Assembly: GCF_000008365.1 (NCBI RefSeq)
Contig: NC_006908.1
Location: 660,001-692,000, forward strand
Source of the DNA: Mycoplasma mobile 163K
GTDB taxonomy: Bacteria; Bacillota_I; Bacilli_A; Mycoplasmatales; Metamycoplasmataceae
DNA: 32,000 nt
Direction: 5' to 3'
In this document: piece by piece, positions 1 to 32,000 of the stretch
Position numbering within the stretch: position 1 is the first letter of the stretch
Layout: each line of letters begins with the position of its first letter
Program-made: the position numbers and the translations under genes
The notes under the pieces: model-generated
What the model was told of the DNA's origin: nothing
Databases searched by the model: none
The model's input: the letters and a program-made list of their open reading frames with translations, nothing else

Positions 1-585
1 ATAAAAAGATTTTTTAGTTGCAATTGAATTTACTAGGGGAATTTGTTTATTGATATTATTTGTAATTAAAAATAAAATTGAATTTTCTAAAAATTCTGAA
101 TTTGCATTAAAAATTTGCAATCAATAGTTTCTATAATTCTTATTTGGTCTTGAAAAATAAAAGCAAAGAGACACTTTAATATTGTTTAAACTATTTTGAA
201 TCAAAGAAAGAGGCTTACCTTTATTTTCTTCAAAAAGATAAACATCTAAATCATTTTCTAAAAATACTTGATTCATGATTTCTATAAATGTCCTTAATTC
301 TTCACTACCATCATGAGAAATCAAAATTTTAGCCTTTAGACCTTTATCAATTTTACTTTCTCTAAGAAATTCAGCAAATGAATTGGAAATTAATTTAATA
401 GTGATTGGATTAAAAGAATTGTAGCCAACATCTATTCTTCCTTTGATTTTTCTATCATCAATTAAAAAAGAATGAAAAAAAGTTTCATCTTCTTCAATGT
501 TTGCAATTTCATTTAATTTATTAGTATAAAATTTATCACCAATAAAATATTTTTTTCATTCTTGAAAAATTTCCAATTTATTCAT
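1..585 (-). CDS. alpha-phosphohexomutase (phosphoglucomutase/phosphomannomutase) family protein, N-terminal part; the gene runs off the left edge; non-canonical catalytic loop
   Basis: ATG at 585-583 lies 6 nt downstream of the rsmI stop. The frame stays open to position 1 once TGA at 558-556 and 123-121 are read as Trp. The N-terminal layout aligns by eye with Bacillus PgcA-type enzymes: KILISHDGSEE vs VVIAYDSRHKS, and CFYFSRPNKNYRNYW in the place of VVTASHNPPEYNGYK. Confidence 0.55.
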
Positions 586-590
586 AAATC

Positions 591-1295
591 CTATTTTACC
601 AAATCTTTATTTAAAGCAAAATTTTTGAATTCAAAAGCTATTGTATATTCGCCTTTAATTGAATCTTTTTTTTCAAAAATTTTATAAATTTCACTTACAT
701 TTCCAAAAAAGTGTTCTTCAAATTTTTTTGTCAATTCTTTTCCTACAAAAATTTGAAGAAAATTTCCGAATACAAATTCTAGATCTTTTAAAACGCTCAT
801 TAATTTGTGTGGAGATACAAAAGCAACATAAGATCCAGGAATTAATTTTTTTAAATGATTTTGCCTTTGAATTGTTTTATCTTTAAAAAAACCTAAAAAA
901 GTAAAATGTGTATCAAATCCACTTAAAACAGCTGTACTTGTAATTGCAGATACCCCAGGAATAAGTTCGTATTTAATATTGTTTTCTCTAACTAATTTCA
1001 AAACTCTAAATCCTGGATCGCTTAAAATTGGCATTCCTGCATCTGAAATTAGAGCTACGGATTTATTTTCATTTTGAATCAGACTAATAATTCCTTTTGC
1101 CGAATTTATTTCGTTCTTGTCATGATAAGAAATAAGTTTTTTACCAATTATTTCAAAATAATTAAGCAATTTTTGACTTTCTCTTGTATCTTCGCAAGCA
1201 ATAACATCGACTTCTTTTAAAATTCTTAAAGCTCTTAAAGTAATATCTTCAAGATTGCCAATTGGTGTTCCTACTATAAAAAATTTAGTTTCCAT
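591..1295 (-). CDS. rsmI: 16S rRNA (cytidine1402-2'-O)-methyltransferase RsmI
   Basis: Intact ORF ending in TAG at 593-591. The N-terminus METKFFIVGTPIGNLEDITLRALRILKEVDVIACEDTR is the RsmI (tetrapyrrole-methylase fold) signature. ATG at 1295-1293 is preferred over the GTG at 1304 used by the ORF track. Confidence 0.9.
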   Translation of the reverse strand: METKFFIVGTPIGNLEDITLRALRILKEVDVIACEDTRESQKLLNYFEIIGKKLISYHDKNEINSAKGIISLIQNENKSVALISDAGMPILSDPGFRVLKLVRENNIKYELIPGVSAITSTAVLSGFDTHFTFLGFFKDKTIQRQNHLKKLIPGSYVAFVSPHKLMSVLKDLEFVFGNFLQIFVGKELTKKFEEHFFGNVSEIYKIFEKKDSIKGEYTIAFEFKNFALNKDLVK

Positions 1296-2244
1296 ATAAC
1301 TCACTTACTTTCAATAAAAAAAATTGCTTTTGAATTTTAAAATTTGTATTGATTTCTAATTTCGATAAGAATTCTTCAATAAAATAATAAATTGGATAAA
1401 ATTGTACTTTTATTTCTTGATATTTTTGAACTAATTCGTAAAATGGTAAAAAAGCTATTTTATCTTTGCCATGACTTGCAAAAACATCTTCAAAAAAAAT
1501 TCTAATTACTTGAAGGACAAAATAATAATTTTCCACATCCAACACTTCTTCTAAAAAATTGATTAAAGAGTATTTATTTATTAAAGATTTATCTAAATTT
1601 TTGAGAGTTTTTTTTACAAGTTCAAAATACTTTTTAGAATTGTATTTATTAGCATCTTCTCAATTATCAAAAACTCTTGCATAAAATTTTATTACATATT
1701 TTTCCAAATCATTTTCTAGAAACAATTCTTCAATTGCTAATTGGTTCATTCTCTTTACATCAAAAACTTGACTTCTACTCACTATAGTAGAAATAACTTT
1801 TTTAATATTATTTGTTCCCATCACAATAAAAGTATCTTTAGGGGGATTCTCAATGTATTTTAAAAGTGAATTTAGTGATGAAGAATTACCTTTTTCAATA
1901 TTTGCAATGTACAAAATTTTAGGACTATTGCTTTCAAAAGATGTTTTTAAAAATAATTGAATAGCATCTAGCACTTGAGTTTTTTTAATGGTATCATTAA
2001 TAGGTTTTAGTTCCAGAAAATCAAAATACTTTCCTTCTTTAAGGTAATTTAAATCATATAAATTCCCTTTATACAATTCAATTATTTTTAAAATTAAATA
2101 ATATGCAGAATTATCAATTGAAGTATTTTTATCTGCTTTTAATAAAAATGAATGTGTAATTTTTTTGTTTTGAAAAGCAGTATCAACACTTTGTTTGAAA
2201 ACTCTATTTGCCTTTTCTAAAAAATTCAAGAAATCTATTTTCAT
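1285..2244 (-). CDS. holB: DNA polymerase III delta' subunit (clamp-loader, HolB-like)
   Basis: ORFs 1660-2244 and 1285-1545 are in the same frame and join through TGA (Trp) at 1662-1660 with no TAA/TAG between them, giving about 319 aa. It has an AAA+ clamp-loader layout without a canonical Walker A and an SRC-like IVSRSQVF motif. The holB...rsmI neighbourhood matches Firmicutes. The 3' end overlaps the rsmI start. Confidence 0.75.
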
Positions 2245-2275
2245 AAATTAATTATATTTACATTAAGAATAAATC

Positions 2276-3619
2276 TTAAAATAAATTGCCTAGAGATCCA
2301 GGATTCAATGTTCCATCTTTCATTGATTTAGAAATTTGTTTCATTTTTTTAGACATTTGATCAAATTCAGAAACAAGTAAATTATATTCTTGAACACTTC
2401 TCCCTGATCCTTTAATTACTCTTTGTTTTCTAGATTGATTTTTTAGTAATCTTGGATCTTTTCTCTCTGAAATTGTCATAGAAGAAATTAAAATTTCAAA
2501 TACTTTGATTTTATCTTCTGCTTTATCAATTTTTTCCGGGTCAATCTTATTTGCGCCAGGAATCATTTTTAATAATTTAGACATTTTTCCTAGTTTTTTA
2601 ATTTGTCTTAAATTTTCTAGTAAATCATCTAAATCAAAGTGCCCAGACATAAATCTAGAAAACATTTTTTTAGATTTTTTTTCATCAATGACATCTTGAG
2701 CTTTCTCAATTAAAGATAAAACATCACCCATTCCTAAAATTCTATCAGCCATACGATCTGGATGAAATAAATCTAAATTAGTAACTTTTTCACCAGTACC
2801 AATAAAAAGAATTGGAATGTTTAGCATTTTTGTTATGCTTAAAGCAGCTCCTCCACGAGCATCGGAATCTAATTTAGTAATTATTGAACCTGTTAATTTC
2901 AATTTTTCATCAAAAGTTTTTGCAACATTAAAAATATCTTGTCCACTTAAAGCATCTGATACAAAAATAATTTCTTGTGGTTTTGCAATTTCCTTTATTT
3001 CGATCAATTCATTCATTAATTTTTCATCAATTGATAATCTTCCTGCTGTATCAATTAAAACTAAATCATAATACTCATTTTTTGCTTTATCAATTGCTTC
3101 TTTTACAGTTTGTTGAGGTTTTATGTCAACTGAATTTTTGTAAATGTCAACTCCTACCATTTTAGATAAGGTGTCTAATTGATCAATTGCAGCAGGTCTA
3201 TAAATATCTCCTGCTACAATCAAAATTTTTTCAATTTTCTTTTTGTTTTTATAAAAATGAGCTATTTTTGCAATTGTAGTAGTTTTCCCTCCACCTTGTA
3301 AACCAGCAATCATAAAAATAGTGGGTTTTTTTGAAATATTTATTTCCTTTGTTTTATTTCCAAAAATTTTGACTAATTCTTCTTTTACAATTTTTATTAC
3401 TTGTTGTCCTGGATTTAATTTACCTATTAATTCTGTTCCAATTGTTTGATCTTTAATATTTTGAATAAATTCTTTTACGACAATTAAATTAACATCAGCT
3501 TCTAATAAAGCTAATTTAATTTCTCTAGTAATTTCTAAAATGTCTTCTTCTTTTAAAATTGTCTTTGCAGACATTTTTTCAAGTGATTTTTGCATTCTTT
3601 TTGATAAATTATTAAACAT
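2276..3619 (-). CDS. ffh: signal recognition particle protein Ffh
   Basis: 447-aa intact ORF. SRP-GTPase motifs AGLQGGGKTTT, DTAGR and TKLD are present, with a Met/Lys-rich C-terminal M domain (KLGKMSKLLKMIPG). Confidence 0.95.
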   Translation of the reverse strand: MFNNLSKRMQKSLEKMSAKTILKEEDILEITREIKLALLEADVNLIVVKEFIQNIKDQTIGTELIGKLNPGQQVIKIVKEELVKIFGNKTKEINISKKPTIFMIAGLQGGGKTTTIAKIAHFYKNKKKIEKILIVAGDIYRPAAIDQLDTLSKMVGVDIYKNSVDIKPQQTVKEAIDKAKNEYYDLVLIDTAGRLSIDEKLMNELIEIKEIAKPQEIIFVSDALSGQDIFNVAKTFDEKLKLTGSIITKLDSDARGGAALSITKMLNIPILFIGTGEKVTNLDLFHPDRMADRILGMGDVLSLIEKAQDVIDEKKSKKMFSRFMSGHFDLDDLLENLRQIKKLGKMSKLLKMIPGANKIDPEKIDKAEDKIKVFEILISSMTISERKDPRLLKNQSRKQRVIKGSGRSVQEYNLLVSEFDQMSKKMKQISKSMKDGTLNPGSLGNLF

Positions 3620-3701
3620 ATTTTAATTATATAAGAACTTTATAAATATTTCCTATTTAGACTTTATAAAAAATATGTAAATCTTAACTTATAATTTCTA
3701 T

Positions 3702-4661
3702 ATGGACAAATTCAATTTAGAAAAAATAATTTTTTTAAAACCCTATTTTGAAGAAAAAATTTGAGGTGGAAATTACTTAAAAAATAGATTTTTATTAAAT
3801 GATGATTCTAAAAAAATTGGAGAAGCTTGACTTATTTCAGGAATTGAAGGTAAGGAAAATAAAATTTTAAATGATTCTACATATGACTTAAGAACATTAT
3901 GAGAACAAAAAAATTATTTATTCAATAATCAAAAGAAAAAGTACTCCAAATTTCCGTTATTGTTGAAAATTCTAGCTCCTGAAGATGATCTAAGTGTGCA
4001 AGTACACCCTGATAATGAATATGCAAAGAAATTTGATTCTTATGGAAAAAATGAAAGTTGATATATTGAAGAAATATTAACTAAAAAAGCAAACCAAGTA
4101 ATTCTTGGTCACAAAGCCAAAAATTACAAAGATGCAAAAAACTTAATCGATAGCAAAAAATGAGATGAATTTTTTAACTATGTAAAAATTGAAAAGGGTG
4201 ATGTAATTGATGTTTTTCCAGGTTTAGTACATGCTTTACTAAAAAATATTGTAACATTTGAACTACAACAAGCGAGCGAGCTAACATTTAGGCTTTTTGA
4301 TTATAAAAGAAAAGACAAAGATGGCATTGAAAGAGATTTGCATATTCAAGAGTCTTTAGACAATATTGAATTTAGTAAAAAGTTTGAAATCAAAAATTTT
4401 GCCAATCTAAAAGAAAAAAATAATATTTGCAAAATGGTTGATAATGAATTTTACACTTTTATTAAATTAGATTTAGAAGGGGAATTTACATTTCCTAAAA
4501 ATTTAATGGAAAAAGATTTTTTAATATTTTTTATTAATGAAGGTTTTGGAAAAATTAATGAAATTGAAATTAAAAAAAATGATAGTTTTATTATTCCATC
4601 AACAGTTAAAAAAATTAAAATGGAAGGACTTGCAAAAATTTTTATTGCTTTTAACAATTAA
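3702..4661 (+). CDS. manA: mannose-6-phosphate isomerase, class I (Bacillus Pmi type, cupin)
   Basis: ATG at 3702 is in the same frame as track ORF 4338-4661, and several in-frame TGA read as Trp. The product (MDKFNLEKIIFLKPYFEEKIWGG...LSVQVHPDNEYAKK...GLVHAL) carries the zinc-ligand QVHPD / HA motifs of type-I PMI. Confidence 0.8.
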
Positions 4662-4672
4662 AATGCAAAATT

Positions 4673-5827
4673 TTATTCTTCATCTATTGCATTTATTTCC
4701 TCTAATAAAATAGGATCTTTATCAATTAATTTTTTAAATTTATCTTGTTTTTTCTCTAAAGTCGGATAATGAGATTCCATAGCAATCCCAAAATCTTTTT
4801 GAACAGCCAAAAGTTTTTTTGTAAATTTGTCTAAAGTCTCAAAAGTTGAAAGAACATGTTTGTATAAATTTGCTCCTTTTTCCATTTGAGTTGCAAAACT
4901 TAATAAGTTATCTAAATTTCAAGCAAATTGAATAAAAGTAGAAGGAGATAGAATATGTACTTTATGTTTTTCGATTGCATTTTTAATAACATCTGGATAT
5001 TCTTGATATAGTTTTAAATAAATTAAATCATTATGAATAACTAACATTCCATATGATTCTGTATAAGTTTTGTTTAAATATAGAGAAGAGATTTTTTTAA
5101 CTTGTGTTTCTAGAGAACTTATTCAATTCTTATCAAGAAAAATTTCATTTTCAATAATTGAAGGTTCCAAAACTTTTGAATCAATAGGAATTCATTTATT
5201 GGCATTTGTTGATCTTAAAGCAAATTCAACAACATTTTTTTCATTTTGGCCATTATCTTTAATTTTATTAGAAACATTTAGATTAGAAATTCAATTATCT
5301 TTATTTAATCCTGATTGAATTAAAATTTGTTCTAATTGCAATTCCCCTAATTCACCCTTACCTTTATTTCAAGATCCAAAAAATGTTTCTTGAATTTTTT
5401 CAAGAGGAACTAATTTATGAGAAATTTCTCTTCTTCAATTTTCAGTTTCATTTTCATGATTGATAATTTTTGACCTAAGATTTTCAATTTCCAAATTCTT
5501 TTTTTCTAGTTCTAATTGTTTGTTAGTTTTTTGTTCTTCTAAATTTTTTTGACTAGCTTCAAGATATTTTAAATTTTCTTGGTTTTTTATTAGCTGATTT
5601 TTTCAATCACTTGCATTTAATTTTTCGTTTTCTATTTGTTTAACAAGAGATTCATTTGAATTATTAAGAACTGCTAATTTTTTTTCTAGTTCAATTCTTA
5701 GAGTTTCTAATTCTTGATTTCTAGTCATCAAATTAGGATCTGCATTTTCACTAAGTGATTGTTTAAAATAGTTTTCGAATTTCTCTCAAGACATAAAAAG
5801 TCTTTTAAATCATGATATTTTTTTCAT
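4673..5827 (-). CDS. rmuC: DNA recombination protein RmuC family
   Basis: ATG at 5827-5825 is preceded by AAGGAG (complement of 5839-5831). I checked codon by codon that 4673-5827 has no TAA/TAG; only TGA interrupts it. About 384 aa: a long N-terminal coiled coil, then an RmuC-type nuclease-like core (VVEFALRSTNANKWIPIDSKV resembles the PDxxxxLP...xIDAK block). Confidence 0.75.
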
Positions 5828-5894
5828 TAATATCTCCTTATTTTTTCTATGCTTAAAGTCTTCTAATTATAGCATTTTAATTTATGATAAATTT

Positions 5895-5923
5895 TTGAGA
5901 CTTTTAAATTTTAATGTTATAAT
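5895..5923 (+). promoter_or_regulatory. near-consensus sigma70-type promoter (TTGAGA - 17 nt - TATAAT)
   Basis: TTGAGA at 5895-5900, an exactly 17-nt spacer, and TATAAT at 5918-5923. It lies in the rmuC / dCMP-deaminase divergent intergenic region and points rightwards. Confidence 0.45.
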
Positions 5924-5929
5924 AATATT

Positions 5930-6050
5930 GATCAGTTGAATTTCAATTAGATTATCAATTATTGAAAAATAATTATAATGTCTCTATAAGTTATGAAAAT
6001 AACCTCCTCTCTTATTAATAACTAAAAATGACTTTGAGGGGTCATTTTTT
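5930..6050 (+). ncRNA. candidate small RNA or terminator-type 5' leader (promoter-to-terminator unit without a credible ORF)
   Basis: Bounded by the promoter at 5895-5923 and a hairpin plus T-run at 6024-6050. It contains only 3- and 10-codon ATG ORFs with no SD. A CCTCCTCTC tract sits at 6003-6011. Confidence 0.3.
6024..6050 (+). terminator. rho-independent terminator-like hairpin with no upstream ORF to terminate
   Basis: AAAAATGAC (6024-6032), loop TTTGAGGG, then GTCATTTTT (6041-6049) followed by a T-run. It sits 35 nt upstream of the dCMP deaminase ATG. Confidence 0.5.
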
Positions 6051-6084
6051 ATTTCTTTATTTAATTAAAATGTAAAATTATTTT

Positions 6085-6549
6085 ATGGAAAATAAAGTTT
6101 TAGATTGACATTCATATTTTATGGCTCTTTCAAAAGTTAGTGCATTAAGAAGTAAGGACCCAAATACAAAAGTGGGTGCTTGTATAGTAGATGACAATAA
6201 AAGGGTTGTTTCTCTTGGTTATAATGGTATGCCACGTGGTGATGATAAAAATTTTTCTTGAAAAAGAGATAATGAAAAAGCAGCAGACAATAAATATGCT
6301 TATGTTATTCATGCTGAAATTAATGCAATTTTGAACGCAAACAAACAAATAGATTCTAAATGCGTTTTATATGTTAGTTTGTTCCCGTGTTCAAATTGTG
6401 CAAAAATTATTGCACAAGTTGGAATTAATCAACTTTATTATGAAGAAGATAAATACAATGGAACTGAAGATGATATTATTAGCAAAAAAATTCTTGATTC
6501 TTTAGAAGTAAAATACAAAAAAATTCCAAAAGTAAGTTTTAGTATTTAA
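6085..6549 (+). CDS. comEB: dCMP deaminase (ComEB-type cytidine/deoxycytidylate deaminase)
   Basis: ATG at 6085 is in the same frame as track ORF 6331-6549, and two in-frame TGA read as Trp. Zinc motifs HAEINAI and PCSNCAKII are present, along with SLGYNGMPRG. Confidence 0.9.
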
Positions 6550-7100
6550 AAAACAAATTCTTTGCCTATTTCAAAATCTGATTTAATTAATTCATCACTA
6601 TTTTTTAAATTTAAACTTTTATAAGAAAGGATCATTCCTTCACTTTCGATATTGACTACTTTAGAATTTGAAATTTTCAATCCATTTGGTAAGTATGAAT
6701 TGGAAGTAGCAAAAACTAATTTTTCACCTTGTTTTAAATCAATCCTGTTAGTAACAATTTTATAATTTTTGTTTGATTTAATATTTATAATTATTAATTT
6801 ATCACTATTTGGATGTTTTTCAATTTTTTCAATGAATCCTACAAGGTAAAAAGGTTGAAAAATAAAATCTTTAAAAATTTCTGGGAATTCTTCTAGAAGA
6901 ATATTTTTTTCTTTAAATGCTAAAATTGAAAAACCTTCTTTTAAATAAGAAAATTTATCAAAATCAAAAATATTTAAAGCTACAAGTTTTTCCTTAGAAT
7001 AAATAAAACAAAAATTTTTACTTTGTTTTATTCTTAAGTCTTCTTCCAAATTATTGAAATTTATGTAAAAATTGTTGCTTTGCTTAAAAATTAATGCCAT
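6546..7100 (-). CDS. tRNA-binding domain protein (YtpR/CsaA/PheT-B2-like OB fold)
   Basis: 184-aa intact ORF. The C-terminal half (VGFIEKIEKHPNSDKLIIINI...VVNIESEGMILS) matches the EMAP/CsaA-type tRNA-binding OB-fold pattern (HPNADKL...S.GM). Confidence 0.75.
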   Translation of the reverse strand: MALIFKQSNNFYINFNNLEEDLRIKQSKNFCFIYSKEKLVALNIFDFDKFSYLKEGFSILAFKEKNILLEEFPEIFKDFIFQPFYLVGFIEKIEKHPNSDKLIIINIKSNKNYKIVTNRIDLKQGEKLVFATSNSYLPNGLKISNSKVVNIESEGMILSYKSLNLKNSDELIKSDFEIGKEFVF

Positions 7101-7151
7101 ATTATTAAAATTATAATCAAGAATTAGTTTTTATATATAATTATTATCATA

Positions 7152-8030
7152 ATGAAACATGCAATAGTAGTAGATTCTTCAAGTGGACTAACAAAAGAAG
7201 AAGCAGAAAAAAAAGGGTGATTTTTTTTACCTTTAATCATTGATATAGATGATAAAACTTATTTAGATGGAATTGAAATTAATTCAGAAAATTTATATCA
7301 ATTTTGAAAAAGTAATTCAGTTATAAAAACTGGAACAACTCCACCAAAATATTCTTTAGAATTATTTGAAAAATTATCTAATGAATATGATGCTGTTATT
7401 GTTTATCCGCTATCTTCTGAATTAAGTAGTCAATACAATAATTTACTTGTAATGAGCAAAAATTTAAAAAATGTTTCTATAATTCATTCTTATGGAGTGG
7501 CTCAATTAATTCCATATGAATTAGAGCAATTAGAAAATAAATTAAAAAGTGGTGAAATTACAGTTCAACAAGGAATTGCTTTACTTGAAGGTAAAAAAGA
7601 TTCAACTCTTCATTTGATTCCAGAAAATTTAACTGCTTTAGTTAAAGGTGGGAGAGTTTCTCCTGCAATTGCTAAACTAGCTAAATTATTAAATATTGTT
7701 CCTATTATTGAAGTTAGAGAAGGTAAATTAGAAAAAGCTGGAAAAGGAAGACATTTTAGAAAAAGTATTACTAAATTAGCTGAAAAGAGATTTGAAGAAA
7801 TTTCAAAAGAGGATCTTAGTTTATATGATGTTGTGCTTTTACATTCTAAAAATGATGATGTAAAAGAAATTGCTAGTGAAATTGAATCTATAGTTAATAA
7901 AAAAATAACTATTAAACTTATTCCTTCAGTAGTTGCAATTCATACTGGTAAAAAAGCAATTGGTCTTTGTTTTTTTAAAAAAACAAATTTTGATCTAGTA
8001 ACTCAATATTTAAAAACTAATAAAAAATAA
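7152..8030 (+). CDS. degV: DegV family fatty-acid-binding protein
   Basis: ATG at 7152 is in the same frame as track ORF 7452-8030, and two in-frame TGA read as Trp. The N-terminus MKHAIVVDSSSGL and the overall length of about 292 aa are typical of DegV. Confidence 0.85.
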
Positions 8031-8056
8031 AAGAGCAAAAGCTCTTTTATTTTTTA
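8029..8056 (+). terminator. rho-independent terminator after degV
   Basis: AAAAGAGC (8029-8036), loop AAAA, GCTCTTTT (8041-8048), then a T-rich run. It overlaps the TAA stop. Confidence 0.7.
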
Positions 8057-8076
8057 TTTTTTAAAAATTTTAAAAT

Positions 8077-8105
8077 TTGTTAAAATTAAAAAAGCAATAT
8101 ATTAA
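8077..8105 (+). promoter_or_regulatory. candidate promoter of the rplJ-rplL operon (TTGTTA - 17 nt - TATTAA)
   Basis: TTGTTA at 8077-8082, a 17-nt spacer, and TATTAA at 8100-8105. This would give an untranslated leader of about 80 nt before the GTG start at 8193. Confidence 0.3.
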
Positions 8106-8192
8106 GACAATAACTGTTTAGAAATAAACTTAATCTGTTATCGAGTATATTATGTTGTATTCATATATTGACTAAAAATATAAGGAGGAAAT

Positions 8193-8696
8193 GTGACAGA
8201 AAATCGTAAGAAAAAAGTAGCGACAGTTAAAACTATTTCGAAACTTATTAAAAATTCAGCTGGTCTTATTGTTTTTGAATATCAAGGATTAAGCGCTTCT
8301 GAACTTGAATCAGTAAGAAATGATTTAAAAAATCACCTTGCAAATACAATGGTTTTTAAAAATCGTTTTGTTAAATTAGCTATAGATAAAGCTGGGTTTA
8401 AGGAATTAGACTCTTATTTATTTGGACCAAATATTTTTGTATTTTTTGATGAAGAGCACAAAAATGCTACTATTAAAAAAATAGCTGAAATTGAAAAGAA
8501 AAATAAATTTGTTAAAATTAAAGCTGGAATCTATGAAGAAAAAGTTGTCTCAGATGCTGAAGTTAGAGTAATTGCTACTCTTCCAACATATGAAGAAGCT
8601 TTAACAATTTTAGCAAGATCAATGTTAGCACCTTTACAACAAGTAAGTCTTGGGCTAAAAATGCTAGTTGATGAAAAACACATAAAAGCTGAATAA
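8193..8696 (+). CDS. rplJ: 50S ribosomal protein L10
   Basis: 167-aa ORF with a GTG start preceded by a strong SD, TAAGGAGGAAAT. L10-like sequence ([23 protein letters not shown]), directly upstream of rplL. Confidence 0.95.
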
Positions 8697-8733
8697 GCTT
8701 AACATAAATAATAAATATAAAAGAGGAAAAAAT

Positions 8734-9108
8734 ATGGCAAAACTAACAAAAGAAAGTTTTATTCAATCATTAAAAGAAATGAACATTAAAGAAGTTATGG
8801 AACTTGTAAATGCAATGAAAGAAGAATTTGGTATTGATCCTTCTGCTGTTGTTGTTGCAGGTGGAGCTGCTGGTGGAGCAGAAGTTGCTGAAAAAACAGA
8901 AGTTACTATAACTTTAAAAAATGCTGGAGGAAATAAAGTTCCAGTTATTAAAAAAGTACGTGAAATTAGCCCAGAACTTTCATTAATGGATGCTAAAAAA
9001 TTAGTTGATAGTGCTCCTGCAAAATTAAAAGATAATGTTAAACCAGAAGAAGCTGAAGAAATTAAAGCCGCTTTTGCAGCATTAGGTGCAGAAATTTCAA
9101 TTGATTAA
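8734..9108 (+). CDS. rplL: 50S ribosomal protein L7/L12
   Basis: 124 aa. It has the Ala/Gly hinge ([14 protein letters not shown]) and the conserved C-terminal domain ([11 protein letters not shown]...[12 protein letters not shown]). SD AAGAGGAAAAAAT lies upstream. Confidence 0.97.
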
Positions 9109-9120
9109 TTTCAAAAATTT

Positions 9121-9146
9121 AAATTGCCTTTTTATAGGCAATTTTT
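9121..9146 (+). terminator. rho-independent terminator after rplL
   Basis: AAATTGCCT (9121-9129), loop TTTTAT, AGGCAATTT (9136-9144), then a T-run. Confidence 0.75.
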
Positions 9147-9187
9147 ATTTTTATTTGTAAAATACTAATAGTAAGAAAAGAGGAAAC

Positions 9188-9889
9188 ATGACACCACATA
9201 TAAAAGCTAAAGTTGGAGAAATTGCAAAAACCGTTTTAATGCCAGGAGATCCTTTAAGAGCCAAATACATTGCAGAGAATTTTTTAGATAAAGGTTTTAA
9301 AGTAGTTAATGATGTAAGAAATATGCTATTTTTTACAGGAACATATAAAGGAAGAGCAATTACAATTGCAGCTTCTGGAATGGGTTGTCCTTCAATAGGA
9401 ATTTATTCATATGAACTTTTTAAATTTTATGGAGTTGAAAATATTATTAGAATTGGTAGTGCTGGAAGTTATGAAAAAGATTTAAAACTTTATGACATTT
9501 TATTGGCAACTAGCTCATATTCTGATAGTAATAGTTTTGCAAAATTAGTTTTAAATGAGTCTACTCATGAAATTGAAGGTTCAAAAATTTTAAATGATCG
9601 AATTAGAACAATTGCAAAAAGCAAAAAAATGAATTTACATGAAGGTAGAGTACACTCAAGTGATGTGTTTTATAGCACAAGAAGCTTAGAAAATACAATT
9701 AAAGAAACAAAATCTCGTGCAGTAGAAATGGAATCATTTGCTTTATTTGTTAATGCAAAAAAACTTAATAAAAATGCTGCTTGTATTTTAACTATTTCAG
9801 ATAATTTAATCACTAAAGAAGAAACTAGCGCAGAAGAAAGACAAAATAATTTTACAAAAATGATGGAACTAGCACTTGAACTTGCTTAA
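9188..9889 (+). CDS. deoD: purine nucleoside phosphorylase, DeoD type
   Basis: 233-aa intact ORF. MTPHIKAKVGEIAKTVLMPGDPLRAKYIAENFL and the RAVEMES block are characteristic of hexameric DeoD PNP. SD AAGAGGAAAC. Confidence 0.93.
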   Translation: MTPHIKAKVGEIAKTVLMPGDPLRAKYIAENFLDKGFKVVNDVRNMLFFTGTYKGRAITIAASGMGCPSIGIYSYELFKFYGVENIIRIGSAGSYEKDLKLYDILLATSSYSDSNSFAKLVLNESTHEIEGSKILNDRIRTIAKSKKMNLHEGRVHSSDVFYSTRSLENTIKETKSRAVEMESFALFVNAKKLNKNAACILTISDNLITKEETSAEERQNNFTKMMELALELA

Positions 9890-9921
9890 AGTTCCATTTT
9901 TTTATTTTAGGGAGGAAAAAA

Positions 9922-11223
9922 ATGAAAGCTACAGATATAATTCAAAAAAAACTTAGAAAAGAATCTTTAACAAAAACAGAAATTGATTTTTTTATTTCTA
10001 AATTTATGATTAATGAAATAAAAGACTACCAAATGACCGCACTAAATACAGCAATTTTTTTAAATGGTCTAAATGAAGAGGAAATCACTTATCTAACACT
10101 AGCTATGCTTGATTCTGGAGAAAAACTTAATTTAAGTTCTTTGAAAGGTCCAAAGGCTGATAAACACTCTACAGGAGGGGTTGGAGATAAAATGACTCTT
10201 ATCATTGGGCCCATGGCTGCTGCTTTAGGAATAAAAATGGCAAAAATGAGTGGTCGTGGTTTAGGTTTTACAGGAGGAACTCTTGATAAACTAGAATCAA
10301 TTCCTGGTTTTAAAATTGATATTAGTGAAAAAAAATTTATTGAGCAAGTAGATAGAATAAATTTTGCTCTTGTATCCCAAAATAAAAACTTAGCTCCTGC
10401 TGATAAAAGAATTTATGACTTAAGAAATGACACAGGAACTGTTGATTCAATTGCATTAATTGCAGCTAGTATTATGTCAAAAAAATTTGCTTCAGGTGCA
10501 GAAATTATTTTGTTAGATGTAAAATGTGGAACTGGAGCTTTTATTGAAACATTAGATAAAGCTAGAGAATTAGCAAAATTGATGGTAAAAATAGGTCATC
10601 TAGCAAATAAAACCGTTAAAGCCGAAATTACAAACATGAATGAGCCTTTAGGAAAAATGATTGGAAATCGTAATGAAGTTTATGAAGTTAAAAAATTCTT
10701 TGAAAATCCAAATAATTATCCTGATTTAAAAGAACTAGCATATACAACAGTAGAATCTTTATTACTTACAAGTAAAATAGCAACAACTGAAAAAGATGCA
10801 AATACTTTGATTGAAAATGTTATGAATTCTGGAAACGCATTACAAAGATTCTACAATTTTATTGAAGCACAAGGTGGAGATACTAAAAAATTAAGAGAAG
10901 ATAAATTATGAAATCCTAAAAAATCTTTAGAAGTAAAATCTTATACTAATGGATTTTTAGAAATAATTAATGCAAAAATTTTTGGAATAGTTGCTAATGA
11001 TTTAGGTGCTGGAAGATATTTAAAAGAAGATAAAATAGATTATGAAGCAGGAATAGAACTTCATAAAAAAACTAATGATTTAGTAAAAAAAGGTGATGTT
11101 TTATTTACTTTATATTCTTCAAAAAAAATAGAGCAAAAATTAGTTGATGATTTACTAAAGGCAATAAAAATAAATGAATCTCAAATTCAAAAACAAAATA
11201 TCATTATTGAAAGGATAGAATAA
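9922..11223 (+). CDS. deoA: pyrimidine-nucleoside (thymidine) phosphorylase
   Basis: Track ORF 9922-10911 ends at a TGA. Read as Trp, the frame continues to TAA at 11221-11223 (about 433 aa). It has the [13 protein letters not shown] phosphate-binding motif and a C-terminal alpha/beta domain. Confidence 0.92.
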
Positions 11224-11224
11224 G

Positions 11225-11878
11225 ATGAAATTTAATAATATGATTGATCACACTCTTTTAAAAGCTGAAGCTACTACAAAAGATGTTGATAAATTAATTG
11301 CTGAAGCAAAAGAATATGGTTTTAAAAGTGTTTGTGTTAATTCTTCATGAGTTAAATATGTAAAAGAAAAACTAAAAGGAAGTGATGTTTTAGTTTGTGC
11401 TGTTGTTGGATTTCCACTAGGAGCAATGAGCATGCAAGCAAAAGTTTTTGAAGCAAAACTTGCAATTGATCATGGAGCAGATGAAATAGATATGGTAATC
11501 AATATTGGTCGTTTTAGAGATGATCAACATGATTATGTTTTAAATGAAATTAAAAAAATCAAAGAAGTTATGGGTAATAAAGTTTTAAAAGTAATTATCG
11601 AGACCGCTTTACTTGATAAAAAAGGGATTAAAGATGCTACAAATATTGTTTTACAATCTGGAGCAGAATTCATAAAAACTTCTACTGGATTTAGTTATAG
11701 CGGAGCCCAAGTTGAAGATATAGAGGTGTTCAAAGAAATTTTAGGAGATAAAGTTGCAATTAAAGCTTCTGGTGGAATTAAAAATTTAAATGACATGAAA
11801 AATTTATATAAAGCAGGAGCAAGAAGATTTGGAACAAGTGCTGCTGTAGCAATTGTTAAAGAGCAAGGAAAACAATAA
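11225..11878 (+). CDS. deoC: deoxyribose-phosphate aldolase
   Basis: ATG at 11225, 1 nt after the deoA stop, is in the same frame as track ORF 11426-11878 through one TGA (NSSWVKY). [12 protein letters not shown]..., the Schiff-base region FIKTSTGF, and GASGGI are present. Confidence 0.93.
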
Positions 11879-11879
11879 A

Positions 11880-12503
11880 ATGATACATATTATTAATCAT
11901 CCTTTAATAGAAATAAAATTGACAGTCATGAGAGACGAAAAAACTAATCATAAAGATTTTAAAGCCAATTTAAATGAAATTAGTTCTTTGATGGTTTATG
12001 AAATTCTAAGAGATTATAAAGCAAAAGATTTTCAAGTTAAGACTTCTACAGGTAGTCTTGCTAATGGGAAAATTTTTGATAAAGAAATTGTTATTGTACC
12101 TATTTTAAGAGCAGGTTTAGGGATGACAGATGGCATTAGTAATTTAGTACCTCAAGCTAGAATTGGTCATATAGGGTTATATCGTGACGAAAAAACTTTT
12201 GAAGCAAAGGAATATTTTTACAAAATTCCAGATGTGAAAAAAGATTCTCTAATCTTAGTAGTTGATCCAATGCTTGCAACTGGTGGTAGCGCAAATGATG
12301 CTATTAAATCATTGAAAAAAAGAGGATTTAGCAATATTAAACTTGTTTGTTTAGTTGGTGTAAAAGATGGTATTGATTTGATTGAAAAAAATCACCCTGA
12401 TGTAAATGTCTATTTAGCTGCCAAAGATGATCATTTAGATAAGAATAAATATATTATTCCTGGTTTAGGTGATGCTGGTGATAGAATTTTTGGAACAAAA
12501 TAA
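11880..12503 (+). CDS. upp: uracil phosphoribosyltransferase
   Basis: ATG at 11880, 1 nt after the deoC stop. MIHIINHPLIEIKLTVMRD, the PRPP motif LVVDPMLATGGS and the C-terminal IIPGLGDAGDRIFGT are present. The track's TTG at 11853 would overlap deoC and is not needed. Confidence 0.93.
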   Translation: MIHIINHPLIEIKLTVMRDEKTNHKDFKANLNEISSLMVYEILRDYKAKDFQVKTSTGSLANGKIFDKEIVIVPILRAGLGMTDGISNLVPQARIGHIGLYRDEKTFEAKEYFYKIPDVKKDSLILVVDPMLATGGSANDAIKSLKKRGFSNIKLVCLVGVKDGIDLIEKNHPDVNVYLAAKDDHLDKNKYIIPGLGDAGDRIFGTK

Positions 12504-12525
12504 AAAAGCCATAAAGGCTTTTTTA
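12503..12525. terminator. bidirectional hairpin terminator between convergent upp and leuS
   Basis: AAAAAGCC (12503-12510), loop ATAAA, GGCTTTTT (12516-12523). A/T runs lie on both sides. The upp stop is at 12501-12503 and the leuS stop at 12530-12528. Confidence 0.7.
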
Positions 12526-12527
12526 TT

Positions 12528-14420
12528 TTAAATAATAAAATTTAAAATTTTCTTTGCAATATAAATTTCTTTTTTGATAATTTTATTTTCCAAATGTTTT
12601 TTAACATTAGGAAGTTTTTTAGCTTCTTCAATAACTCTTTTTTCATCTCAATCATTTTCTATTTCAAAAGTTTCACGTAATTTTCCATTTACTTGAATTG
12701 CTACAATATCTTTTGTAAGTAAAATTTTATTATTTTCATAAGTTGGTCAACTTTGAAACATAATTTCTTTTTCGCCTAAAGATTCAAGTAATTCTTCTGA
12801 AATATGTGGAGCAATTGTCGAAAACATAATTGCAAAATCTTTTAAAGGTTTTAATGAATAAATTTTTTCTTTTTTATAAAGAGAATTAACAAAAATCATT
12901 AATTTAGAAATCATAATATTAAATTTCAAATCTTCAATATCTTGAGTGATTTCTTTAATCAAAAGATTGTGTTCTGAAATAAATTGATCATCTTTATGTA
13001 ATGAATTTATTTTAGATTTGTCTTCTATAAAAATTTGAAAAATTCTTTTAACTCTTAAAATCCATTTATAAGTAGCTTCAACAGTAGATTCATTTCATTT
13101 CTTAGTATCTGTTAAAGGTCCCATAAACATTTCATAAACTCTTAAAGTATCTGCTCCAAAATTTTGAATAATCTCATCAGGATTTACAACATTTCCAAGA
13201 GACTTTGACATTTTTTGACCATCTTTACCTAGAATCATTCCTTGATTAATTAATTTTTGAAATGGTTCTTTAGTAGGGACTATTTTTAAATCATAAAGAA
13301 TTTTGTGCCAAAATCTTGCATATAACAAGTGTAAAACAGCGTGTTCTTGACCCCCAATATATAAATCAACAGGTAATCATTTACTAAAGGCTTCATAAGC
13401 TTTTTTTGAATCAATTGGTAAATAAGTTCCATCTTCTTGTTTCATTATGTATGCAAGATAATATCAACAACTTCCTGCTCATTGAGGCATTGTATTTGTA
13501 TCTCTTTTAAAAATTTTATTATTTTTTTTATACTGAACTCATTCTGTATTTGTTGCTAAAGGTCCTTCACCTGTTCCAGAAGGCATAATATTTTCCATAT
13601 GAGGTAATTCAACAAGTTCATCAATCAAATAAACATTGTTATCTTCATCAAAATACACAGGAAAAGGTTCACCTCAATATCTTTGTCTTGCAAAAATTCA
13701 ATCTTGCAATTTATAAGTTATTTTTCCATCTATTTCTTCTTTTCCAATTCAATTGGTTTGAAGTTTTTTTAAAGAATCAGGTCAATCTAATAAATTTAAA
13801 TCTTCTAATAATCTATCAGCGTAATTAGTAATTTTCAAAACTCATTGTTTCATAGGTTTTTTATAAACTGGAAATGATCCTCTTTCAGAAACCATTTCTC
13901 CTTTATCATTTTCAACAATTTCTTCATTTGCTAAAACAGTACCTAATCCAGGACATCAATTAACATCAACTTCTCTAATCTCGGCTAAACCTTTTTTGTA
14001 AATTTGTTTAAAAATTCATTGTGTTCAACGATAATAAGAAGGATCTGTTGTATTTACTTCCTTTTCATAATCGAAACTAAATCCTAAAGATTTTAATTGT
14101 CTTCTAAAATTTTCAATATTTTTTAATGTAAATGGTTGAGGATGCTTTCCACTTGATAAAGCATATTGCTCAGCAGGAAGTCCAAAAGCATCTCAACCTA
14201 TTGGATGCAAAACATCAAAACCTTTTAACCTTTTATATCTAGATATAATATCTGTAGCTGTGTAGCCTTCAGGGTGACCAACATGCAATCCTGATCCCGA
14301 AGGATAAGGAAACATATCTAATGCATAAAATTTATCTTTAGATTTATTTGTTGTTTTAAATGCTTTTGTTTTTTCTCATCTTGTTTGTCACTTTTTTTCG
14401 ATTTCGTTGTGATTATACAT
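12528..14420 (-). CDS. leuS: leucyl-tRNA synthetase, intact but lacking the CP1 editing domain (630 aa)
   Basis: ATG at 14420-14418 and TAA at 12530-12528. I walked every codon: there is no TAA/TAG, and many TGA fall at conserved Trp positions (PIGWDAFG, NWIG, RQRYWGEP). HIGH motif HVGHPEG and KMSKS motif KMSKS are present. The sequence ...[35 protein letters not shown] joins the two Rossmann halves directly. Confidence 0.95.
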
Positions 14421-14450
14421 TTTACCTTCTTAAAATATTTCTACTATTAT

Positions 14451-14481
14451 AAAATAAAAAGCAAGATTACTCTTGCTTTTT
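14451..14481 (-). terminator. rho-independent terminator of ftsH, overlapping its stop codon
   Basis: AAAAAGCAAGA (14456-14466), loop TTAC, TCTTGCTTTTT (14471-14481). On the minus strand the hairpin is followed by TTTTTATTTT. A minus-strand TATAAT (complement of 14446-14451) for leuS lies just beyond it. Confidence 0.7.
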
Positions 14482-16603
14482 ATTTTATATCTAAAGATTC
14501 GTCTGTTTTAATATTATTTTCAGAATCTTTTATTTTCTTGTCATTCTTGTCTTTGATAATTAGAGTTTGATCTTTAACTTCTTTTACTAATTCATCAACA
14601 TTTCTGATTTGATTAACATTTTCTGATTTGGCTTTTGTTCTCATTGATGGTAATTTTAAGTTTTTTGCAATGTATTGAATTTCTTCATCAACAATTGTTT
14701 CATTTTCTAAAAGTGCTTCTTTAATAAGTTCAAGCATTTCACGATTCTCTTGAATAACTTCAATAGCTTTTTGCTCTGCTGTAAGAATTATTTTCCTTAC
14801 TTCAGTATCAATTTCTCTTGCAATGTGATCTGAGAATAATTGATTTTTTGTATAATCTCTCCCTAAAAAAGGATTAGAGGTATCTTCTTCATACATAATT
14901 GGACCTAAATCAGACATACCTCATTCTGTGACCATCTTTCTAGCAATTGAAGTAGCTTTTTTAATATCATCTCTTGCGCCTGTAGAAACTTCTTTTTCGC
15001 CATAAATAATTTGCTCAGCAGCTCTACCACCCATAAATGAAGTAATCATTGCAATTAATTCAGATTTTGAAGAATTGTATTTTTCTTCTTCAGGAATCAT
15101 TAAGTTATAGCCCCCTGCAGAACCACGAGGAATAATGGTTATTTTTTGAACCTTTACACCTTTTCTTAATTGAGTTCCGACAACAGCATGACCTGCTTCA
15201 TGATATGCTACAGCAGTTAGTTCTTCTTTTGTAATTACTCTTGATTTTTTAGCAGGTCCAGACATTACTCTATCAATTGCTTCATCAAATTGTTCTAAAG
15301 TAATTATTTTAGTGTCTTCTCTTACAGATAATAAAGATGCTTCATTAATAACATTTTCTAATTGAGCTCCTGAATACCCTGGGGTTCTTTTTGCTAATTG
15401 TTGAAAACTAACTTCACTAGAAATTCTTTTTCCTTTAGCATGTAATTTTAAAATAGCTTCACGATCTTTCACATTTGGAAGTCCTACTGTAACAGTTCTA
15501 TCAAAACGCCCAGGTCTTAATAAAGCAGGATCTAAAACATCTGTTCTATTAGTTGCAGCCATAACTAGAAGGCCACTATTTTCAGTCATTCCGTCCATTT
15601 CAACGAGTAATTGATTAAGAGTTTGCTCTCTTTCGTCATTACCTCCACCTATTCCTGCTCCTCTACTTCTTCCAACAGCATCTAATTCATCAATAAAAAT
15701 AATAGCTGGAGATGATTTACGAGCTTCTTTAAATAATTCTCTAACTCTTTTAGCTCCGACTCCGACAAATAATTCAACAAAGTTAGAACCTGAAATAAAG
15801 TAAAAAGGTACATTCGCTTCACCGGCAGTTGCTTTTGCAAGTAAAGTTTTTCCTGTTCCTGGAGGACCACCTAATAAAATCCCTCTTGGAATTCTTGCTC
15901 CTGAAGCAGAATATTTTTTTGGATTTTTCAAATAATCTACTAATTCTGCAACTTCTTCTTTTACTTCTTCATTTCCTGCAATATCAGAAAATTTAATTTT
16001 TGTATAAATTCTTTCAGCTTGGTTTTTTCCTGGATTAAATCCACCCATACCGCCGTTTGCTTTGGACTGCATTTTATAAACAAAAAAGATAATACCAACA
16101 AATAAAAATGTAGGAATTAACGATAAAAGAATTGCTAATGCTTGATTAGTTGGAGTTACAAGTCCTGAAAAATTTAGTGTACCTATTCCACTAGCTGAAG
16201 TGTTAGCAATTGCTAAAGTGGCTAATTCAAGCCCTGTAAATGTAGTACCAGGAATTTGTAGATTTTGAAAAGCAACCGAACTTGGATAATTTACAAAATA
16301 AGAACTCGTAGTTGCTCCATTTACAAAAGTTACATTAAATCTTGATAAAACAACATCAAAAGATATATTTCTAAAAAATATAGTATCATCTCCTAATCTT
16401 GCTGCATCTTGTAAATCTTTTAAAAATCCATCAAAACTTTTATTGGTTCCTGGATTATTTGGAAGAAAAGCAAAAACAACTCAAATTAAAAGCAAGGCAA
16501 CTATTACAAAAATTATGATATTACCAATACTAAATGCACCGGGTTTTTTAGGTTTTTTGTTGCTGTCCTTGCTTTTATCTTTTTTATTGTCTAATTCTGA
16601 CAT
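14480..16603 (-). CDS. ftsH: ATP-dependent zinc metalloprotease FtsH
   Basis: ATG at 16603-16601 is preceded by AAGGAGATAGAA. Track ORFs 14480-14917 and 14921-16072 plus the N-terminal region form one frame (checked open). The TGA at 14923-14921 is the conserved Trp of VTEWGMS. It has two TM segments, Walker A GPPGTGKT, Walker B IIFIDELD and the zinc motif HEAGH. About 707 aa. Confidence 0.97.
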
Positions 16604-16698
16604 TTCTATCTCCTTTACCTTATTATAAGAATTTTAATTTCTTTTATTTAGATTGTTTATTCAAACTCAATATTAAAAACTTATTATATATAATTTTT

Positions 16699-17238
16699 CT
16701 ATTTATTATAACTATTCATCACAATTCTTATGTCATTGAATAAAAAAGAAATAGCTGCTTCTGCTGCTTGATTAATTACTAAATCAATGATTTTAAATTC
16801 TTCCAAAGTAAAATCACTTAAAACATGTTTTGCTGCTTCTTGATTTTTACCAATTCCAATTTTCAGTCTTGGAATTTCTTCTGTATTCATTTTTAAAAGA
16901 ATATCTTTTATTCCATTTTGCCCATTGGACCCACCTTTTGGTTTAATTGCTGCTTGGCCAACTTCATAGCTCATATCATCATAAATGATTAAAATATTAT
17001 TAGGACTTACTTTAAAATAAGTACTTATATTTTTTACAAAATCTCCACTTAAATTCATATATGTAGTTGGCTTTGCAATAATAAATTCTTCAGTTTTTAC
17101 AAAAATACCTGAAAATTTTTCTTTATTTATTTTTAAACGTAAATTTTCCAAAATTTTATCTACAACCATGTAGCCAACATTATGTCTATTTTTTTGATAT
17201 TTAGGATCTGGATTCCCTAGACCAATTATTAATTTCAT
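16699..17238 (-). CDS. pth: peptidyl-tRNA hydrolase
   Basis: MKLIIGLGNPDPKYQKNRHNVGYMV is the canonical Pth N-terminus. ATG at 17238-17236 is preferred over the track's upstream start at 17271. Confidence 0.92.
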   Translation of the reverse strand: MKLIIGLGNPDPKYQKNRHNVGYMVVDKILENLRLKINKEKFSGIFVKTEEFIIAKPTTYMNLSGDFVKNISTYFKVSPNNILIIYDDMSYEVGQAAIKPKGGSNGQNGIKDILLKMNTEEIPRLKIGIGKNQEAAKHVLSDFTLEEFKIIDLVINQAAEAAISFLFNDIRIVMNSYNK

Positions 17239-17314
17239 AAAAAAATTATACCTATTTTGGAATAAAAACATAAAAGTATTAAATATTATAAAATCATGCA
17301 GATCAAATAAGTGT

Positions 17315-17320
17315 TATAAT
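17315..17320 (+). promoter_or_regulatory. candidate extended -10 box (TGtTATAAT) for the Dps-like gene
   Basis: GTGTTATAAT at 17311-17320, about 40 nt upstream of the ATG at 17362. It is followed by the palindrome GAGAATTCTC (17325-17334) and the SD AGAGGAAAG. Confidence 0.3.
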
Positions 17321-17361
17321 TTAAGAGAATTCTCAGGAATTTGTAGAAAGAGGAAAGCTAT

Positions 17362-17778
17362 ATGAAAAATATCGAAAAATTAAGAAAGCTTCAGGCTTCA
17401 ATTATGGTTTTTACAAATAATGTTTATTCTTTACACTGAAATGTTAAGGGGTCTCATTTTTTTGAAATTCATGAAGAAACTGAAAAATTATTTAAAGATT
17501 TAAGAGAAATGTATGATGATGTTGCTGAAAAAATTGTTATGCATGATGCATTGCCAGTTGGTTCTTATAAAAATCAATTGGAATTAAGTGCAATTAAAGA
17601 AATTGAAACCAAATGATATGATTTAACTTTTATTTCCAATAACGTTGTTGAGTCTTTAGGAAAAATTATTGAGCTTACAGATGCAGTCGAGGGAACAAAT
17701 GTTATTCAACCAATGCTGGATGAAATCTATTTAAAAGCTGATAAATGAAGATGAAATTTTAGACAATTAGTGAAATAA
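17362..17778 (+). CDS. dps: Dps family (DNA-protection/ferritin-like) protein
   Basis: ATG at 17362 and TAA at 17776-17778, with four in-frame TGA read as Trp. The product (138 aa) shows the Dps ferroxidase-ligand pattern LHWNVKGSHFFEIHEETEKL...MYDDVAEK. Confidence 0.8.
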
Positions 17779-17787
17779 TTTCAAATT

Positions 17788-17816
17788 AAAAAAATCACTT
17801 TAAAGTGATTTTTTTA
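17788..17816. terminator. bidirectional hairpin terminator between the Dps-like gene and the convergent minus-strand operon
   Basis: Perfect palindrome AAAAAATCACTTTAAAGTGATTTTTT centred at 17801/17802, flanked by an A-run and a T-run. It lies 10 nt after the dps stop and 26 nt after the minus-strand stop at 17844-17842. Confidence 0.75.
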
Positions 17817-17841
17817 ATTTGATGCGAATTTTAATTTTAAA

Positions 17842-18333
17842 TTATTGGGGTGGAAAAATTCCTGCTCCTCATAAGCTTAATAATATAATACCTGCAATAC
17901 TTGCTAAAATTATAATTGTTACAAAAATTCAAAATAAAATTTTATTTGATTTTGATGTTTCTTCTGCTGCAATTTTTCTAAGTTGTAATTCTTCTAGAAT
18001 TTCGTTTCTTCTAATTGGTTGTTGATTTGTTGTTCCATATTGTGGAGCAACAGGTACAAGTAATCCATTAGTATTTCTTTGTTGTGCAGGAACTAAACTA
18101 TTTGTTCTCAATACAGCTGTTTGAGGAGCTAATGAGTGAGTATTAGTTTGAGTTCTTCCAATTGTATTTGTTGCTCTCATTGAAGCATTTTGAGGTTGAT
18201 TACCTTGTGGGTAAGTTTGAACTTGAACTGGTCTTCCTGTTTTTGGATCTGTAATTATTGTTGTTCTTGTATTTGGTATATTAGTTGTTCTATTTTGGTT
18301 ATTTGGGTTGTTTGGTCTTCAATTTTGATTCAT
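17842..18333 (-). CDS. hypothetical low-complexity (N/Q/T/P/R-rich) protein with a single C-terminal transmembrane anchor
   Basis: ATG at 18333-18331 is preceded by AGGAGAATAAA. The frame is open to TAA at 17844-17842 once three TGA are read as Trp (163 aa). Sequence: MNQNWRPNNPNNQNRTTNIPNTRTT...QQPIRRNEILEELQLRKIAAEETSKSNKILF-WIFVTIIILASIAGIILLSLWGAGIF-PPN. I recognise no family. Confidence 0.6.
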
Positions 18334-18334
18334 T

Positions 18335-18748
18335 TTATTCTCCTAGGTTAATGGTTTTTTTTCTATAAAGTATGAAAGTATTACTGTAATTATTTTTTCT
18401 CGACACAAGACTTAAAGCATCTTCATTTGTTAATAAATTTATTTGAAATTCGTTTGCTAGGGAAGATTTATAAACTTCCTTATCTTCTAGAGTTATAATT
18501 TCTTGCAATTTAGCAATTTTGATTTGATACTTCATTTTTTCATTTGCTTTTTTCGAAACTATTGCCCCAACAAAAATACTATACGAATCTTGAAAAATTA
18601 TAGAACCTTCTATCCGATTCGCAATATAGAAATTTATTGCATCATGTCTACTTTTGAAATGGGCAATTGGCTCACTATTCCCTTCTGTTTGTAACTGTCA
18701 AAAGTAAGGGTTATTCTTTCTTATGTAATATAATAAGTACTTTTTCAT
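18335..18748 (-). CDS. hypothetical protein (137 aa), translationally coupled to the downstream tail-anchored protein gene
   Basis: ATG at 18748-18746 is preceded by AAAGGTGAGA. The frame was checked open through one TGA (PYFWQLQ) to TAA at 18337-18335, 1 nt before the next ATG. No confident family. The N-terminal segment YFWQLQTEGNSEPIAHFKSRHDAINF is only vaguely reminiscent of small YegP/DUF2188-type domains. Confidence 0.55.
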
Positions 18749-18848
18749 TCTCACCTTTTAAACTATATAAATTATAAACTAAAGCGAAAAAAATTTAAAT
18801 AAATTCAAAATTATTATCATTTTCTAGTTGTGTATTAAAATTAGAATC

Positions 18849-20546
18849 ATGAATAAAACTTTAGATTTAGATAATGTAACAACAAAGCCTGGTGTTTATC
18901 TTTGAAAAAATAAACATGGCAACATTGTTTATGTTGGAAAGGCCAAAAATTTAAGAAGTAGAATGAAACAATATTTTAGTGGAATGCTAAATTCTTACAA
19001 AACTATAAAATTAGTTCAAATCATAGATTCATACGAAGTAATTGTTACTACTAGCGAAAAAGAAGCTTTGATATTGGAAAGAAATTTAATCGAAACACAT
19101 AAACCAAGTTTCAATATTTTATTAATAGATGATAAAAGATATCCTTATATAAAAATATCACTATTAAAAAATGATATTGAAATAAAAATGGTAAGAAGAT
19201 ATAAAAAGCAAAATAATAGCTTTTATTATGGACCTTTCCCAACGGGTTTTGGAGCAAAAGTTTTGATCAATTTATTAATAAGAGAAACAAAATTTGAAAA
19301 AGGACTGCCAGTTGTAAACAAAAATGCCTCTTATTGGAAAGAACAATTTAAAAAAGTAAAAAATATTTTAGGTGTAAATAACAAAGAATACATAAATGAC
19401 TTGAAAAAGCAAATGTTTTTAAGTGCTGAGAATTTTCAATTTGAAATTGCAAATGAAATAAAATCAACAATACTATTTTTAGAAGAGTTAAAAAACAATC
19501 AAGTTGTTGAATTAAAAAATGATAAAAATATTGATGTTATTGGATTTTCAGAAGATAAAAACTATATATTTTTAAATATGCTTTTTTATAGATATGGAGC
19601 CTTATTATCTAGTGAGGATTTTGTTTTAGAAAAATTAAGTGATGGAAAAGAAACTATTAGAAAATTTATAAATGAATATTACACTTTAAATTTGCTACCT
19701 GATGAATTAATTATTTCATTAGAGTTTACACATAATGATCTGAATTTTGATTTTGAAATATTAAATCCTAAAAGAGGAACCTACAAAAATATTTTAGATA
19801 ATGCAATAATGAGTGCTAATGAAAAAAGAGAAATTAAAATTTTAGAATTTGAAAGAAAAAAAGAAATCACAATAAATAATATTGAAAAATTAGAAGAATT
19901 ACTTGAAACGAAAAATCTTAATCATTTTCTTGTGATTGACAATTCAAATACAAATAATTTTTCACCAGTTTCAGTAATTATTAGTTATAAAAATGGATTA
20001 AAAGACAAAAAAAATTATAAAAAATTTAATTTAGAAACGGGTGATAGAAAAGCAGATGTTGAATATATGAAAGAAGCTTGTTTTAGATATTTTTCCAAAA
20101 AAGAAAATCCAATTCCTGATCTTTTGATTGTGGATGGAGCCCTTGCTCAAGTAAGAGAAGTAAAAAAAATTTTAGCATCATTATTTATAAAGCTTAAAGT
20201 TATTGGTTTAGTAAAAAATGATAAACACATCACAAGTCATATTATTAATTTAAAGGAAAAAAGAGAAGAAATTAGCGATGCTTCTTTATTGATATTTTTA
20301 AAATCTATTCAAGAAGAAGTAGATAGATTTGCTAAATTTCATCACCGCTCTTTAAGAACAAAAAATACTTTGGAAGGATTTTTACTTTCGATTAAAGGTA
20401 TAGGGCCTAAAACTGAAAAAAAATTATTGGAAAATTTTAAAAATTACAGTGAAATTTACAATGCTTCTCTAGAAGATTTAGAAAAAATACTTTCAAAATC
20501 TATTGCAAAAACACTTTATGAAAAAATAAAAAAAAATATTAATTAA
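18849..20546 (+). CDS. uvrC: excinuclease ABC subunit C
   Basis: ATG at 18849 is in the same frame as track ORF 18963-20546 through one TGA (VYLWKN). GIY-YIG module [30 protein letters not shown] and C-terminal helix-hairpin-helix IKGIGPKTEKKLLENF are present. About 565 aa. Confidence 0.93.
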
Positions 20547-22183
20547 AGAATTAATATTTTTTTGCTATCAATTATTTTTGAAGAATTACCATAAAATTTT
20601 TCAACAATATTTTTACGACCTTCTTCTGAAATAATAATATTCGAAACAGTATTTAAAAGATCTTCTGATTCTAATAAATGTAAAATTGTTGAATATTGAG
20701 TATACATTTTCACCAATTTATTTTTTAATGGGTTATTTTCAATAAAGCCATTTAGCAAATAAAATTCAAATGGAATATTTTTATCTCAAAATCTTAATCA
20801 TTCATTTTGGTTAAGTTTTTTTGTACTTTCAAATAAATTTTTTCTCATTTCAACTTTTTCTCTTAATGTTTTAATATAATCAAGTGTTTGACCTTCTGAA
20901 ATTAATCTATCTCTTGGATGCCCTTTAAAAATAAATTTAATTTGATGAATTGGTTGGTTTGGATTTTCCGTAATTGTTTTATTCAATAAAGATAAAATTC
21001 TTGTTGCTTCTGTTTCTGCAAATAAATCAGAATTAGAAATATCATTATCAAAAATAATATTTCCTGAGTAAACAATATTTAAATTATTATTCATATCATC
21101 TAAAGAATTTTCAACAATAATATTACTAGAATTAATAACACTTAAAAAAAGAGTTTTACTTTCTTGACTTAATGAAGTATACATTTTTAAAATTCTTAAA
21201 TTGCTTGAATAAAACGGATCAAATCAACCACTAAAACTATCATTTAGAGATAAAGATGATGTTGAAGAATCGTTTAAATTTCTAATCATATCTGTGCTTG
21301 CAAAAAAGAAAACATTTTGAGAAGTAGAATTAGGTTTTAAATTATTTTCATCATTAGACACTAAAGATTGTCATAACAATGATGCATTTTGAATATTTAA
21401 TTCAAATGAAGGTTCATTTTGTAAGAATTTTTTCTTTAAATCAATTGAGGGTTGAAAAGTTTTTGTTGCAGAATTAAATTTGTTTTTTGAAAAAGAATAA
21501 AAATTGAAAATATTGTCATCAATATAAGTTCTTTCTGCAGATCCATCAGTAATAAATGCTATAGAATTAAATTCAAAAAAAGCTTTATATTTGTCAATTA
21601 TGGCGACAGCTCCATCCTGATCATTATTTTTTATATTGCTAACAAATTTCATTGCATTTTGATATCAAACTTCAGCTGGCATAAATATATCAAATTTTTT
21701 TCCTGGATTTTCCAATTTAATATTTTCAAATTCTGCATTGCTTCATGAATCAATTCTGGAAGCATTATTAGCATTAGGGATTTTTTTAAAAATCACATTT
21801 TTATATTTTGCTGTAATTAAAGAATAATTCTTATTGCTAAAACCTTCATCATAATTACTTAAAATATAAATTTTTTTATTTGGATTAATTTCTAAAATTT
21901 TTAGTAAACTACTAAATTGTGACATTCTTTGAATAACACCATCTCATGAATTGTAGTATACTAAAACATTATCTTGCATTTCTGTTGCATGCAACCTTGA
22001 ATAATTCTCTAAATCATTTTCTTTACTTAAATAATTTGATTCCACATCTGATAATTTTTGATTTAAATTCAATGGCTGAATTTCTATTTGCTGCATTGAA
22101 AAAATTGCAACTGGTACAGCAATTAAAATTGAAACTGCTGCTGTTGAAGCAATAATACTTCCTATTAATAATTTTTTTCTCAT
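20543..22183 (-). CDS. membrane-anchored GT80-like (PmST1 / PM0188-type) sialyltransferase-fold protein, 546 aa
   Basis: Track ORFs 21944-22183, 21743-21925, 21371-21652, 20798-21184 and 20543-20758 share one frame. The gaps were checked codon by codon and contain only TGA (seven in total). The N-terminus is MRKK plus a hydrophobic stretch of about 22 residues (no Cys). Ordered motif matches to PmST1 are ITDGS, WQS...ASTD, FKGHPR, IPFEFYLLNG and YST. Confidence 0.6.
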
Positions 22184-22254
22184 AATTTTATATTAACACA
22201 TTATCTTTGTGCATTATAATAATTAAATTTATTGGTTAAAAATACGGAGGAAAT

Positions 22255-23502
22255 ATGAATAGTTTTTTAAAAGAGTTGCAAGAGAAAAATCTGATTCAAG
22301 ATATTTCTAATATTGAAAAAATTGAAAATTCTTTAAAAAATAAAATGGGTATTTATGTAGGTTTTGATCCAAGTGCAAAAAGCATTCATTTAGGAAACTT
22401 TGTTGTTATTAATGTACTTTTAATTGCAAAAAAACACAGAATTCCAACAGTCGCTTTAATTGGTGGAGCAACAGGAGGAATTGGTGATCCTTCAGGCAAA
22501 AAAAGCGAAAGAATTTTAATTGATGAAGATACTTTAAAAAAGAACACAGAAGCAATTAAAAAGCAAATTAAACATTTTCTTCCGGATGCAAAAATTGTTA
22601 ATAATAGTGATTTTTACAAAAATCAAAGTTTCATTGATTTTTTAAGAGATGTTGGAAAATTCATTCAAGTTTCTTATATGTTATCAAAAGAAATAGTTAA
22701 AAATAGGCTTGAAAGTGGGATTTCTTTTACTGAATTTGCATATTCACTAATTCAAGCAAATGATTTTCATTATTTATTTAAAAATCATAATGTAGGGATT
22801 CAATTTGGAGGTTCAGATCAATGAGGGAATATTACGACAGGTCTTGAATTAATTAGAAAAAGAAATGGGGAAAATAGTTTTAGTGGAGGTTTTACAATCA
22901 AGCTTCTATTAAAATCTGATGGGACAAAATTTGGAAAAAGTGAACAAGGAGCTATTTATCTCGATCCTTCACTAACTAGCCCATATACAATGTATCAATT
23001 TCTTTTGAATCAAAATGACAGTGATTTATTGAATTTATTCAATTTTATTTCTGATTTAGGAATAAAAGAAATTTTGGAAATTATTACTAAACATAGTGAA
23101 AATCCTGAAAAAAGATATGGGCAAAAAATGCTTGCAAATAATATTGTAAACCGCATCCATGGAAAAAATGCTTTAAATGAAGTTGAAAATATCTCAAATA
23201 TTTTATTTAAAAATGGAAAAATAAATGATTTAAGTAAAAGTGAGGTTTCTATTATTATTAATAGTTTTGAAGTGAATCATGTAAATTTTTCTAATGATGA
23301 AAAAATTATTGATATTTTAGATAGAGCAAAAATTTTTAAATCAAAAAATGAAATAAGAAAATTAATTGAGCAAAAAGGGCTTGTTGTTGGTGCTGAAATA
23401 ATTACTGATTTTGATCAAATATTAAAAGATTCTAATTTAACACATGGAGTTATTTTTGCTAGGCAAGGAAAGAAAAAAATTTTTATTATCAAAAAATCTT
23501 AA
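22255..23502 (+). CDS. tyrS: tyrosyl-tRNA synthetase
   Basis: SD ACGGAGGAAAT lies before the ATG at 22255. Track ORFs 22255-22824 and 22990-23502 are the same frame, joined through TGA (GSDQWGN). HIGH-type motif SIHLGN, KMSKS-type motif KFGKS and a C-terminal S4-like domain are present. About 415 aa. Confidence 0.95.
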
Positions 23503-23554
23503 GTCAATTAAAACTAAATTAATAAAGATAATAATATCAATGTAAAATGTTTGT

Positions 23555-24394
23555 ATGAAAGAAAACAAAATTATAATTGGCTCTCATGTAGAATTCAAAG
23601 CTCCTGATTATCTTTTTGGAGCAGCAAAAACATCTTACAATAATAAAGCTAATGCAATGATGATTTATTTAGGAGCACCACAAAATTCAAAACGTGTTAA
23701 TGTTTCAAAATATAAAATTGAAGAATATAAAAGAGATTTTGAAAAAATAATTGTGCCCGAAAATATTATAGTTCATGCTCCTTACATTACAAATTGTGCA
23801 AATCCAGATAAATTTGATTTTGCTACTGATTTTTTGATTGAAGAAATTAGAAGAATGTCATTTTTTGGAGCTAAATATCTTGTTTTACATCCTGGAGCCT
23901 TTACAACTTTTTCAAAAGAAATAGCTTATGAAATTTTAGAAAAGGCTTTAATTAAAATTCTAGATCAAACCGAAAATGTTGTGATTGCACTCGAAACAAT
24001 GAGTGGAAAAGGAACTGAAATCGGAACAAAAATTAATGAATTAACTAATTTAATTGAAAAAATAAAATCACCTCGTCTAGCACTTTGTTTAGATACATGT
24101 CATGTTTGAGATGCTGGTTATGATATTAAAAATTTAGAAGTTTTTATTAATCACTTAGAGGAAATTGATGCACTAAAATATATTAAAGTGATTCATTTAA
24201 ATGATTCTAAAAATGATATTTTTTCAAAAAAAGATAGACATGAAAATATAGGGAAAGGATTTATTGGTTTTGAAACATTGCAAAAAATTGTCTTTCATGA
24301 AAAATTTAAAAATATTCCAATTATTCTAGAAACTCCTTGAGTTGAAAATATACCTATTTATGATAAAGAAATAAAATTATTACTTGGACAATAA
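23555..24394 (+). CDS. nfo: endonuclease IV (AP endonuclease, Nfo)
   Basis: Track ORF 23555-24109 continues through two TGA (HVWDAGY, TPWVEN) to TAA at 24392-24394 (279 aa). Metal-ligand blocks VHAPY, LHPG, ALETM, LDTCHV, IHLNDS and LETP are present. Confidence 0.92.
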
Positions 24395-24468
24395 AAATGT
24401 ACAATTAATATATATAATTTTATTTAAAACATAGTTTCAAAAAGAAACAAAATTTAAAGGACGGAAAA

Positions 24469-24621
24469 ATGGCACGTGATGGAATCACTTTAAGATGTGA
24501 AGAATGTAAAATGGAAAATTACATTACAAAGAAAAATAAAAAATTGCATACAGAAAAATTGGAAACAAAAAAGTTTTGCCCAAAATGTAATTCTCATGTA
24601 ACTCACAAAGAGAAAAAATAG
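24469..24621 (+). CDS. rpmG: 50S ribosomal protein L33
   Basis: 50-aa ORF missed by the track: [50 protein letters not shown]. It has a CxxC...CxxC zinc ribbon. SD AAAGGACGGAAAA lies upstream. Confidence 0.9.
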
Positions 24622-24643
24622 TTGTTGAGGGAGAATTTATTAG

Positions 24644-25684
24644 ATGAATCGTAAATATATTGAAAAAGTTTTTGAACTAACTAAAGCCGATGTAATTATT
24701 TCAGATTCATATCAAACTAGAAAATGATATGCTGATGTTATGACAAGTGATGGATTTATTATCATTGAAAAAAATAGAGCGGATCTTTTTGTAGATGGTA
24801 GATATATTGAATATGCAAAGACAAATGCAAGAAATGTTGAAGTTCATTTATTATTAAAAGATAGTTTAAAAACTTTTGTTCAACAAAAAAAATACCAAGT
24901 AGTTGCATTAGAAAAAGACTATTTGAAAATAGATGGATTTAACAAAATTAAAAATCTTATACCTGATGCAAAATTTAAATTTTTTGATGCTCAAACATTA
25001 AGAATATTAAAAGATGATGTTGAAATTTCTAAAATTCAAGGAGCTATTGATATTTCCTTGAATGCTTTTGATATGCTTAAGTCATTTTTAACACCTGGAG
25101 TAAGTGAAAAAGAAATTGACCACAAATTAGGATACCTTTTAAGACGTCATGGTGCTGAAAAGGAAAGTTTTGACACAATTGTTGCTAGTGGCCCAAATAC
25201 AGCAATGCCTCATGCAAAGCCTAGTGATAGAATTTTAGAAGAAGGAGATATTGTTACAATTGATTTTGGAGCACAATTTCAAGGATATGCAGCAGATATA
25301 ACAAGAACTTTCATTCTTGGAGGTAAGGAAAAAGCAAAAGATCCTAAATATGTTGAAATACTAGAAATTGTAGAAGAAGCTGCTAAAAGAGGAAGAAATG
25401 CAGTAAAACCTGGAATTAGTACTTCTGAGATCGATAAAATTTGTCGTGAATATATTGACTCAAAGGGTTATGGCAAGTATTTTGTTCATTCGACAGGACA
25501 TGGGTTAGGAATTGATGTTCATGAATTACCTGTTGTTGCCCAAAGATTAAAAGGTGAAATTTTAGAGCCTGGAATGGTTATTACAGTTGAACCTGGAATT
25601 TATATCGAAGGAATTGGTGGAGCAAGAATCGAAGATGATGTTCTTGTAACAGAAACAGGACATAGAGTTCTAAGTAGAAAGTAG
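24644..25684 (+). CDS. pepP: Xaa-Pro aminopeptidase (M24B family)
   Basis: ATG at 24644 after GAGGGAG, in the same frame as track ORF 24740-25684 through one TGA. M24 metal-ligand blocks IDFGAQFQGYAADITRT, HSTGHGLGIDVHE, VEPGIY and ARIEDDV are present. Confidence 0.9.
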
Positions 25685-25689
25685 GATAT

Positions 25690-26256
25690 ATGGTAAATGT
25701 AAATAATTTTAAAAATGGAATTACCTTTCAAGAAGAAGATGAAATTTTTAGTGTGATTGAAGCACAACATTCAAAACAAGGAAGAGGACAAGCTTCAGTA
25801 AAGGCAAAAGTTAAAAACCTAAGAACTGGTGCAATAACAATTAAATCTTATACTGGTGGAGACAAAGTTAAAAAAGCTCATATTGAAAAAATTGAAATGA
25901 ATTTTTTATATGATGAAGGTGAAAATATTGTTTTAATGGACAATGCAACTTATGAGCAAATTAGCATTCCAAAAACAAGAGTTGAATGGGAAATGAATTT
26001 TCTTGTTGAAGGTGCAAAAGTTCATATTAGAAAATTTGCAGATGAAATTTTAGATATTGAAATTCCAGTTAATATTGAATTAAAAGTAATAGATGCTCCT
26101 GAGGCTGTAAAAGGAAATACTTCTTCTAATCCTCAAAAGAAAGTAAAAGTTGAAACAGGTTTTGAACTAGAAACTCCATTATTTATCAAAGAAGGCGAAA
26201 TAATTATTGTTTCTTCTGAAACTGGTAAGTACATGGGAAAAGGAAATAACAAATAA
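25690..26256 (+). CDS. efp: translation elongation factor P
   Basis: 188-aa intact ORF. The loop reads AQHSKQGRGQASVKAKVKNLRTG, and the C-terminal OB domains include VETGFELETPLFIKEGEIIIV. The loop tip is Arg32 (AGA at 25783-25785). Confidence 0.95.
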   Translation: MVNVNNFKNGITFQEEDEIFSVIEAQHSKQGRGQASVKAKVKNLRTGAITIKSYTGGDKVKKAHIEKIEMNFLYDEGENIVLMDNATYEQISIPKTRVEWEMNFLVEGAKVHIRKFADEILDIEIPVNIELKVIDAPEAVKGNTSSNPQKKVKVETGFELETPLFIKEGEIIIVSSETGKYMGKGNNK

Positions 26257-26561
26257 TGCTAGACTACTTAACAATAAATTATGGATTAAATTATACATAT
26301 AACTTGAATCAAGATGTTTTTCATAAAATCATTAAACAAGCTGCAAATCGTGTGAGTCAAGATATTTATATTGAAAATACAGAAGTTCAAATTACAAATA
26401 ATTGCACAAATGTTTCAATTGGATTTTCTTTCAAATTAACTAAAAAAGCAAATCTTGAAAAATTAATGAATTTACTAAGAACAAAAATCAATGAATACAT
26501 TATTAATTTAATCGATATTAATCCCGCAAATATAAAGATGATTTATAGCGGAAGAATGTAA
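26256..26561 (+). CDS. Asp23/Gls24-family (alkaline-shock-protein-like) small protein
   Basis: 101-aa ORF whose ATG overlaps the efp TAA (TAATG). The pattern of a short N-terminal helix (VFHKIIKQAANRV), then V.I....V.I.F.F and a C-terminal INPANIKMIY resembles the Asp23/DUF322 layout found next to efp/nusB in Firmicutes. Confidence 0.5.
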   Translation: MLDYLTINYGLNYTYNLNQDVFHKIIKQAANRVSQDIYIENTEVQITNNCTNVSIGFSFKLTKKANLEKLMNLLRTKINEYIINLIDINPANIKMIYSGRM

Positions 26562-26569
26562 GGAAAAAA

Positions 26570-28411
26570 ATGAATACAAATAAATTAGATACTTTAGCAA
26601 TTAACACACTAAAAGTGAATGGAATTGCTCAAATTTTAAAAGCAAATAGTGGTCATCCCGGAATTGTTCTAGGAGCTGCAAAAATTATGCATAACCTTTT
26701 CTCAAATCACATAAATTTTAATGTGGAAAATCCAAATTGAATTAACCGTGATCGTTTTATATTAAGTTCTGGTCATGGATCAGCATTATTATATGCACAA
26801 TTAAGAGCAATAGGACTTTTAGATGTAAAAGAATTGCACAATTTTAGACAAGTAGATTCTAAAACACCTGGACATCCTGAATATTTACATACTCTAGGAG
26901 TCGAAGCTACAACAGGACCTCTAGGACAAGGGGTTGCTATTGCAGTTGGAATAGCTCTTGCTGAAGCAAATTTAAATGCAAGATTTAATGAAATAAGCCA
27001 TTTTACATATGTTCTTTTAGGAGATGGTGATTTACAAGAAGGAGTTGCAAATGAAGCAATGCAATTTGCAGGTACAAATCAATTAAATAAACTAATTTTA
27101 ATTCATGATTCAAATCGTATTCAACTTGATACTCCTGTTGAAAATGTTTCTAAAGTAGATATTAAAAAAATGGTAGAATCTTTTGGGTTCCAACATATTT
27201 CAGCTACAAATGAAAATTTTAATGAAGCAGTTGAAATTGCTAAAAAGAATTCAAAACCTTCTTTTATTGAAGTAAGAACAATTATTGGCGAAGATTCAAT
27301 TGAAGCAGGAACTACAAAAGTTCATGGTACTCCTCTAACAAAAGAAGATTTTAGTAATTTAAAGAAAAAATTAAATTGAGAATATAGTGATGATTTTCAT
27401 CTACCAATTGAAGTAATTGAACACTACAAAAAAACTTTGCATACTCGTTCTAAAAAAGCTTTTAATAATTTTAAAGCTTCTAAATCTCTTGAGACTTTCT
27501 TAGCAACTAAAAGTATTGACATTAAAGTAGAGCTTCCTAAAAATAAAGCTACTCGCGAAACTGGTGGATTAGTGATTGATTTTCTAAATAAAAATGATAT
27601 TAGATGAATCGGAGGAAGTGCTGATGTTGGCTCTTCAACTAAAGGCCTTGGAGGAGATGGAGATTTTTCTATTTCAAATAAAAAAGGAAGAAATATTAGA
27701 TATGGTGTAAGAGAATTTGCTATGGCTTCGATTGCTAATGGAATTGCTTTACATTCTAACTTTAAAACTTTTGTAACCACATATTTTTCTTTTAGTGATT
27801 ATTTAAAACCTGCAGCACGTCTAAGTGCATTAATGAATTTACCTGTTATTTACATTTTTACTCATGATAGTATTCAAGTAGGTGAAGACGGACCAACACA
27901 TCAACCAATTGAACAATTAGCAATGTGAAGATCTATTCCAAACTTTAAAGTGTACAGGCCAGCTGATGAAAAAGAAGTTTTAGGAGCATTTAAATTAGCT
28001 CTTGAATCAAAATCTAATCCTTCTGTATTAGTTTTATCAAGACAAGCAATTACTTCTTTAGAAGAAACAAATGCAAATAAAGTATCTCAAGGAGCTTATC
28101 ATGTTTTAAAATCTTCAAGTGAATGAACTTTAGTTTCTACAGGAGCAGATTTAGCTAATGCTTATAAAATTGCAAAAGAACTTAAATTAAATTTAGTTTC
28201 TCTTCCTTCTTTTGATTTTAAAAATATTTCTTGAGATATAAATAAAGCCATTTCAATCGAAACAGCAACAACATTTGGTTGAACTAAATTTGCAAAATAT
28301 AACTTTGGAATCGATACTTTTGGAGCTTCTGGAAAACCTGATGATGTAATGAAAAAATTTGAAATGGATTTAAATTCATTACTTCCAAAAATTAAAAAAT
28401 TAATTAAGTAA
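26570..28411 (+). CDS. tkt: transketolase
   Basis: ATG at 26570. Track ORFs 26834-27379 and 27722-27928 share its frame, and all interruptions are TGA. Motifs SGHPG, the ThDP-binding GDGDLQEG...N, and [19 protein letters not shown] are present. It ends in TAA at 28409-28411 (613 aa). Confidence 0.95.
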
Positions 28412-28416
28412 AAATT

Positions 28417-28448
28417 AAAAATGTGCAATAAAGCACATTTTTTTTATC
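28417..28448. terminator. bidirectional hairpin terminator between convergent tkt and pgi
   Basis: AAAAATGTGC (28417-28426), loop AATAAA, GCACATTTTT (28433-28442), with the T-run continuing. An A-rich run on the other side serves the minus-strand pgi. Confidence 0.75.
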
Positions 28449-28466
28449 TTGTTTTACAAGATTATT

Positions 28467-29768
28467 TTATTTTTTTGGTTTTCCTAAAATTTTAAACATG
28501 TTTGCTTTGTAAACTTCTACACCTGGTTGGTTAAATGGGTTTAAATTTAACAAATAAGCACTCATTGCACAAGCTCTTTCAAAAAACATAAATAATCATC
28601 CTAAAGTTTCTTCAGTTGAATCGGCAATCTCTAAAATAATATTAGGTACTTTTGCTACATCTGTGTGAGCACTTACTGTAGCATCTAAAGCAGCGACATT
28701 AATTCCATGCAATGTTTTATTAACCAAGTAATTAATTCCATCAAAATTTTCCTTGTCTTCACTAATGTCTAAGTCAATCTTAGGTTTTTTCAAATTTATA
28801 ACTGTTTCAAATAAAATTCTTGACCCTTCTTGAATAAATTGTCCAAGAGAATGTAAATCAGTAGAGAATATTTTTGATGAAGGATATAAACCTAATTCAT
28901 TTTTACCTTCTGTTTCACCAAAAAGTTGTTTTCATCATTCTAAAAAGTATTGGAAATAAGGTTCATAAGATATAAGAACTTCAACAGCATATTTTTTTTG
29001 TGTATGCATGATGTGCCTTGCAACAGCATATTGATAAGCTATGTTTTCTTCAAGATCACTTTTTTTGTAAAAGTCATTAGATTTTTGAGCACCTACTAAA
29101 ATTTCTCTTACATTTAAACCGGCACAAAGCATTGGGAATAATCCAACAGGAGTTAAAACAGAATATCTTCCACCAACATCATCTGGGATAATAAAACTTG
29201 TATAACCTTCTTTTCTAACAATTTCTCTTAATAATCCTTTATTTGCATCTGTTGTTGCAATAATAAATTTTCTCGATTCTGCTTTTCCAACTTTTTTTTC
29301 TAATAATTCTCTAAAAAATCTAAAAGCAATGCTTGGTTCTAAAGTTGTTCCACTTTTTGAAATAATGTTGATTGCAAATTTTTTATTTTCAACATAAGCT
29401 AATAATTGAGCTGTTGCTGTAGAACTTAGATTTGTTCCTGCATAAATAATTTCTAATTTTTTTGAACCGCTCAAAGGGAAAGTACCATTAACAAATTCGA
29501 TTGCAGCTCTTGCACCTAAATATGATCCACCAATTCCGATAACAACAAGAATTTCAACATTTTCTTTAATCAATCATTTGGCTTTTTCTTCCATATTTAA
29601 AAATTCATCTCAGTTTATTTGATTTGGTAAATCTTTTCAACCTAAAAAATCGCTTCCAATCATTTCAAAGCGATTCATTTTTTCGTTGATTTCCTTTACT
29701 TGATCTTTGTAATTTAAAATTTCACTAGAATCAATTGCATTTAATAAATTAAGTTTGATTTTTTCCAT
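28467..29768 (-). CDS. pgi: glucose-6-phosphate isomerase
   Basis: ATG at 29768-29766 after AAGGAGATTAAAAA. Track ORFs 28935-29573 and 28596-28793 share its frame, which was checked open (only TGA) down to TAA at 28469-28467 (433 aa). [22 protein letters not shown] and the SKSGTT(L)E block are present. Confidence 0.95.
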
Positions 29769-30091
29769 TTTTTAATCTCCTTGTTTGTTTTGTTTAATAG
29801 ATTTTGAAAACCGTTTTTAGTTTCCTCAATTACATGATCAAATGGCTCTTTTAGTAAATTTGGCATCAATGCTTTGTAAGAACAATATAGAACTTTTTCT
29901 TCTTCTTCGATTTTGTAAATTTGAACAAAAATTTTTTCACCTATTTTGAAAAGATGGCTGATATTTTGGACAAAATAATCACTCAATTCATTTATAAAAA
30001 CAATTGCTTTATACTCATCAAAAAGCAAAATAATATTTTTAAAATTTATTTGTTCTACTTTTCCAAAAAGTACTTGATCTTTTTTAAACAT
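29741..30091 (-). CDS. S1 RNA-binding domain protein (small, YugI/GSP13-like)
   Basis: 116-aa intact ORF. GKVEQINFKNIILLFDEYKAIVFINELSDYFVQNISHLFKIGEKIFVQIYKIEEE follows the S1/OB pattern (G.V..i...g.fv......g.ihisels......i....f.vG..v.v.v). The 3' end overlaps the pgi start by 28 nt. Confidence 0.6.
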   Translation of the reverse strand: MFKKDQVLFGKVEQINFKNIILLFDEYKAIVFINELSDYFVQNISHLFKIGEKIFVQIYKIEEEEKVLYCSYKALMPNLLKEPFDHVIEETKNGFQNLLNKTNKEIKKWKKSNLIY

Positions 30092-30162
30092 AATCTCTTT
30101 TTATTATATCTTATTTTTTATCTCTCCAAAAACATAAACATTATTTATGGTAAAATTTTTAA

Positions 30163-30711
30163 ATGTTAAGAATTATTAGTGGTAAATTTAAAAACCATTT
30201 TGTTGAATCTCCTCCTTTAGAAATTGTAAGACCAAGTACAGAAAAAGTCAGAGAAGCTATTTTTGATATGATTCAATTTGATATTGAGCAAGCAATTGTT
30301 GCTGATCTTTTTGCAGGAAGTGGAATTTTTAGTTTTGAATTTATTTCAAGGGGAGCAATGAAAGTTTTTTCAATTGAAAAAAACTACAAAATTTTTAATT
30401 TAATTAAAAAAAATATTGAAAAGTTTAAAGTAAATAACATTGATGCTATTAATACTGATGCGTTAAATTTTATTTCTCATGCTAATGGAAAAAAGTTTGA
30501 TTTTATTTTTATGGATGCTCCATATGATAATTACGATCTCGTAAATGAAATCATAGCAAAAATTTTCAAAGAAGATTTGCTTAATCCAGAAGGTAGAATT
30601 ATAGTCGAAACTAATGATAAAAATAAAATCATTGTTCCACAACCTGGAATGATTACTAAAGAAAAAAAATATGGGAAAACATTTGTTTTATTTTTAAATA
30701 AAATTTTATAA
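30163..30711 (+). CDS. rsmD: 16S rRNA (guanine966-N2)-methyltransferase RsmD
   Basis: 182-aa ORF. MLRIISGKFKN, RPSTEKVREAIFDMI, the SAM motif DLFAGSG and the DAPY (DPPY-type) motif are present. Confidence 0.88.
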   Translation: MLRIISGKFKNHFVESPPLEIVRPSTEKVREAIFDMIQFDIEQAIVADLFAGSGIFSFEFISRGAMKVFSIEKNYKIFNLIKKNIEKFKVNNIDAINTDALNFISHANGKKFDFIFMDAPYDNYDLVNEIIAKIFKEDLLNPEGRIIVETNDKNKIIVPQPGMITKEKKYGKTFVLFLNKIL

Positions 30712-30780
30712 AAGGTGTGAGAAACTAGTTATAGTTTTTATTTAAAGTTTAGTAAATAAAATATGTGTATAATTTTAATT

Positions 30781-31368
30781 ATGCATCATGGGAAAATTAT
30801 AATTTTATCTGGGCCTTCAGGAGTAGGTAAAGGTTCAATTGAAAAATTACTTTTAGAAGATGAAAAATTGAAATTAAAATTTTCAACATCTGTAACATCA
30901 AGAAAACCAAGAGTAAATGAAATTGAAGGAAAAGATTATTTTTTTAGAAGCGAAGAAGAATTTTCAGAATTAATCAAAGAAAAAAAATTTATTGAATGAA
31001 GTAGGCATTTAAATAATTATTATGGAACTTTAAAATCTGAAGTAGATAAAATTTTAGGTGCAAAATTTAATGTTTTAATTGAAATTGAAACAACAGGTGC
31101 TTTAAACATCTTAAAATATTACAAAAAGAAAAACATGTTGAATGATGTAATTTCTATTTTTATTTTACCTCCTAGATTAGAAGAATTAGAAACAAGAATT
31201 CTTAATAGAGGTAGTGAAACAAAAGAAGAAATTAAGATCAGAATAAAAAAAGCAAAAAAAGAGATTAAACTTAAAAATAAATTCAAATATAATTTAACCA
31301 ACAATTTTTTACATGAATGTGTAGAAGAAGTAAAAAATATTTTAAAAAGGGAAATACATGAAATTTAA
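30781..31368 (+). CDS. gmk: guanylate kinase
   Basis: Track ORFs 30763-30999 and 31135-31368 are one frame, joined through TGA (FIEWSRH). The P-loop is SGPSGVGKGS and the region contains TSRKPR..E..G.DYFF. ATG at 30781 (MHHGKIIILSGPSG) is preferred, and ATG at 30763 is also possible. Confidence 0.9.
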
Positions 31369-32000
31369 ATATACAGTGCTCACAAATATAGGTGTGGTTA
31401 GAAAAGAAAATCAAGATCGGGCTAAAATTTTAGAAAATGAAGAAGTAGTATTTGCTATTTTATGTGATGGAATGGGTGGACATTTTGGTGGTTCTATTGC
31501 TGCCGAGATAAGTATAAAAACATTTGAAAATTTTTTCAATGCAAGATTTCCAAAAAATGTTAAAAATGAAACAAATGTTTATTTTGAATGAGTTAAAGAG
31601 GCATTGAAAAATTTAAAAGATGCTATGCTCAAAGAAGCAAATGGTGATGCAAAAAAAATGGACATGGGTACAACAATGACTGCTGCTATTATTTTTAAAA
31701 ACACTCACAATATTATTATTTTTAATATTGGTGATAGTAGAGCTTATATTTATAATGGGTTTTTACATCAAATAACTGTTGATCAAAATTTAACAAATTA
31801 TTACATTAAAGAAAAAAAATGAAATGAATTTGAAGCTTCTAAAATCCCTGGTGGATCAGCATTAGTTTCTTCAATTGGTCCAAATAAAAAAACAAATGTA
31901 GAAATTTTTCAAGTCGATAGATCAGAAGCAAATATTCCGAAATATGTTGTGTTAACTTCTGATGGTGTCCATGATTATGTTACAAAAGATTATTTTGAAA
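31358..32000 (+). CDS. prpC: PP2C-family Ser/Thr protein phosphatase, truncated by the right edge of the window
   Basis: The ATG at 31358 overlaps the gmk end by 11 nt. Track ORFs 31358-31591 and 31604-31822 and the remainder share one frame through TGA. PP2C motifs RKENQD, LCDGMGGH, IGDSRAY and LTSDGV are present. The usual gmk...prpC(-pknB) neighbourhood is kept. Confidence 0.88.

Follow-up and report, generated by a model that had tools for sequence, protein, structure and literature searches.

The window, by which we mean the whole stretch of DNA that was analysed (32,000 nucleotides), lies within the single-contig genome of Mycoplasma mobile (777,079 bp, 99.9% complete). On its minus strand, positions 12528-14420 form a single open reading frame of 630 amino acids with no internal stop under genetic code 4 (table 4). 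The product scores 765.8 bits against the NCBIfam model TIGR00396 (leuS_bact; cut-off 548.4), which identifies it as a bacterial-type leucine--tRNA ligase (LeuRS). The gene and its features are as follows.

12528-14420, minus strand: leuS coding sequence, 630 codons plus stop, with TGA read as Trp at 18 codons
14274-14285, minus strand: HIGH signature (HVGH, residues 46-49), from translation and alignment
13716-13742, minus strand: nonapeptide linker K-E-E-I-D-G-K-I-T (residues 227-235, K227-T235) at the CP1 site, codons read directly
13713-13742, minus strand: predicted β-hairpin (strands 227-230 and 233-236 with a D-G turn), from an AlphaFold2 model
13218-13229, minus strand: tetrapeptide GKDG (residues 398-401), which replaces the leucine-specific domain, from translation and PMC3643597
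13200-13214, minus strand: KMSKS catalytic loop (residues 403-407), from translation and alignment
12636-12989, minus strand: anticodon-binding domain (Pfam PF08264, Anticodon_1, residues 478-595)
12531-12725, minus strand: C-terminal tRNA-binding domain (approximately residues 566-630), from alignment to Thermus thermophilus LeuRS

A genome search found leuS in single copy, the further matches being the valS gene and two more class I paralogues. The gene is the last of a co-oriented minus-strand run of pth (16699-17271), ftsH (14480-16603) and leuS, with upp converging on it from the other side; it is probably co-transcribed with pth and ftsH, two closely spaced protein-quality-control genes. 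Elsewhere the window carries a TapR/YtpR-type tRNA-binding protein related to the PheT N-terminal domain (6546-7100, minus strand; 128 bits to NF045867), tyrS (22255-23502, plus strand) and a 384-aa open reading frame with 9 TGA codons read as Trp that has no NCBIfam match at E ≤ 1e-5 (4673-5827, minus strand).

The two signatures of class I leuS_bact enzymes, HIGH and KMSKS, are both present. In an alignment of 36 CP1-less homologues H46, G48 and H49 are invariant and V47 nearly so, and KMSKS is likewise invariant. Pfam matches in the protein are to tRNA-synt_1, tRNA-synt_1g, tRNA-synt_1e and Anticodon_1. The anticodon-binding and C-terminal tRNA-binding domains expected of the family were both found; the latter aligns through the last residue of the T. 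thermophilus enzyme (chain residues up to 876) and shows a pattern of strand and helix in the AlphaFold2 model.

The nine linker codons at 13742-13716 immediately join ...LQTNWIG to YKLQDWIFARQRYWGEP..., and the CP1 domain that follows the NWIG motif in leuS_bact enzymes is absent, the Pfam search giving no match to PF13603 (LeuRS editing domain) anywhere in the protein. The leuS_bact match falls into two stretches, residues 233-630 corresponding to model positions 406-842 and the CP1 positions of the model being passed over. The segment from NWI to DW comprises 13 residues here versus 169-189 in CP1-containing relatives. Alignment to Thermus LeuRS breaks at the linker, with query residue 229 corresponding to chain residue 228 and query residues from 223 onwards to chain residues from 403 onwards. 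The leucine-specific domain that precedes KMSKS in leuS_bact enzymes is also absent, GKDG being the only residues separating the NQGMIL motif from the Q before KMSKS. Such a domain is found in many, not all, bacterial LeuRS.

The initial annotation, made from the letters alone, had read leuS as uninterrupted apart from its TGA-Trp codons and 630 aa long, with HIGH, KMSKS and the C-terminal domain present and CP1 replaced by a nine-residue linker at 13716-13742. The single open frame, the two motifs at residues 46-49 and 403-407 and the Thermus alignment to the C-terminal end bear out the former points; direct reading of the codons, the lack of PF13603 and the split leuS_bact match bear out the linker and its coordinates. 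The two comparisons it had proposed for this, an alignment to Thermus LeuRS and an editing-domain profile search, thus both came out in its favour, and the Pfam search found no editing domain elsewhere in the gene. The loss of the leucine-specific domain was overlooked.

The AlphaFold2 model of the protein (m58f286988506), for which the alignment input was the 36 CP1-less homologues, has a mean pLDDT of 84.8 and a pTM of 0.83, with a pLDDT of approximately 87 over residues 221-240; the loop 394-410 around KMSKS is of low confidence. In this model the linker is the two-stranded stalk that normally carries CP1, predicted to be closed into a hairpin.

Over its full length of 630 residues the leuS product shares 100% identity with PDB 3ZIU_A. 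This leucyl-tRNA synthetase chain is 637 residues long, its seven extra residues at the N-terminus presumably being a tag. The M. mobile enzyme (MmLeuRS) has been described by Yan, Tan, Eriani and Wang (NAR 2013; PMC3643597) as lacking both CP1 and the leucine-specific domain and having the nonapeptide K227-T235 and GKDG 398-401 instead, and the linker and GKDG residues found here match theirs in identity and numbering. The feature is therefore already known MmLeuRS biology, with nothing new in the feature itself. MmLeuRS is not mentioned in PMC4138327.

The published biochemistry bears directly on function. MmLeuRS charges tRNA-Leu with a kcat/Km of approximately 0.25 per s per μM; it mischarges Ile onto tRNA-Leu in vitro, an activity not seen in chimeras with the E. 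coli CP1, and it does not deacylate mischarged tRNA-Leu (PMC3643597). With norvaline AMP is formed at 0.16 per s in a tRNA-independent reaction (PMC3643597), and since this rate is unchanged by tRNA the enzyme has pre-transfer editing only. According to Tan et al. 2012, as cited in PMC3643597, the E. coli enzyme can aminoacylate with the nonapeptide standing in for CP1. For Mycoplasma proteomes, elevated misincorporation was reported by Li et al. 2011, as cited in reviews including PMC4014445.

Many LeuRS 616-639 aa long, 60-68% identical and without PF13603, came out of a protein search; their sources include Mesomycoplasma moatsii, Mycoplasma todarodis, M. marinum, Mycoplasmopsis agassizii and many uncultured Metamycoplasmataceae. 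We then surveyed all 179 species genomes that GTDB places in the Metamycoplasmataceae. A CP1-less LeuRS, recognised by one contiguous match through the junction, is present in 40 of 177 species genomes, spread over nine GTDB genera. These are M. mobile together with G001-G005, G064-G068, G070, G148, G149, G151, G152 and 24 of the 26 genomes G153-G178 (example loci L010-L033 and L116-L127). The CP1-containing class comprises 62 genomes with a split match, an open reading frame of approximately 790-860 aa and a strong PF13603 match, and a very divergent class comprises 75 genomes (g9 and most of g13) in which the PF13603 signal is only weak. The 2 genomes with no LeuRS match are both incomplete. 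In the literature searched we found nothing linking LeuRS to these CP1-less relatives, biochemistry included, which is absence of evidence only.

The CP1-less enzymes show three kinds of linker. A linker of 13 residues is found in M. mobile, in 23 of the 24 CP1-less species of g16 (M. moatsii among them; the exception, G168, has 14) and in g10 (M. todarodis and M. marinum). Genera g2, g3, g4, g12 and g15 have 9-10 residues, each hairpin strand being two residues shorter, and three of the four species of g14, including M. agassizii, have 14.

In 72 of the 76 genomes of g13 and in the 3 of g9 the LeuRS sequences have diverged strongly from the M. mobile enzyme, for example G097:C1:211818-212279. 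Their best matching piece has an E-value of 1e-41 to 1e-53 versus approximately 1e-118 to 1e-155 in other CP1-bearing genera, and their PF13603 scores are approximately 30-61 bits over model positions of about 1-150 among the matches listed. Judged by these profile scores, the editing domain seems to be degenerate in most of genus g13, four species of which keep a strong one.

Collectively, we take the gene to be leuS of M. mobile, encoding the known minimal bacterial-type MmLeuRS without its CP1 post-transfer editing domain (probability roughly 97%), and no evidence against this was found. The class I catalytic core and the anticodon-binding and C-terminal tRNA-binding domains are kept intact, CP1 has been deleted in its entirety with its two carrier β strands predicted to be closed into a short hairpin (the nonapeptide), and the leucine-specific domain has shrunk to GKDG. 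As the literature shows, the enzyme charges tRNA-Leu, mischarges Ile in vitro and does not deacylate mischarged tRNA-Leu, keeping only weak tRNA-independent pre-transfer editing. No other editing factor being detectable in the genome, Leu codons would be translated with elevated error to give a statistical proteome, as reported by others. The same architecture in 39 further species genomes of the family implies that it is under selection as a working enzyme.

A more faithful outcome can be envisaged in which the loss of CP1 is offset by a more selective synthetic site and pre-transfer editing, with little mistranslation, as in editing-less mitochondrial PheRS and some ProRS. According to a review, errors do not invariably follow when an editing domain is lost, and MmLeuRS does keep its tRNA-independent pre-transfer editing against norvaline (0.16 per s; PMC3643597). 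However, Ile is mischarged in vitro by this enzyme but not by the chimera into which CP1 was inserted (PMC3643597), and elevated misincorporation is reported in Mycoplasma (Li et al. 2011, as cited in reviews). We consider such compensation improbable and favour an editing-deficient enzyme that gives elevated error at Leu codons.

Post-transfer editing of tRNA-Leu might also be supplied in trans by another protein, leaving fidelity normal. The free-standing editing domains YbaK, ProX, AlaX and DTD are known in other bacteria, and the ValRS and IleRS of the M. mobile genome keep their CP1 domains. Searches of the genome make such a factor very unlikely. In a six-frame search of the whole genome PF13603 gave one weak match (28.9 bits, model positions 79-146), which sits inside the 839-aa valS (925 bits to NF004349) and is therefore the CP1 of ValRS itself. 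Neither PF04073 (YbaK/ProX) nor PF02580 (DTD, D-aminoacyl-tRNA deacylase) matched in any of the six frames, whereas they matched in 12 and 10, respectively, of 14 control genomes; PF07973 (tRNA_SAD) had two matches, by number alone no more than AlaRS and ThrRS would explain. Consistent with this, stand-alone editing proteins are absent from all Mollicutes (PMC4014445), and the mistranslation in Mycoplasma proteomes that reviews cite also speaks against normal fidelity. Finally, an assembly or sequencing deletion or a decaying pseudogene, suggested only by a gene some 170 codons shorter than usual, has a negligible chance of being correct given a frame open over 630 codons with all catalytic motifs, a product identical to the independently cloned and crystallised 3ZIU, an active published enzyme (PMC3643597), the same architecture in the 39 other species genomes at 56-64% identity and only one leuS in the genome.

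These results also bear on what the initial annotation had offered with more reserve. Its statement that a CP1-less LeuRS with a nonapeptide had been described for Mycoplasma mobile proved right, by the identity to 3ZIU_A and the numbering in PMC3643597, and the species match that it had suggested for the 630-aa protein came out at 100% to 3ZIU_A. Of the other two circumstances it had named as weakening its account, an assembly deletion at 13716-13742 left no sign (3ZIU identity, published activity, conservation across species) and a free-standing CP1-like factor was not found in the 777-kb genome by the PF13603, PF04073 and PF02580 searches. Its suggestion that the cell tolerates ambiguity at Leu codons agrees with the literature, namely Ile mischarging in vitro and the Mycoplasma proteome mistranslation cited in reviews.

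We then considered how often CP1 has been lost. A ValRS tree covering 45 genomes unites M. mobile with g16, g10 and the genera whose linkers have 9-10 residues (support 91); all members of this group are CP1-less except two g16 genomes. Genus g14 lies elsewhere on this tree, with the CP1-bearing G150 as sister to its three CP1-less members (support 99). The g14 linker ends in T-F-(x)-K-L, like the corresponding sequence of the CP1-bearing sister, whereas that of the other group ends in T-Y-H-L. The separate position of g14 and its linker ending together imply at least two independent deletions, so that CP1 appears from the sequences to have been deleted at least twice, the second time within the genus of M. 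agassizii (g14). In a tree of the LeuRS core the large CP1-less group is not recovered as one clade, with weak support.

The two exceptional g16 genomes, G155 and G178, and the database clusters P0025, P0064 and P0093 have LeuRS of 785-797 aa with CP1. P0064 is G178, and P0093 contains the G155 protein among 31 members from independent assemblies. P0025 and P0064 have the threonine-rich motif and the GTG...D.RD motif of CP1 intact, whereas P0093 retains both Asp but has Lys for the Arg between them. The loci concerned are as follows.

G178:C10 (L034), approximately 1069-3450: leuS, with CP1 at L034:2260-2769
G155:C5 (L035/L036): leuS
L109, L110 and L111 (genomes G371, G367 and G411): probable donor relatives

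By ValRS and FtsH, G155 and G178 belong with eight CP1-less g16 species to a clade of ten that has full support, and the ValRS data reject a single clade of all 29 CP1-less species of the large group (ΔlnL 244, p-AU 1e-44). The core of the CP1-bearing g16 proteins is 78-81% identical to the CP1-less enzymes of the M. moatsii type and nested among them. The CP1 domains point elsewhere. In an order-wide search of 401 genomes the best matches to the G178 CP1 were in genus g46 of another family, f4 (191 and 187 bits, 55-58% identity), versus 143 bits for the best match in its own family. Identities of the G178 LeuRS differ accordingly between the two parts of the protein.

With G371 (g46, f4): core 58.8%, CP1 56.8%
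With CP1-bearing LeuRS of its own family: core 61-70%, CP1 36-48%
With P0025 and P0093: core 79-80%, CP1 50-55%

A tree of CP1 only (183 columns, mixture model) joins the CP1s of the three g16 proteins (99/95) and groups them with three g46 CP1s (100/98), within which they are nested as sister to G371 plus G367 (93/64). The CP1 data reject placing the three with their own family (p-AU 0.0004-0.0005) and the core data reject placing them with g46 (ΔlnL 221, p-AU 2e-61). At diagnostic sites, defined as positions where the g16 CP1-less enzymes and g46 share no residue, the three proteins agree with g16 in 67 of 72 calls on the left side of CP1 (up to residue 206 of G178) and in 197 of 237 calls on the right (from residue 408). 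The pattern reads as a foreign tract limited to approximately residues 207-407 of an otherwise native, formerly CP1-less g16 leuS. Sliding-window identity gave no large foreign tract in the core, the diagnostic sites being the more informative. A word-indexed protein search with the CP1 region only, which is biased by shared words, returned Bacteroidota and Ignavibacteria at 44-45% and no donor.

The most economical account of these data is a single homologous replacement that put a g46-type CP1 into a CP1-less g16 leuS, with breakpoints in or beside the conserved flanking motifs. A scheme of losses only is less economical: it calls for a minimum of three and as many as nine independent deletions plus a transfer of CP1 from g16 to g46, the deletions would have to give near-identical linkers (13 residues in all but one), and the nesting of the three g16 CP1s within g46 does not favour transfer in that direction. 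We had first leaned towards vertical inheritance with parallel losses, because CP1 identities of 31-45% to other CP1s within the family, at 64-70% in the core, resembled normal co-divergence; this was overturned by the closer CP1s that the order-wide search found in another family. Assembly chimeras were also rejected as the source of the CP1-bearing g16 genes: identity among the three CP1s is only 50-55%, and with those of g46 it is 42-57%, one cluster has its 31 members from independent assemblies, and leuS and valS of G178 share one contig. Donor and recipient lineages are known from metagenome-assembled genomes only, and some groups were defined after trees had been seen. With replacement as the preferred reading, horizontal regain of the CP1 editing domain in a lineage next to M. 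moatsii is probable on these sequence comparisons. Taken together, it seems likely to us that deletion of CP1 is clade-wide in the Metamycoplasmataceae, with at least two origins, and was reversed once through a CP1 regained from g46 (family f4).

MmLeuRS, crystallised and assayed, is the textbook case of natural editing-domain deletion and statistical mistranslation. The comparative result would turn a single odd species into a clade of approximately 40 species with three linker designs, which may be of interest to work on translational fidelity, and it suggests that LeuRS proofreading can be discarded repeatedly. The apparent reversal, with a proofreading domain imported by recombination at conserved flanking motifs, would if true be a natural loss followed by horizontal regain of the proofreading domain of an aminoacyl-tRNA synthetase. 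M. moatsii and its CP1-bearing neighbours may then serve as matched natural pairs for testing selection on LeuRS editing.

In comparison with known systems, the protein is the same as MmLeuRS (PDB 3ZIU; Li et al. 2011, Tan et al. 2012, Yan et al. 2013), with no difference. Canonical LeuRS (E. coli 4AQ7/4ARC; Thermus thermophilus 1H3N) belong to the same leuS_bact family, and their HIGH, KMSKS, anticodon-binding and C-terminal domains align with those of M. mobile. They differ in possessing a CP1 of approximately 175-190 residues, the Thermus chain from about 229 to 402 having no counterpart in M. mobile leuS, in possessing a leucine-specific domain (47 residues in the E. coli enzyme versus GKDG in MmLeuRS; PMC3643597) and in performing post-transfer editing. 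The CP1-less enzymes of Mesomycoplasma moatsii, Mycoplasma todarodis, M. marinum, Mycoplasmopsis agassizii and many uncultured relatives in the family share the M. mobile architecture, likewise without the leucine-specific domain; a linker of hairpin length lies between the same flanks, but the linkers differ among groups, with 13 residues in the M. moatsii and marine groups as in M. mobile, 9-10 in other genera and 14 in the M. agassizii group. The editing-deficient LeuRS of microsporidia and the degenerate CP1 of other Mycoplasma belong, like MmLeuRS, to host-restricted organisms in which proofreading is lost and Leu codons are mistranslated, according to reviews. In those enzymes the reviews describe the editing domain as truncated or mutated, whereas in M. 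mobile it is completely excised.

Follow-up and report, generated by a model that had tools for sequence, protein, structure and literature searches.

The closest described relatives of the protein analyzed here are bacterial sialyltransferases of family GT80, with PmST1 (PM0188) of Pasteurella multocida and the α2,3-sialyltransferase of P. dagmatis as best structural matches (Foldseek E ∼1e-11, full length). The α2,6-sialyltransferases of Photobacterium/Vibrionaceae (also GT80; 2z4t, 4r83) are GT-B matches as well (Foldseek E 7e-10 to 9e-9); these have in addition an Ig-like domain at the N-terminus (PF22352), absent from the M. mobile protein, and, unlike that protein, are clearly recognized by PF11477. 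Neisseria Lst/NST (GT52) and the Mannheimia polysialyltransferase (GT38) belong to the same sialyltransferase-type GT-B superfamily and have the HP motif in common with it, but the structural match is far weaker than with GT80. Trypanosoma cruzi trans-sialidase and the bacterial GH33 sialidases may be analogous in function only (as surface enzymes that move or remove host sialic acid, with no nucleotide-sugar pool): they are six-bladed β-propellers with a retaining mechanism and no CMP, and their fold is unrelated to that of the M. mobile protein.

In GT80 enzymes, which have the GT-B fold, sialylation run in reverse gives the sialidase and trans-sialidase activities (PMC10795189), so that the "trans-sialidase fold" of the first-pass annotation was the wrong wording. 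For self-sialylation by a bacterium with CMP-Neu5Ac taken from the host, the precedent is gonococcal Lst, an enzyme whose cellular location is still debated (PMC9558349). M. mobile, the model glider, moves on sialylated oligosaccharides via Gli349 (PMC9558349; PMC7052211). The gliding of M. mobile depends on a grip on sialic-acid sugars, which is why a sialyltransferase-like surface enzyme in this organism matters. The literature searched contained no report on a mycoplasma sialyltransferase.

The reading frame and its mollicute family

The window is the whole stretch of M. mobile 163K DNA analyzed (32,000 nucleotides). It contains the following gene.

20543..22183, (-) strand: complete CDS, 546 aa plus TAA (translation; identity to AAT28032.1)

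With genetic code 4, this region translates as a single ORF of 546 codons; read with table 11, it meets seven in-frame stops, all of them TGA (codons 80, 147, 173, 271, 320, 462, and 466), as the first-pass annotation had read it. The product matches at 100% the M. mobile 163K protein AAT28032.1 (WP_011265066.1; Q6KH98), named "hypothetical" in the databases and "Expressed protein" in UniProt. At the base composition of the gene's strand, the probability of 546 codons without TAA or TAG is ∼3e-20; a chance ORF and a pseudogene are both rejected. At all seven TGA sites, the homologues show Trp or an aromatic or hydrophobic residue in the same column (W80 is W in 21/24 homologues, W462 in 15/26); on these alignments, the seven codons are read as Trp.

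An exhaustive phmmer search yields 32 representative clusters, in mollicutes only, 27 of them at E ≤ 1e-10, with 25–33% identity over the full length. With a word-indexed homologue search, only the M. mobile protein itself was returned, whether a single sequence or an alignment served as query. The conservation counts refer to a 26-member family alignment, in which the other members are 21–28% identical to the M. mobile protein. The homologues are distributed over Metamycoplasmataceae and Mycoplasmoidaceae, and those with names are annotated hypothetical, like the M. mobile protein. Judged from their sequences, they form a mollicute-only, previously unannotated family whose members are lipoproteins or signal-anchored proteins.

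The GC content of the gene is in line with that of its neighbors, and the linkage with leuS is conserved in relatives; together with the spread over two mollicute families, this supports the earlier view of a long-resident gene. A recent horizontal import from Pasteurellaceae is rejected on the native composition, the use of TGA for Trp, the mollicute-wide family, and the leuS linkage.

Around the gene and its homologues, the neighbors are housekeeping genes (uvrC, tyrS, nfo, leuS, secA, arc genes), with the exception of one lineage of three MAGs, where nagB-nagA and a GT4 gene occur. M. alvi has paralogues in the neighborhood of a P1-type adhesin gene, and a GT2 gene is found there ∼5 kb from the homologue. 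One homologue carries a BspA-type LRR adhesin-like domain as a fusion.

The fold and its relation to GT80

AlphaFold2 gives, with the family alignment, a confident GT-B model (pLDDT 84, pTM 0.85), and from the single sequence an unusable one (pLDDT 37). Two Rossmann-like domains follow the N-terminal region.

21179..22003, (-) strand: residues 61–335, N-terminal Rossmann-like (acceptor-side) domain, with insertions relative to PmST1 (β/α pattern of the AlphaFold2 model; full-length Foldseek match to GT80; hhalign colinear but non-significant)
20546..21178, (-) strand: residues 336–546, C-terminal nucleotide-sugar-binding Rossmann domain, homologue of the GT80 C-domain (hhalign 95%; PDB profile search matching GT80 only; local BLASTP to PmST1)

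The first-pass annotation had proposed structure prediction followed by Foldseek, and the outcome bears its suggestion out: against the PDB, GT80 structures fill every one of ranks 1–22 (E 1.7e-11 to 9e-9, probability 1.0), with ∼490 aligned columns, the whole target covered, and TM scores (target-normalized) of 0.48–0.62. Next come GT52 (2yk4) and GT38 (5wc6) at E ∼1e-4, and then generic GT-B folds, including UDP-dependent ones, at E ≥ 3e-3; GT80, GT52, and GT38 are thus placed ahead of every other GT-B family. With the PmST1 group, the identity in the structural alignment is 13–17%, and the M. mobile protein exceeds PmST1 by ∼100 residues, of which ∼24 follow the HP motif and precede the Glu. 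Unlike PmST1, the M. mobile protein comes from a wall-less Mycoplasmatota bacterium with TGA as Trp, and its activity is a prediction.

Profile comparisons point the same way for the C-terminal domain. The family alignment against the GT80 alignment gives in hhalign a probability of 94–95% (E 3e-8 to 4e-8) over that domain, versus E 0.45 for the reversed-column control; taken by itself, the N-terminal domain does not reach significance against GT80 (E 0.073). Among 177,635 PDB sequences, the C-domain profile has 11 matches, all GT80 chains (best E 4.4e-4), with none to GT52 or GT38, and the full-length family profile has no match. Pairwise BLASTP against PmST1 (a comparison sequence 100% identical to PDB 2ex0_A) reaches E 0.001 over the YSG...FKGHPR segment; among the sequence searches, this one and the profile comparisons are the only ones to reveal the kinship. 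A phmmer search of the PDB with the single sequence returned nothing relevant, only a spurious IL-15 match, and scans of the M. mobile protein with Pfam and NCBIfam gave no relevant match.

The Pfam PMO188 model (PF11477), also proposed earlier as a check, went the other way: it has no match at E ≤ 10 for the M. mobile protein and none at E ≤ 1 for the 26 family members, versus 8e-210 for PmST1 as positive control. Strict GT80 membership cannot be claimed because this HMM fails to detect the protein; by their sequences, the mollicute proteins constitute a divergent sister family. The GT38 model PF07388 matches 3/26 members weakly (best E 4.3e-5), and PmST1 itself cross-matches it at 0.0018. 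With a GT-B fold, an HP motif, and a relation to more than one of the three families, the protein falls within the GT38/GT52/GT80 superfamily. The core of the first-pass annotation, a GT-B protein of PmST1 type that has the Asp, His-Pro, Glu, and Ser-Thr set and is anchored at the surface of a mollicute, is supported by the fold search, the profile matches, and the residue invariance, three lines that rest on the same homologue set.

Candidate active-site residues

The motif blocks aligned earlier by eye in the order of PmST1 are colinear with the hhalign alignment, and the residues picked (Asp, His-Pro, Glu, Ser-Thr) are those that are invariant in the 26-member family; the codons given for the Asp (21547-21545) and the His (20920-20918) are at the correct coordinates.

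21542..21547, (-) strand: D213-G214, motif x-D-G-[TS] with the predicted catalytic-base Asp, opposite PmST1 D141-G142 (conservation; hhalign register; end of strand 207–211)
21215..21223, (-) strand: F321-D-P323, family-specific motif FDPYNS, without GT80 counterpart (F 24/26, P 26/26; opposite a gap in the GT80 alignment)
21062..21067, (-) strand: S373-G374 (IVYSGN), aligned to PmST1 T265-G266 (FIFTGT) (G in 25/26; BLASTP, hhalign, hmmsearch)
20912..20926, (-) strand: K420-G-H422-P423-R424, HP motif, aligned to PmST1 K309-G-H311-P312-R313 (CMP phosphate/leaving group) (BLASTP, hhalign, hmmsearch)
20765..20773, (-) strand: P471-F-E473, Glu aligned to PmST1 E338 (CMP ribose hydroxyls) (P and E in 26/26; hhalign; start of helix 472–477)
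20687..20692, (-) strand: S498-T499, proposed equivalent of PmST1 S355-S356 (phosphate, helix N-terminus) (both in 26/26; between strand 489–495 and helix 499–506)

In both PmST1 and the M. mobile protein, the motifs follow the same order, with S/T-G and K-G-H-P-R in common and Asp-Gly, Glu, and Ser-Ser/Thr as candidate equivalents. In the HP motif, K420, H422, and P423 are kept in 26/26 sequences and R424 in 24/26. Both D213 and G214 are kept in 25/25 homologues with a residue in the column, although their pairing with D141-G142 comes from the N-domain alignment, which is non-significant alone. Of the D/E-D/E-G motif announced earlier, the family would retain the Asp-Gly part and lacks the first acidic residue: the position before D213 is A/S/G/C/T in the family and never acidic, giving x-D-G where PmST1 has D140-D141-G142. 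The Ser/Thr pair is invariant and sits at a helix N-terminus in the model, and hhalign and MAFFT set S498/T499 3–4 residues off PmST1 S355/S356 (the MAFFT alignment of the C-domains across both families is unreliable around the pair). Because the sequence aligners shift it in this way, we infer its equivalence to S355/S356 from secondary-structure position, that is, from topology. The family also has, relative to PmST1, a long insertion with the FDPYNS motif, and for PmST1 W270 and the residues on the acceptor side, no counterpart is evident in it.

This distribution of conserved residues raises the question of the sugar. With the same fold and the same CMP-sugar chemistry, the enzyme could act on Kdo, legionaminic or pseudaminic acid, or on a non-sialic substrate, which we consider rather unlikely. 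The HP motif, the Glu, and the Ser/Thr pair are residues that we take, from the PmST1 complexes, to contact the CMP moiety and not the sugar; the residues on the acceptor and sugar side of GT80 are not recognizably kept, FDPYNS is the family's own, and the weak matches of three members are to the GT38 model and not to PF11477. Against this, GT80 sialyltransferases stand far above all else in structure and profile searches, no Kdo-transferase structure (GT99, GT107) is present in the best 50 Foldseek matches, and minimal mollicute genomes would hardly make Kdo, Leg, or Pse, while CMP-sugars available from the host are essentially CMP-sialic acids.

The lost acidic residue of the D/E-D/E-G motif could also indicate a surface protein without catalysis, derived from GT80 and binding sialoglycans or nucleotides as a lectin or adhesin, whose transferase activity has disappeared; the extracellular site, where activated donors are scarce, the BspA-type fusion, and the P1-type adhesin gene near the M. 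alvi paralogues would fit with such a role. The pattern of conservation is nevertheless more typical of an active enzyme, with Asp, His-Pro, Glu, and Ser-Thr in 25–26/26 and Arg in 24/26 at 21–28% identity, and makes a purely binding protein quite unlikely.

The membrane side and the possible reaction

Two features precede the catalytic domains.

22097..22183, (-) strand: residues 1–29, predicted uncleaved signal-anchor, N-in/C-out by inferred topology (hydropathy; anchor or lipobox Cys at the same place in homologues)
22004..22096, (-) strand: residues 30–60, poorly conserved, low-confidence linker or stalk (gappy alignment; pLDDT <50 for residues 1–45)

The M. mobile protein starts with MRKK, followed by hydrophobic residues 5–28 (best 19-residue Kyte-Doolittle window 2.46, at residue 10), and Cys is absent there, in agreement with the first reading of this N-terminus as lacking a lipobox. 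Hydropathy reveals neither a second hydrophobic segment in the M. mobile protein nor a later TM segment in the ∼21 homologues with a complete N-terminus. Among the latter, ∼9–10 have a lipobox-like ...[AS]C and the others a hydrophobic anchor. An N-terminal hydrophobic leader is present in PmST1 also, and the N-terminal region of the GT80 consensus, as read off it, has a conserved Cys (C-N) that would fit a lipoprotein signal like that of many mollicute homologues. A basic start and a hydrophobic helix with no other TM segment are the marks of mollicute surface lipoproteins and signal-anchored proteins. The catalytic domain would be outside the cell because the homologues bear lipoprotein signals or N-terminal anchors, an orientation that agrees with the positive-inside rule; the earlier placement of the bulk of the protein outside the membrane is supported by the Cys of lipoprotein type that about every second homologue has.

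These signal peptides weigh also on a different possibility, a membrane-anchored GT-B enzyme facing the cytoplasm and using a UDP-sugar for building a glycolipid or a capsule. Mycoplasmas do make glycolipids with membrane-associated glycosyltransferases, and a GT4 gene adjoins the homologue in the three related MAGs, with the GT2 gene of M. alvi ∼5 kb off. Yet the lipoprotein signal peptides of the homologues put the domain outside the cell, the positive-inside rule would orient the M. mobile anchor outward too, the HP motif is typical of CMP-sugar enzymes, and UDP-dependent GT-B structures appear at E ≥ 3e-3 versus 1e-11 for GT80 in Foldseek; such an enzyme is very improbable.

The protein is, in our assessment, probably a type-II-anchored surface GT-B enzyme, with GT80 sialyltransferases as its closest relatives, that transfers sialic or another nonulosonic acid. 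The N-terminal helix would sit in the membrane with residues ∼60–546 outside, and this ectodomain, a two-Rossmann GT-B glycosyltransferase akin to PmST1 and the P. dagmatis and Photobacterium enzymes, would catalyze an inverting reaction at the cell surface, in which sialic acid or a closely related nonulosonic acid (KDN, Neu5Gc) passes between a CMP-activated donor and a hydroxyl of a glycan. In this reaction, the acceptor would lose its proton to D213, and the CMP phosphate would be stabilized by H422, S498, and T499.

Neither neuA/B/C nor nanA/E/K/T is present in the window or adjoins any homologue examined, and genes for CMP-sialic acid synthesis or for sialic acid uptake or catabolism are likewise absent from the window and from beside the homologues; in a 2009 survey, the Nan cluster occurs only in three Mycoplasma species, M. 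mobile not among them. Because the domain would lie outside a cell without evident CMP-sialic acid supply, either a host donor or the reverse reaction is probable. The enzyme may draw on CMP-sialic acid from the host, which is also the proposal for gonococcal Lst, or it may run in the CMP-dependent reverse direction that underlies the sialidase and trans-sialidase activities of GT80; this model assumes that CMP-sialic acid or CMP is available outside the cell. By either route, the sialylated glycans of host surfaces or of the mycoplasma would be edited.

It is conceivable, though rather doubtful as a complete scenario, that the surface GT80-like enzyme of M. mobile and related mollicutes is active and edits sialoglycans with host CMP-sialic acid or by CMP-dependent trans-sialylation, and in so doing creates, moves, or destroys the ligands gripped by Gli349 or P1-type adhesins, or coats the cell with host sialic acid. 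If true, no sialyl-transfer enzyme family would have been described in Mollicutes before this one, and gliding that depends on sialic acid would have a partner that edits its receptors. A surface enzyme adding, removing, or shuffling sialic acid would bear on ligand availability, host colonization, and immune evasion; the GT80-type fold would extend to a second bacterial phylum and offer a divergent scaffold for chemoenzymatic sialylation. The hypothesis is testable with a recombinant ectodomain and the existing gliding assays.

In a dbCAN analysis of a homologue-bearing fish-gut Mycoplasma MAG, GT80 is not listed (PMC11092275). Several of the mollicutes with members of the family come from fish, the Arctic char gut MAG being one example.

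Reading frame and mollicute homologs

Translation of the reverse strand gives 546 sense codons followed by TAA for the gene:

20543-22183 (-), hypothetical protein of M. mobile 163K, sialyltransferase-like

Under the standard bacterial code, the only in-frame breaks are seven TGA codons (80, 147, 173, 271, 320, 462, and 466), as the first-pass annotation had described for a single 546-aa frame; it also placed the codons of Asp213 and His422 exactly right. Given the composition of this strand, 546 codons without TAA or TAG have a chance probability of ~3e-20. The seven TGA codons are sense, because homologs carry Trp or an aromatic/hydrophobic residue at all seven positions. The G+C of the gene region (23%) is similar to that of its neighbors. 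The product is identical to [Mycoplasma] mobile 163K AAT28032.1 (= WP_011265066.1 = UniProt Q6KH98), named "hypothetical protein" at NCBI and "Expressed protein" in UniProt.

A word-indexed homolog search returned only the protein itself. Exhaustive phmmer over 1.84 billion representatives gave 32 clusters (27 with E <= 1e-10), with 25-33% identity over the full length. All named homologs come from mollicutes. Mycoplasmoides alvi has two paralogs <10 kb apart, both named "hypothetical protein":

M. alvi locus L009 (JNJU01000001.1), 1-1024 (-), family paralog
M. alvi locus L009 (JNJU01000001.1), 10001-11701 (+), family paralog

A P1-type adhesin gene (PF12378 P1_N; L009 20360-21701 (-)) lies ~9 kb from one of them. 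The other sources are metagenome-assembled genomes (MAGs) of Metamycoplasmataceae, Mycoplasmoidaceae, and Mycoplasmataceae, including one recovered from the gut of Arctic char (PMC11092275). The metagenomic homolog P0009 (881 aa) has a BspA-type leucine-rich-repeat region at its N terminus (PF13306, E 4.7e-11), and two others, P0010 and P0027, share a conserved C-terminal extension of ~150 aa.

In the 26-sequence alignment, D213, G214, G374, K420, H422, P423, R424, P471, E473, S498, and T499 are invariant or nearly so; conservation also extends to an F321-x-P323 motif peculiar to the family, to N304, and to S535. A non-catalytic binding protein is disfavored, since the whole catalytic set is invariant.

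Relationship to the GT80 sialyltransferases

Pfam and NCBIfam scans of the protein and phmmer against PDB sequences gave no relevant match. The first-pass annotation had proposed a GT80 enzyme resembling PmST1 (PM0188 of Pasteurella multocida). The GT80 model PF11477, present in the scanned library, scores PmST1 at 8e-210 and matches none of the family members; by HMM criteria, the protein is not a member of GT80. A single pairwise BLASTP comparison with PmST1 (sequence 100% identical to 2ex0_A) gave one modest local match (E 0.001; protein 335-437 vs. PmST1 205-296) that takes in IVYSGN/FIFTGT and FKGHPR.

AlphaFold2 from the single sequence was useless (pLDDT 37); with the family alignment, the model is confident (mean pLDDT 84, pTM 0.85) and has two beta/alpha Rossmann-like halves. 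In Foldseek against the PDB with the latter model, ranks 1-22 are GT80 sialyltransferases (PmST1, the P. dagmatis sialyltransferase, and the P. damselae and Photobacterium sp. JT-ISH-224 enzymes), with E 1.7e-11 to 9e-9, probability 1.0, and ~490 aligned columns covering the whole target at 12-17% identity. Next come Neisseria NST (GT52) and the Mannheimia polysialyltransferase (GT38) at ~1e-4, and lower still generic UDP-dependent GT-B enzymes (E >= 3e-3). Structure prediction and Foldseek, two of the checks suggested in the first pass, agree with its GT80-like reading.

Against an alignment of 15 GT80 proteins, hhalign matched the C-terminal domain of the family at 95% probability (E 4e-8; 3e-8 with that domain alone; 0.45 in a column-reversed control). 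The C-terminal-domain profile, run against 177,635 distinct PDB sequences, gave 11 matches at E <= 10, all GT80 (best E 4.4e-4). The residue equivalences, which coincide with blocks previously aligned by eye, are as follows.

Residues of the M. mobile protein and their PmST1 counterparts
S373-G374, T265-G266, alignment register
K420-G-H422-P423-R424, K309-G-H311-P312-R313, alignment register
E473, E338, alignment register
D213-G214, D141-G142, extended alignment

We consider homology to GT80-type sialyltransferases strong and highly probable. In hhalign, the N-terminal domain by itself gives no significant match (E 0.073), with a colinear best alignment that sets D213 opposite D141; the case for its homology is therefore the structural match over the full length. 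The residue preceding D213 is acidic in none of the family, and the motif therefore reads x-D-G-[TS]; of the D/E-D/E-G motif proposed before, the family has the invariant Asp-Gly, with the putative catalytic Asp, opposite D141-G142 and lacks the preceding acidic residue. The invariant S498/T499 lie, in the AlphaFold2 model, at the N terminus of the helix following strand 489-495, a position that S355/S356 occupy in the PmST1 structure. The equivalence of the two pairs is tentative, since the register is 3-4 residues off in both hhalign and MAFFT.

Compared with the GT80 catalytic core, the M. mobile protein is ~100 residues longer; it has ~24 additional residues separating the HP motif from the Glu, and a long insertion with an FDPYNS motif that has no GT80 counterpart. 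The GT38 Pfam model matches three family members weakly. The dbCAN annotation of the homolog-carrying Arctic char MAG contains only CE9, GH170, GT2, GT4, and GT58 (PMC11092275). We place these proteins in a family of their own, a sister of GT80 inside the sialyltransferase-type GT-B superfamily; the earlier wording "trans-sialidase fold" is dropped.

Export and possible activity

The N terminus is MRKK followed by ~24 hydrophobic residues without Cys, as noted in the first pass, and no further hydrophobic segment was found downstream. Among the ~21 homologs with complete N termini, about 9-10 have a lipoprotein-type Cys straight after the hydrophobic stretch; the others have an uncleaved anchor, as in M. 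mobile. From these signals, the conserved domain would be exported and would stay attached to the outside of the cell's only membrane. A cytoplasmic glycolipid transferase using a UDP-sugar is disfavored by the lipoprotein signals, the fold ranking, and the HP motif.

With the ORF, the family, a GT-B fold nearest GT80, conserved CMP-binding and general-base residues, and export signals established, the ectodomain would catalyze inverting transfer of sialic acid or a closely related nonulosonic acid, with D213 as the putative base and H422/S498/T499 stabilizing the CMP phosphate. Specific sialyl-transfer activity is plausible, its presence being as probable as its absence or slightly more so; a donor that is another CMP-ulosonic acid is a rival reading. 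Since the domain is predicted to be extracellular, one of two donor routes would be favored: host-derived CMP-sialic acid, with a precedent in gonococcal Lst (PMC9558349), or a CMP-dependent reverse reaction, by which PmST1 and Pd2,6ST act as sialidases and trans-sialidases (PMC10795189). In M. mobile gliding, Gli349 catches sialylated oligosaccharides (PMC9558349, PMC7052211); the enzyme could thus, speculatively, edit its own gliding ligands or sialylate the cell surface. No mollicute sialyltransferase or GT80-like protein was found in the literature searched. The protein appears to be a new, divergent, surface-anchored form of a known enzyme type, in an organism whose motility centers on sialic acid.

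Genomic neighborhood

The gene and uvrC are convergent, with stop codons overlapping within ATTAA (window 20543-20546). It is divergent from tyrS across ~68 nt (window 22184-22251), which contain two promoter-like sites: that of tyrS is strong (TTAACA-16-TATAAT), that of the gene weaker. Neither an Rfam element within the window nor a terminator-like hairpin at the gene was found. Also nearby are nfo, pepP, efp, pth, dps, and ftsH. A homolog directly adjoins leuS in two MAGs (L003, L004) and in M. alvi, where manA comes next; in M. mobile, the three are dispersed across 18 kb:

3681-4661 (+), manA
12528-14429 (-), leuS
20543-22183 (-), the gene

The leuS linkage, native composition, and spread over two mollicute families support long residence of the gene, as first suggested. 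Three closely related Metamycoplasmataceae MAGs have nagB-nagA upstream of the homolog and a convergent GT4 gene downstream:

L002, 2971-8639
L007, 3010-8675
L008, 3010-8669

The products of nagB and nagA act in amino-sugar catabolism; as a functional link, this neighborhood is weak evidence because it occurs in one lineage only. No copy of the gene or its homologs was found to have a CMP-sialic-acid synthetase, sialic acid synthase, lyase, or transporter nearby. Just three Mycoplasma species, M. mobile not among them, are listed with the Nan cluster in a 2009 survey.

The M. mobile LeuRS (12528-14429 (-)) has only 630 aa; Pfam finds its catalytic and anticodon-binding domains and no editing domain (CP1, PF13603), which we take to be a known peculiarity of the species. 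The LeuRS adjoining the M. alvi homolog has 815 aa, with PF13603 present. Two small ORFs have no Pfam match:

17842-18342 (-), small ORF
18335-18757 (-), small ORF

One encodes 166 aa, rich in Q/N/P, with a hydrophobic segment at the C terminus. Going loosely by accession order, with the gene at about MMOB5460, one of the two could perhaps be MMOB5430, an unannotated small protein localized to the gliding machinery (PMC7052211).
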